Of a DNA stretch of 64,000 bases, positions 1 through 64,000 are shown one piece after another. Each line of letters opens with the position of its first letter. Within the stretch, counting starts at the first letter, position 1. A program made the translations under genes and the position numbers. Where the stretch lies: assembly GCA_964234715.1 (NCBI GenBank), contig OZ174280.1; one strand, written 5' to 3'. This stretch comes from Podarcis melisellensis (lineage: Eukaryota). Below the pieces are notes generated by a model. That model did not search any database. It was not told the DNA's origin and worked only from the letters and a program-made list of their open reading frames with translations.

Positions 1-3000
1 CAGGAATTGGAAGGGACTCAGGAATACAGCCTTCCCCCAACCCAACCCCCCACCCCCAGAAAACCTAACAATATGAATGAGAACGTATGAATTCCTTCAT
101 CCCATTGCATCACTCAGATATCTCTGGAAACAAGCAATTGATGAGTTGTTTGTTGACTAAAGCATCACAGAGGAGTGCATACATTGTGGCCTGTGACAGC
201 TGGAATTGACACTGGTGGAGGGGGGGGTATATTTGTTCCCCTCTCCTTGTCTCCCCTTTTTCATTCACAAAGCGGACATTTGCCCCCTTTGTTTTTCCTC
301 CACCCCAGACCTTGTCTAGACTTGTTAAATTGGCCTAAGGGGCTACTACTGACCCACTCAAGCAATGACCTGAAAGGGGCCTTTGCTTATCCTGATGGAA
401 GGAGCTACATTCCAGTTTGTTCTGGGAAGCCCTCTGGGTCCCTCCATTGCTGGGAAGATGGACCTTAGGGGAAAATGGCAGATGCCACTCCAGCCTAAAG
501 CACCAGAGTAATGCAGTGACCCAGTAGCATTCTTCACTTGAGATGGCTTGATTGACAGCTGAAAAGATGAGCTTTTCCACATGGCCTGCTGGAGCATTGC
601 TAGCAAGATTTGCTTCCATTGCTGAGACTGGAGGATGCCATTAGCTGTCTCTGGTCTCCCTTCCTGGTTATCCCAAAGAAAACCACAAGCGTAAACACAC
701 ATGTATTTACGCAGCAGCACCCTTCTCTGGAAGCTCCTTTCCTTATTATTTCAGTGGTGGAGCTTAACCCACATAAGTGTGAACTAATGATAAAGAAGAA
801 AGTAGCCTGAGGAGCTCTTGCTCAGATTTAAACTTGCTAACAGAAAGTATTTGTATTTGTTTTTGTAGATACCCAAGCTGCATTTTAGCTATAAGGGTTA
901 TGGTAGTTGGTGGATGGGGAGGCTGGAAAAGCAATAAATACTTACCATCCTCTATTAACCCTCCCTCTATATACAGCTTAATTTACCAATCTCATGCTAT
1001 GACCTACAAATCTGGAATTTTTTTAGAGGTGTGTGTGTGAGAGAGAGAGTTAAGCCTTGCCTTTGCTAGGGCCTATTAGGACTTTTCATGCAGCCAAACT
1101 GAAACTTGGAAAGAAGCAGAATAGCCCATAGGAGTCTTACAACTGTCAGACTGTGTCATTATGCTGATCGATGGGATGAGGGAGCAGAGGGAGTTATTTT
1201 TTTTTGTTTTGTTTTGGAGAGGATTTTGCCTCAGGAGTTTGCATCCAGTGACGGCAGAACTTTGGTAGCGTTTCAGAGAGTCAAGATGTCTCCATGTTCT
1301 TGTTTAGTTGCTCACAATTTGGCCTTGACTTGAGTACTGAGTCTTTGTTAATATACTGACTTTGTTTGGCTGCAGAGTGTTAGAGAGCCCTGGAGAGCAA
1401 GTAAAATGTGATCCGCTGCTGTATCCACCCTCTTCAGTCCTGCTCCACAACCCAAAGCTGCAGTATGTGTGCCAACAAGACTCATTTTGTTCCATAGGGG
1501 GTGGGCAACCTAGCATTTGTGGAGGGGTGAAGTAATTGTTGATCAGCATGGATGTTTTATTTCCTACAGGCAAAGATGAAGAGCTGAGTCTCCTCTCTCT
1601 TTAGAGATAGTGGTTCTACCTCCTCTTCCTCAGGAAGGGTGGGGAACTTTTAGCTCTCCAATTTTTTCTTACAACTCCCATCATCGCTGACCACTGGCTC
1701 TACTGACTGGGGCTGACGGGAGTTGTTGGCATCTGTCTGTCTCGGGAGACAGTCAACATCTGGAGGGGCCTGAGCTTCTCCACCCTGGTCATGGGCTGTG
1801 AATAATAACTTGGGGGGGGGGGTTGTTTCGCATCTTCTACACACCATTGTGATTTCCTAGTGAGCAGGGGGGCAGGGAGGAATGGGTGTTAGTTAAGAGA
1901 ATAGGAGTTGAAAAGAACAGTGGAACAAGAAAAAAACGGCCGGAGAGCAACAGGCAGAGCTGTGATGGGGGCAGGGGAGAGACATAGCAGAACAACAGGA
2001 AGTTTTGGAGAGAAACAAAGCCTTTATTATTAAGACACTGGGTGGGATTCACCTAAGGAGCTCTGTCAATAGAAGCCCTGCTCAATGGGGTTCCCTCCCT
2101 CCTCTGGAAATTGGCTCTGAGAGAGTCAGGAGAACCCCAGAACATTGCATGGGTTAAGGAGCGGAGGGAACGTTTCATCTGACAAGTTGAAATGCTTGAA
2201 CATGGTCTGTTAGAACATTCCACCCTCTGTTTCTGTGCAGTCTGGAAGTGTCACGTTAAGGAGCTGGGTGGGAGGCAGATGGCTTTCTCTTAGCTTGCCC
2301 CTTTACCCACCCGCGTTTCTGGAAGGCGTTGTGGTGCTGTTGCAAAATCTCTGCAAACGGCTCCCCAGTTGCTCCTGTGTTCATTCTGCTTTCATTCTTG
2401 GAAACAAACGTGAGAGGGACTGGGATCTGCAAGAGCGGGCAGCTGTTGCCGACGAAGGAGGGTTTGCTCTCATTCAGACTGAACTTGCCTGGGACTCTTC
2501 ATGGAAACCTTGGGTGGCAAATGTTGGCGAAGGGAGACCAAGGAAATGTGGCTCACTTAGCTACATCATCCACCCACTTTCTGACAGGTTATGTTCATGA
2601 TTTTAAGCTTTGAAGCACAGCAGCAAATCTTCACAGCAGAAACAAAGGCTTGTTACAGGTAGCAGGCATGCCTTTCCCCGTTATTTAGATTCCGTAATGA
2701 GAAATAACTGCTGAATAGAAATAACTGCTGAATAGATGGATAGATAGTTTTAAAATGTACAACACAAGACTACAACCAACCAACTTATCCAGCCCCACAC
2801 TTTCTGAGCATCAGCTTGAGGTTTGGCTATTTTGGCTGCTGCTCCTTTCCTTCTGTCTGTTCCAGACCAGGTGTTTCTCAAACATTTTAAATTCTCCCCC
2901 TTCCCCACAGTTCTATAAATACTCTCCTCTCCCCCAACCCCAGCCCAGCACAAACCATCTGTTTAATGGTTGAGTACTTAAAGATGGTATGTCGCTGGGT

Positions 3001-3616
3001 GAGTACAACCTGCAGCTGCTACCAAGGATCTGTGGATGGTGTTAAGGCATATGAGAGATGCTTTTTGGATGAGTGGCCTCCCAAGCTCCTTCTTTGCACC
3101 CTTCTTCTCTTGTTGTCCTTGGAGCTGCTTTCTTGCCCAGCACTGGATTTCATAAAAGAGTTCAGTGCCCCTGTCCAGTTCTGGTCCTTGGAATCTGCCT
3201 TATGTCCCTTGGCCTCTTCCAATGAATGACTATTGTTTGATTGTTCTGAGTAAATCGAGTCATGAAATAGGTGAATGTGAGCAGCCCGCATTGGGGGCTT
3301 CATGTATGAGGCTGAAGCGAGCAAGGGAATGATGCAGGCTGGGGCTGGTGCCATTACATGAAGGGTGGAAATCCTGCCCTCTTGCCTGGAGAATGAAGGT
3401 TGCTTTATTTGGGCAAGCTCAGCAGAGCTAAGATGGAGGGGCAAGGGTGAGGAGATAACAGCGCTCACTCGGTTCTGGCTCACACTCCCTTGCCTTAACA
3501 TCCAGACATTCACAAACACTATTGGGTTCTCAGATCTTACTTTTTTTCTTTTCTCTGCCGTCCTTCATCCAACAATCACAGGGTGGGTTACAAAATAAAA
3601 ACAGAAAAATACATAA

Positions 3617-3758
3617 CATAGAATTACAGTATTGGGACCATGAGGACCATCTAGTCCAACCTCCAGCAATGCAGGAATATTTTGCCCAACGTGGGGCTCA
3701 AACCTATGACCCTGAGATTAAGAGTCTCATACTCTACCAACTGAACCATCTCAGAGCC
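3617..3758 (-). mobile_element. SINE with tRNA-Lys(CTT)-derived head and CR1-derived tail
   Basis: Minus strand reads ...ggtagagtatgagactcttaatctcagggtcataggtttgagccccacgttgggc, then cctgcattgc..ggttggactagatg.. Confidence 0.8.
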
Positions 3759-5551
3759 AGTAACAAACAGAACAACAAGCCCACCTTCTCTCTAGACGTT
3801 CTCCATACCAGCAGGTGCTAAGGACTGATAGTAACTGTGCCATTCAAAACGAAGCCAATCTCTTCTGCTTTCTTAAATGATCTCCCTGTGGTGCACTTTA
3901 CAGCCTGGCTGTTGGCTGACATTGGCAGCAGCTCACAATAAATGTCACAGTGTAGACATTCGGTAATGCCTGGATTAGCATCTGCCAGTCTCCTGCTTCA
4001 ACACCTATCTTGGGGAAAGACTTTGCTCTCTCTTTTTCCTATTTCCTTGGCTGGTGCTAGACGTGTAAAGTAATCAGGTGCAATATACGCAGGGCTGCTA
4101 ACTTGCTCTGAGATGATGTTCTGCTCTCAATAGCACCCTCTGCAGTACAAAGGAAGGCATTTTGGACATTTTTAACTAGACCCTTTTCCGCTGGCTGCTG
4201 AATTAGCTGCAGCTAACACAGATCCTGTGTTAATGAGAGCTCATTTGGGCATTTATAAGAGGACTGACAACAGACTAGGGGTCACTTAGTAGGTCACCTG
4301 GACTATTCACATTTTGGGGTTTCTGCATCTGATGCAAAATCTCATATGTGGCAAGTATTCTCAAAAATACTTTCATTATAAACAGTGTTCTAGTCCTCAT
4401 GATTGTCATGTGTTAGAATGCATCCAATCAAGATCTACAAAAATGTTCCATGTTGGTGAAGGCACTGAACTTTTGTGCCCTATGTGGCTGCTTCTCCCTG
4501 CCAATGGTTCCAGTTATAGCACATTCTGGTTCTGTTACTGTCTGTCACTTAACCCCACCTTTCAATTTCTACCAGATTACTCCTTGCTAAAAATAAAAAT
4601 AAAGTCCATCTTCTAGAAAGCTTCAGCTACTGGGTTCTAAGTGAAGCAACTATATGTGCAAAACATTTAGTAGCCTGCAACGAATTTGTACAAGTCCCAC
4701 TCACTTATATATACTGGGTGGCTTATACGGTTTGTCTGGCAAGCTACTCATCCAACCACGTACTAGCAGCAAGGCTGGAATAAAGCAGGAAAACAGGATT
4801 ATTTTATGAAATTTGGGCAAAGTGACAATTGTTCACGTAGAACTGATTAGTAGGGCTGCAAAGTATTCTGTAGTGATCAGATAGTTTGATTTCTTCCAAA
4901 TTGCCATGCTAAATAAGGTCCCTTGCTTGGCAACCATTCTTGCTTATAGTACCTTAGTACAAAGGATCCCCCCAAGGAAATTCTTAGACACTGGAACTGC
5001 CTATCAGACATGATTCTATCATTATTTGAAATGGTCTACACTATTTATTCTTGAGTGCAAAGTGCCAGATGACATGAAAGAAGTATTTTATTTTACTTTT
5101 TTAATAAAAAAAAATACAGTGTTCTTCCTCCTTCCCCCATGGACCTGCTCCTCACAGACCCTCCACATAGGAAAGAAGCTTCTTCCTGTTCATGGTGTTC
5201 CTGGATCCCTGTCCCATGTGAGAGGGTTGGCAACCATTCCTCATTCTTACTTTGACCCCGAGTCTCCTTCTGGGATGCCCCAAGGTCCGACTGTTTATGA
5301 CCAACACTCTTTTCCAGCTCTATCTTGTTCCAAGATGCAGCTGAGCTGAAAACCTCAGTTTCTGCATCTGAGCACTTTGCAAAATACACACTGATTTTTG
5401 GATTGGTTTTTCCAATGTATGTTAATGCATATGAATATAGTATTTTGAAGTGGCAATCCACTTATGACAAGAGTAAACTAGCCTGAGCTTTTGTTTACAA
5501 GCAAGCCTAGTCCTAGCAGCTAAGAATGAGTTTGTACTACACACGCGTGTG

Positions 5552-5553
<2 letters not shown>

Positions 5554-5631
<78 letters not shown>
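5554..5631. repeat. Compound microsatellite (CT)n(CA)n
   Basis: Directly visible in the sequence. Confidence 0.97.
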
Positions 5632-5636
<5 letters not shown>

Positions 5637-6014
5637 GCTGGGGGGGGCGGGAGGGATGTGGAAATTAAAAGATCCTTGCTTCACTTATAAGTATGCCCTG
5701 CAAACATGGCAAAAACCCATCCTTTAACCACACTTTGACCAACTTGGTTGTAAGAAAGGATTATTAGGCTGCTAGGGAGCAATAAATCTGTGACAAATTG
5801 TGTATCAAAGTGTGCACTCTCGGGTAGTCATCAATACTGTCTTGCTGTATTTTTTATTAAAGTATAGTAGATAAATATTTAAATAAACAAACAAAGCACC
5901 TTCTTTGAGCTGGCAGTATTGCCTAAGATTTGACTGCTACTGTGTGGATATTTACTTGGATTTTAAACTTTTTATGGATTATTATTAACCATTGTTGCCT
6001 CCTGTGTGTTTCAG

Positions 6015-6153
6015 CTGGGATGAGAGTAGCTCCATCAGCAGCGGCCTCAGCGATGCCTCTGACAATCTCAGCTCAGAAGAGTTCAATGCCAGCTCCTCGC
6101 TCAATTCCCTGCCTTCCACCCCCACGGCTTCTCGCAGGAACTCCGCCATAGCG
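6015..6153 (+). CDS. NAV1: NAV1 coding exon (SWDESSSISSGLSD...RRNSAIA)
   Basis: tttcag|...gcg|gtaggt; 139 nt, phase 2 to 0. Confidence 0.95.
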
Positions 6154-9100
6154 GTAGGTAGGACAGGCACCCAGAGAATCCGCCATGTTTTCATGCTGCT
6201 GTTGCTGCTGCAGTTTTGGTACCGGAGAAAGAAATTGCATGAAGCCCTGTGCTGTCTTTCTCCTTAAAAGTGTTCTCAGGGGAAAGATGAATACTTCTGC
6301 CATTGAATTTCTCCTTATATTGTGTGTGTGTGGGGGGAGTCACAGCCCCCAAATCACTGAATGCCTATCCCCTTTTTTGCCTGCAGATGCAGGAGCGATT
6401 AGTGCCTTTGGAACTGAAGGACTGTTTTTTCTCTCCCATTTGTTAAGCTGGTGTAGTTGGGGGGCTATGATGAGGGGAGGTCTATAACTCTATAATAGAG
6501 CATATTCTATGCATGCAGAAGGTCCCTGGTTCAGTTCCTGGCAACTCCACTAAAAAAGAAAATGCCCAGGTAGTAGAAGATGCAAAGGACTTTCCCCTGA
6601 AACCCTGTAGAACTTCCACCAAACAGACCAGACCGTTCCGGGCCAGATGGAGAAATAGCCAGGCCTGGTTTGAGGCAGCTTCCTATGTGCACACAGGAGG
6701 TTGGGGGAGTATTTTGGTTGGCAAGGTTAAGGTACCAGCTAACAGAATCCTCTCTGCTGCTTGCCTTACAGCTGCGCACGGACTCTGAGAAGCGCTCACT
6801 GGCAGAGAGTGGGCTGAACTGGTACGGAGAGCCAGAAGAGAAGGCTCAGAAGAAGATGGACTATGACAGCGGGAGTCTGAAAATGGAGCACAGCTCTTCC
6901 AAGTGGCGACGGGAGCGCTCAGAAAGCTGTGACGAGGCTCCTGCCAAAGGCGGAGATCTGAAAAAACCAGTCAGTTTGGGCCCACCAGGCTCCTTGAAGA
7001 AGGGCAAGACTCCCCCTGTGGCAGTGACCTCTCCCATCACCCACACAGCCCAGACCCTCAAAGTGGCAGGTGAGGTTGGAACAGGAAGTGGAGCCCTAGT
7101 GTTAGCTAGGCAGGTTTGTGGCTGCCACCTCCACTTCCCTGCCTGTTTGCTTCCCATTCTTCTTGAGAGTCCAGTCAAAGGTGCATGACTAACTGTAGGC
7201 CACAGAGAAAGAAGGGAGCCTGGAATGTGCTCATTACATCCTAGGGCTGCATCTCATCTCAGTAAAGTCTTTGATCATGTTCCCTGAAACAAAATCAGTA
7301 CAATTTAGCTAGGGAGATGGTTGTACTGACACGTGCCCTGACATTGTGCTCATTTTGGTGCAGGGACTGGCTGTCCTGACTAAGTAGCTTTTTGATAACT
7401 TTCTTTTGGTCACCTAAGAAGCTGCGTGCACAAATGCCTTTTCTTCAAACTGAGTTATTTCTCCTGCAGGTAAACCTGAAGCAAAAGCAACAGACAAGAA
7501 CAAGCTTTCTGTGAAGAACGCCAGCCTGCAGCGCTCATCGTCTGACGCTGGCCGAGATCGGATTTCAGATGCCAAGAAGCCCCCTTCTGGGCTGACCCGG
7601 ACCACGACTTCCGGCTCTTTTGGATACAAGAAGCCACCTCCTGCAACTGGCACTGCCACGGTGATGCAAGCTGGTGGCTCGGCCACCCTTGGTAAGATCC
7701 AGAAGACCTCTAGCATCCCAGTCAAGCCGGTCAATGGAAGGAAAACGAGCTTGGATGTCTCTAATGCTGGGGAGCCTGGCTTCATGGCCCCAGGGGCCCG
7801 CACCAACATCCAGTACCGGAGCCTGCCACGCCCAGCCAAGTCTAGTTCCATGAGCGTGACTGGTGGGCGCAGTGGGCCACGGCCAGTGAGCAGCAGCATT
7901 GACCCCAGCCTGCTCAGCACAAAAGGGAGCATCAGCGTCTCGCGGCTGAAAGAGCCCTCTAAGATCGGCACAGGCCGGAGCACGCCAGTGCCAGTGAATC
8001 AGACGGACAGGGAGAAGGAGAAAGCCAAAGCCAAAGCTGTGGCCCTGGACTCTGACTGCGTCTCACTCAAGAGTATCGGCTCCCCTGAAAGCACCCCGAA
8101 GGCTCAAGGTGGGCACCAGACGTCTGCTAAAGTGGCTGAGTTGCCACCAACTCCACTCAGGTAAGAAGAATTGTGGGTGTTGATTATAATATCGTGATTA
8201 TGATTTAACAGGTAGAAGATAGGGTGCAGCAGAGGGGGAGAAACAACAACATATGTTGAAACTTAATAAAATATAATTTGGAGGGGGATGACGAATTGTG
8301 GGTGTTTCCCAGCAGGCCTATAGCTGGGTTGAGAAATATGTTAAGCAAATAAATAAATGGCACGATAAGAGCTGTGCAAAGCTCCAGTCATCTTCTAACA
8401 CCATGTTGCTTTCCTTCAGGTCAGCTGCCAAAAGCTACGTGAAAGCTCCTTCTCTGGCCAACCTGGACAAGGTGAACTCCAACAGTCTGGACCTCCCTCC
8501 CTCCAGCGAACACCAGATGCACGGTGGCAAACTGCACGAGCCCCATCCAGCTGCAGCAAATGTGGTCCCCCACCTCACGTCGTGCTTCACGCCAAGCCCT
8601 GCTCCAGTCCTTAACATAAACTCTGCTAGCTTCTCCCAGGGCCTGGAGCTCATGGGAGGCTTCAGCATCTCCAAGGAATCTCGCATGTACCCCAAGCTCT
8701 CAGGGTTGCACAGGAGCATGGAGTCCTTGCAGATGCCTATGAGCCTGCACAGCCCCTTCTCTGCAGGCAACACAACTGCTCCCACCACTGCTCCCACCCC
8801 TCCCGTTGTGGCTGCTGAGGAGGAACCCAGTGAGATGTCCTGGACGGGGAGCCCCAGGATCACACACCTGGACAGGTAGAAGAAAGTGGGGTAGCTTTTG
8901 TTTGATGGCATGATCCCCAGGCAAAAGGGGACGGGGCTTTTTTGGAAACTTGGTTCTCTGTGGAGCAATTCCTGTTCCCTGCAGCTAAAGTATTGCAGAG
9001 CAACAAGGAAGGCAGTTGGGGAAGTGGAAGTAGAGCGGTGGAATTGCAGTGCTGTTGAAAAGCTTTATTCAAACTCCAGCATAATGTTGCAGTTCGTTGT

Positions 9101-11825
9101 TCTTGCCCATGGTGGAGTTCTAGCTTCATTGTTCATGGAGCTCTAACTCCATGCTTCTAAACTAAGCCAGATAATGCTCTGCATTCCCAAAACTTCATAA
9201 ACCAGTTTATCGCCCATCAGATGCTACAGCTGGACTCCAGCAAATGATTAACAAATACTGTTGTGCTTGCTTCCCCTCCTGCAGCTCTAACCGTGATCGG
9301 AATACATTGCCCAAGAAGGGACTAAGGTAATCGTCCTTCTACCCCACCCCTCACTTTCCTGTTGCTATCAACTGATGGTCAAATAAATTAGTGGGCATGG
9401 CATACAGTATGATGTTGCAGTAGACGAAACCTGCTTTTCACTGTGGTCATGCTAACACAAGATGACCAGTTGAAGAAATCTCAGTGTTCCTCGCAAACCA
9501 ACACTACCATGTTATTTTGAGCCTGCTGTTTATCATCCTCTTAAACAGGGTGCTTAATATTCTACATGCTGCAGAGTCAGATCCCAAAGAAAATCAATTA
9601 ACCATGGTGGTTCATAAAAGCAGCCCACCCTGTTTCTGTTCAAAGCAAACCAGTCTAGGGATCTGGTTACATCTCTCACTTCTTGGTCCTGTTGCAAGAT
9701 TGTATATAGGAAGGCTAGGCACAGCTTTCCCAACTACTGTATGTGGAGCACAAACTATCCTGGGAGCCATTTGCTGTGAACAATATTGAAGTTATTATTT
9801 ATTTTTGTTTATAATGGCCATTGTGGTGTTCCTTTTTTTTTTAAAGCACTTTGGTATTGCGGTATGATGAAGTATGCGCAAGCATTTCAACTTCCCAGAT
9901 GGAATGATCCCCTCTCTCCTCCCCCTGTGCACTTTTCTGCCCCCCCCCCCAAATTAAACAATTTCAGAAGTGTAGAGGAAGCCTTGTTGAACAAGCAGAA
10001 GTCCTTGCACAGGGCTTCTTCTGGCAGGGCTCATTGGGTGAATCCTGTTTAAAGTCCTCAGTTAATAAATGATTTTCACCAGAATGAAATACTCTGCAGA
10101 ACTCTATAGTATGGTAGCATTTGCTGTTAACTGGCCATGTTCTAGAGGGCATAATAAATTGGACAGTATATAAATGGCTTCCATTATATGGCTTCCATTG
10201 ACTTTTTGTAGCTGTGTTCAAATACTTACGGGGTGAATGCATGCACTGAAGTCCAAGCCTGAACAGGTTTCCTCTGAAGTAAGGCCCAAGATTTAATGAG
10301 ACTTAATCCTAAACTAAATGTTCAAAGAGCTGTGGCCTTGGTTTATCTATTTTCTCTCATGTCCTTTGGAAAGAGTACCTTGGATGGCAATCTGCTTTTG
10401 AAAGATCTGATTACCTTGTTAGCACTGAGTAATCCACACTTTCTTAGCATCACCATTGCTATATAATTAGGTGCTCCTGAGTGAAATTTAGAATTTCGCT
10501 TACTATGACTCCAGGAACTGGCTACATGAGTGATGTTAAGCCTAAGCCACCACAGTTGTTTTACAGCTACAAAATTCCTCCAGTCTTCCTTGTTCTACTT
10601 CTCTCTCCCTTAATTTTGGCAGGTATCAAATCCAGTCCCAGGAAGAGGCCAAGGAGAGGCGGCACTCCCACACGATTGGAGGATTGCAGGAATCAGATGA
10701 TCAGTCTGAGCTGCCTTCCCCTCCTGCTCTCTCCATGCCATTGGTTGGAAAGGCACCACTCACTAATATTGGTTAGTTTCTCTTGCCTTCTGTTCTCCTG
10801 CAGGGGGAACTTTTGGAGACAGGTGTTCTAAACCAGTTGAAGCTGATCTGTACTGAGATCCTTTCCCTTAATTTTCTTTCTTCTGAGATGGCACTGGCAG
10901 CTCACCTAAAACCGACTCCAAGGTCAGGGTCATGTCATCAGAGGATGTTAAGGGGTGGCCTGGTGCAAGTGTTTACATTTTACACAGGTGCAGATTGGTT
11001 TGTGCAAGGAATGGNNNNNNNNNNNNNNNNNNNNNNNNNNNNNNNNNNNNNNNNNNNNNNNNNNNNNNNNNNNNNNNNNNNNNNNNNNNNNNNNNNNNNN
11101 NNNNNNNNNNNNNNNNNNNNNNNNNNNNNNNNNNNNNNNNNNGTGAGTCTAGTGAGCCCTCTGTTCCTACACCCCCATTCCTGCTTCAAGCAGCTCCATC
11201 TGACTAGCTTGTCCTCCCCTCCCTCCTTCTCCTGCAGTGACCCCCACGGCAGCCAACACCCCGAGGATCACCCGCTCCAACAGCATCCCCACCCATGACT
11301 CCACCTTCGAGCTGTACAATGCGTCCCCCATGGGCAGCACCCTCTCCCTGGCAGACCGGCCCAAGGGCATGATCCGTTCGGGCTCCTTTCGCGACCCTGT
11401 GGATGATGGTGAGAGTCCTGCACCCAGCCAGGAGGACAAGAGTCTCCTCCACAGTAATAATGGTGAGAGGGATACGGTCGCGACTAATTCTGTCCGTCAG
11501 GTCTTCTCAAGTGCGCACAGGTGTACTTGGCAGGTGGGCTGGCGCAGCTGTGGGAGCTGCTTCTTGCTTGCAGGGGAGCAAGATGACATGGCAGAGCTGG
11601 GGACGGGAGGTGTGAGTGGGTGAGATTGGTACCTTTCAAGCATTGCTTTCTCCCTCCTGCGCTTCCAGAACCACCATAAACAGGATGTGGGAGGCAGGCA
11701 CTCTGCCCATTGCCCAGTGCTAGCTTGCCATGGGGCAGAGACAGCCACACCCCTTTTTAGGATGTGTGTCCACATTGCATCTGTATAAGACTTTAAAATT
11801 ACTCAAAGCCGATGGAGCAATATGC

Positions 11826-11862
<37 letters not shown>

Positions 11863-14800
11863 TATATCCTGCCCTCCCCAGCCGAAGCCGGGCTCAGAGC
11901 AGCTAACAACAATAAAAGTAACACAGTTTACATAAAATCACAATCAATTAATTGAAATGCATTCTAAAATCAAATCATTCTAAAATCAATTTGAAATCAA
12001 ATTAATGGCAACCATTGGGCTAGAGTTCTGTGAGGATTACCAAAGTTCTGTGAGGATTAACAAAGGCCTGGTGGAACAGCTCTGTCTTGCAGTCCCTGCG
12101 GAAAGATGGCAATATAGAAGTGCTAGTTCAGGTAGTGGTAGAACTGATTTCTGTTGGGTTGCTGCAGGGAGCTCCCCCAGCCAGGGTCTCCACCTTGCTG
12201 ATTGTGTGCATGGTATTACTTCAAGTTCAGGGTTTTTATTGTTCCTGATGTGCTGCATTAAAACGTAGGTCTTCGTGCTAAAAACAAACATTGAACGCCT
12301 GTGCTAGCAAAAGGTTTTCACATTTCTCTAGGCATGTTGAGCCATGGCTGGGATGGATGATCCACCCACGCAGGCAAGGAATCTTGCCTGTTTCTTCCAG
12401 GACCGAATGCTCTCCCGAGCCCTCAGATTTCTCGTGTTAACTGTTAAGAGAGCCTCACGTTGATTCTTGGTGTTGTGGTCCCGCTTCTTTGTGCACACCT
12501 GACCTCTAGGTTCTCCTCCTGCCCCATGTACACTGATGCCCCACAGTCAGGAGACGACCCCATGACACGTGTCTTCTCTCTTGTCTATTGCAGTTCACGG
12601 ATCTGTGCTGTCCCTGGCGTCGAGTGCTTCCTCCACTTACTCCTCAGTAAGCTGTGCTCCCTTCATCAGCGGGCCTGGCCTGCCCTTTGCTTTCTCTGTG
12701 ATGCAATTCCGGCAGGCCATCCTTCCCTCTCTTCCCCCAACCCTGGATGTTCCCCTGCTGCAGTCTTTTCGAGTGATGGGGTGCTGTGCCGCTCTTTCAG
12801 GGCTTTGCGTGTAACCATGTGGGGAGGGGGGGAGGTGTGGCACAAATAAGCTGTTGTCGTGTTGCCACAAGGAGTGTGGTGCATGTGGAAAGATTGCAGC
12901 GGAGGTGCTGGCTTCTCTGCATGGCTCCTCGCCTTTGCCTGTGAGTGCGCCTCTGCTACTTATGCCCTAACCGCCTGCCTCTCTCTGTCTCTCCTCTGCC
13001 CCACCATGTGCTGCCAGGCTGAGGAGAGGATGCAGTCTGAGGTACAGTAAGATTCTCTCTGTCCTCCCTACGGCTGCTTTGCTCTTGACCCATTGGTGGA
13101 GAGCAAAAGGGTCTATCTTGCTCCCTGACTCCTCCCTTTCTTCCTCTTTCTCCCTGATTGTAGCAAATCCGCAAACTGCGCCGTGAGTTGGAGTCATCCC
13201 AGGAGAAAGTGGCCACGTTGACATCCCAGCTTTCAGCCAACGTGAGTTGCCCTGTCTTGTTAATCTGCCGCAAATGCTCCTCTCTCATAAACAAAATTTT
13301 GAACGATGCAATTAAAGTAGCATTCAAAAATACCAAAGGAAAATGGAAAGCTAAAATAGGGAGGGGGGATGTGGGTCAAGGTGTTTCGACCAAATAAATA
13401 GTGAATACAAATATATGGTGTGATCACATTTTACACAGGGGTTCTGCATATAGGGTGTTTTGTTTGGGGTTTTTTGTTTGTTATTTATATTATTTTTTGT
13501 ATATTTAGTTTTAGGTCTTATTATGATTTATGTGGAAATGGTTTCAGTATGGTTGTGTGCTTTCTGATGTGTTTTATTTATTGTTTGTGGCTTTTGTTAC
13601 ATTTGTAATTATGTAAACCTTGTCAAGTTGTAAGCCACCTCGGGCATGTTTTTTTTTTAAGTACGGAAAAGTGGCATACAGGTAAGATGATGATCTAGCT
13701 CAGTGGGTTGGAGCATGGTGCTGATAATGCCAAGGTTCCAAGTTCGAGCCCCGCTGCGTATTCTCGCATTGCAGGGGGTTGGACTAGATGATCCTCAGGT
13801 TCCCTTCCAACTATGCAATTCTAGGATTCTATATACACGGAAACATGTATACTCAAACCCTTGGAACTAGCCCTGCATGAGAATTCCCAGCCTTCCAGAG
13901 ACAAAGTGCTGAACCCCTCTACCCAAGCAAGGCAGGGAACTTAAACCCAGCTTTCTGTATTCAACATGGAATAGGAGCACCCTCTAGTGGATATTCAGTG
14001 TCTCTGATTTTGCTAGCTCAGTGTCTCTAAAACGTCTTGAGCTTGGGTCTTAGAATAAAGGAGAACAATAGATTGTATCTTTAATCTATCACAGCGGCAA
14101 CTGCCTATCCCACTGCATAATGAGTAAATATTATTTCATGCAGTCGTGTGAGTGCAGCCCCTTCCTGTGTACCAGAAGTCACAGGATCAGAGCCCAGGGG
14201 ACTAATTAAAAAGCTGCCATTAGAAAGGGGAAGAGAATTAGAAACACCATTAGAAAACACCATTAGAACAAAGTCACAGCTTTCCCCAGATCAGAATGGG
14301 GCAGCCCAGTATGACTTAACAAACCCAACTTGAATCATTGAGGATCCTCTTGCTAAGGAACATCCAACTACTCACGTGTTTTGGTAGGTGTGTGGCTATA
14401 GGATCCACCAGCCTCAAGACACTGTCCTCACCTGAAACTTTGCCCCCTTCACTTCAAGTTTTACACACCTCCCCGACGGGGACCCACTCCACCTTGTTGA
14501 GAACAACTGTGTACAGAGTTGTAGTTTTCGAGACATCAGACTTCTGCCATATACTTCTGCTGTAGAACCGCAATCCCTGATGGGAACAATGGGTTTAACT
14601 AGGAGCTCCCAGTATCTTTGCTGATAAGCAATTAGGAATCTACAGAGCTGCATTAATACGAGGCCAGATTATGTGTCTGTTCTGACCGGCAGTTGCTCTC
14701 CAGGTAGTGAAATATCATTCCCGTCATGCGCTGTGTGGTCTTTTTGTAAGTGCAACTGAATCCGTGCAAATGACCCGCTTCATGCAGATCATGTGCTCTG

Positions 14801-17800
14801 CCACTGACCTGTGGGTCCCTCTGATTCCTGTTTTCTTCATATGACTCTGTTCCTTGTACTGGCATGTGGGCCTATCACCCCTTTTCAATTTCCTTTCCAG
14901 GCGAACTTAGTAGCAGCCTTTGAGCAGAGCCTCGTGAACATGACTTCCCGTCTCCGACATCTTGCAGAGACTGCGGAAGAGAAGGTGAGTTTGAGGCAGT
15001 TGGCAGGGTCCATGGCTGACCAAGGTGCTGAGGCCTGCCCTACGAAACGGCTTGCTGTTGTTTCCTTTCTCCCACCTCCCCCTAGCATAGGTTTGCAGCA
15101 GAGCAGTTAGTAAAATACTAAAACGCAAGGCATTCATCAGTTATGCTTCACCTTCTAGGACACTGAGCTGGTGGACTTGAGGGAGACAATTGATTTCTTG
15201 AAGAAAAAGAACTCGGAAGCCCAGGCTGTTATCCAAGGGGCCCTGAATGGAACAGACATTACACCCAAAGGTGAGCGCAGCCTTCAACACACACTCTCCT
15301 GGTGGATCTTTGGCTATGCAGCTGCTGAATGGTGGATTAGAGACATGGTGGACAGGATTGATTCCTTTTCTTGCTAGGAGCAAGGGAGGGAGCGGTTAGA
15401 CATTGTGGTGTGGTGCTTGGATAAAATGCACTTTGACTGGAGCCAGTTGGAACACACACTTACTGGTCTTTTAATATTTGAAGGGAGGTAAAGCAAGCAG
15501 CAGCCAGACATAGGGCTGTACTGTGTGGAGGTCTATGCCCAACTTCCTCTTTCTCCTTCCCAGACATGGAGCCCTTGGTAATGAGAGTGGGAGAGAGATG
15601 GAGAAGCCTCATGCTTTCAGTCTCCATAATGTCACAATGACTGTACTTGTGTGTGGCTTCCTCCTCCTTTGTTCTGAAATTGGAGCTCTATAGATGGGAG
15701 CAGCCATCGTTACCATTGTGCTAATGGGAAAAACAGTACAGTGGTAAAGGCAGCTAAGAGTTACACTTCTCTCACTGCCTTCTGGCATTGCACTGATGGG
15801 ATGAAATTCCAGAGGAGTGGAAGGATGGGGGAATGGAGTCATGGTGGTCCTGAACACTAGAAACTCCTGGGTATTTATTGACAAGACTGGATGAGCATGC
15901 CCAAGACAAGAGACCAAGCCATCATCGAATCTGAATACATGCAGCTCCTCATCTTTCCTTATGGTCCCCAGATCTTGCCTGTCCCCAGATGCTGCCCCTA
16001 TGTGCTCCTTTCCCTACTATTCCCACTTCCTTGGGCCCTGCCTGACCTTAGATAAAAATGTTAGATTTGATTTGAGGTCTAGCCTGGGAACAAAGTACAG
16101 AGAAGACTCTTTTTTTGCTAGCTGTGTTTGGAACTGATGCTAAAAACAGAGAGGTGGTAGCTGATTACCTGGGTGCCTGCAAGAGCTTCCAGTCTGTCCA
16201 CAGGTTTTGAATGCATCTCTCCCTCCATCCCTTCCCTGTGACTCTCCAGAGCTGCGTATCAAGAGGCAGAACTCGTCGGACAGTATATCCAGCCTGAACA
16301 GCATCACCAGCCATTCTAGCATTGGCAGTGGCAAGGATGCAGATGCCAAGAAGAAGAAAAAGAAGAGCTGGGTAGGTCAAGGAGGAGGGGAAGTAACGGT
16401 GGGATCTACGTGGGGGTGAAACCCTGTTGTGTGTCTTGTCACAGTAGCTAGTATAATGGCAACTGGGGTTTCAGAGCTACTTGGCTCATGGAAGTACTAT
16501 TGACTACTTACAACAGATTTCTCTGCGAAAGAAACTAGTTTGCATCTTTATTGCTCTTGAGGCCCAGGGGGAATATCCTTTAGCTCCCAAGCTAGATCCA
16601 CTGCTGGTAAGTGATAGGCGTCACTCATGAGGCCCATTAGACTTAATCATGGTATGGATGTGGTAGCCTAAAAGGGAGGCAGGGGTGCTAACCTAGCAGT
16701 GATGGGATCACTAAAAAGAAAGAAAGCTGAGTTGTTGTTTTTTTGTTTATTTTTTATTTTATTATTATTATTATTATTCCAACACCATATGGACTTAAAA
16801 TGTTTCTAGCATGCTTCAAGTTAACTGTCCTCTTTCCCAGACATGCAAACACCCCTCCAGTCTGAATAGCCTTAAAGCATTGGGTGTTTTTGTGCTCTCA
16901 TTCCAGCTGCCTATTTTGAGTCAGGAATGAGACCAAAGAAAGCTTCCAAGTTTTTAAGGCTCCGCTTAAAATATTGGGCAGTGGGATGGGGAGTGATTTG
17001 ACCTGAACCTTTTTAGGAACATTTTAAGGTGCATATTAAATAAAGGTTTCGACTTTTAAAATCAATATTGCCCCACAGCTGGTTTTGCATGGCAAGTTTA
17101 TGACTTGTGCAGCTGATGTCACTCTTCCTTTCCATTTACACTAACCTTGCTGCCCTGCCTTTCCCCACTGCTCCCTAAAGCGGAGAGAGGCCGCTCGCGC
17201 CCAACTCTCAGCTCAGTAGGTGTGCCGTCCTCTTAGGAAGGCTGGTGTAGAAGATTGTCCCGGTTTCTCTGTACTGCCTTGAGCCCCCACCCCATCCCCG
17301 CAGCTTGTTACAGGCAGGGAACCTGAGCTGAACGCATGATTAAGTCTTGCTGTGTTCTTTCTCCCCCCTTTCTTCCTTCAATGCTGACCCCCAACCCCTT
17401 TTTTTCCAGGTGTATGAGGTAAGCTTGGAACTCCCTTCCCCACCCCCACCCTACCCCTCCCTTTCACCAGTCCTTTCCCTGTGTCTTACTCCTGACTGGT
17501 CACTCCATTGTGTTGGGGAAAGCACAGCACTCGTGGAACTAGCCATCCCATTTGCTCTCACACTTGCGCTGCCAAGCCACACAGGAGGGGCCACTGCACT
17601 GGTGCTGCGGCAGGGGTGGGGTGGGGAGTTTCACGCCCCTTTTTGACATGGCTCTGAATCTATCCCTAATGCTACCCAGTCTTAACAGCTCTCCTAAAGG
17701 TCTAGAAAGTCACCAGGAAAAGAGGTTTCAAGAGTGGATTTTTGAAGTACTCATGGGGAACAGTTTAATAATAATCACTGGTCAACAACAAATTTGTTGT

Positions 17801-20800
17801 CTGCGTTTTTTCAGTTGACTTAGGATGAATCTGATGCGCTGAATCCAAAAATCACATTGGTTTTGCTCAATCAGGTCAAGTTTTTGAGCTATGGCCACAT
17901 GTCATTTTTTTACATTTCTGTTCACATATACGCTTGTGTGGAGCATTTTAGAAGAAGTTGGTGGGGGTAAAATGCCATGTTGAATAATTGTTTTGATTGG
18001 AAATGATTATTTTAATGACAAGAAGTATTCAGGTCTGATAGTTCTGGGTGATTATGTCGAAAAGGGATCAGTTTGAAGTCATAAAACCTCGAAATCTTCC
18101 ATAAATTGGTGCGGCTGGAATCAACAGAAAGAACCGGAGCAGCCTCAAGTATCCTGATCTTCAATCAGCACGTTGTCCTGTAGCTCATTGTGGTGAAATT
18201 CCAGTGCCTATCTTCGGAGAACTTCCTGACATTAGTGACAAAGATCCCTCCAGTGTTGAAGGACATGAAGAAGAAGTGGTTCTTGAAGCTCCACATCCAT
18301 TTTCCCAAAAGGAGTTGAATGATCTAGTTTGTGACCTCAGCTTGTCAAAGGACTTTGCCGAACTGTTGGCATCCAGATTGAAGGAAAAAAACCTCCTCTC
18401 TGACAGTGCTCGCATCAGCTTCTTCCACAACAGGCATCAAGAGTACCTCTTTTTTCTCGGAAGAGAAGGACTTGGTGTACTGTGCAGACATTGCGCAGCT
18501 TCTGTTCAAGCTTGGAGTGCCACAGTATGAACCCAAAGATTGGAGACTGTTCATTGACAGCAGCAAGCGATCACTGAAATGTGTTCTGCTACACAACGGC
18601 AACCAGTTTGCCTCTATACCCCTGGCTCACTCGAGTACACTGAAGGAGAACTATGAAGCTGTGAAGTATGTGCTGGAGAAAATTGGTTATGATCAGCATA
18701 AGTGGTTTATTTGTGTTGACCTGAAGATGGTGAACTTTTTGTTGAGACAACAGTCTGGCTTCACCAAGTACCCATGTTTTCTGTGCATGTGGGATAGTAG
18801 GGACCGTGCTCAGCATTACACGAAGAAGGACTGGCCTGTGCGGGAGGAATTGGTGCCTTGCAAAGAAAGGAACGTCATCAACGACCCTCCGGTGGACAGA
18901 GACAGAATACTCTTCCCACCACTGCACATCAAGCTCGGCTTAATCAAGCAGTTCAGCAAGGCTCTGGACAAGGATGGTGACTGCTTCACTTACTTGTGCC
19001 AGGCTTTTCCAGGATTGACCATGGAGAAGTTGAAAGCTGGCATCTTTGACGGTCCTCAGATCCGTCAGCTCACCAGAGATCCAGAGTTCGGAAACTCAAT
19101 GAACGAAGTGGAACTGGAAGCATGGAAAGCATTTATTCTGGTGGTGAAGAACTTTCTTGGCAATAATAAGGCCAGAAATTACGCAGAACTTGTCAACAAC
19201 ATGCTGACTGCTTTCAGAAACCTGGGCTGCAACATGAGCGTCAAGATGCACTACCTATTTTCACATATGGACCGGTTTCCTGAGAAGCTGGGTTCAATGA
19301 GTGATGAGCAGGGGGGAGAGATTCCATCAGGACATGAAAGAGATGGAGACCAGGTATCAGGGTCGCTGGGACGCAGTTATGATGGCTGACCACTGTTGGA
19401 CTCTGAAGAGAGACCTCCCTGCCGCTGAGCATTCCAGGAGTTCCAAGAAACGGAAGTTCAAGCCCTGAAGTTTGAAAAATGGTGAAGCAGCATGCAATTT
19501 ACGTGTACTTACCTTTATTACCCACCATTCAGTTTACAGTAAACCTGACCTGATGGAGAGAAACGGATGCCATTTCCTAATTCAGCAGTGCAAAAATACC
19601 CTAAATCAGTTGTAGAAATCTAGACAACATTCAAAAAGTAAAAAATTGTAGCCCAGTGATAGTATCCTACCACTGCAGCAGTTTGGTTCTGTCCTGTCCC
19701 TCAACACTTAAGGGTTTTTTAAACCTCCTGCCCCTCAAATATATATTTGGTTACTGCAGGCTGTACGTACCATCATCCTCCACACTCAATTGTTGCAAGA
19801 GGAGGAAATATATCGTAAGAATATTGATGAATGTGTTTAATATAGTCATTTCCCATGCTGGGAAATTGTCTATTTTTTTCCTTTGCAAATTGAACAGTTT
19901 CTCTTCTGTCAAGAGAACCCTCCAAATTCAGGAACTGTTTGCAAACATTGTTTGTGCCATAATGTAATCCATCCCACCCTGAAAACTTGTTGAAGAGTGA
20001 GGTATAAATCCCTTACAATTAAATAAATTAATGGATTAATGAATCCACTCTCAGCAGTTTGGCTGTGGCTTCCAAAACCAGCCTAAACTTTGTTTGCATT
20101 TCTTTGTCTGTCTAGAGCAGACAAGGTTTCGTTGGGCCATAAATTCCCAGCATCCCTGATCACTGGCTCTGCATACTGAGAGTCCCAGCAACTTCTGGGG
20201 TCGGGGATACAGGTTCCCCATCCATATTCTAGAATTGCACTCCTTAACAGCACACTCCTTTGCATGCACATCTGTTCAAAAATAAGCCTCACTGAACTCA
20301 GTGGGTCCTACTCCCAGGTAAGTGTGTACAGGACTGCGGCCTAAGTGGCCAGAGGATGAGGTTCAATAGAGCATGGCGCCCACCCACCCACCAATTTCTG
20401 CCACACCATCTCATAGCTGCCGCAGGTCAGAGCAAGTCAGAGAGCTGGAAGATAGAAAGTGATTTCTCACATGTACGACATGACAAGTGCTCTTTGAAGC
20501 CTCCTGAAAGGGTAGCAGAGGTTCAAGCTCTGAGGCAGCTCCAGTCCCCTGGCCTCTTGTGTGCCCTCAGACTGGCTTGCGAGGTGGGTGGGTGGGTGGG
20601 AGGGAGATAGAAAAACCCAGTTCCAATAGTGCCTCCACCCATTACAGTGGCTATTCTCCCTGCTACTGTCTCAATACATGTGTGGATTGATGCCTGTTTT
20701 GTGTGCATGTTGCATGCTCCGCCTGAGCATTGTTGGGATCACAAGTTGACTATTCCCCTCAAGAGAAAAGCACACGGCTGTGTTGGTCTTGACTTGTTTC

Positions 20801-23800
20801 TCTGGCTTCTTCCTTTTCTGTAATATTGATTGAACCATTACATGTTAGAAGAAGGAGGGCTGCTTCTCTGTAATCTCTCTTCAGCTGGATCTTGAGATGC
20901 AAGATAAACGACACAGATCTTAGCATCCCAGCCTAATTCCATTCCATTAATAATTGGGAAAGAGTTGCATATTTTGTGGAGAAGGAGAGCAGCCTGCCAT
21001 TCTTACTTGTAGGTTTGGCAGGCCCTGAGGATTGGAGTGCCAAAGGAGAGGTGATTCTCTCTCATTGTATGAATCTGCTGTCAGCAAGTCCGGTTGGGCA
21101 CATACAGGTTCCAAGTGCACAGATGCCACCAAGTCAGGAGAGCTCCTAGTTACAGCACCAATGACCAGAGGCAATATTGCTTGTTGTCTTCCCTGCTGCT
21201 ATGAGTTCTTAGAATCATTGAACTGTAGAGTTGGAAGGGACCCCAAGGGTCATCTGAGCACAGGGAGTTAGATACCAAAACACCTAGAAGTTGGAGGAAA
21301 AGTCCTACCATGGTACAATCCTTTGTGAGATATGAAGTTATTCCACTCACCCCAGTGGTAAGTCAGATGCCTCTATTAGTTACAGCAGCTGATACTTGGA
21401 TTGTGGGACAAAAGGAATGTGGCATTCTTTTAAGAATGTCACATTCCCTGGGTAGCAATTTATTTATGTATTGAATTATGCCCCACTTTTCTTCTATGAT
21501 GGAACCCAAGGCACACATAGGGCTTCCACCCAGGCAGTGGCCAGACCTCCATAGCTTCAGCAAAGTTGCTGATGATGAAAAGGTTTGGGGTGGTCCACCT
21601 TCTCTCACTATCTACCCCTGCCCATAGGTTAAGCTATAGTGCTCTGGAAAAGCAAATTGAGTAAGCAAGGATGGATGCTTGGGAAGTATAAATGGGCTTT
21701 TGCTCTTTCCAGTTAGGGCTGCAGTTATTGGTGTGAGCAGCTAACTTTAGGCTCTCTTAACCTAGTCCTCACCCTCCCCTAAAAATGCAGATTTGCTTTG
21801 AGAGGTAGTCGTGATAGATTGTAAGTAGGTGTGCTGCCCACAGCAGTCACCCCTTCCCCAGTCCAAAACCTCTGCATAGTGGCATGCAGTACCACTATTT
21901 GTGTGCATGGATCAAGCTGCGAACTATATTAGGCCACCACCACTCCTGCCTATTTAGAAAAATGCGAGAAGCCTGGAACACTCTGAATGACAGGATATGT
22001 CCTTTTGCATGACAATGACAGCACTTCAGTGCATGGACTCAGCTAGTCGGTGGCATGTTGCACTGGCTATTAATTGTTCTGCATGTTTGGACAAGTCCAT
22101 ATCTTAGGCTGCTAAACTGCCCTTGTTTCCTTCCATATTAGGTAGCATAGGATATTATATTTTACATTCCCACTCAAGATATGGAAAGAGAATCTGGCCT
22201 GTGTCTTCCTTCTGAATCTTTGACAGATCACTTATCCTTTAGGAACCACAGGCCATCCCTGTGTTTTGTATGTTCCTTGGTTCCTCCTTATATGTGTGAT
22301 TTAAAAGTTCTGCTTCCCCCAAGGGCTCAGATTTTTGGTTACCAACCATGAGAGCTGCTGGGTTTTTTTTCCTGATAGGAATAATAATATGGAATCCTTT
22401 TGGCTTCCTTGCCAGCAGTCTTTCATAAGTGACATAAGTGATTTTGCTCCCTGGAGTCTCAGAGCCCAAGCTATGGAAGTGGCATGCTTGGAAACAGCAA
22501 GAATTGCTGCCAATTCCTTGTTTCTGAGCACTCTGGAATCTACTACTTGGTTTCTTGGGGAGTATAATTAAGATGCACTTAACACAAATTTCAGTTACAG
22601 ATAGGTAGCCATGTTGGTCTGCCATAGTCAAAACAAAAAAAATTCCTTCCAGTAGCACCTTAAAGACCAACTAAGTTAGTTCTTGGTATGAGCTTTCGTG
22701 TGCATGGTATCTGAAGAAGTGTGCATGCACACGAAAGCTCATACCAAGAACTAACTTAGTTGGTCTTTAAGGTGCTACTGGAAGGATTTTTTTTTGTTTT
22801 AACACTAATTTGATACCTTGTGTCACTTCAACTACCTTTATGTGCTTGCATTCAAGTTCTTGAAAGCCTGCTCAATAAAGGTAGATTTTAAAAATATCTT
22901 CCATTCTGACAGTGCATGATTATAGAGCGAGTGGGAATTCTAAGTTGCCTTAAAAGTTGTGGGTATGGATCAATGATTAATTAAAACCAGGGGGATGGCT
23001 CTGTGTATATACTTTCTTTAAATAGGTTTTGCGCTTGGAGAGTATTAATGTAAAAATTAGTGTCCTCTGGGGTGATGGGGTAGTATTAGAGCTTGAGTAA
23101 GAAGCAGACCAAAGGGGAAGCCAAGTTTCTGAGTGTCCTGAAAACTACAAACTGTTCACAGTGTGCAATGAAACAGAGGTTAGATGGCACAGGCTGCCTC
23201 TGCCACCTCCTTGCCCCATGGTGCAGCATCCTCTGTTTTCCAGCAGTCAGCCTCAGAGGGCTTTTTCAAGCTTTTCTCGCTTCTCCATTTTCCCCTTCAG
23301 TTGAGGAGCTCTTTCAACAAGGCTTTCAGCATCAAGAAGGGCCCAAAATCTGCCTCCTCCTATTCTGACATAGAGGAAATCGCCACCCCAGATTCTTCTG
23401 CGCCATCGTCCCCCAAACTACAACATGGATCCACGGAGACAGCCTCGCCCTCCATCAAATCTTCCAACTCCTCTTCTGTGGGCATTGATAACACAGAGTA
23501 AGTCCACTCTTCAGGGAACGAAGTTAGGGGTGGCTGCAAGGACAAGTTGCACCTGGAAAAAGTCTGCCTTGTATCTGATCATATTGTACAGTGTGCTGCA
23601 GGTGGCCTCAGGTTGCTGAAACTGTGATATGAACAATAAGAACCTTGTGGGGGGGGGGACTAAACAGGTGGCTGAATGACCATTTGCAGAGCACCTTTTC
23701 CAGTAATATGTATGCACTGGAAATATCTTGTGCTCTGGCAGGAGAGGACAGCAGTGAGCAAAGATTCAGAAGCAGCACTCCTCAGCTAGCCCAGGCTGGC

Positions 23801-26800
23801 CCATCCAGTTGCTACCATAGTCCTTGCTGGTGTTTGCAGACCTTTCCTTGCACCATGTCTAAATTTCTGCTCGTCCTTTGCACAGGTTGTTCCAGGCCAA
23901 TGAAGAAGAGGAGCCTGAGAAAAAGGAGGTCTCAGAGCTGCGTTCAGAGCTGTGGGAGAAGGAAATGAAACTGACCGACATACGTTTGGAGGCCCTAAAC
24001 TCTGCCCATCAGCTGGACCAACTGCGCGAAACTATGCACAACATGCAGGTGGGCATGATGTGCCCAGAAAAGCTAGCACCTCTCTGAGGCTGCAGATCTT
24101 TGCCTATTGCTGGGTCTCCATGCTCTTGACAGCAATTTTCTAAGCATTTTCTGTTGGTCAATTTGTTTCTTTCGCAAAGAGACAAAGCAGGCTGCGTGAA
24201 TGCCTTTCAATTGGCCCGGTGCCTGCTGGCAAGACACCATCATGAGACAGGTTACAGAAAAGATGGGGAGCCTGTGATGTTCCAGATGTTGGACTCTCCA
24301 CTCCCATTAGCTCCAGGCAGTGTGGTTGATGGTTGATGGTCAGGGTATGACGGAAGTTACAGACCAGCAGCATATGGTTTTCCCATCACTGGGTTGCATT
24401 TGCCTTATCCATTGGAGTGTCCTTATTTCCTGACATTGGTCCAGTAGCAGTGTTTTAAGCAAATTCATTGTTGCAAAGAAACTCCACAGAAGTACATTAT
24501 CTGAAGCAGAGTTGAGAGAGATGGCAGCAACAGTTTCTGAAGCTGAAACAGCTGCTTTGTTTGGGCAGCATTTTGAGAGACAGGCCACGAGCCATTTAAA
24601 TCAGGCACCTGCTCTCCTGGTAGGAAAGGGACCCTTGGATGGGAATTTGGCTGTGAAAATCTCTTTTTCCAATGTACAACCCTTGGGGAATGCTCCGTCT
24701 GTTAGGATTTTCTGCTGTAGTCTCCTTTTTAGGCTGTAGGAAGCCTTAATGTTATCAGCACTCACATTCCTGCCACTGCTGTCTTTTCATTCCCTGTAGC
24801 TGGAAGTGGATCTATTGAAAGCTGAGAACGACCGGCTGAAGGTGGTCCCTGGGCCCTCATCTGTGCCAAGCTCCATCCCAAGTCATGTCTTGAGCTCATC
24901 TGCCGTCTCTTCCCCAAGGCGCTCTCTAGGGCTCCAGCTCACCCACCCTTTCAGTCCCAGTTTGACTGATACAGGTATGAAACAAAGACAGAGTCACATA
25001 GAGATTCTAGTTCATTTGCTGTTGCAAAATCTCTGCTTCTGTTTTTTCAAGATATTTCCTTTGTGGAACAGGGATGGGAAAGAGAGGTGAGAAGGAAGAT
25101 TTGAGATCACCTTTGGATGGTTTGTGGGGACGGTGGCCTAGTTGTGCCTTGCATCAGGAATTTGGAGAATGAGAACCCTTTACAACATACTTGCAGAAAC
25201 AACAACAAAAATGGGACTCGTTGGCAGGATTTAAATAAACATTTACAACTTTATTTAAAGAGAACAAGACATATATTTAGCGATAACAGAACATTATGTA
25301 GCAGAATGTAACATTTGATGTAACAACCAGAAATGGAAGTTGGGGGGAGTCAACAGGGAAGGGGAAAAGTAGAAAATGGATGCTAAATGAGACATTGAAT
25401 AATTGTTATGAGAAAAGAAAATCAATATTTTTTTTTATAAAAAACAAACAATAATGGCACCCACCAAAAAAAAGGAATTTGGTTACAGTGACATTTGGTC
25501 ACATACTACAAATACTATGTTGATGCCATTGCTTTATTGCTTACTGATTGTATCTTAGTGGGAGAACCTACCTGGAGTTGAGACTAGGTCCAGGGCAAGA
25601 GAAGAGGTGCTGCACTGAAGACTAACAGGAGGTAGTTCTTGTGCTGGAGAGAGAGAAAAGTTGTATCAACCAAACTTGGAGGGGGGTGTCCCGGACTGTA
25701 TAGGAGAACCACTATGGCAGAGTCCAAAAGACACTAAACTGTAGGATTATAGAGGAAGGAAATATTTCACTTTGACACATGGGGATTCCTGGCAATACCA
25801 TCAATGGTTTCTACTTCTGCACAGTGTATATACTTATTTTCCCCTTCTCCAGAGCTTTCGCCAATGGATGGCATCAGTGCTGGCACCCAGAGGGATGAGG
25901 TGACACTACGAATTGTAGTGCGCATGCCACCTCAGCACATCATCAAAGGGGTAAGCATCAGTGGAAAAGTGGGGAGAGGCATTATCCAGCTGCAATTTAT
26001 GGTCTGAGGACAATGCTGAGTTGATCCGGTTGCCATTGTAAACTGGTAGCGGCAGATTCCAAATCTCAGCCACTTTTATATCTTGCTTTTGGCTTCCAGG
26101 ACCTGAAGCAGCAGGAATTCTATCTGGGCAGTAGCAAAGTGAGTGGGAAACTGGATTGGAAAATGCTGGATGAAGCCGTCTGTCAGGTCTTCAAGGTGAG
26201 ATGCTAACAGCAACTTTGTACTTGTGATAACATCTTCAGAAACTTCATTCCACATTTATGGGATGCTGAACCAACTTCTACACCTCTCACCCTGTCCTGC
26301 ACAGCATACATGGTTCTCTTTCCCCTCATTTTATGCTTGCAGCAACTCTGCAAGGTAGCTAAGGGTAAGGTTATGTAGCTGGCCCAAAGTTATCCAGGGG
26401 CAACTCCCTTCTCACAGCCTCTTCTAATGACTTACAGCAACCCGATAAAAAAATCTTTGGTTTGCCCAGACATCTGGAGGTTTGTGAGTGAGCAAGTGCC
26501 TGTTTCTGTTTTAATTTACTACTAGTGGTTGTGGTTCTTCTTTTATTTTTTATTTTTGCACTGATTGCTATTTTATTTGGTTAAAAACAACAACACATTG
26601 TAAGCTACCCCAAGAACTGTGGTTAGTAGTGGATACTTCAAAACAAAAGGTTCTAACCAGTCTAGCATCAGGCTTACTCCTGACCTGAACCAATCTACTC
26701 CTTGTCTTCACTCAGGACTACGTCACCAAGATGGACCCTGCTCTCACACTGGGGCTCAGCATTGAGTCTGTCTATGGTTATAGCATCAGCCACATCAAGC

Positions 26801-29800
26801 GAGTCTTGGACACAGAGCCACCAGAAATGCCGGCCTGCCGACGGGGTGTGACCAGCATCGCTGTGACATTGAAAGGTACCCCCACAGCTATCTTGACACG
26901 CATTTATTACCAGCGATATGCCAGGCCACCTCTGCTTGATCCTTTGCTTCTATCTGGTTCAGTTCCAAGCAGGGTCAAAGGGCGGGGTAGAAAGCAACAT
27001 GGACCTCTAAATTAGAGAGCCTCTGGAAAGCACTACTGAAGTCAGAAGAGGCAGCACTGGAACCCTGGTCTTCTATAAGTTACTGAACTACAGCTCCCAT
27101 CATCCCTGGCCAATGGCCATGTTTGCTGGGGCTGATGGGAGTTGTAGTTCAGCAAACATCCAGCGGGCCAAAGGTTCCCCACATCTGCTGTAGGTGAAAA
27201 CCTATGTTTGGCTTTACTGAAAGGAATATACAGTGGTACCTTGGGTTAAGTACTTAATTTGTTCTGGAAGTCCGTTCTTAACCTGAAACTGTTCTTAACC
27301 TGAAGCATCACGATAGCTAATGGGGCCTCCTGCTGCTGCCGTGCCGCTGGAGCACAATTTCTATTCTCATCCTGAAGCAAAGTTCTTAACCCGAGGTACT
27401 ATTTCTGGGTTAGCGGAGTCTGTAACCTGAAGCGTATGTAAGCTGAAGCGTATGTAACCCGAGGTACCACTGTATACTGCAATGTGGCTGCTAAAAATAT
27501 TGAATGTGATCTTAGGCTGCATTAATAGTATCCAGATCACAAGACGTAATAGTTCTGCATCTTAAGTACAGTGGTGCCCCACAAGACGAACGCCTCGCAA
27601 GACGGAAAACCCGCTAGACGAAAGGGTTTTCCGTTTTGGAGGCGCTTCGCAAAACGAATTTCCCTATGGGCTTCCTTCGCAAGACGAAAGCCCATAAGGA
27701 AATCTCCGGGACAGCGGGGAAGCGCAGCGCGTCTTCCCCACTGTCCTCGGACCTCCTCCGAAGGCTGGCAGTGGGGCGGAGAGACCTTCTCCCCCCGCCA
27801 GGCTTCGGAAGGCTGCTCCAAAGGCTGGCGGTGGGGCGGAGAGACCTTCTCCCCCCGCCAGGCTTCGGAAGGCTGCTCCAAAGGCTGGCGGTGGGGCGGA
27901 GAGCCCTTCTCCGCACCGCCAGACTGGCAAGCGTTCTCCATAGGAACGCATTAATTGATTTTCAATGCATTCCTATGGGAAACCTTGCTTCGCAAGATGA
28001 AAAACTCGCAAGAAGAAAAAACTTGCGATATGAATTAATTTCGTCTTGCGAGGCACCACTGTACATACTGTCCAGTTCTGGGCACCACATTGACAAATAG
28101 GCGAGCATTTCTGGAAGAGAGCAGACAGCATAGTGAGGGATCTGGAAACTTCAGTCTTTTGAGGAATTGTTGAAAGGGCTAGGTATATGTAGGGTATGTA
28201 CATGATAAGATATTAAGGGGATAAATGATTGTGGTTTTCAAGTATCTGAGGTGAAGTAAAGGAGGAGATGCAGCAATTCTTTTTCTCCCTTGCTCCATAG
28301 AGCAGGCAGCAGATTTCAGCTAAACATTAGGAGAAGCTTCCTAATGGTAATTCCCCCTCTACACACACACTCTGAACAGACTGTCTTGGGAGATAGGTGG
28401 GCTCTCCCTTTACTGGAGGCTTTTAAGCTGAAGCTGGGATGCTGTCAGTTAGGTCTGCTGTAGTTGTATCCTGCATACAGCAAGGGGTTGAACCGCATGA
28501 CCTCCTAGGTCCCTTTTAACTGGGATGGTTATAAATATTATTCCTGTAGTTCTGATACAGAGTTGAAATAGGAGTGCCGTATCCCATTTCATGGGACGCG
28601 GGTGGCGCTCTGGGTTAAACCACAGAGCCTAGGTCTTGCCGATCAGAATGTTGGCGGTTCAAATCCCCGAGACAGGGTGAGCTCCCATTGCTCGGTCCCT
28701 GCTCCTGCCAACCTAGCAGTTCAAAAGCACGTCAAAGTGCAAGTAGATAAATAGGTACCACTCCAGCGGGAAGGTAAACAGCATTTCCGTGCGCTGCTCT
28801 GGTTCGCCAGAAGTGGCTTAGTCATGCTGGCCACATGACCTGGAAGCTGTACGCCGGCTCCCTCGGCCAATAAAGCGAGATGAGCATCGCAACCCCAGAG
28901 TTGGTCATGACTGGACCTAGTGGTCAGGGGTCCCTTTACCTTTATCCCATTTCAGACTCTTTATCTAAACCATAATTTATATTATTAGGCTCAAACAGCA
29001 GTGAACTTTGCACGTTCTCCATCTTTACATCTCTGTATTGAAAAGGAGGAGGAGATATAATTTTCTCCTTAAAACACACCCCAGTTCCGTCCTGCTACCA
29101 ACTGTGGTTTGTTCTAACAAAACTTACTTAAAACAAACCTCCTGGCTTTCAAACTTTGGTCGGAACAAATCTCCCAGACCAGAGAGATATATATCAGACT
29201 GCTATACATGAAGTAGTGATATATTTACTCAAGAAGAAACAGTGTCCTCAAATCATGAAAAGGTTGGGGAGGATGCTTTTGGAGGAAAGAGCCTACCATG
29301 CAAGAAAAGGGAACCACAAATGTTATTAAAGTCCTGAGTGTGAGAGGGGAGGCCTTTCAACAGCTGCATTCTTCTACACAGGTTTGAAAGAGAAGTGTGT
29401 GGACAGCTTGGTGTTTGAGACCCTTATCCCCAAGCCCATGATGCAGCACTACATAAGCCTTCTGCTCAAGCACCGCCGCCTTATCCTTTCTGGGCCAAGT
29501 GGAACTGGCAAAACCTACCTAACGAATCGTCTGGCTGAGTATTTGGTGGAGCGCTCAGGCCGTGAAGTCACTGATGGCATTGTCAACACTTTCAATATGC
29601 ACCAGCAGTCATGCAAGGTGTGAAACTCCTTGCCTGGGACTGTCTACTTGGGAATTTCTGTACTTCCGCGCTCTCTGATCCCTAGCACAGCCCTGCTTGA
29701 TTACCTTCATTCTTAAGTCACAGACTCCTTGTAATTTCAGGTGGAAGAACCTTAGGCATACTAGTTGCAATCCTTGATCCCCCAACACAACTCTGTACAT

Positions 29801-32800
29801 ATCTACCCAGAACCCTGTGAGTTCAGTAGAACGTACTCCCTAGTAAGTAGGTATTATGATAGCAGGTATAAGAGGAATTAAACATAGTGCTAAGCACTTC
29901 GTCAGCATGAGCATTTCTGCTTGCCTGATGGAATTATCTACCCTCTTCTCCACTCACACACTGTTCCATGGATTCTCACAATCCCCCTCCCCAAAGCCTT
30001 TTTTTGGGGTGGGGGGAAGCCCCTTTGTGCTAGCAGAAGTCCTTGCATGGTCTTCCACGGACAAGGCTTATCCCTCCCATATTCTTCATTACCAGCCTTT
30101 TGCCAATGTGGCCCTCCAATCCAAACTAGCCCTCCTCAATTCTAAGCCCAGTTCTCAGCCTGGGGGAAATCACTATTCCTTATATCCTTGCATTTCTTCT
30201 TATACTAATATGTAGTGTGTGTGTGTGTATTCCACATGCTGATACAGTGACTTCCATTTTGCATCTTTCTTTACCAGGACCTACAGCTTTACCTCTCCAA
30301 TCTGGCCAATCAGATTGATCGGGAAACAGGGATAGATGTGCCATTGGTCATCCTTCTTGATGACCTCAGTGAGCCTGGCTCTATCAGCGAGCTCGTCAAC
30401 GGAGCACTCACCTGCAAGTACCACAAATGGTGAGAGACTGATTTACAGTAATGCCGCATTTGACTCCTACCTCTTAATAGCAATCTTACACTTGAGGATT
30501 ATTCTGAAACAGGGGTGACTAACCTTTTCTGGGTCAAGGGCTGCTTTATCTCATGGTCAGGGGCTGCATGTTGAAGTGGGTATAGCAAAAGTGAGTGAAG
30601 TTGCTTTCCAAAGGACAGTCCCGTTAGCTTTTAATACACAATTTTCAATAGTTTATTATAAAATTAAGAAGAAAATTATTTTTATTTTTTATTTTTGGTG
30701 TTGTTGTTTTTTTAAAATGATAGTTTGGAGGGTGGGGGGGTCGTGGGATGGCCCCAAAAACTCTTTGGCATCACGGTGGTGGATCTATGGGAGCAATCAG
30801 TTAAAATTTTGTTTACATTTTGGAGGGGGGGAGGTGAATCTATGGGAGCAGCCATTTTTTATTTTTTAAAAAAGAAATATAAAATTTTTTTGTTAAAGAG
30901 TGGCAAGTGTGGGGAGGCCACTAACATCCTTCTTGGGAGTCCCGGATATTGTGTTCTAACATAAGAGCACTGCTGAATCAGGTCAAAGGCATTTATGCTC
31001 TACAGCTCACAAGGTCTGGCAGATGGTGTGGTGCTGTGGTACCCTGCAGTGTATATGGCTCTGCCTATCTTGCCGCTCTCAGTGGGGCAATTGTTGATGA
31101 TGTTATGGCTTTACTAGTGTCTCAGGCCTGCATCATAACTGTCTCTTGATTTCCCTACCAAGGAAGAGAACTTCTCCGCCCCTTGTTCTATGTCATGGAG
31201 TGGCCAAACCATGGCACAATTAATATTAATGTTATTTAATGGGCTTACATACCACTTTTTGTCACAGGTGATCTCAAAGCAATTTACATTAAAAAATAGG
31301 TCATATCATAAGTCAAGTCACAGGACACAATTCAGATAACATGTAGAAATGTCAGCAGCATTGATATTAATAATTAAACCACACCAGCACATGACAGCAG
31401 GTTGTGCATGAATGATGCAACAACATCGCTTGAACAAATTGTTTGGATCTCCATGGGATTGGACCTACCCACATGTAGTTGAGTCATTTAGATTTTATTT
31501 GTTTAGCTTTCAAATACTACATGCCTTCAAGCTCTTGATTTGGTCCTGGAAGGCAGCGAATTCACAGTGAATAAGACAAAATTCATTTGAGTGATAGGGA
31601 TTTTAGCCGCAGCATCCCTGCAGGTTACTGAGCCTGCCTTTCCAGCATTCTTGTGTTGCCTGCTCTCCAGCTCAGCTAGGAGCAAAACCATTCCAAGACC
31701 AAGGTGGCCATGTCCACATTGTACTGTACATGGGTGGAAAGTGGCCTTGCCAGAAAAGGTTGAGCAGTACTCTGCTATGAGCCCATCTTTTCTTTGGCCA
31801 GAGAGAGGTGTGTACCCCATTACCAAGAATTTCTGGGCCAGGGAAAAAGCTTCAGATGCTATTAAGGACACAGCCAAGTTTTATTACACATTCAGATTTT
31901 TAAATTCCACCTTTGTAGGAAAAGTGCATACTGTAGGAAGCTTGCAGAATTCTAGGTTGGATGAGCTGATTCAGCAGAGCTCTTCTTATGTTCTTAATAT
32001 CCTAAATATAGGACTGTTGTCATATCAGCTTTTGGCACATGCCTGAATCTCAGCACAGCCCTTGTTCTTATTAGCAAAACTTCCCTCCATTTAACTTTTT
32101 TCCTCTTCATAGCTCTGTTCCACTGTCTCTTACAGAGTGGAGGAGGGAATTGATATGAGCAAGAGACATTGCATTAGTCATAGTCAAAACCACTTCTAGA
32201 TGTGAGGAAGGCACTGTGTTGAGAGCTGGGGAGTGACAGAGTAAACAGTTTCCAGACATTCCCCCTGTTAGCATACATCATCTTTGATAGAGCTGCTGTT
32301 CTCTCTCCCACCAGCCCCTATATCATTGGGACAACCAACCAGCCTGTGAAGATGACTCCAAATCATGGCCTTCATCTCAGCTTCAGGTAAGGGCAGAAAT
32401 AATGATCCCAATGGAGGAGGCAGGATTGTGCTGGGCTTTGAAATAGCACCTCCTCTGTTCCCACCTGACAGTTCCAGAAGCTGTTGTTCTGCTATGGGAA
32501 GGACTATATATAATCCCTATCATTACTAACCTGTCATCTTAATGCTACAGGATGCTGACATTCTCTAATAACGTGGAGCCAGCCAATGGCTTCCTGGTGC
32601 GCTATCTACGCCGGAAGCTGCTTGAGTCCGACAGCGATGTCAATGCCAACCGGGAGGAGTTGCTGCGTGTGCTGGACTGGGTGCCCAAGCTCTGGTACCA
32701 TTTGCACACCTTCCTGGAGAAGCACAGCACCTCTGACTTCCTCATTGGTAAGTGGTGGATTGAGCTATGCTGGCTGGAGATACTGTCAGGAACAAGGATT

Positions 32801-35800
32801 GCCATTCAGGAAACAGGGGAGGGATGTTGAATGTTGTTGTTGTTTCCAGTGGTTAACTAATGGAGGGATTCCAGAGCTCAAGGCTGCATAAAAGCTACAA
32901 CCTGTCTTTTGGCATGCTTGCCATTTATTCCTAGTAAATTAGGTGTTTGCTTTTTTCCCACCATTGAGTAATCAGTCTGCATATACTCAGAGGCACCCTC
33001 AATTGTTAGTCCAAGTTTGCCATTGCAGAATAATTGCTTGATTTCCTTATGTCAGCATAGGACCACTGGCTGGACTGTGGTTCCACCCCTTTGATAAAGG
33101 TAGGAGTCAAAATTTAGGAAGTAGGCAGCTTCCTCTTCAGTTTAATGGTTTTAATTTTCTGGCTCCAATTAAGCCCTGCTTTCTGCTACATGTTTAACAG
33201 CCAAATACCAGAAGTTCTCTTCAGTATTTCAGATGCAGATCAGATCCAAGGTATGGATTGGTCAATAGTTTAGTCATTCCTTTTGGGGTGTTGGTTCCTC
33301 TGTCTGCTTCAGAGCCTTGTTTGATTAACCCCTGGAAAGTGACAGCAATTAGGGAATGTACTGATGTATTGAATTGGTATTCTTCTTTCCCTACAAGTAG
33401 TTCAGTGTTGCAGAGATGAGGTTGTCTTCACAAACATCTGATTAAGTTTGCTAGACTAAGATATAGTGACTTGAACTGGACCAGTAAACCTATTGGTGCA
33501 AGTATACCCAATACACTTCACTGACTTACTGTATCTGGCATAACAGTAATCCTCTGAGGCAAAGAACATTGCATGGGATTGGTGTTCTTTTGTGGGCTAC
33601 TAGCTAATGCTCCCCATTTTCCTTTTCCTTACTAGGTCCCTGTTTCTTCCTGTCATGCCCCATTGGTATTGAGGATTTCCGGACCTGGTTCATTGATCTG
33701 TGGAACAATTCCATCATCCCCTACCTTCAGGAGGGAGCAAAGGATGGGATCAAGGTACATTTACCCACATCCACATCCTCACTAGTAATGGTGACTGTGC
33801 ACTGCACCCATTTACATGGGTGGATTACTTAGTTAGAAGCTGCACTGCTTGAAATTGTCCATCATCAAGTATCTTGCAGCAAAGCTGTTTCTTCAAATGT
33901 CATCCAGCTCCTGCTTGAATGTACTCTGAGCTTCCACCCACCCAAAAGATGGGGGGGAGTGCATGTATATGTGACTTGTTTCTCAGTATTATTTTATGCC
34001 TATCCCCACTGCAGGTGCATGGGCAGAAAGCTGCCTGGGAAGATCCTGTGGAATGGGTGCGAGACACGTTGCCATGGCCATCGGCCCAACAAGACCAGTC
34101 AAAGCTCTATCACCTTCCCCCACCCAGTGTGGGGCCCCACAGCACTGTCTCACCCCCAGAGGAGCGGAGTGGCAAGGATACTACACCCAACTCTCTGGAA
34201 TCAGACCCCTTGGTATGTCTTCTGGCTGCAAAGGGGAACTGCTGCCAAACAAGAGGCTTTTGAAGGCTGGCTCTCTTTGGCACAAGGGAATTAAGTTGGG
34301 ACCACAATCCATCTGTTGGATGAGTGGCCAAACTCTTTCTGTGACATGGCATACCTTGCCAACCATTGCTTTGTCACAACAGTTGTAGCAGGCACCTTGG
34401 TTACTGGAGCACAGTTCCTTGACACCAGAGGTTGCTGGATCCTACAGTAGGCTGCGTTTCCTGAGGGTTAGGGGCTTAGCCAAACAAGTACCATATGACA
34501 GCTTTCCAATGACTATAAAACAACACTCCTGTGCCAGTTTGCCTTTAGGGGGAAGTAGAAAAGCAGTGACTCTCCCCTTCTCACTTGGAAATCTCCCCTT
34601 CTTAGCTTTTGAACACTGTTCTGTAGAACTGTATGTTCCTACTAATCAGGACCTTGCCCCGCCTTGCAAAAGGATTTCCCCTGCTTTTCATGTTTGTAGG
34701 ACCCTCTCAAATAATTCAGTGCATTGTGTTTTTTGCAGTACAGTTTTTGAGGCATAAAGAAGCCAGGTTTTCTGCCCAGCTAAGGAATATGCTTGATAAG
34801 ATCCATCGGGAGCCAGGATAGATTTATCATATGTATGAGTTGCATACATTGAAACTAGTCCTTGGTGTTCTTTCTTCAATCTCAGAAGTCTGGCTGAGCA
34901 GTGTTGAGTTAACCCCTCCACTGGCTTATATCATTTCTCATATACACAGAGGGGTGGGTGTATTGGAAGCTTCAAACATACTGGGAACACCAGAGCCCAT
35001 TCTAGGTTTCGTCAGCTGCAAGTCTTCCCATCTCACTGCGCATCCAGCATGTCCAATGTGTCTCACTGTGTGTCCAGCAAAATCCACTGGGACAATTGTA
35101 TTGTAACGGAATAAAAACTCTTCTCTGCAGTGCATTGGCAACCTCTGTAGGTTACCAATGCAGCATCGGTGACCTCTTTAGCAAGCATAAACACCCTCCA
35201 CAAGATAGAAGAGCCTTAAAATGACTGTGCTGGGCAGCACTGCAAGGAAGCGGCCACAGGATGGCATGATAAGTGTAAACCAGAGAAAGAAGCTGCCTCT
35301 ACATACTGAATGAAATAGCTACATGGGATAGTTTTTAGCTTTGCTGGTGCACGTACACAATGCAGCAATGACAGCCTATATTCCTTTGTAAGCCATGAGG
35401 AAAACCGCTGTGTAGTATATGAGTAGTCTTGAAATCTACCACTTGGGAACCACATTCCTAGCAGATTTGTACTGAGGGATATTGGTGCAGTTATGTGTAG
35501 GAAATGTAGGATGGGCTATGTTGGGAATCTAAGGTGAGATACCCATGCAGTGAAAGTTGCTGCACACAGAAGCAGCTTAAGATACAAATAATTTACTGTT
35601 GCAGAAGATAAGGCTCAGTAAAACAGTTCTGGACATAGATATATACAGGTTGTAGGCTTTTGCAGATACAGATATATACAGATTCATACATGTATAAAGT
35701 GTCTCCATTGCTCCAAATAAACTTCAGCAGTTAACAAACACTACTAAGTTGACATGCATTTATCACAGATATAGTTGGGTCATTGAGCTGTTAACATAGC

Positions 35801-37444
35801 AACTGGCTTGGCTGACCTTATACTTGCGATTAGTTAATCGATGGGTTGACTACCCCCTTCCCATGCCTAGTTACTCCAACAGACTGATAATAGGGGAGAG
35901 GCTTAGTTTGGGTTTGGACTGTATTAGCTAGTGTGTGCTCTCGTCTCAGGCTGGTCTGCCTTCTGAAGGCCAAGTTCTGTCTTGGAAGGCATATGCAGTT
36001 TTATGGGCTTCTTTCTCCAGGGAAGCTTGCCAGACCCCTATGTTAATGTGTTTTTTGGTGCCAGGCAAATATCCTTTTATGTCCTCAAGCATTTAACCTC
36101 TGATGAGCCTCCAGTATCTGCCTTTATTGCTGTTATTTTATGCTATTCTTTTCTTATTGATTTGTTTTAATGGTTTTGTTGTTCTTAGCTTGTTAACTAT
36201 CCTGGCAATGCTTATTGAAGGACAGCATACAAATTTGCAAAGTAAATAAAATGAGAGAATGCAACTGATTTGTAGAGGTAGCAGCTATGACTCATCCCAC
36301 CCACCCCTAATTGGCTTTAATTCATTAGATGTGCTCTTTCTTTTAAGCATAGTCCCCACCCTCTGGGGATAACCATCAAAGCCCTCTCACATTATGAAGT
36401 TGAATTATTCTCCTCCCTGAACAAGGTTATCTACTCACAATCTACTCAGAAGTAAGGCCCATTAGATTCCATGGGCAGTATCCAACTGATGTGTTCCATC
36501 AACGCAATGAAAGATTTGCCTGTGTGCCTCCTAAATGTTTTTTAGGAGTTTCCTCAATCCTCTGGAGCAGATTTGGGGAGCATCCAGGATGGAACGGTGG
36601 GTTCCATTTGAAATGATGGAACTCATCAGTTGGATACTGGCCCATCAGACTGACTCCTAGGTTGAGTGAGTATAGGGCAAGAGCGTGAAACTGTAAACAA
36701 CACTTTTTTCTCTGTAAGCAGTGCAGCTTTAAATAACCATAGCAGGTTGTGTCTGACCTCCTGTATATAGCAGGACACCTGAACCATTGTCTTCTGCCTT
36801 GGGCAGAACATCTCATCTTAACTGGAACACAGATGATAAGGCTTTATCTGGGTTTACTACCTTGGAATCCTGATCCCCAATTATCCTTTCCATATTCCTC
36901 TGGAGTGCTCAACCAGGGTATGGGGTAGCTTGTTCTCAGGCATTGCAGACTGCACTGCTTTTGCAGAGCTATGTTTATAAAAGGGGGAAAGGTCATTACT
37001 CAGCAGTAGAGCAGAAGGTCCCAAGCTCAATCCCTGGTGTCTTCAGGTAGGGCTGGGAAGGACCCCTCTCTGTAGATAGTACTGAGCTAAATGGATCTGA
37101 ATTCATCATTATTATTATTATCATCATCATCATTATTACCACCACCATATTTTATTATGGTGCCATTATCTGCCATTCATCCTAAGGTCCCAGGGAAAAT
37201 TACAACATTAAAGCACAATATTAAAAACAGTTTAAAACAACGGGCAATCATAAAAATATAGTGGGACCTAAAAATATACACAACAGCTTTCTATGTTCCT
37301 TTTAAAAAGCCTTGGGGATGCTTTAGCTTCTTGCTTTTTTCTCCCATGCAGATGGCGATGTTGCTGAAGCTCCAGGAAGCAGCCAACTATATTGAGTCTC
37401 CTGACCGAGAAACCCTGGACCCCAATGTGCAGTCGACACTCTAA
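6015..37444 (+). CDS. NAV1: Neuron navigator 1, 5'-partial spliced CDS (27 exons in window, 4384 nt, about 1460 aa)
   Basis: All exons have AG/GT boundaries and consistent phases. The translation matches recalled vertebrate NAV1: SWDESSSISSGLSD..., coiled coils, KKKKKKSWVYELRSSF, Walker A GPSGTGKT, Walker B VILLDD, C-terminus MAMLLKLQEAANYIESPDRETLDPNVQSTL*. Confidence 0.97.
6472..6690 (+). mobile_element. Old tRNA-derived squamate SINE (related copies near 36983-37100 and 57870-58060)
   Basis: A/B-box-like head agagcat..tgcatgcagaaggtccctggttcagttcctggca; tail aggcagcttcctatgt. Confidence 0.6.
6772..7069 (+). CDS. NAV1: NAV1 coding exon (LRTDSEKRSLAES...TLKVA)
   Basis: ttacag|...gcag|gtgagg; 298 nt, phase 0 to 1. 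Confidence 0.95.
7470..8160 (+). CDS. NAV1: NAV1 coding exon (GKPEAKATDK...LPPTPLR)
   Basis: ctgcag|...tcag|gtaaga; 691 nt, phase 1 to 2. Confidence 0.95.
8420..8875 (+). CDS. NAV1: NAV1 coding exon (SAAKSYVKAPSL...ITHLD)
   Basis: cttcag|...acag|gtagaa; 456 nt, phase 2 to 2. Confidence 0.95.
9285..9326 (+). CDS. NAV1: NAV1 coding exon (SNRDRNTLPKKGLR)
   Basis: ctgcag|...taag|gtaatc; 42 nt; carries the navigator-family motif DRNTLPKKGLR. Confidence 0.93.
10623..10771 (+). CDS. NAV1: NAV1 coding exon (YQIQSQEEAKERRHSHT...LTNI)
   Basis: tggcag|...attg|gttagt; 149 nt, phase 2 to 1. Confidence 0.93.
11015..11142. other. Assembly gap (128 N)
   Basis: Run of N within a NAV1 intron. Confidence 1.
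11238..11408 (+). CDS. NAV1: NAV1 coding exon (VTPTAANTPRITRSNSIPTH...DPVDD)
   Basis: ctgcag|...gatg|gtgaga; 171 nt, phase 1 to 1. Confidence 0.94.
11826..11863. repeat. (TAT)n microsatellite, probably the tail of an antisense LINE remnant
   Basis: Directly visible; followed by tttatatcctgccc...gggctcagagcagctaac. Confidence 0.85.
12594..12646 (+). CDS. NAV1: NAV1 coding exon (VHGSVLSLASSASSTYSS)
   Basis: ttgcag|...ctca|gtaagc; 53 nt, phase 1 to 0. Confidence 0.94.
13018..13041 (+). CDS. NAV1: NAV1 24-nt microexon (AEERMQSE)
   Basis: tgccag|gctgaggagaggatgcagtctgag|gtacag; symmetric phase 0; the peptide is present in recalled NAV1. Confidence 0.92.
13164..13241 (+). CDS. NAV1: NAV1 coding exon (QIRKLRRELESSQEKVATLTSQLSAN), coiled coil
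   Basis: ttgtag|...caac|gtgagt; 78 nt. Confidence 0.95.
13696..13832 (+). mobile_element. SINE with tRNA-Ile-like head and CR1-derived tail
   Basis: tagctcagtgggttggagcatggtgctgataatgccaaggt...gttcgagcccc, then gcattgcagggggttggactagatgatcctcaggttcccttccaac...attctat. Confidence 0.8.
13975..13992 (-). promoter_or_regulatory. Candidate CTCF site
   Basis: Minus strand CCACTAGAGGGTGCTC is close to the CTCF core consensus. Confidence 0.4.
14901..14984 (+). CDS. NAV1: NAV1 coding exon (ANLVAAFEQSLVNMTSRLRHLAETAEEK)
   Basis: ttccag|...gaag|gtgagt; 84 nt. Confidence 0.95.
15159..15270 (+). CDS. NAV1: NAV1 coding exon (DTELVDLRETIDFLKKKN...ITPK)
   Basis: ttctag|...aaag|gtgagc; 112 nt, phase 0 to 1. 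Confidence 0.95.
16250..16371 (+). CDS. NAV1: NAV1 coding exon (ELRIKRQNSSDS...KKKKKKSW)
   Basis: ctccag|...ctgg|gtaggt; 122 nt, phase 1 to 0. Confidence 0.95.
17410..17418 (+). CDS. NAV1: NAV1 9-nt microexon (VYE)
   Basis: Long pyrimidine tract, ttttccag|gtgtatgag|gtaagc; restores the recalled NAV1 peptide SW-VYE-LRSSF. Confidence 0.9.
17776..19658 (+). mobile_element. Chapaev3-like (CMC superfamily) DNA transposon, internally deleted
   Basis: Termini CACTGG...CCAGTG, imperfect inverted repeats of about 110 bp (17776-17883 and 19541-19658), AT on both flanks, internal DDE transposase remnant. Confidence 0.85.
18105..19468 (+). pseudogene. Frameshifted, N-terminally deleted Chapaev3-type transposase
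   Basis: Three joined frames give GINRKNR..YPDL..., ELNDLV.DL.LSK..AELLASRLKEKNLL, WRLFIDSSKRSLK, CVDLK, CFLC.WDSR, PPLHIKLGL, KMHYLFSH, SDEQGERFHQD...KKRKFKP*. Frameshifts fall in the T-run at 18450-18455 and the G-run at 19311-19316. Confidence 0.88.
21880..22086 (+). promoter_or_regulatory. RBFOX motif cluster, candidate intronic splicing enhancer
   Basis: TGCATG at 21904, 22006, 22030 and 22080, plus GCATG at 21882 and 22053. Confidence 0.6.
22630..22800. mobile_element. Penelope-like element terminal fragment arranged as an inverted repeat
   Basis: 77-bp arms (22630-22706 and 22724-22800) with one mismatch and a 17-nt spacer. The sequence resembles reptile PLE ends (ctgaagaagtg...gaaagctcat...tctttaaggtgctac). 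Confidence 0.75.
22705..22746 (+). ncRNA. Minimal type I hammerhead ribozyme motif
   Basis: Stem I tggtat/atacca, core CTGAAGA, stem II gtgtgc/gcacac, GAAA, palindromic AGCT stem III, CUC cleavage triplet ending at 22740. Confidence 0.7.
23301..23497 (+). CDS. NAV1: NAV1 coding exon (LRSSFNKAFSIKKGPK...GIDNTE)
   Basis: cttcag|...caga|gtaagt; 197 nt, phase 0 to 2. Confidence 0.95.
23886..24048 (+). CDS. NAV1: NAV1 coding exon (LFQANEEEEPEKKEVSELRSEL...MHNMQ)
   Basis: gcacag|...gcag|gtgggc; 163 nt, phase 2 to 0. Confidence 0.93.
24800..24974 (+). CDS. NAV1: NAV1 coding exon (LEVDLLKAENDRLKV...SLTDT)
   Basis: ctgtag|...acag|gtatga; 175 nt, phase 0 to 1. Confidence 0.95.
25853..25950 (+). CDS. 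NAV1: NAV1 coding exon (ELSPMDGIS...PPQHIIKG)
   Basis: ctccag|...aggg|gtaagc; 98 nt, phase 1 to 0. Confidence 0.95.
26100..26195 (+). CDS. NAV1: NAV1 coding exon (DLKQQEFYLG...CQVFK)
   Basis: ttccag|...caag|gtgaga; 96 nt. Confidence 0.95.
26716..26875 (+). CDS. NAV1: NAV1 coding exon (DYVTKMDPALTLGL...AVTLK)
   Basis: actcag|...aaag|gtaccc; 160 nt, phase 0 to 1. Confidence 0.95.
27082..27187. mobile_element. Common squamate hairpin MITE remnant (related copies near 1630-1790, 50330-50465 and 61380-61510)
   Basis: Inverted repeat gaactacagctcccatca.ccc/ggg.tgatgggagttgtagttc. Confidence 0.6.
27231..27472. mobile_element. Tc1/mariner (pogo/Tigger-like) MITE
   Basis: TIR CAGTGGTACCTYGGGTTA at both ends, TA TSD, 242 bp, non-coding. 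Confidence 0.88.
27569..28061. mobile_element. Tc1/mariner (pogo/Tigger-like) MITE with internal 60-bp tandem repeat
   Basis: TIR CAGTGGTGCC.C.CAAGACGAA at both ends, TA TSD, 493 bp, CpG-rich. Confidence 0.88.
27761..27915. repeat. GC-rich 60-bp tandem repeat, about 2.5 copies
   Basis: Unit aaggctggcRgtggggcggagagaccttctccccccgccaggcttcggaaggctgctcca starts at 27761, 27821 and 27881. Confidence 0.95.
28593..28942 (+). mobile_element. Sauria SINE, full length
   Basis: Typical 5' end GGGACGCGGGTGGCGCT and 3' end CCTTTACCTTT; 12-bp TSD tatcccatttca at 28580-28591 and 28943-28954. Confidence 0.92.
29382..29617 (+). CDS. NAV1: NAV1 coding exon with AAA+ Walker A (GPSGTGKT)
   Basis: acacag|...caag|gtgtga; 236 nt, phase 1 to 0. 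Confidence 0.96.
30278..30429 (+). CDS. NAV1: NAV1 coding exon with Walker B (VILLDD)
   Basis: taccag|...aatg|gtgaga; 152 nt, phase 0 to 2. Confidence 0.95.
32315..32386 (+). CDS. NAV1: NAV1 coding exon (PYIIGTTNQPVKMTPNHGLHLSFR)
   Basis: caccag|...tcag|gtaagg; 72 nt, phase 2 to 2. Confidence 0.95.
32551..32747 (+). CDS. NAV1: NAV1 coding exon (MLTFSNNVEPANGFL...SDFLI)
   Basis: ctacag|...attg|gtaagt; 197 nt, phase 2 to 1. Confidence 0.95.
33636..33754 (+). CDS. NAV1: NAV1 coding exon (GPCFFLSCPIGIEDFRTWFIDLWNN...DGIK)
   Basis: tactag|...caag|gtacat; 119 nt, phase 1 to 0. Confidence 0.95.
34015..34212 (+). CDS. NAV1: NAV1 coding exon (VHGQKAAWEDPVEWVRDTLPWP...ESDPL)
   Basis: ctgcag|...cttg|gtatgt; 198 nt. 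Confidence 0.95.
37352..37444 (+). CDS. NAV1: NAV1 terminal coding exon (MAMLLKLQEAANYIESPDRETLDPNVQSTL*)
   Basis: atgcag| acceptor; TAA at 37442-37444. Confidence 0.95.
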   Translation: MAMLLKLQEAANYIESPDRETLDPNVQSTL

Positions 37445-38112
37445 AGGTGACTGGATCAGGATGGGACGGAGACTGGAGTGAGCTGGTCTCGGCTGCCTTC
37501 GCTCCTCGTTCTTCTTTGTTTTCTTTTGTATCTGGAACCTGTGGTTTGGAACAGAACACCACAGATGGACGATGGAGGAGGCCGCTTGACCCTCCGCTGC
37601 AAGATACTGCTCCTCCACCCCCCAATGAGTTTGGTGGTAGGAGAATGATGATTTTTATTCTTAGGCTTTTTGCCTCTATCATAAACTCCTGGGCTTTGCA
37701 GTATGGCTGGGTAGGTGGCGGTGGTGGGACATTACTAAATCCCTCGGATCCAGGGTTCCCAGCATCGGAGTTCCTGTATAGGGTAAAGACTCGAGACCTT
37801 GTGGAACTGGCCACTGCATTGTTTGCAGGGCAATGCCAGCAGGCAGGGCAACAGACAAGTTTGTGGTTCCCTAACATGAGGATCTTTTTATAAAAAAAAG
37901 TAAAGAAAAGCAAAAACCCAGAAAGGAACCTGGAAGTATCTGAGTAGAAGAGTCGCCGCTGCAGCAATCCAGCTGTTGCTGTTGCCGTAACTGTTTCCCC
38001 TCCGGATGCTTCCCTACCACAACAAACATAGGCAAAGGCCTAGGACTGTTAACTCTGTCTTTGTACCCTCCTTATTTAATCTGCATGATCGTCCTTTTAC
38101 ATTCAGACTTCC

Positions 38113-38118
38113 AATAAA
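38113..38118 (+). terminator. Candidate proximal polyadenylation signal
   Basis: AATAAA followed by a U/GU-rich downstream tract. Confidence 0.45.
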
Positions 38119-41100
38119 CTCTGCATTGTTTTCCCCCCTTTTATTTTATTTTGGTTAAGCTGGGCCATTCCGTTTTTTTTTTTTTTTGATTCTAGGAATT
38201 CTGTTTTGGTTTTTAATCACCTGGTACTAGTTTCACAGGGAGGAACCATTTGGTTTCTTAGAGGGTTGTTTTGTTTTTGTTTTTGTTCATTTCACCTTTT
38301 CTTTGTTCTACCACTCTGTAAATTCCATCACGGTGGTCCCTCCAAACTGAAATTGGTGCTGACTGGATGACCTCCAGTAACCAAACTCGCCTTGTGGGTC
38401 CTTGCAGCTTGCATCAGATGCACACAGGGTTGAATCAGCAGCACAACCTTCTCAAAGATGCACAACCTGCTGGATGGCTTCCCTTCCTGTCCCCTTCTTT
38501 TATCATTCCATTCCTGAAAGCACAAGAGGCCTAGCAGACTGGGACCAAAGAAAGAACAGTGGGGCAGAGGATGCTCTGCTGTGGTCCTCACTTGCGCAGC
38601 AAAACCATCAAATGCCTCCAGAGATAAAGATGTCTCCCAACTTTGCCCAAATACTGACCTGCTTATGACTCCCCTTTCCTCTGCTCACCTTGCAGAAAGA
38701 AAGGGGGGGTGAGTAGATAACCTTCAACAGAGTGAAATTGTAGCACTGCTAAATGTTCAGTCTTGGGGTGTCACTTGCTTGATTTCCAAACAAGGAGCCA
38801 TCCACGAAGTGACCCAAATCAAGCAAAGATCTACTTCCACCCTGGTGCTGTCAGCTGCCTTAACCGGTACAAAGTAGTGCTCTGATTTAGGTTAGATCTA
38901 CTTTCCTATACAGGTGGAGATAGTTGGATTAGACGTATACAACTGCCACGCCCTTTTGCCTTTTGGTTCTAGAATGTGACTTCCCTTAGGTGAGTTTACG
39001 TGGATTTTCTATTGGGGGAGGGGAGTCACAAAGCCGTCTCTGAGAGCAAAGTTCACGACATGTTTCATGAGCTCCTCAACCTCCTTGGCCCTGATCAACA
39101 ACTAGCTTTCCTGAAGGGCCAGTTTAAAAGCAAAGTTAGCAGTGCAAAGCCAACATAAGCAGCAGTTACCATGTTACCAATTCAGACATCAATCTTAGAA
39201 GCCTGTGGCCTGGATAAAATAAGGGGGAAAGTCTGAATCTAGTTTCCATGGCATTTTTTTAAGAGAAGGTTTATATTACATCACTTAGCCAGAAGCCAAA
39301 TAATTGTTAGTTTCTCCATAACACAGGTCCTGGCTTTTTCAACTCAAGTATTGTAGGAGTTCATTTCATAGCAGCAGAATATATACAGCACAATGCAGGG
39401 AGCAGGATTTCAGCTCTCCTGATATAAACTAATAGGCTTTACTCTATGCAGTATTCACTTCCTATCTAGTGTTTAGTTTTACTAATAATGCTGAGCTAAC
39501 CATCAGCTCCTCACTCTTGTTATGATGCAAAAGCCACTAGGGTTTATTTTATGCTAAATGATTAACAACAGGATTCATGGATAGATACACTGTGCCAAAT
39601 ACCTCAAGGATCGCATCTGAAATCACTCAAGGTCCTACTTAGTCCCATGTGATTCTTAGCATTTATTTAATAGCATTTTTATCCTGCTCCTTAGCTTAAA
39701 GGGGGCTTCCAGGGCAACTTACAAAAATCAGTACTTAGACAGTCCCTGCCCCCAGCCTTGCAACTGGAAGAGATGTAACACACAAGGAACAGGGGGTGGG
39801 GTGGAAGAGGAAAGTAGGCAAACTCAAGCACCAGTTCTTAAAGTTACAGTTCTTTTATAGCTACCAGCTAGGATGGGAAAGAGTTCCAGCAGCCTGACTG
39901 AGTGATGGCTAAAGGATGGCCGGAGGCAGCTGGTCTCCCAGGAGAGGTGATGGGATAGTCTTGTTTTGCTTCTCACCCTCTGCCCTGCAGCCTAATGGAG
40001 CTGCTGTCACTTGGAGACGTTTGAGTGAGACTTCCCATATTTTCAGTATTTCCACTGCAATCTTGAGGTCTAGAAATTGTGCTTTCTAAAAGTAAGAATG
40101 AACATTCTTAGGACTCTAGATTATGTGCCACGTCCTGCACTTGCTGAGTCATTGTATAGAATGTATATAATTTTAGTCCCCTTGCCCAATTTTTGCCAGA
40201 ATGAGCCTCCTGAAGTCAAAGCTTATTTGTGTAACTATTATGGAATCCTGCAACAAAATGTTTTTCAATTCTTCTCTCCCACTACAGTCAGCATTTGGTG
40301 CCCACTGAGCATCATCATTCCTCAGTGGACATTTTCCCTCTCTTAAAATATTTTTTGTACTTCAAACATTGGGGTTCCCTCCATCGTATGGGTGGATCCC
40401 TCCATCTCTTGCTTGAATGGTGCCATTTTGGCTACATAAGAATCCACACTAGGAGAATGGGTTTATCATCTGCATCTAGGATGTCATTAATGTATAGTCA
40501 GCCTGCAGTGAAGGTACAAGTGGCACAAACAGCAGGTATGCTCTGAAATGCTTGGCAAACAAGACAAAATGCCTTGGGGCCTAGCTGTGGCTGAATCAGG
40601 CTTGCAGGTTGTCCTGCCTCACCAGTACTGCCTGCTCCTTGGCTCAGCAGCTGAGAGCCAAAAGCAAACATAAGGAACTAGTGACTGCAGGAAGACTGGA
40701 GAGAGACAGACAGAGACAGAGAATGGACTAGAATGGTGCTTCCTCTCTCAAACTTTGCATTTGAGTTTGTTGCACAATTGCCAAAAAGATTGGCCAGCAC
40801 CGTAGTAATTAATTACAAGTAGTGAAGAAATTAAGTGCAGAATTCAATAGAAGATTTTGCAGCACTTTTCTTTGAGCCAAAAGAACTAAATGACAAATTG
40901 CTTGGCATAAGGTAGGACTGTGTAATATACAAAAGCGACATGCCTGACTTTCTGTTTCTTCATTGCAGACACTGTTCTTCTCACCCAACCCAAGTTTACA
41001 CACACGCGTGTACACACACACACCTCCTTCTAGCAGCTGCCTCATATTGTGTTGTTTCAGCTGGGTTTTCATGGCGAACAAAACAACAGGGAGTAAGTGG

Positions 41101-44100
41101 TGGTGTTCTCAAATGTTGTATGACTGCACAACAAATTTAACAGGGGTTTTTCTGGGGTTAGTGTTAATTGTCTCTGCCATTATTGCAAACAGACTTTGAT
41201 CTAGTCTCCTGACCTTTTTGAGGTCTCTCTGTCTTTTCTTTCAAGCAGAATGTATTTTACTGGTGTGGCCAAGGGAGTCTTCTAGGAGCTTGCCCATTTG
41301 CTGCTAAAATCTCTCCCCTCCCCAATCTGAATAGGGGATGGAAAAAGTAGCAAGGAGAAGTGGTTCAGTATAGACAAGCATTTATTCTGCAGTTGTATCT
41401 TCCTCAGTGACCTTATGCACAAGCAGGGGAAGGTGGGGGAGCCTTGTGAGCAGTACAGAGCACTGTATGATCTTATCACAAAGATGGGTGGGTTTTCATC
41501 CAAGGCAACAGGGTGCTCTGTTGGGAAAAGGCTCTTGTGCTTTTGAACTGAAGTTGTGCTGCTGTCACACTGTGCTGATCTGAGCAAAAATGCAGCTTGA
41601 ATGATGAGACTGGAGTTGCCCATGGTGCTGAAACTGCCTTAATTGTCACAATTTCAAGGAAGGGGAGCCCCTAGCCATGAACTGGCGGATCTTGCCACAG
41701 ACCAAGCCTGTTGTGGCCTTCTAAACCCAGACCACATTTAATATCTCCTGCTTTCAGCACAAGAAGCCCAGGGAGAGAAGGTGGAGGTCACACTTAACCA
41801 CTTCTTTGCTGAGCTTGTTTCTGGTCCCATCAGTCACAGTGCTTGCTGTTTGGAATGCCTTTAGGTGATCAGCTCGGTAAATAGTATGGCAGGCGTCTTT
41901 CATCCCAAGACACGTAGATGACATGAAGAAAATCACCCGTCTCTCCCTGCCTACTTACATACCACTACAGATGGTTAGTCCTCAACCAAGGGAGACTTTT
42001 GTTTGTTGGGTATAAGACTGGGCTAAGTGTTCCACTCACTTCAGAGTCAAATGGGTCTAGCTAGCCAAATGTCTTCAGAAGATCACATCCATGTTTACAT
42101 ATTAGCAGGGTCCAGGGCCAAGGCAGTCACCTCTGTTAGAATCTAAATTTCTCTTTATGAGATAGGAAAGAAGCCAGGAAAAGGACTATTTCGTTTCCAA
42201 ATCAGGCCAGAACCGACCAAATTTACATTACCAAACAGAAAGGTTACTGGCTTTGCCATCAAAGGAGGAGTCTCCAGGATCTTGGGTTTTAGACCAGAAT
42301 TCTCTTCTAACCCCCAAAACCGATTTGGAAGAAAATTGCTTCTTTTCCTCTCCCTCCCTCCCTCCCTCACATGAGGGATGAGAGGCAATGGGAGAGAAGC
42401 AGTAAGAGTGATAGCTTGGCTACTCTCAATCCAACAGCTTCTGCCTAACACGAGGAGGTAGCTGAGCAGTAAGTAGCATTCAATCCCAGCTTCCTGCTCC
42501 CATTGCCTTTGCTGGGGCAAGCACCCTCCTCCACCCTCTGGCAAGGGATTTGCCCACCCCAGCTCATCTTAAAGGGAATAGCATCTCCCCCTTGCTCACA
42601 CCTCACAGTGGTGAGCACCCAGTTTACTGCATCTGCAGAGCTGCAGCCTAAGTATTGAAGGAGCCCCACTTCATTTCCTCTCTGCAGTTGGGAAGTGGAT
42701 ATGGAAAGGCTCCACCTGACACTTGGATCTCTATCTTTAGCATCTTGCAGGTCCCTTCCTTACAGGCTTCCTGTTTCACACCTCCCATTTCTCTCTTGAT
42801 GTGGTTTGGACATTCTCCCGTCCTATTGCACAGGGTTATAAATAGACATTCCACTACAACAGAGGTCATGGATTTAAATCTACCTGGCCATCTTCAGCAC
42901 TTGGCAAAAAGACATTGGGAATTCCCAATCCAGAAAACTCAAGGATTTCAGATGCATCCAGGTTTGGGTCCTCACCACATTTGTTCTGGGCATTCAGCTG
43001 AAAAAAAATTACCATGTGCACAAGGCTCTGGCTCCCATTGTGATCCCTAGCAGGCATTCCAAAAGAACTTTCCTACCCAACCTTTTTGCAGATGGCACCA
43101 AGCACAACCCAGCCATTCAGCCTTTATCAATATCAGGAGTGTGCTATCACATTATGTAAAGCTTGAGAAAGATACCATTGTCATCCGCATGGCAGCTGTA
43201 AGTTATGGGAATTGTATCCAGGGATCATGGCTTGGTACAACTCCCACCCTCGCCCCCCGCCTTCCTTTTAATGGCCAGCTTGCAGGGCAACTCGACCATT
43301 CAAATATGTATGTATAAATTTTCTCAAGGATAGATCCATGTTAACCGTACTGCAAGAGATTCCAGCCAATTGGCCTGTGCAGATCTTAAGGTGCTTGTTT
43401 CTCTTTGTATAACTATATACATATGTACATACATATCCTGTTTAATGTAATTGAAACCTTGGAGCTGTCCGTTTGCTCTGGAACCCAGCAGGTGGTGTGA
43501 TGGGCTTGGACGATGGGAGAAGGTGAATGCTGGCTGGTTTAAGGCAAGCAATTCTACTGAAAATTTCAATTGCATGGGAATAGTCCTGTATAAACAAGCT
43601 GTCACCGTCAATTGCATAGGTGCTATGTACGTCCTCAGATTATATAAATTAGTTTTAATTCAGGTTTAAATTTTATGTAGAAAAGGCACAGAGCAGCCTA
43701 GAGAAAGAACAATAGCCTCAGCTTGATTAGTTTAGCCATATAGCAGACAATGCAACATTCTTTAGCCTCTTTCTCAAACTTCTTTTCAGTGTTTAAAAAG
43801 TCCTTGGTGTGTCCCTTTCCAAGCCGCCTTTATTTGACTCATCCATACCAGGTCTTTGCAAACCTCTCCTTGTTGAAGTTCCCATTACAAATGTCCTTCT
43901 TGCCTAGGACTTGTGTTCTGCCAACAATGACAGAGGAGACTTGATCTCAATCTCTCTCTGGAGTCCCTTTAGCAAGTTGCTAATACTGAACTCTGCATTA
44001 TGTATAATCCCAGTTTTTTCCAGGCACTTTAGTCAGAGCTATTTCCTTTGCATTATTAATGTCTCTAGTCATACTAGAAAACTTAACTTGAAAGACGTTC

Positions 44101-46799
44101 ACCTAATGAACAGAAAAGGGGAGCAGGGAAAGGAGCCCCCAGAAGGATAAATGGGGGATTTCTTGTATTGCAGTACTATTCATATGCAATACTAAATTCA
44201 CAAAAATTCTGTAAGAGCTACAGCTGAAATAATTCTCAATTCATGAACCTCTTTCATTTTAGTACTTAATTGCAGAGTTTACCTTTCCCCCTAAATAGTG
44301 GTAATTTATTGCTTACCAGTTGTGCTAAGGATCAGGACCTTGGCCTGTGGGTGTCTGCCTAGATGCTGCCACTTTCTATAGAAAACATGAAGGACCATCA
44401 TAACCTGGCATGCATTGCAGTTGTAGCTGTTAACAAGAGTTTCCAAGCAGAACCCAGCTGCACTTGTCAAGGACCACAGTAACTAGCAAAGAGTGGTTTC
44501 CAATTCTTCCATGCACTGAAGTGTCTATTCCTTCATGTCCCATCTTTTATACTCCTGCCCTCATTGAGTTTACACATCACTCTGGTCTAACCAAAGTTAC
44601 AATGAGACCTGCCAATGTAAATTCATAAATCATTTAAGACCGAGCCACTAGCAATCTGCCCCCCAAATCTCAGCAATTCAGAGGTACCTTTGCTGCCTGA
44701 TCTTGTGCATGCTTACTCAGATGCAAGTCCCACTGAGTTAAGTGTGGCTTACGCTGAAGTAAGTGTGCCATAAAGAGCTAACAGAATTTGCATTAAGCCA
44801 GCCAGAGGTAGGATGACGTGCACAGCCTGGTCGGTTTCTCTGCCCTCTGTCCAGTCAGGATCAGCCTTGTCTTCATGTTTTGGTGCTCTCTCCCTCCCTC
44901 CTCCCTTCCCACGCTGTTCCTCTTCCTCCTTGCTGGGTTTTCTTGAAACTGCAATTTTCTCGCTGAGCACCCAACCCCTCAAACACCCTGTTGTATTGGG
45001 GCTATTTTGCACAGTGATGTACAAGATGCCAGGCCTCGTGTCGGCTTTGGCACAAAAGTTCCTCATTTGCCTTTTTTCTTTGGTTGTTTTGCTCTTGTAG
45101 GATAAGAATATACTGTAAATAACCTGTAACTGAATGGCCTGAATGAATCTGGGGGACCAGCCATGGGGGCTGGGCCCTGTGTCTGTGAAGCGTCATGCTG
45201 GAGGTTTTTTCTTTTTCTTTTTTGTACTACGTGTGAGTAACTGTGCTGTGCTGACTCATTTCTGATTGTATGATGTACACCTCCCAGCAGTTGCTATGGG
45301 CCAGTGGGACAGGGTGGGAACAAAATGCCTTCTAATAATCGGAGTTGGCCTCCCTCATCTCTCTTGCTGCTCGCTCTGCATTTGTTCAATACTTTTCACA
45401 AAGTTGCAGAGTCCAATCTAGTAAGGCTGTCACAATAAGATTAGACAGCTCAGTGTTTTCTTCTTAGCCACTCTCTCTCCTTGTACTGGTGCTATCGTAA
45501 CAGTGTTTGCAGAGCAGAAGAGCACTGCCAATCGGTTATAGTTGAGCAGGGTGAAGTGGCAGGTCTTGATCCCTATAAGCAGGCTAGGATATTGAGTGGG
45601 AGGTCCTGCTAGAATCAGGTTAATTCACAATGAATTGGGGATGGACACTAAATAATTATCCCATCCCCATTTAGTTCTTGCTTTCTGCTTTTGTATGTTT
45701 TGGCTTATGCTCTGTGAAACCTTCAGAGACTGGGTGGTTTAGTTTATCACATTGAATTCTTAATAACACTAAGTACATTGCAGGATGTTGTTAGGTAGAG
45801 GATAGGAACCCCACAACTTTGCACATTTTAAGTATATGACGATTTGAAATAATCCTATTGAGTTTGAACTTTTGTTTAATATGGGGGAAAAAAACTTTGT
45901 ACATGCTTTAGATGGCTAAAACATGACCAGTCATTGCTCCTAGTAGGGCAAGACAGCTATCTTAAATTCTTATCTGTCTCCTACCCTGCCTATGAGCCAC
46001 ATTATTAATTAAACCTACACTTTTATGTATTGAGTTCAACCCATTATTATATTTTTTCTTCCCAGAGGTCTCTGATGTGTTACAGCGCAACTTGATGCAT
46101 ATTTGCTCAGAAGTAACTGCTGTTGCATTTGGGCATGGGAGGAGAGCTTGATTCCCAGAAAATATGTTTAGGATTCAGGCTAATCTTATGAGCACTTCCA
46201 CCATGAGGCTGTATCCTGGACAAATCTTCCAAATTAGGCAAATTGTGACCTGGTCACGATTCCTAAGACCAGTTTGTCATTCCAAAATGAAGTCAAAAAC
46301 ATAATTTTTTTTGAACCAGATCATTTCTATCCAAAAAGAGGTTTTAAGCCAGTTGTGTTGGGAGCATTTTTGTAGCCAGAAATTTTTGTTTCTCTTCATG
46401 CTGAAATGTCTTTTTGATGGTTCTAGGCAAAATGCACATGACTCTGCAACACATATTCCATTCACACAGCTCACAAAGTATCTCCAAGCTTTGAGCGTCT
46501 CATGACTTCCACCATGATGAACGCTGCTCTGTAATGTGGAAGGCAGAAGAATGGGCTTTCACTGGAGTAAATAGGACCTTATTTCCATCATTGCTATTAC
46601 AAATACAGACAGGCCCATTGGTTGCAAGTCCCAGAGAGCAGAATTTTAAAATTTATTAAAGTGCCTGCTTTTTTGAAAAGAGGCAGTTTTAGAATATTAA
46701 CAGGCTGCCCAAAGAATATTGTTCATTTTTAAGGCGCCACAAGCCTCCCCCCCCCAAAAAAGACAGACAAGGCTACCCTTCTGGAAATAGTTACAAAAA

Positions 46800-47260
46800 C
46801 ATTGTAAACAATATTGTCAACCAAAATCCTGCCAGAAAAGGTGTGTCTTGCACTCTGTCAGAAACCTTTTCTTTCAGGAATGAAATTCAAAGAATATGAG
46901 CAGGGGAAACTGCTGTGAAGGCCTGGCTTGTGACTCATCGTCCAAATCTCATGCAGAGGTGGCACAGACAGTAATGTTTGCTGCATAGAAATCAGCACCC
47001 GCCCGGCTTAAACAGAGCGAGAGACTGCATTCACATTTAACTTTTAAAACCAGCACCTTGAATTGGGTCTGGAAGCAAATTGGCAAGCAGTGCAGCCTCC
47101 CAACACCCATTAGGAGATCTGCCGCAGGAATCCGCACCAATTGAAGCTTCTGTGTCATCTTCAAGGGCAACCCAACATAGAGCGGCATTGCTGTAATAAA
47201 CCAAGTTGCAGAAGCATGGATCAGCGCGGCAAGGTGTGACATGTCCAGAAAATGAAAATG
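46800..47260 (-). mobile_element. L2-clade LINE fragment
   Basis: Minus-strand translation LYVGLPLK..QKLQLV...AA.LL.G...LH.LPI.F..QFKVLVL is typical of the L2 ORF2 C-terminus. Confidence 0.75.
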
Positions 47261-49653
47261 TTTCTTCTGAACCAAAGATGGGGGGGGGGGGAAATAACTC
47301 TGACCTGTTCTGGCTTCAGGAATACCCTCCAGGCTTTTACCTGCTCAGATAGGGTTATAGAGATCCTACAGCCATTTTCCCTTCCCTGTCCACCTTGCCT
47401 CTGGCTTGTCAGTTGTAACCTGTTATCCACTATTCCCTTTACTGCACCTTCCAAACTCAAAAGTGTTTGAGCAACAACAAGCCCATAAAGGAGGGGGCCT
47501 TATAAGACTCCTCTCTGCAAGTTTATTATATGATCTTTGTGATCATTGGCTTATGGCTAAGGCTGCAACTGGTGCACATACATCACTTTCAGTTAGTGGA
47601 ATTTACTTCTGAGTAAATGTCATTGTAGTGCAAGTATGTTTGTAGTAGAAAACAATATGGCACAAACAGAACTCAAACATTTAAGTGGATATCCAAAATG
47701 GAGAGGAGAATGGAACCAGGGAGGAGGTAGTGGCGGTGGTTAAAGGGAGAAAGAATCAGCATCAGCCTATCAACTTATCTCTGGTAAGTGTATTGACATG
47801 GTGGCATAGGCCTTAGATTCGTTCCTTAGTTGAGTGAGCTGGCCAACCAACATACAAAAAAAAAGTGCCCTCTAAACACTACTTGCCCCACAAAATGAAA
47901 ACAAGCTGAGGAATGATTTTATTCTGATTGGCATTGTGACCAAGTCATACATACATTCCAAATGGGTTGCTCACAACAGGTTATTATAACTTACTAGATT
48001 TCCACTGGGAAGGGTAAATCTGGATTAAAGGGTGTGTGTGAAATAAGGACACATATAGAGGCTAGTGAGTCATGGATGCTGCAGAAAATACCCATGCATG
48101 AGAAGCACCCATCCCACAATAATCACCCATCTGGAAGAACCCTGAAGCTAGCACTGTAAATGACTGAAGGCAAGAACAATTCCTTGGTAAACCTGAAAAG
48201 ATTAAAAGGAAGCGTGCAGGAGCTGGAGCCCGTGGCTGTTGCCAAAAACCAGGGGTTGTCTCTAATGGATTTCAGCTGGTCATAAACATACGAAGTTGCC
48301 TTGGTCCATCTGCTCTAGTGCAGTTTACTCTGACTTGTCAGCAGATTTCCAGGTTTTGCATGGAGATCTTTCTCTGTGCCTAGAATGGAAGCTGACGTCT
48401 TGCTACCTGAGCTGTGGCACTTGTTCTCAGCTACAGGACCTTGTGGTTTCAAATGCAGAGAAACCCAGCTTCTCTCATTCCACCCCCACCCCCCATTGCA
48501 GTCTAGCATCCAGATAGAAGCAAGTTTTTTACTGGGCAAAAGACTCAGCAGCGCTGAGAGTAAATTTCACAAAGAACAATGGGATGGATACCAAAAACCA
48601 AGGGTTGGAGTGGATGTCCTGCATGCTGCTCAGCAGCAAATGAAGAGGGAGAGGGAAGAGGCCAGACTTTAATGCTATTCCAGCTTCAACCTCATATTGC
48701 AAAAAACGAAATAAAAATGGGGAAATTGGGAATTTCATCCATCTGATCACGAAACTCCAAAGGGCAAAGCTGGGTGGTCCCTAGTGGCTCCTTCCCAGGG
48801 GCGTTGGTGCTAAGTAGCTGGGGGTTTCAGTCCCATGGAAAGCTAGAAGGAGGTTGCTGGAACACTGATAATTGCACTAATTCATCAATCCATCGGCAAA
48901 CGTAGCATCCCTTCCCCGTCGTCCCTGCCAAAGACGTGTCACCCTTCTGCTTTTGCCAAGTCTCGAAGGTCTTGGCTCGGGGTGAAGCTGGGATAGCACC
49001 AAAGTCTAGGGTCTCCTTGGCTCATAAGCTACTGCTGACTGGTGGCCCAAACCTTACAATTTTAGCTTTTTTCTAATTAAAAATGCATTTTTTAAAAAAA
49101 TTAAAAAGTGAAAGAATTCCTGTTTTAGAAGAGCTGTGTACTTGACGGATTCTGTGTTTCTTAAATGCATGGTGTTCCTTCCAGGGGGTTTTATAGCACT
49201 TTTTAAATTTCTCGGAAGATTTTTTGGTCCCAGTTTCTATGCTACCTTCTTTCTCTTTCTCTTTCTCTTTCTCTCGCCTTTTTGTTTTGGTCTCTTTCTT
49301 TTGCGGAAACAGTTCTTTGTAAACCTGCAATCTGTTTTATACCTGATGTAGACAAAATTGAAATCAGAAATTCCAGATGTTGTACATAGCTGCGGAAACA
49401 ATCACAGGGAACAACTGCCATCTGGACTGTTTCCAACATAGACCATTTGTACTTGTGGTTTTAAAAAAAAGAAAAGAAGCCAGGAAAAGGCTTTAAAAGC
49501 AAAATAAAAATTAAAAATAAATAAATTAAAAATCACCAACAAAGTAAAGTAACAGCCCTCTTCACCAACTCATCTGTCTCTACTAAGCTGCTCATTCCAT
49601 GCAGCATGTTCCTTCTGGGTCTGTCAGTCTGTCATAACACCATTTGAAGTTTA

Positions 49654-49659
49654 AATAAA
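49654..49659 (+). terminator. Candidate distal polyadenylation signal
   Basis: AATAAA at the end of a UTR-like block, followed by GU-rich sequence. Confidence 0.55.
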
Positions 49660-50819
49660 GTGATCTCCTGTGTTGCCTGAATGTTGATCCTCTCTGTTTG
49701 GAAGAATGCTGACAAGAACCAGAGTCCTCTCCCTTTGATCAACACGATGGAATCATGTAGCACAAGGGATCTCGGGGTGCTGCCCACCTGGGCTTGTACC
49801 ATTTCAAAATGGGGGGTGGGGGGCGGTATATGCATAATGGCTCCCTACCATCAGAAGCTACATGCACTTAGGTAAGTAGCACAGCCAGGAGAAGATAAGA
49901 CTAGAAACTGAGACACTAGTTTTCCATGGAGATTTATGGAGAGCATCCAGCACCATAGTTTCCCACCTTGTGTTTGGAAGTGGTACAATTCAAGGACAAC
50001 CTGGTTCTTTTTAACCTGCAGCTAATTTCTGGTTCCCTTGCTAGTTGCGGTTGCCTAGGGGCTGATTGTGTGTGGCTATGTGTCTGTCTTCATCCCATTA
50101 CCTTCTTCTGTCCTGTAATCCAAATGCTGTCCTGTAATCAGTGCTTTAGCGAAGCAAAAATGGCACTAGGGGAAAATGCAGTTCTCAGACTTGTTTCAGA
50201 ACAGCCATGGCGACGACATCTGCTGGAGGACTAGCATAATTGGCAGGCCCTCATTGCCTCAGGCAAGTGAATTGAGTGATACTGAGGCTGTCAATTTTTT
50301 CTACTATGTTTTAACAGATTAGCATGGAGCTGGGGTGCAGAATCACTAGCCCTTCAGATGTTGCTGGAGTGCAGTTCCCCTTATCTGTGACCATTGACCA
50401 TGCTAGTTGGGGCTGATGAGAGGTAGAATCCAACAGCAGTTGGATTCAGGGGTGGGTTCCTCCACTCATAGCATAGGGAAAGAATTAGAAAAATTTGAGG
50501 AGGCTGGATACGTCTTCGTCTTTTGTTTGATGTAGTTCCTACTTCACACCAACACTTCTTTTGCAAATTTGCATTTCAAATTAAACCTAAAGCTTTCATT
50601 TCAGCTGGCTGGAGGTTTTGTTGTTGTTTTGTTAAAGCTCAATAGGTTGGCTTACAAACTGAATCTGTGCTCTCAGAAGCAAGCACCTTCTGAGTTCAGT
50701 GGAGCTTACTCCCAGGTAACTATGATTGTAATCACGCAACATGACAAACAAAAACAGATCTTCCCAATCATACTCAAACATGCTAACCACTACACCACAC
50801 CTTTTTATTATATATAATA

Positions 50820-51630
50820 TAAAGTGGCAAGTGGGGTGCAACAGGGATATGTCTTGGACCCGTTGTTCAACATATTTATAAATGACTTGGATGATGGAAT
50901 GAAGGGATGCTCAACATATCTGAAGATGACACCAAACATGAAGGGGTAGATAAGGCCACAGAATTGGTATTCAATATGGCCTTAACAGGTTGGAGAGCTG
51001 GGCCAAAACTAACAGAGTGAATGTAAGGTTCTACACTTAGGCAGGAAGAACCACTTGCACCAATGGGGGACACTTGGCTTGCCAGTAGTACATGGGAAAA
51101 GGATCTAGGGGTCTTAGTGGACCACAAGCTTAACATGAGTCAACAGTGTGATGCAGCAGCAAAAAAAGGTCAATGATCTTCCTGGCTGCATCAACAGAAA
51201 TATAGTGTCCTGATCAAGGGACGTCATAATTCCACTCTATTCTGCCTTGGTCAGACTACACACAATTCTGGGCACCACAGTTTAAGAAGGATATTGACAA
51301 GCTGGAACATGTGCAGAGGAGAGTGACCAAGATGAGCAAGAGTCTGGAAACCGAGCCATATGAAGAATGTTTGAGGGAATTGGGTATGTTAAACCTGGAT
51401 AAGAGAAGGCTTAGAGGAGATATGACAGCCATCTTCAAAAATCTAAAGGGCTATTACATGGAAGATGGAGTAAACTTGTTTTCTCTTGCTCCAGACTCAA
51501 ACCAATTGATTGGACTCAAACCAATGGATTCAAGTTCCACACAAAAAAGATACTGACTGACTTTCTGATAGTAAGAGCCATTTGACAAAAGTGGAATGGA
51601 CTCACTTGGAAGGTGGTGGACCATTTCTAA
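50820..51630 (+). mobile_element. CR1 LINE fragment (degenerate reverse transcriptase and C-terminus)
   Basis: Decayed GV.QG.VLGP.LFNIFINDLD and DDTK motifs; QRRVTKM..LE...YEE.LRELG..NL.KRRLRGDM. Confidence 0.9.
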
Positions 51631-53166
51631 GCTTACTCTGTTTCCTGTGAAACCAACCACTGCCCAGACCAGCACCAGACTATCAGATGAATGTTGGTTA
51701 AAAGACTCATCACTGTAGCCTGCCTCTTCACATTGACTAGGATGTGGGTGATTGATTAGTCTCCATTATCAGACCATTTAGTGCATTTTGGTGTGTATTG
51801 TTCTGAGTGATGGGGTCTATTCACTGAAGAAAGTGTGTCAGCTCCGCACCAGCTCTTTATTTCCTGCTCATTGGTCACTTTGCTTGTTAGCACAACCTCA
51901 TGACACCTGACAGGACTCATCAATGACAGCATTGATTCCAAGGGAAGCCTTTTGCCAATGGGGACAGTCTAACCCAATAGCAGAATTTGGCTGGAGCTCA
52001 GGATGTGATGGTTGCTAGAGGAATATTTTATCAAACAATTGCTTGCTGGCTCCCAAAAAAACCAATGGGGAGTAAGGGATTCTCAAGGTCACTACACTTA
52101 AACGGATGTCGGTACAGATGCAGAGGTAGAACAAGATTGCAGTTCCACCAATTGTTGACATCATTGATGACTGAGCTGATTTTAAGGTACCACAGACAAA
52201 AGTTGAAATGTATCGTCCCCATTATCTTGGGGTGGGGCCCATTTTGATAAGACCACTGCAATCTTATTGGGAAGCTCTGCTGAATACAATGCACTACACA
52301 GGTGGACATCTCTGAGGGTGATGGCATCTACCTTGTGGAATGATTTCCCCACAGAAGTAACAATGTTGGATGGCTTCCACTGGAGGTTAAAAATACACTG
52401 GTTTACCCAGTTATTTTCCTGATCTCCCCCAGTATTGCCTTCATATTCCCCAGCTGAATCAGTTTTGAAAATTGGATATGATGATGATGATGATGATGAG
52501 GTTTTATATGCCAGCCGCTTTGATAATCACCAGAGAAAAGTTAAATGTGGTATATATACATATTGGACAACCTAGAGAAAGTTTTGTGGTTCTTCTTCTG
52601 CTATGTACACCTGATATGTCTCACCCACCACACGAATATAATTGTCATAACTCCTATGAAACTGGGTCAGTTGCAATTTAGGGCTATGCATTCATTTCAC
52701 AACAAATGAGACACCAAACCAGATGGAACCATTTAGTGCAATTTCATTAATTACAGAAGGAGCGGCGGGAATAATCGGTGGGTATGAATAGGGTTCTTGT
52801 TACTCCACTGGTTCCTGTTCACCATCCTTTCAATGGTGGGGGGTGGGGGCTGCTTCTTTTGTTTAGGGCCAGTGAAGCCGCTTCCAGCACCTCCTTCAGG
52901 CAGCTGCACCAATGACAACAAAATGTAAAAGAAACAAAAAAAGACACAATGCCTGTAAGAAATGAATAACTAAAGTAATGAGATGATTAACAAGAGCAAG
53001 AGGGAACTGATCAACATCTCTATCATAAACAAACACATGTTTGTTTGGAAGGTAGTTTCATTGTGTGAAATCACCTTGCTCCCATGAGCTGTGTTAAGGA
53101 CTGCAGCCTCAGACACAGCAGAATACAGCCATTCTGATTTTATTCCAGCAAGATATATGTGATAAA

Positions 53167-53285
53167 ATCATAGAATCAAAAAGCTGAAAGGGACCACCAG
53201 GGCCATCTAGTCTAACCCCCTGAAAATGCAGGAATCTTTCACCCAACCTGGGTCTCGAACCCAAGACCCAACTGAGCTATCTCAG
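53167..53285 (-). mobile_element. Internally deleted copy of the tRNA-Lys/CR1-tail SINE
   Basis: Same tail and partial head as 3617-3758. Confidence 0.7.
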
Positions 53286-54794
53286 GTGATGTTTGAAGAG
53301 AGCCATAGCCATGTTAGGCTTATTAGAGTTCTCCAAAGAAATGGTACTGCTACAAGTCTTTCCACATTCTGAATTCCAGATAAACTACTTGGGAGTATTT
53401 TAAGAACTAGTGAGGAGTATCAGGGCCCTTTGGGACTTTTCTTTTGTCTTCTGGCCCCATTAACTGAAAATACATGTTGGCATTCTAAGCACATTGACAA
53501 TAGGGCAAAAATAATTAGGGCTCTTTGTTCACTTTGGGCAAAGCATGAATCCAAACCAAAGAGGCTCATTTCAGAGATGTTTGGGCCACTTTGGAATCTG
53601 TAGCAACTGAGGCCCCAAACCATCTCAACCAAAGTGGGGAAGATGCCAAAGAACTGCTTTGAAGCACTGAAAAGGTATGTACATTCTGAAGCCTATTGGA
53701 TGCATTTTTGAAACCTTCCCCAACCTCAGAATGCAGTTCTCTAGGCGAATAACCTGTACAAAAATATATTAAGGTTGTGTGCATAAAATTGAAATATTAG
53801 TGAAACTAATATTTTAAATGCCTTATATTAGAGGAAACTGCTTTGCAAAAGTATATGCATTAGAAGAAGTTGCATAAAAGTAAGACTTATTGGGAGAAAT
53901 GCTAACAATACTGAAATACTGCTAACTTTTCATGCGGAGCTTTTCTTTCAAAAAGAATTGCAAACTTATGTGGCCATGTGGAGGCTGGAGTGATGAGAAA
54001 CTGAAATGGACTGTTTTGCAGATCCTGAGGCTCAGGAGTTCTAAGCACCTTAGAACTGACTCTCCTTTCTTCTTACTCACCTGCATTTCATGCCAGAGCA
54101 TTTTCATTTCTGCAAATAAATAAATAGAAATTGCAACACACACACACACACACACACAAATATGATTTAGCCTGTCCGTGGTTTTCTTAATGCAGAATCT
54201 GGGTTTGTTGACATTGGTTGGAATTCAACTTTGTGCTCCTCCAACCAATGTATCGGTGGAAGCATCCCAGCTTCGCAGATGGAGCAATACCCCCTCCTTC
54301 AAACACTGTTCTGGGGTTTTCTTCTGACACCAACACCCCAAGCCAATTTTTGAGGCTGCAGGGCATGCGGAGAATTTCTCATTGCACAAGCAGAATTATT
54401 TGTGCTGGGCTTCCACTGACGGAACTGCTCACAGCACACCAATTCACACTTTATGCGGCGGACTCGCCTAACCCATAAATATGTGCCAATGAGCTACAGT
54501 CAGCTACACTCCCGGTGGTGTATTCCTGGCACCTAGACACTTTGGCATTCTAGGGGGTTCAGGGCAGCAAGCATAGGTGTTAACGCATGTGCTTTATGAA
54601 GTTTGAATCCACCCCTCTAACGTGCCTAGCCATGGCTCTTGGTGGTGCTACTAACAGATTTCATGGCTGTTGGCTGTTGCATTGCTGTGAGCATACGTAT
54701 TCAATAATTTAAAGTCCAGTTGTATTTCCCAATGAATGGCCTGTAAGCTGAAATAGTGGGCTGCATACAAGTGAATTAGGAATTTACACCTTAC

Positions 54795-54813
54795 AGCCAG
54801 CAGATGGCACCAT
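54795..54813 (+). promoter_or_regulatory. Candidate CTCF site
   Basis: CCAGCAGATGGCAC matches the CTCF core consensus. Confidence 0.5.
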
Positions 54814-57750
54814 AGCTATTTGGAACTGACCCAGCTTCTTGCACCTTGCTCGGATAAACTCGGTACTGCAAAAACCTCTAATAATAAATCTATCTGGAAG
54901 AGAGACAGGGCAGTGTTCAAATTACATGACCTAACCCTGCTAAGTTCTGGATTGTCCTTCTCTCACAGCAGACTGCCCTCCCTTCTTTTAAGCTTTAGAA
55001 TTGTCCCTGGATCCCTACTGCCTGCAGGAAAGAAGCAATCACTGCCATGAATTAGAGGATCTGAATCATATGCTCCAGCCTCTAACAGCAGTGAGTTAGG
55101 GTCTAAATGGCCTAAGGAAAGCCATCAGAGACCCAGCATTGTGCCTTGTCTCAGTTAGCAGCAAGGGGTACAATATAAATGTCCCAGTGTATCAAAACCT
55201 GTTCTGCACATTGATAGGTCTTGCCATACCATGGAGTCTTGGGAGACATCCGTATCACAGCTAAGCTGTGTGCAACAGTTCCTTGTTAGCTGCTGCTCCT
55301 TTTATTTTTTAAGTCTTGTTAGCTAGCTCGTACAACGTCCTACAGAGGAACCCAGTGTGTGCTCCAAGCTGATCAAAACAAATGACAGCAAAATAGCTGC
55401 CTTGGCTAAAGAAAGTCAAAAGGTTTTGACCATGCTGAAACAAATGCCCCTACTGTTGCAGGTGGTTCTGATGTTCTTATATCAAAGGTGATCCCTGCAA
55501 AGCTATCAAACACAGGCAAACTGTGACAACACTCTTCTATGACTGTAGTAGCTAGGTTATATTTTCTTCCATAGTTTTATAAAAATAAACCAAGATGACA
55601 AGGGCATATGGCACCAATCCAAGTCTATTTCTAGGGTCTCCAATGTGGCATATTTGGGCACCAGGGTGCACTCTGGCATCCTCTTTAGCACCCACCAAGT
55701 GCCTTCGCCCCTCTGCATTTTTATATTTTTATTTTAATTGAGAGCTTTTCTTCTGTATGGTAGGGGACTATTGTGATGGTTGCTTTTTAATCCGTGTTTT
55801 ATTTGTTGGAGAGGATAGGCGTTTTGCCTCCTCGAGAAGGGTTCAGAGCATCATCAGTTTTTCTTCTGTGAAATGGGTAGTCTCTAGTGCCTCCTAAAGT
55901 TTTTTAGATCTCCAAATGTGGCCTCTGCAACCAAAAGGATCGCGGACCTCTACTCTAGTTACATGCTATAATTAGTGGCCATGGCCCTGATAAGGAATAC
56001 TTTTCCATCCATCTCTGCAGCCCATTCAGTGGGGTCTGGGCAAAGTACACAAATCAGGATAACCCTTCATGAAAGCATACATTCCACAATAGATTTGTTA
56101 GGTGCCACAAGCCTCTTTGCTATTTTCATTGGTTGTTAGATTACCACGCAGCCTTTTTCTCTGTGGCTTGGGGGTGGGGGTGGTGCATTTGATTGTGATT
56201 AGAAGTTGTGACAGCTCCAGGTGACCTTCCTCAGTGGCCTGCCCCATCTGTCAGTGTTTTTGCTGCCCCCGTGACAGAGTCGAGTGCTGCCTCTGCACCT
56301 TCCCTTGATTGAAGCCCTGGAGGCTGGATGATGGATGGCCTTCTCTTTCCACATTTCTTCTTCTGGCCTCAGGACTGACACCATGAGATTGAGCAGCAGG
56401 CTGGTCCCTCCCTTTGCCTACATTATCCATGACAATCGCTGTGAAATGAAGGCTGAGGTTGATGGCTGCATCTCCCAGGGGGTGGAAACCAATATGGCGC
56501 ACTGAGCAATGGAGAGGCAGATGCTTTGAGCTACTGGACGGTTAACTATGGAAAGCAGGGTGGTCAGATGCAAAAGGAGATTGCAGCACCTTTAACAGTT
56601 GTAATAGAAGGGGGTGGTGCAGGATTTCAGCAAGCATTATTATTATTATTATTATTATTATTAATTCCCCACCCATATGGCTGGGTTGTCCCAGCCACTC
56701 TGGGCAGCTTCCAACACATATAAAAACATAATAAAATGTCAAACATTAATAATAACAATCTGATCCAATACAAACAGATTCTGTCTCCTACCACCCTCTT
56801 CCACCAGATAGGCTTATGGGACAGATCTCTTATATGGCAGCTGAGACCAAGTAGTTTACCAGATCCAGAATAAATAAATGCTCCCACTGCTCCCTGTTGG
56901 GTATCTGAGGTGAGATACCCATTTAGCAGAAGTTGCTCCCAATTCCAGGCACCACACAGAGGCAGCTTAAGGTAGGTGTTTTGCTTTTGGAAAACTTTAG
57001 CTTTTTAATCATAAGCATTTTTGTTGTTGCTTCCTCAGCTATTGCCTCCAGCCTTGGCTTCTGTTTCATGTTGGTCTTCTGCTGGAAGCAAAGCACATGT
57101 GATAACAGTTAGCCAGAAAAGGTAGTCCAGTTCTGATGCATGGGGTGCAAAACCCACATGATGTCATGCACACCACATTCTTGAGAGGGAGGCAGATACT
57201 GTGTTTGCACAGAAATTCAAAGGCACTTCAAAATCTTACAATGGATTAACTTTTGTCTGAGTTCATCTTATGAATTATGACAGTTTCATTTGACCCAGGC
57301 TCCCTTGTATCCACTAGAGGGAATAGGGTTACAAAGGGCTTCAGGGAGGGTGGCTGTGAGCTTGAGTTAATTGAAATCAACAGTGAAGTCTCAGACTCAT
57401 TAATATTAGCAGTGCTGACTCTGTTTGTTAAACCCTGTTGGACTGATCTTTCCCATTAGCTTATAAAAATAAGAAATAGGTTATTGCAAATCTTGGGTTG
57501 GCTGCTCCTTTCACTGTCTGGGTGGGGTTGGGAGGAAAGCTAAGAAGCTTGCAGCAGTCCACTACAGAAATCAAGCAAAATAAATTGCATCCAACTCACT
57601 AGGCCATTCTTAAAAAGACATATAAATATTCTATCAAATTCTAATGGATAATACAATTTAATGATGTAGGTAGCATTACTTGCTATAACCAGTCTTCCCA
57701 CCCATATAGTTAACTATCTTACCTACAGGAATAACAAAGGGGTTAAAAAC

Positions 57751-57840
57751 CATAGCTATCAACGTTTCCCTTTTTTAAAGGGAAATTCCCTTATTCCAAA
57801 TAGGATTCCTCACAAGGAAAGGGAAAAGTTGACAGCTATG
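57751..57840. mobile_element. Miniature hAT-type MITE (90 bp)
   Basis: TIR CATAGCTRTCAAC/GTTGACAGCTATG; 8-bp TSD ttaaaaac. Confidence 0.88.
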
Positions 57841-60605
57841 TTAAAAACTACTCTTTGCATATCTATTTGGAGACAGAGGTTCTATCTCAGAGGGAAGCAC
57901 ATGTTGGGCATGTGCATAGGGTCCCAGATTCAATGCCTCCTGTCTCCAATTGAAACGTCTTTGGCGGCAGAGCTGGGAAAGTTGTTTGCATGTGACATTG
58001 GGAAACTGCCGCAAGCCCCTAGCCTAGATAGACCATTGATTTGGTTTCATTTAAGTGGTGTTGTGTATAGCTCTCAGTTTTGAGCAGATGTTAAGAAATT
58101 GGTGGGAGGATAAGCAAAATTTTCCAAGGCTAGGAAGTGCCCTGCAAATGCCTTTGCCCCACCACATAAATAACAGGAGTTGAGAAAATTGTGTTTAATG
58201 TGCATAATTTATACAGATTACAAAACTTGGTATTGACTTTGTGCTGGCTGGTGCAAAATGATTTTTTAAAAAACACATCACACAGCTCTGAGTATTGCAG
58301 CAACTCCTTCACTAATACAGTATGAGAGATTCAAACAAATTAGGATTTCAGTGTTTAATCAGTAAGTTAATTAGCTGATCAGTTAAAAAAATTACTAGCA
58401 GGACATTCTTATATACACTTTCCTGGGAGTAAGTCCCATTGAGCTCAGAGTACACATGTATTGTACTGTAAAATAGTACCCCCAGTTCATCAGGCAGTGC
58501 ATGTACACGTGTGTGTGCATGCGTGTGTGTGTGTTTGCTGAGAGATATGAGCCATAGATGGCAAGCACAATTTAAGAGAAGCCATCTCCCTTCTCTCACT
58601 CACAGGAAGGTTTTCTCATCTAAGATCCTGCCTGCTCTGACAAGTGTGTGTGTCACTTAAAACCAAAGGAAGTATGCTTCATACTCCAGAAAGACTGTTT
58701 TACAAAGCATATGTTTACTGAAACTTATATATGATTAATGGATACAAACATATTTATTGGGGTTGCAGCCCTAGTACAAGGCCAGGTGATTCAGAGCCCC
58801 CTCTGTGCATGGCAAGGCTTCCTGTCCTCTCCTCTGAAGTGGAATACTTTGCAGGCACGGATTCTGCCTGATGCCTGCAGAAACGCACATCAAGGCAAGC
58901 AGGGAAGTCTTTGTGTGAATGGTGCACAGCCTTACATAAGTCTCGAGACTTGGGATAGCTCTCCAGTGAAAAATCAATGAAGTTATATATTGTAGAATCT
59001 ATTTGGGCCTCTGGAAAGGTTTACTTCTTCCCAGTCTGGACAACGGTCAGGCAGAATGGTAATCAGCTCCGTAATTTGTTGCCTGTCAACCTCTAGAAGA
59101 CCACCACACTTTAGAAAGGCTCTGAAGACTTGTTTGTTTCAGGCAGAGCTATGCATGGTGTGTATGTGTGCATAGCTTTATTGCTCTCAGAAATGGATGA
59201 ACTGGAGATTTTATATTCTGGGGTGGGTAGGTGTATCATTACTGCAGGCTCATTTAGCTTGCAGTGCTGCTAGAAGTAACCTTGTCTCTTATATTTTCTA
59301 TTTCTGTTGTGTTTTGGAAATTTTTATCATGTAAACTACCTTGAGGAAGCTTTGCTTGGAAAGGTGGCCTAGAAATGTTTTTAAAATTGTATTTTCAGTT
59401 TTGGTCACTGTCCTCTTCAACTGGAATTAATTATGCACAGCACAAGGATTTTCAATCAATCAATCAAGAGTCTCTGCAGAGGAAATGACCCACTGTCTGA
59501 AATCAGTAAGGCCCTGATCCACTGAAAACCTAAACTTGAGCTTGAGTTTCTGTGACTGTAACTGACTGGTGCAATTATTTACAGACAAGTGAATATTTTT
59601 TATCTGTTCCCAAGCAGCACAACTCCAGCTTCCTTTTCCTGAAGGAGGTTCACTCCAGGAAACAGTATACCTTTTGCTTTATAACTCAACTTGCACCAAG
59701 GCCTCAGGGTAGGTGAAAACAGTTTTATCTGGGAGGCTTAAAGGAGAAGCTTCCCAGTTCTTAGGGGGTTCATTTTTATTAGGTATTATGCCAACAATGC
59801 TAAAATGGCTCAATACCAACCATGACTGACCACTTGGCCCCCTCACCTCTCTGAGAACTGCCAGCTATAAAATTTCAATTCCTGCAAATGAAACCATTAT
59901 TTATATGAATCTACTCCATTATAATTTGGCTCAATCGTTTTTGGCAACTGACTGGGAAGGAGCTATAAGAAGTCTGCAGAGTGGGTTCGCTTTGTGTTTT
60001 GTGAATTGCCTGTGGTCACCTAAGTCAAGCAATTCCCATGTGCTAGATTAAGGTATGCTCATAAGTGATGAGAGTCTTTTGTTGCCAGGTGATTGGCAGC
60101 GGCTGTTCTGGCAGTCTGGCACAAGTGATTGATGACAGCAACTCCCGTTCTGAGAGCTGATTGGTGGGTCCCAAACTAGGACAAAAAATCATTTGTGGCT
60201 CTCTCTCCCCTTGATGAAATACACGGGAAATGCTAGCCTAAATCATTTCCTTTTTCACTATACCACTTTCAAGTACCAAAAGTCTCCTTCATAAGGCTGG
60301 CACTATTACCAGTGAGGACCTTCCTTTAAGGCTCCTGGCTCTCATCTCAGTGGAGGAGTGAAGAGAGAAGCCTTCCTTTTCCCTGCTGCTGCCTTTGGAG
60401 TGTGAATCAGCCCCCCCCCCCCGCCCATCCCTTTAATTCACCAAGGAAAAGCAAGATATGTAGCTGCTTGCTATGTTTTTAAGTGCACATCTAGTTTGGC
60501 TCCAGGGCATTAGATGCAGGGAATACTGCTGTTAATCCAGGCAAAAGTTCCAACCTGACTTAGCGGTGATTATAGTCTTTCCAGGCCAGGCAGATCCAAA
60601 AGGGG

Positions 60606-60642
60606 TGTATGTATGTATGTATGTATGTATGTATGTATGTAT
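60606..60642. repeat. (GTAT)n microsatellite
   Basis: Directly visible in the sequence. Confidence 0.95.
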
Positions 60643-60817
60643 TATGGAGTCAAGGAACCTTATGCTGCCTACTCTATCCTACAGCTTCATTACCCCCCCA
60701 CCCCCCACATCGGGGCAGCAGCAGCAGAGAGGATGAGGGGTTTTGCTTTTAGCCTCAGCAGATTCTGCAGAACCTGTTCTTACCATGATGCTCTTGCCCT
60801 AAGCCCTTAGCCCTAAT

Positions 60818-60892
60818 CATAGCTGTCAACTTGGAAATTCCCTTATTCCGAATAGGATTCCTCGCAAGAAAAGGGAAAAGTAGACAGCTATG
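60818..60892. mobile_element. Miniature hAT-type MITE (75 bp), same family
   Basis: TIR CATAGCTGTCAAC/GTAGACAGCTATG; 8-bp TSD gccctaat. Confidence 0.88.
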
Positions 60893-61547
60893 GCCCTAAT
60901 TTCAAACCAAAGGGTAATTATTGTTCGTTTTACTTCCTTGGCTCACATTTTGCCCTTGTTACCTTGCTTCTCCCATTCTTCACCTCTCTTGTCATCGCAA
61001 TTAAATTTTGAGGCTCCAGTCCTATAACCATTTAGCTGAGAATAATCCTGTTTGAATTCAGTATGGCTTATTGCCTCTGACTCTGAATAGGATTGCTCTG
61101 CAAGCCTCCTTGTGTAGATGCTACTCTGTATATTGCCTAGAATTCATCATCATGGGAGGAAAGAGTCCGTCTTCAATTGTAGATTTTCTCTCTTGCCACC
61201 AAAAGGCTGCTGTGGAATCTTCTTTCCAGTGCAACACTGTAGGAGCTGGAAGTTGGGTTGGTGGAGGAGGGGTGAAGATTGAGGAAACATTGGAAGCATC
61301 CTAGCAGAAAGGCATGGTGGTGATAATAATAGGGGAAAGCCAGCCAAGGTAGACATTTGTCCAACAAAGGGATGGAGAATGAGTGTCTTTCCAAATGTTT
61401 CGGGACTACAGTTGCCATCATTCTTGATTACTCACCATGTTGACTTGAGCTCATTGGAGTTGGAACCCAGCCACATCTGGAGAGCCACATGTTTTCCCCA
61501 CACCTGTTTCACCTCCTGCTTTTTGAAGGGGAGTGATACTTTGCAAC

Positions 61548-61770
61548 TTTATCAGATAGGATTATCCAAGCTACATCAGTGGATGCTAGCCCTGATGGCT
61601 ATGGTCTTCCTCCATCATCAGAAGCAGTATGCTTCTGGAAGCCACAGGAGGGAAGAATGCTCTTGTGGATGCATCCTGCTTGCAGGTTTCCCACAGGCAT
61701 CTGGGTAGCACTGTGAGAACAGGATGCTAGATGGGCCATTGGCCTGATCCAGTTGACTCTTCCTATGTTG
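61548..61770 (+). mobile_element. CR1-type LINE 3' end fragment
   Basis: Tail ctgtgagaacaggatgctagatgggccattggcctgatccag...ctcttcctatgtt. Confidence 0.6.
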
Positions 61771-64000
61771 TTATCCACATATGCCTTATCCATTAAATGC
61801 AAACAGGCAATATTTGGTGGAATCCTTCAAACTTTGATGACGGAGTTTTTGTTTTCATAGTGGTGAGTTAACAACAAGATCTGAAGTGCACTCTTTGTTA
61901 TCTTGGCAAAGGTTCCAGTGACTTAAGCCAAAAGTGCAGTTTCTGTATTGGGAATACTAACAGATCATTATTCTTACTCAGCTAATCAGTGACAAGCACT
62001 GTTACACTCATTCTGACAGTCAATTGCACTGCATATACTTGCTGGAAAATGTAATATCAGTGAGGTCTCACATCTGATATTCAACACAAATTGCTGTACA
62101 GATTTTCACAGTAGCATACATGAAGGCATTTTTTCCCTTATTCTTATTTCTAATAAGCCCTTGGAAATGTAGAAATGAGAAACCTATCTTTGTGGAATGG
62201 ATTTTTTGGGGAATTATTAAAAAGATCTATGTGCGTTATTAAGGGATATTAATTAGAATTTCAAACTTCAGCTGTATTTTCTCTTACCACTATTATTGTT
62301 AGTCCCCATGAGATCTATTTAAGTGTTTGGCAAGCCGCTTGAGATGAATTTATACCCCCCAACTTCACACCTATTCAAACTGAGTGTCCCCGTTCTATTC
62401 CCTAGAATGTGTCACCAAACTCAAAGCAAACTTTTATCAAGGCAATTTGTCTTTTGCTTCATTTTCTCAATTCTTTGTATTGTGTGTGTGGTCCCCGACT
62501 CAGGGTTAAGGAGTAGTTGACATGCATACGAAGGTGATGGTTAGTTGATGAAGGCTCTGTGTGAAAGGAAGGGAAGGGAAGAACTCCCAGGATGGGAGGC
62601 TGAGAGAAGAAAGGAAAGCTCCCAGATGAGAGCTGGGAGGGCTTACCTTTCTCTGTGTGGGCCAAGCTAAAGTTTACCTGTGAAGGAGGACTTATATTCT
62701 CCCCCCTTCTCTTTCTCTCTTGGCTCTTCGTTCTTAGATTAGTTCGTTCTTTTATTGTAACCTATTATGAAAAGCCTAAGGAAAATATTTTTTAAAAAGA
62801 GAAAAAGGAAGAAAAGAGGAAAGATGAAGAGATAAAGGGGGCAGGGGAAGTGGAAAGGGGAGAAAAAACAACAGGTGACATACTCATGTCCTACTCCTGT
62901 TGTTTAGAAAACAATTTGCTCTAGTACCATAGCTCTGCCACTATTTAACTACTAGAATTCTACAGAGGATGAGATAATTCCCAGATGGCAGAAAATTCCC
63001 AGGAAACAAAGGACAGTTTTTGAACACTTAGAAACCAGAAATCCATCTCCTCAAAACCCACTAGGGCTTTTGCTGCCCCCGTTCCATCCATTCTGGTGTC
63101 TGGTGCTTTGTTTGAAGATCCTGGCAGTTAAAAATAAAAGCATGAAGGACATTCCAGTGAGATGCAGAGGAGGAATAGGTGGCTTCTGATGAGACAATTC
63201 AGCCACATGCTGAAGAACAAGGCAAAGGCTAGAGGCTGCAGTTACAGGTAATCAAGGACAATTAAATAGAGAGTGATGGAAACCAGAACAGCAGCAGACC
63301 ACGTAGTAAATGTGTCACTGCAGAAAAACAACAACTATGAATCAAGGTTGTTGGGTTAGGCCCTAACCCAGCAAGCTGGAATCTCGATCTGTGTGGTTTC
63401 CCTTTAGGAGGAGTGCTTTTCAGGCTGAGCAGATCAGGTCATTGAACAGGTCCATATTACTGAGAACGGTAATGTGAAACAAGAGAAATGTGTTCAGGTA
63501 AATTCCTCTGGTGGTTTCTCATGGCAGACGTAGGGTAGACTGCCCTTCTTTTCCTTTGCGTTCCTTGATCCCCTTGTTTTGGCATGTCAGTATGAGGGAT
63601 GGAATGGGAAAGCTTCATTGAAACACAGCAAAATGAGAAAGTGAAGTTTCCATCCCTAGCAGCGAGTAGTAGCTCAAAGGAACAAGTGTTTTGTACAAAG
63701 TGGCTGAGGTTTCAGTCACTGCACTTAGGTAAGTGGGGAAAGGGTTGGTTCATGGCTGTTATGGTATAAGGGTGGGCAGCGTTGATTCCTGGCTGCCAGT
63801 AGGATGGCACATTCTCTCTCTTTCCCCCCCAGTCCCTTGCATCGACCTATGTGGATGTCTAATCTTTGGAAGGAAAAAAGTTTGGAACCGTTGTCCCTCC
63901 TCTTTCTCCACACAATGCAGTGAGGCATCTACAGATGCTGGGGGAGAGGAAAGCTACGGATTCTCACGGTCTGCTCTCAGCTGAAGATTTACCGACGGTT

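Follow-up and report, generated by a model that had tools for sequence, protein, structure and literature searches.

The window analysed here is a stretch of 64,000 nucleotides from contig OZ174280.1 of Podarcis melisellensis, and its positions 17776-19658 are occupied by a Chapaev3 element of 1,883 bp. The element begins with the C of CACTGG at 17776 and ends with the G of CCAGTG at 19658, and in the raw reads and contigs of four runs the sequence of other copies diverges from the window exactly before the first position and behind the second, which bears out the claim of an earlier note, made from the sequence, that both termini are intact. The terminal inverted repeats (5', 17776-17788, whose match is unique in the window; 3', 19646-19658; both bounded by the reads, and on the plus strand like all internal features given below) agree at 11 of 13 bases in the window copy, and at 12 of 13 when the right end of the consensus-like contig L001 is substituted. 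Between them lie a 5' non-coding region (17789-18112), which is 92% identical to positions 2446-2778 of the full-length relative L006 and contains a 16-codon upstream ORF ending in TAA (18054-18104), the transposase frame, and a 3' non-coding region (19469-19645). The left flank reads ATAAT (17771-17775) and the right flank ATAGT (19659-19663), matching at four of five positions, and a clean TWA target-site duplication is absent from the window copy. A Pfam search of ten neighbouring ORFs gave zero matches.

The transposase consists of 453 stop-free codons distributed over three frames, in agreement with the roughly 450 codons without in-frame stop that the earlier note had counted. Piece a (18105-18449, 115 codons) matches roughly residues 116-235 of P0004, a full-length relative, piece b (18451-19311, 287 codons) carries the catalytic core, and piece c (19313-19468) adds 51 codons and a TGA stop at 19466-19468. 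Both breaks between the pieces had been ascribed to homopolymers, which is right for one of them only: the second break is a run of six G (19307-19312) in place of the five G found in L001 and in the family, while the first (18449-18450) is the loss of a CG dinucleotide beside a run of six T after 18449, in comparison with L001, which is 97% identical, and with most other copies, and thus not strictly a homopolymer slip. Among raw reads pooled over all copies, the CG absent from the window is present in 157 of 234 and one G fewer than in the window is seen in 354 of 424, counts that describe the paralogous copies, which swamp the locus, and are not locus-specific. Since the CG appears in only 157 of the 234, the remaining reads may carry the same 2-bp loss. 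Relative to L001 the window copy also has in-frame deletions at 18266 (3 bp) and 18287 (6 bp).

The transposase frame opens at 18105, immediately after the TAA, with no start codon. Full-length relatives, with proteins of 553-569 aa, have at their start about 105 aa rich in Cys, which the window copy lacks, and in comparison with L006 a segment of 520 bp is absent at 18112/18113; lost with this segment are the start codon, the Cys-rich (Chapa-like) domain at the N-terminus and the remaining 5' non-coding sequence, so that the N-terminal loss suspected earlier is real. Reads show the sequence of full-length copies joining the window at this very junction. A second deletion, of about 164 bp, affects the 3' non-coding region near 19542, where L006 has an extra segment (4751-4915) and where reads of run X24 run on into extra sequence of the L006 type. 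Because the near-consensus contig L001 has the same 18112/18113 junction, the N-terminal deletion marks an amplified non-autonomous subfamily, and is a trait of that subfamily, not decay of the window copy alone.

In this lizard and its relatives the family has copies in the order of hundreds: raw reads cover the element about 130-530 times, but the flanks about 1-2 times. In the spectrum of read identities a single main burst stands out, most reads having 95-99% identity to the window copy. These data bear on the thought that the open frame might signify function, that is, a transposase gene that was domesticated or still is active, for which the 453 codons free of stops and the intact 424-aa ORF of L001 could be cited. 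Such a gene is hardly credible here, however, when the window copy has neither start codon nor N-terminal domain and has two frameshifts, one of them directly after the catalytic E, when hundreds of copies have inverted-repeat ends, and when the copies of the lizard clade have diverged in a nearly neutral way. The long open frame inside the intron (of NAV1, according to the earlier note) is for annotation explained as a dead transposon copy.

With regard to family identity, the homology search returned 3,031 homologues. Piece b contains the landmarks of the catalytic core, namely D in FIDSS (18550-18564), D in CVDLK (18712-18726) and E in SDEQ (19300-19311), together with the Chapaev motifs C(2)C (CFLC, 18775-18786), LH (PLH, 18919-18933) and H(4)H (HYLFSH, 19249-19266). 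In the numbering of P0004, D267, D321, E517, C343, L389, H390, H498 and H503 are invariant among 39 homologues, and C340 is conserved in at least 90% of them. The copies from firefly and from TARA ocean metagenomes have the same CAC...GTG ends as the window element, and close homologues are present in Helobdella robusta, for which Chapaev3 entries exist (PMC4079192). The C(2)C, LH and H(4)H motifs, the CAC...GTG ends and a TWA duplication are the described hallmarks of Chapaev3 (PMC4079192, PMC3014272). As to the duplication, three TARA copies have the 3' flanks TAAT, TTAT and TTAT, and in the reads the flank consensus ends in TTA on the left side of the element and starts with TAA or TAT on the right, at a low agreement of 0.45-0.79; TWA is not clear-cut in the firefly, L006 and L007 copies, nor in the ATAAT/ATAGT flanks of the window copy, which may reflect a 5-bp duplication altered at one base, flanks that have mutated, or coincidence. 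The Cys/His-rich N-terminal region of full-length relatives gave weak, sub-threshold matches to zf-AD; falling as they do in this domain, they fit the description of the Chapa domain as ZAD-like (2026 preprint). Taken with the full-length proteins of about 560 aa and the fold discussed below, these features support the assignment to Chapaev3 made in the earlier note, a naming based on the motifs, the termini, the fold and descriptions in the literature.

The AlphaFold model of a full-length relative (pLDDT 79) predicts that the Chapaev3 catalytic core is RAG1/Transib-like. Foldseek matched the model to 6pqx with an E value of 4.6e-7, and VIA-align aligned 349-373 residues (model residues 178-559) to HzTransib and the RAG1 core at Z 17.3, compared with Z 11 for the P element and Z 9 for Hermes. 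In mouse RAG1 (D708, C727, C730, H937, H942 and E962) the intervals between the second D and C(2)C, and between H(4)H and E, run parallel to those seen here. The catalytic-core architecture is thus common to the model and to Transib transposase and RAG1 core structures (PDB 6pqx, 6xnx, 4wwx), and Transib/RAG1 ends start with CAC as in the window element. Authors differ on the placement of Chapaev3, some assigning it to the CMC group and others to a broadly defined Transib superfamily. The predicted fold agrees with the assignment of Chapaev3 to the Transib superfamily (PMC4411706).

This likeness raises the question whether the element is Transib proper, or belongs to another superfamily, and was mistaken for Chapaev3. 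HzTransib and RAG1 are indeed the best structural matches, and the flanks of the window copy can be read as a 5-bp duplication, the length for Transib. Yet searches against Pfam RAG1-family models and against PDB chains gave zero sequence matches, the latter even with a profile of 39 sequences; the TARA copies and, at low agreement, the reads of other copies show TWA flanks, of 3 bp instead of 5; and protein size, LH motif and a Cys-rich N-terminal domain, the putative Chapa domain that full-length members have and Transib proper lacks, fit described Chapaev3. We regard a mistaken superfamily as very improbable.

On the Chapaev3 reading, full-length members of about 2.3-2.6 kb encode a transposase of about 560 aa in which a predicted N-terminal zinc-finger (Chapa) domain is joined to a RAG1/Transib-like RNase-H core with a DDE triad, and the C(2)C...H(4)H set in the core is probably a zinc site. 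The enzyme would bind the short inverted repeats starting with CAC, excise the element, presumably by hairpin chemistry, and reinsert it at AT-rich A-TWA-T sites with duplication of TWA. After one subfamily had lost the 520 bp with start codon and Chapa domain and the roughly 164 bp of 3' non-coding sequence, full-length elements may have spread it in trans while the family grew to its hundreds of copies; the two frameshifts, the small in-frame deletions and the substitutions of the window copy, many of them at CpG, would have been gained after insertion or already in the source copy.

The age of the copy can be approached from its divergence. Against L001 the window copy has 37 substitutions in 1,825 aligned bases (2.0%), 32 of them transitions and 13 of them CpG losses. 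The ratio of observed to expected CpG is 0.39 in the element, compared with 0.15-0.26 over 5 kb on either side and 0.21 for the window as a whole. The retention of CpGs that the earlier note had pointed out therefore holds relative to the flanks, but it is only partial, because 36 CpGs remain against 48 in L001 and more than a third of the substitutions are CpG losses. At the insertion site, contigs of X15 lead from unique flank into both element ends with 0-1 flank differences, and contigs of X18 and X20 do so with about 2% flank differences; these contigs extend just 24-30 letters into the element, where the bridging rule was 31 letters. The same-site insertion is thus common to three organism labels, and the read check gave no empty-site joint among the matches listed. 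As these labels belong to related organisms, the invasion is older than the splits between the species, and at this site the element had inserted before at least three related lizard taxa diverged. The description of the invasion as young and recent in the earlier note is thus sound for the distance of about 2% from the consensus-like contig, but not in the sense of an event younger than these splits.

The origin of the family is seen from its relatives outside lizards. At the nucleotide level the element is 87.6% identical to TARA scaffolds and shares 82% with a firefly chromosome, dS of piece b is 0.43 (TARA) and 0.74 (firefly) at a dN/dS of about 0.11-0.14, and 87 bp of non-coding 5' sequence are shared with the firefly copy at 83% identity. 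The tree nests the lizard clade among sequences from shrimp, leech, firefly and marine samples, while the copy of Rhineura, the only named squamate relative, stands in the other main clade with moth and beetle and has 64% protein identity to the window copy. The earlier proposal of horizontal transfer is well supported by these data at the level of the family, which almost certainly entered the ancestor of the lizards in this way, an event of a well-documented kind and not a new one. The low dN/dS between lizard and arthropod or marine copies might instead be read as strong selection on the transposase of an ancient animal lineage inherited vertically, with the invertebrate likeness as its result. 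Against this, a dS of 0.4-0.7 is far under saturation for a split of more than 500 million years (host dS for comparable splits is 0.57-3.5, published values with which the lizard case was compared; PMC4079192), the firefly similarity reaches into the non-coding sequence, the tree is incongruent with the hosts and the distribution patchy, and the same pattern in sister Chapaev3 families has been interpreted in print as horizontal transfer (PMC4079192); vertical descent accordingly seems to us a most doubtful explanation.

In published Chapaev transfers dS is below 0.07, which the values here far exceed, and hence none of the relatives found is close to the donor; the nearest non-lizard relatives are in arthropods, a leech and marine metagenomes. 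Only tentatively do we propose that a previously undescribed Chapaev3 family invaded the ancestor of a lacertid group about 10-20 million years ago, an estimate from the 2% divergence at an assumed 1-2e-9 substitutions per site per year, and then multiplied to hundreds of copies, mostly without the Chapa domain. If so, this would be the youngest known Chapaev invasion of a reptile, full-length copies might remain intact in some species, and the nearest outside relatives would be in aquatic invertebrates and the firefly. The acquisition could also have been horizontal but older, with entry into squamates or lacertids much earlier and the copies of assembly ERZ21867824, which have 91-94% nucleotide identity to the window element, inherited vertically in a more distant squamate. 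L006 and L007 group with the window copy at 99% support, between them dS is about 0.1 at a dN/dS of about 0.6-1, as expected of two dead copies drifting apart, and the insertion is already common to three taxa. However, the host of ERZ21867824 could equally represent an independent invasion, the reads show a single main burst, and Rhineura carries a different lineage, so that an older entry appears possible but rather unlikely.

Whatever its date, the copy at 17776-19658 is very probably a fixed, dead and non-autonomous member of a Chapaev3 family acquired horizontally by the ancestor of these lizards, inserted before the split of the three taxa. Squamates are already known as a hotspot for such transposon transfers, and the locus adds a well-resolved and fairly young case of a DNA transposon crossing from invertebrates to squamates, leaving current views on how Chapaev3 elements work or spread unchanged.

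Comparison with published families places the lizard family more closely. Horizontal transfer of Chapaev3 into a lizard (Anolis) has already been published, in the description of Conan, Merrow and Garfield by Zhang et al. 2014, where Conan is the name for Chapaev3-1_ET (tenrec) and Chapaev3-3N1_AC (Anolis) (PMC4079192). These families resemble the present one in their CAC...GTG ends, a TWA duplication in A_T context (less clear in the lizard family), a transposase of about 556-562 aa that has the motifs C(2)C, LH and H(4)H, internally deleted non-autonomous derivatives that arose in all of them, and high identity across phyla attributed to horizontal transfer, with a lizard among the recipients; at 1,865 bp and 461 aa, Conan_ET is close in size to the window copy. 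Membership in these families is defined by about 80% nucleotide identity to the consensus, and the lizard family was compared with them by description only. The published cases are near-identical across hosts, whereas dS to the outside relatives is 0.4-0.7 here, and the Chapaev3 copies of Anolis, long extinct, have diverged by 12-35% as against about 2% in the present family. Chapaev3-1_AC and Chapaev3-2_AC of Anolis carolinensis (Novick et al. 2010, PMC3014272) share with it the lizard host, elements of 1.8-1.9 kb, repeats starting with CACTG and a TWA duplication (again less clear in the present family), but they are old (at least 12% divergence) and have only 4-15 full-length copies, whereas the present family is far younger and has copies in the order of hundreds. 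The repeat of Chapaev3-1N1_AC, CACWGSCCAAC, is one position off the 5' end of the window element.

The copy occupies 17776-19658 on the plus strand (1,883 bp), opening with CACTGG and closing with CCAGTG, and CAC...GTG ends are a defining feature of Chapaev elements (PMC4079192). The first 13 bases of its left and right ends agree at 11 positions, or at 12 when the right end is taken from L001, a near-consensus Logan contig of 1,839 nt that is 97% identical to the copy. As these terminal repeats are short and imperfect, they were not reported by the inverted-repeat finder; they were spotted by eye and then confirmed with reads. When four public sequencing runs (X15, X18, X20 and X24) were put on 17300-20100, the depth was two orders of magnitude higher exactly within 17776-19658, and the match between the window and sequence from other copies broke off immediately before 17776 in 109 raw reads and immediately behind 19658 in 329. 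The intact termini that had been read from the sequence are thus present, with both boundaries matched by read break points. No further copy of the element's 5' end was found in the window beyond the one at 17776.

The target duplication of Chapaev3 is TWA, lying between A and T (PMC4079192; PMC3014272). The copy is flanked by ATAAT on the left (17771-17775) and ATAGT on the right (19659-19663), with no clean TWA; the pair looks more like 5 bp duplicated from a palindromic A-TWA-T target than like the 3-bp TWA that is usual for the family. It could be such a duplication with one later change, a pair of mutated flanks, or chance. Three ocean-metagenome copies carry TAAT, TTAT and TTAT as 3' flanks, and the reads give an AT-rich flank consensus, TTA before the element and TAA or TAT after it, at a low agreement of 0.45-0.79.

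About 450 codons of transposase had been described as free of in-frame stops, and 453 were counted, on the plus strand and in three frames: piece a (18105-18449, 115 codons), piece b (18451-19311, 287 codons) and piece c (19313-19465, 51 codons, then TGA), which were searched and compared separately. The frame does begin at 18105 without a start codon, immediately behind a TAA. Two homopolymer frameshifts had also been proposed; with L001 as the reference the window sequence has two breaks, of which that at 19307-19312 is a G6 run where L001 has G5, while the other, after 18449, is a 2-bp CG deletion adjoining a T6 run. Reads over these positions come mostly from paralogous copies. Two losses against L001 stay in frame, of 3 bp at 18266 and 6 bp at 18287.

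As to family identity, no Pfam family was found above threshold for the three coding pieces and four full-length relatives, a PDB sequence search with a single sequence and with a 39-sequence profile gave no match, and neither did an Rfam search of the whole window. Pfam was also run on ten neighbouring ORFs, with the decayed CR1 and L2 copies of the earlier note in mind, and gave no hits. A word-based protein search yielded 3,031 homologues, whose named hosts include firefly, shrimp, leech, sea louse, beetles, moth, goby and the amphisbaenian Rhineura. Among 39 aligned homologues, D267, D321, E517, C343, L389, H390, H498 and H503 (numbering of the full-length relative P0004) are invariant and C340 is conserved in at least 90%; all nine residues are found in piece b of the window copy. 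The motifs C(2)C, LH and H(4)H have been named as hallmarks of Chapaev transposases, and in published Chapaev3 families elements of 2.3-2.45 kb encode proteins of 556-562 aa (PMC4079192). An AlphaFold2 model of P0004, an intact relative (pLDDT 79.4), has its best structural matches in HzTransib and the RAG1 core: Foldseek gave E 4.6e-7 against HzTransib, and VIA-align gave Z 17.3 against HzTransib/RAG1 core with 349-373 residues aligned over model residues 178-559, compared with lower scores for the P element (Z 11) and Hermes (Z 9). Such a fold is in line with the classification of Kapitonov and Koonin (2015), in which Chapaev3 is one clade within the Transib superfamily and has a 'Chapa' zinc finger at the N-terminus (PMC4411706). 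Transib proper is very unlikely, given the absent sequence-level match in Pfam and PDB and the TWA flanks of other copies. The Chapaev3-like assignment of the earlier note is supported by the ends, the motifs, the protein size and the Transib/RAG1-like fold together.

The full-length relatives, of 553-569 aa, have a conserved N-terminal region that is rich in Cys/His and about 105 aa long, with sub-threshold zf-AD matches in Pfam at residues 26-90 which fit the Chapa zinc finger, described as ZAD-like in a 2026 preprint. The suggested deletion of this region from the window copy is real: at the junction 18112/18113 the copy lacks 520 bp that are present in L006, a full-length relative in the ENA assembly ERZ21867824 (element at 2446-5030, 2,585 bp, 91-92% identical to the window copy). 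Given a Chapaev3 protein with an N-terminal Chapa domain and a RAG1/Transib fold, the part lost is probably the Chapa domain and the part kept is the one like the RAG1 core. The deletion is however not confined to this copy: L001 shares the junction, so the loss is a trait of an amplified subfamily and did not arise by decay of this copy alone. Some 164 bp (L006 4751-4915) are missing at 19542 from both the window copy and L001, and in organism J, the source of X24, about one read in two carries them; their loss is a second internal deletion, which defines the subfamily.

These genomes also contain full-length elements, as two runs show full-length-type sequence joined on at 18115, where ..AVDVT is encoded ahead of GINRKN. 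Further deletion derivatives occur as well, one seen at the junction of contig L002 and one at a joint that skips the 359 bases between 18090 and 18450, with CG, CA or TG between the sides. The latter is present in all four runs and seems to mark a further subfamily of deletion derivatives of this element. In the X24 reads of organism J, one identical unrelated sequence immediately precedes 18186 in 231 raw reads (agreement 1.0), and the depth is roughly doubled downstream of 18186; it seems that a 5'-truncated fragment of the element was amplified inside another repeat or a duplicated segment.

For the origin of the element, the coding part is 87.6% identical in DNA to the TARA ocean-metagenome scaffolds L003-L005, which carry an intact intronless ORF of 569 aa, and 82% identical to a chromosome copy of the firefly Pyrocoelia pectoralis, to which the 5' non-coding part also matches over 87 bp at 83%. 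Piece b gives dS values of 0.43 against TARA and 0.74 against the firefly, and dN/dS is about 0.11-0.14. Against L006 dS is 0.10 and dN/dS is near 0.6, as is typical of a pair of defunct copies that diverge by drift. A quick maximum-likelihood tree built from 31 sequences puts the window copy, the homologue P0001 and the ERZ21867824 copy in one clade (support 99), nested within a set of shrimp, leech, firefly and marine sequences, whereas the copy of Rhineura, which has 64% protein identity, is grouped with moth and beetle in the other of the main clades. Such a pattern cannot be reconciled with vertical descent from a common bilaterian ancestor, and the horizontal transfer put forward as a candidate is strongly supported by the DNA identity to firefly and marine copies, the incongruent nesting and the distant Rhineura copy. 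No relative found is close enough to be the donor. Horizontal transfer of Chapaev3, including into Anolis, has already been published (PMC4079192); our search of the literature on Chapaev in squamates, Podarcis among them, returned only statements related to Anolis and no mention in lacertids, and the lizard family may already be in a repeat library.

Regarding age, the copy differs from L001 by 37 substitutions in 1,825 aligned bases (2.0%), 32 of them transitions and 13 of them CpG losses. The claimed CpG retention is seen in an observed/expected ratio of 0.39 in the element versus 0.15-0.26 in the flanks, but is qualified by those 13 losses. Raw-read depth in X24 is about 1-2 in the flank and about 130-530 in the element, giving a copy number on the order of hundreds, a rough figure as the flank depth is very low. 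Contigs of X15 cross from unique flank sequence into the element at its left and right ends, with 0-1 differences in about 970 flank bases, from which X15 is probably the window's own species. Those of X18 and X20 do the same, and over their roughly 865-970 flank bases they differ at 17 and 18 positions (about 2%). All these contigs enter the element by 24-30 letters, just below the 31-letter bridging rule, as expected of a k=31 assembly graph at a repeat border. With the same insertion in X15, X18 and X20, it is older than the split of the three organism labels; a divergence of 2% corresponds to roughly 10-20 million years if the neutral rate is taken to be 1-2e-9 per site and year. The "recent invasion of this lizard lineage" is recent in a relative sense: it predates the species splits seen here.

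Some observations concern relatives in other hosts. At the firefly locus L008, an element of 2,308 bp (1088-3395) likewise begins with CACTGG and finishes with CCAGTG; it is flanked by GAT and AAT, again no clean TWA, and the gene called there has a translation not exactly that of the homologue P0010. A copy of the goby Knipowitschia is tightly grouped with copies of crab and of Caligus, a sea louse that parasitises fish (P0078, P0038, P0062, P0027), a candidate case of host-parasite transfer of a sister lineage. In this group, P0062 of the snow crab bears the annotation 'pyruvate dehydrogenase phosphatase regulatory subunit' (PF01571) and is 74% identical to the transposase over 79% of the query, being probably a gene model in which a transposon copy and a host gene have been joined.
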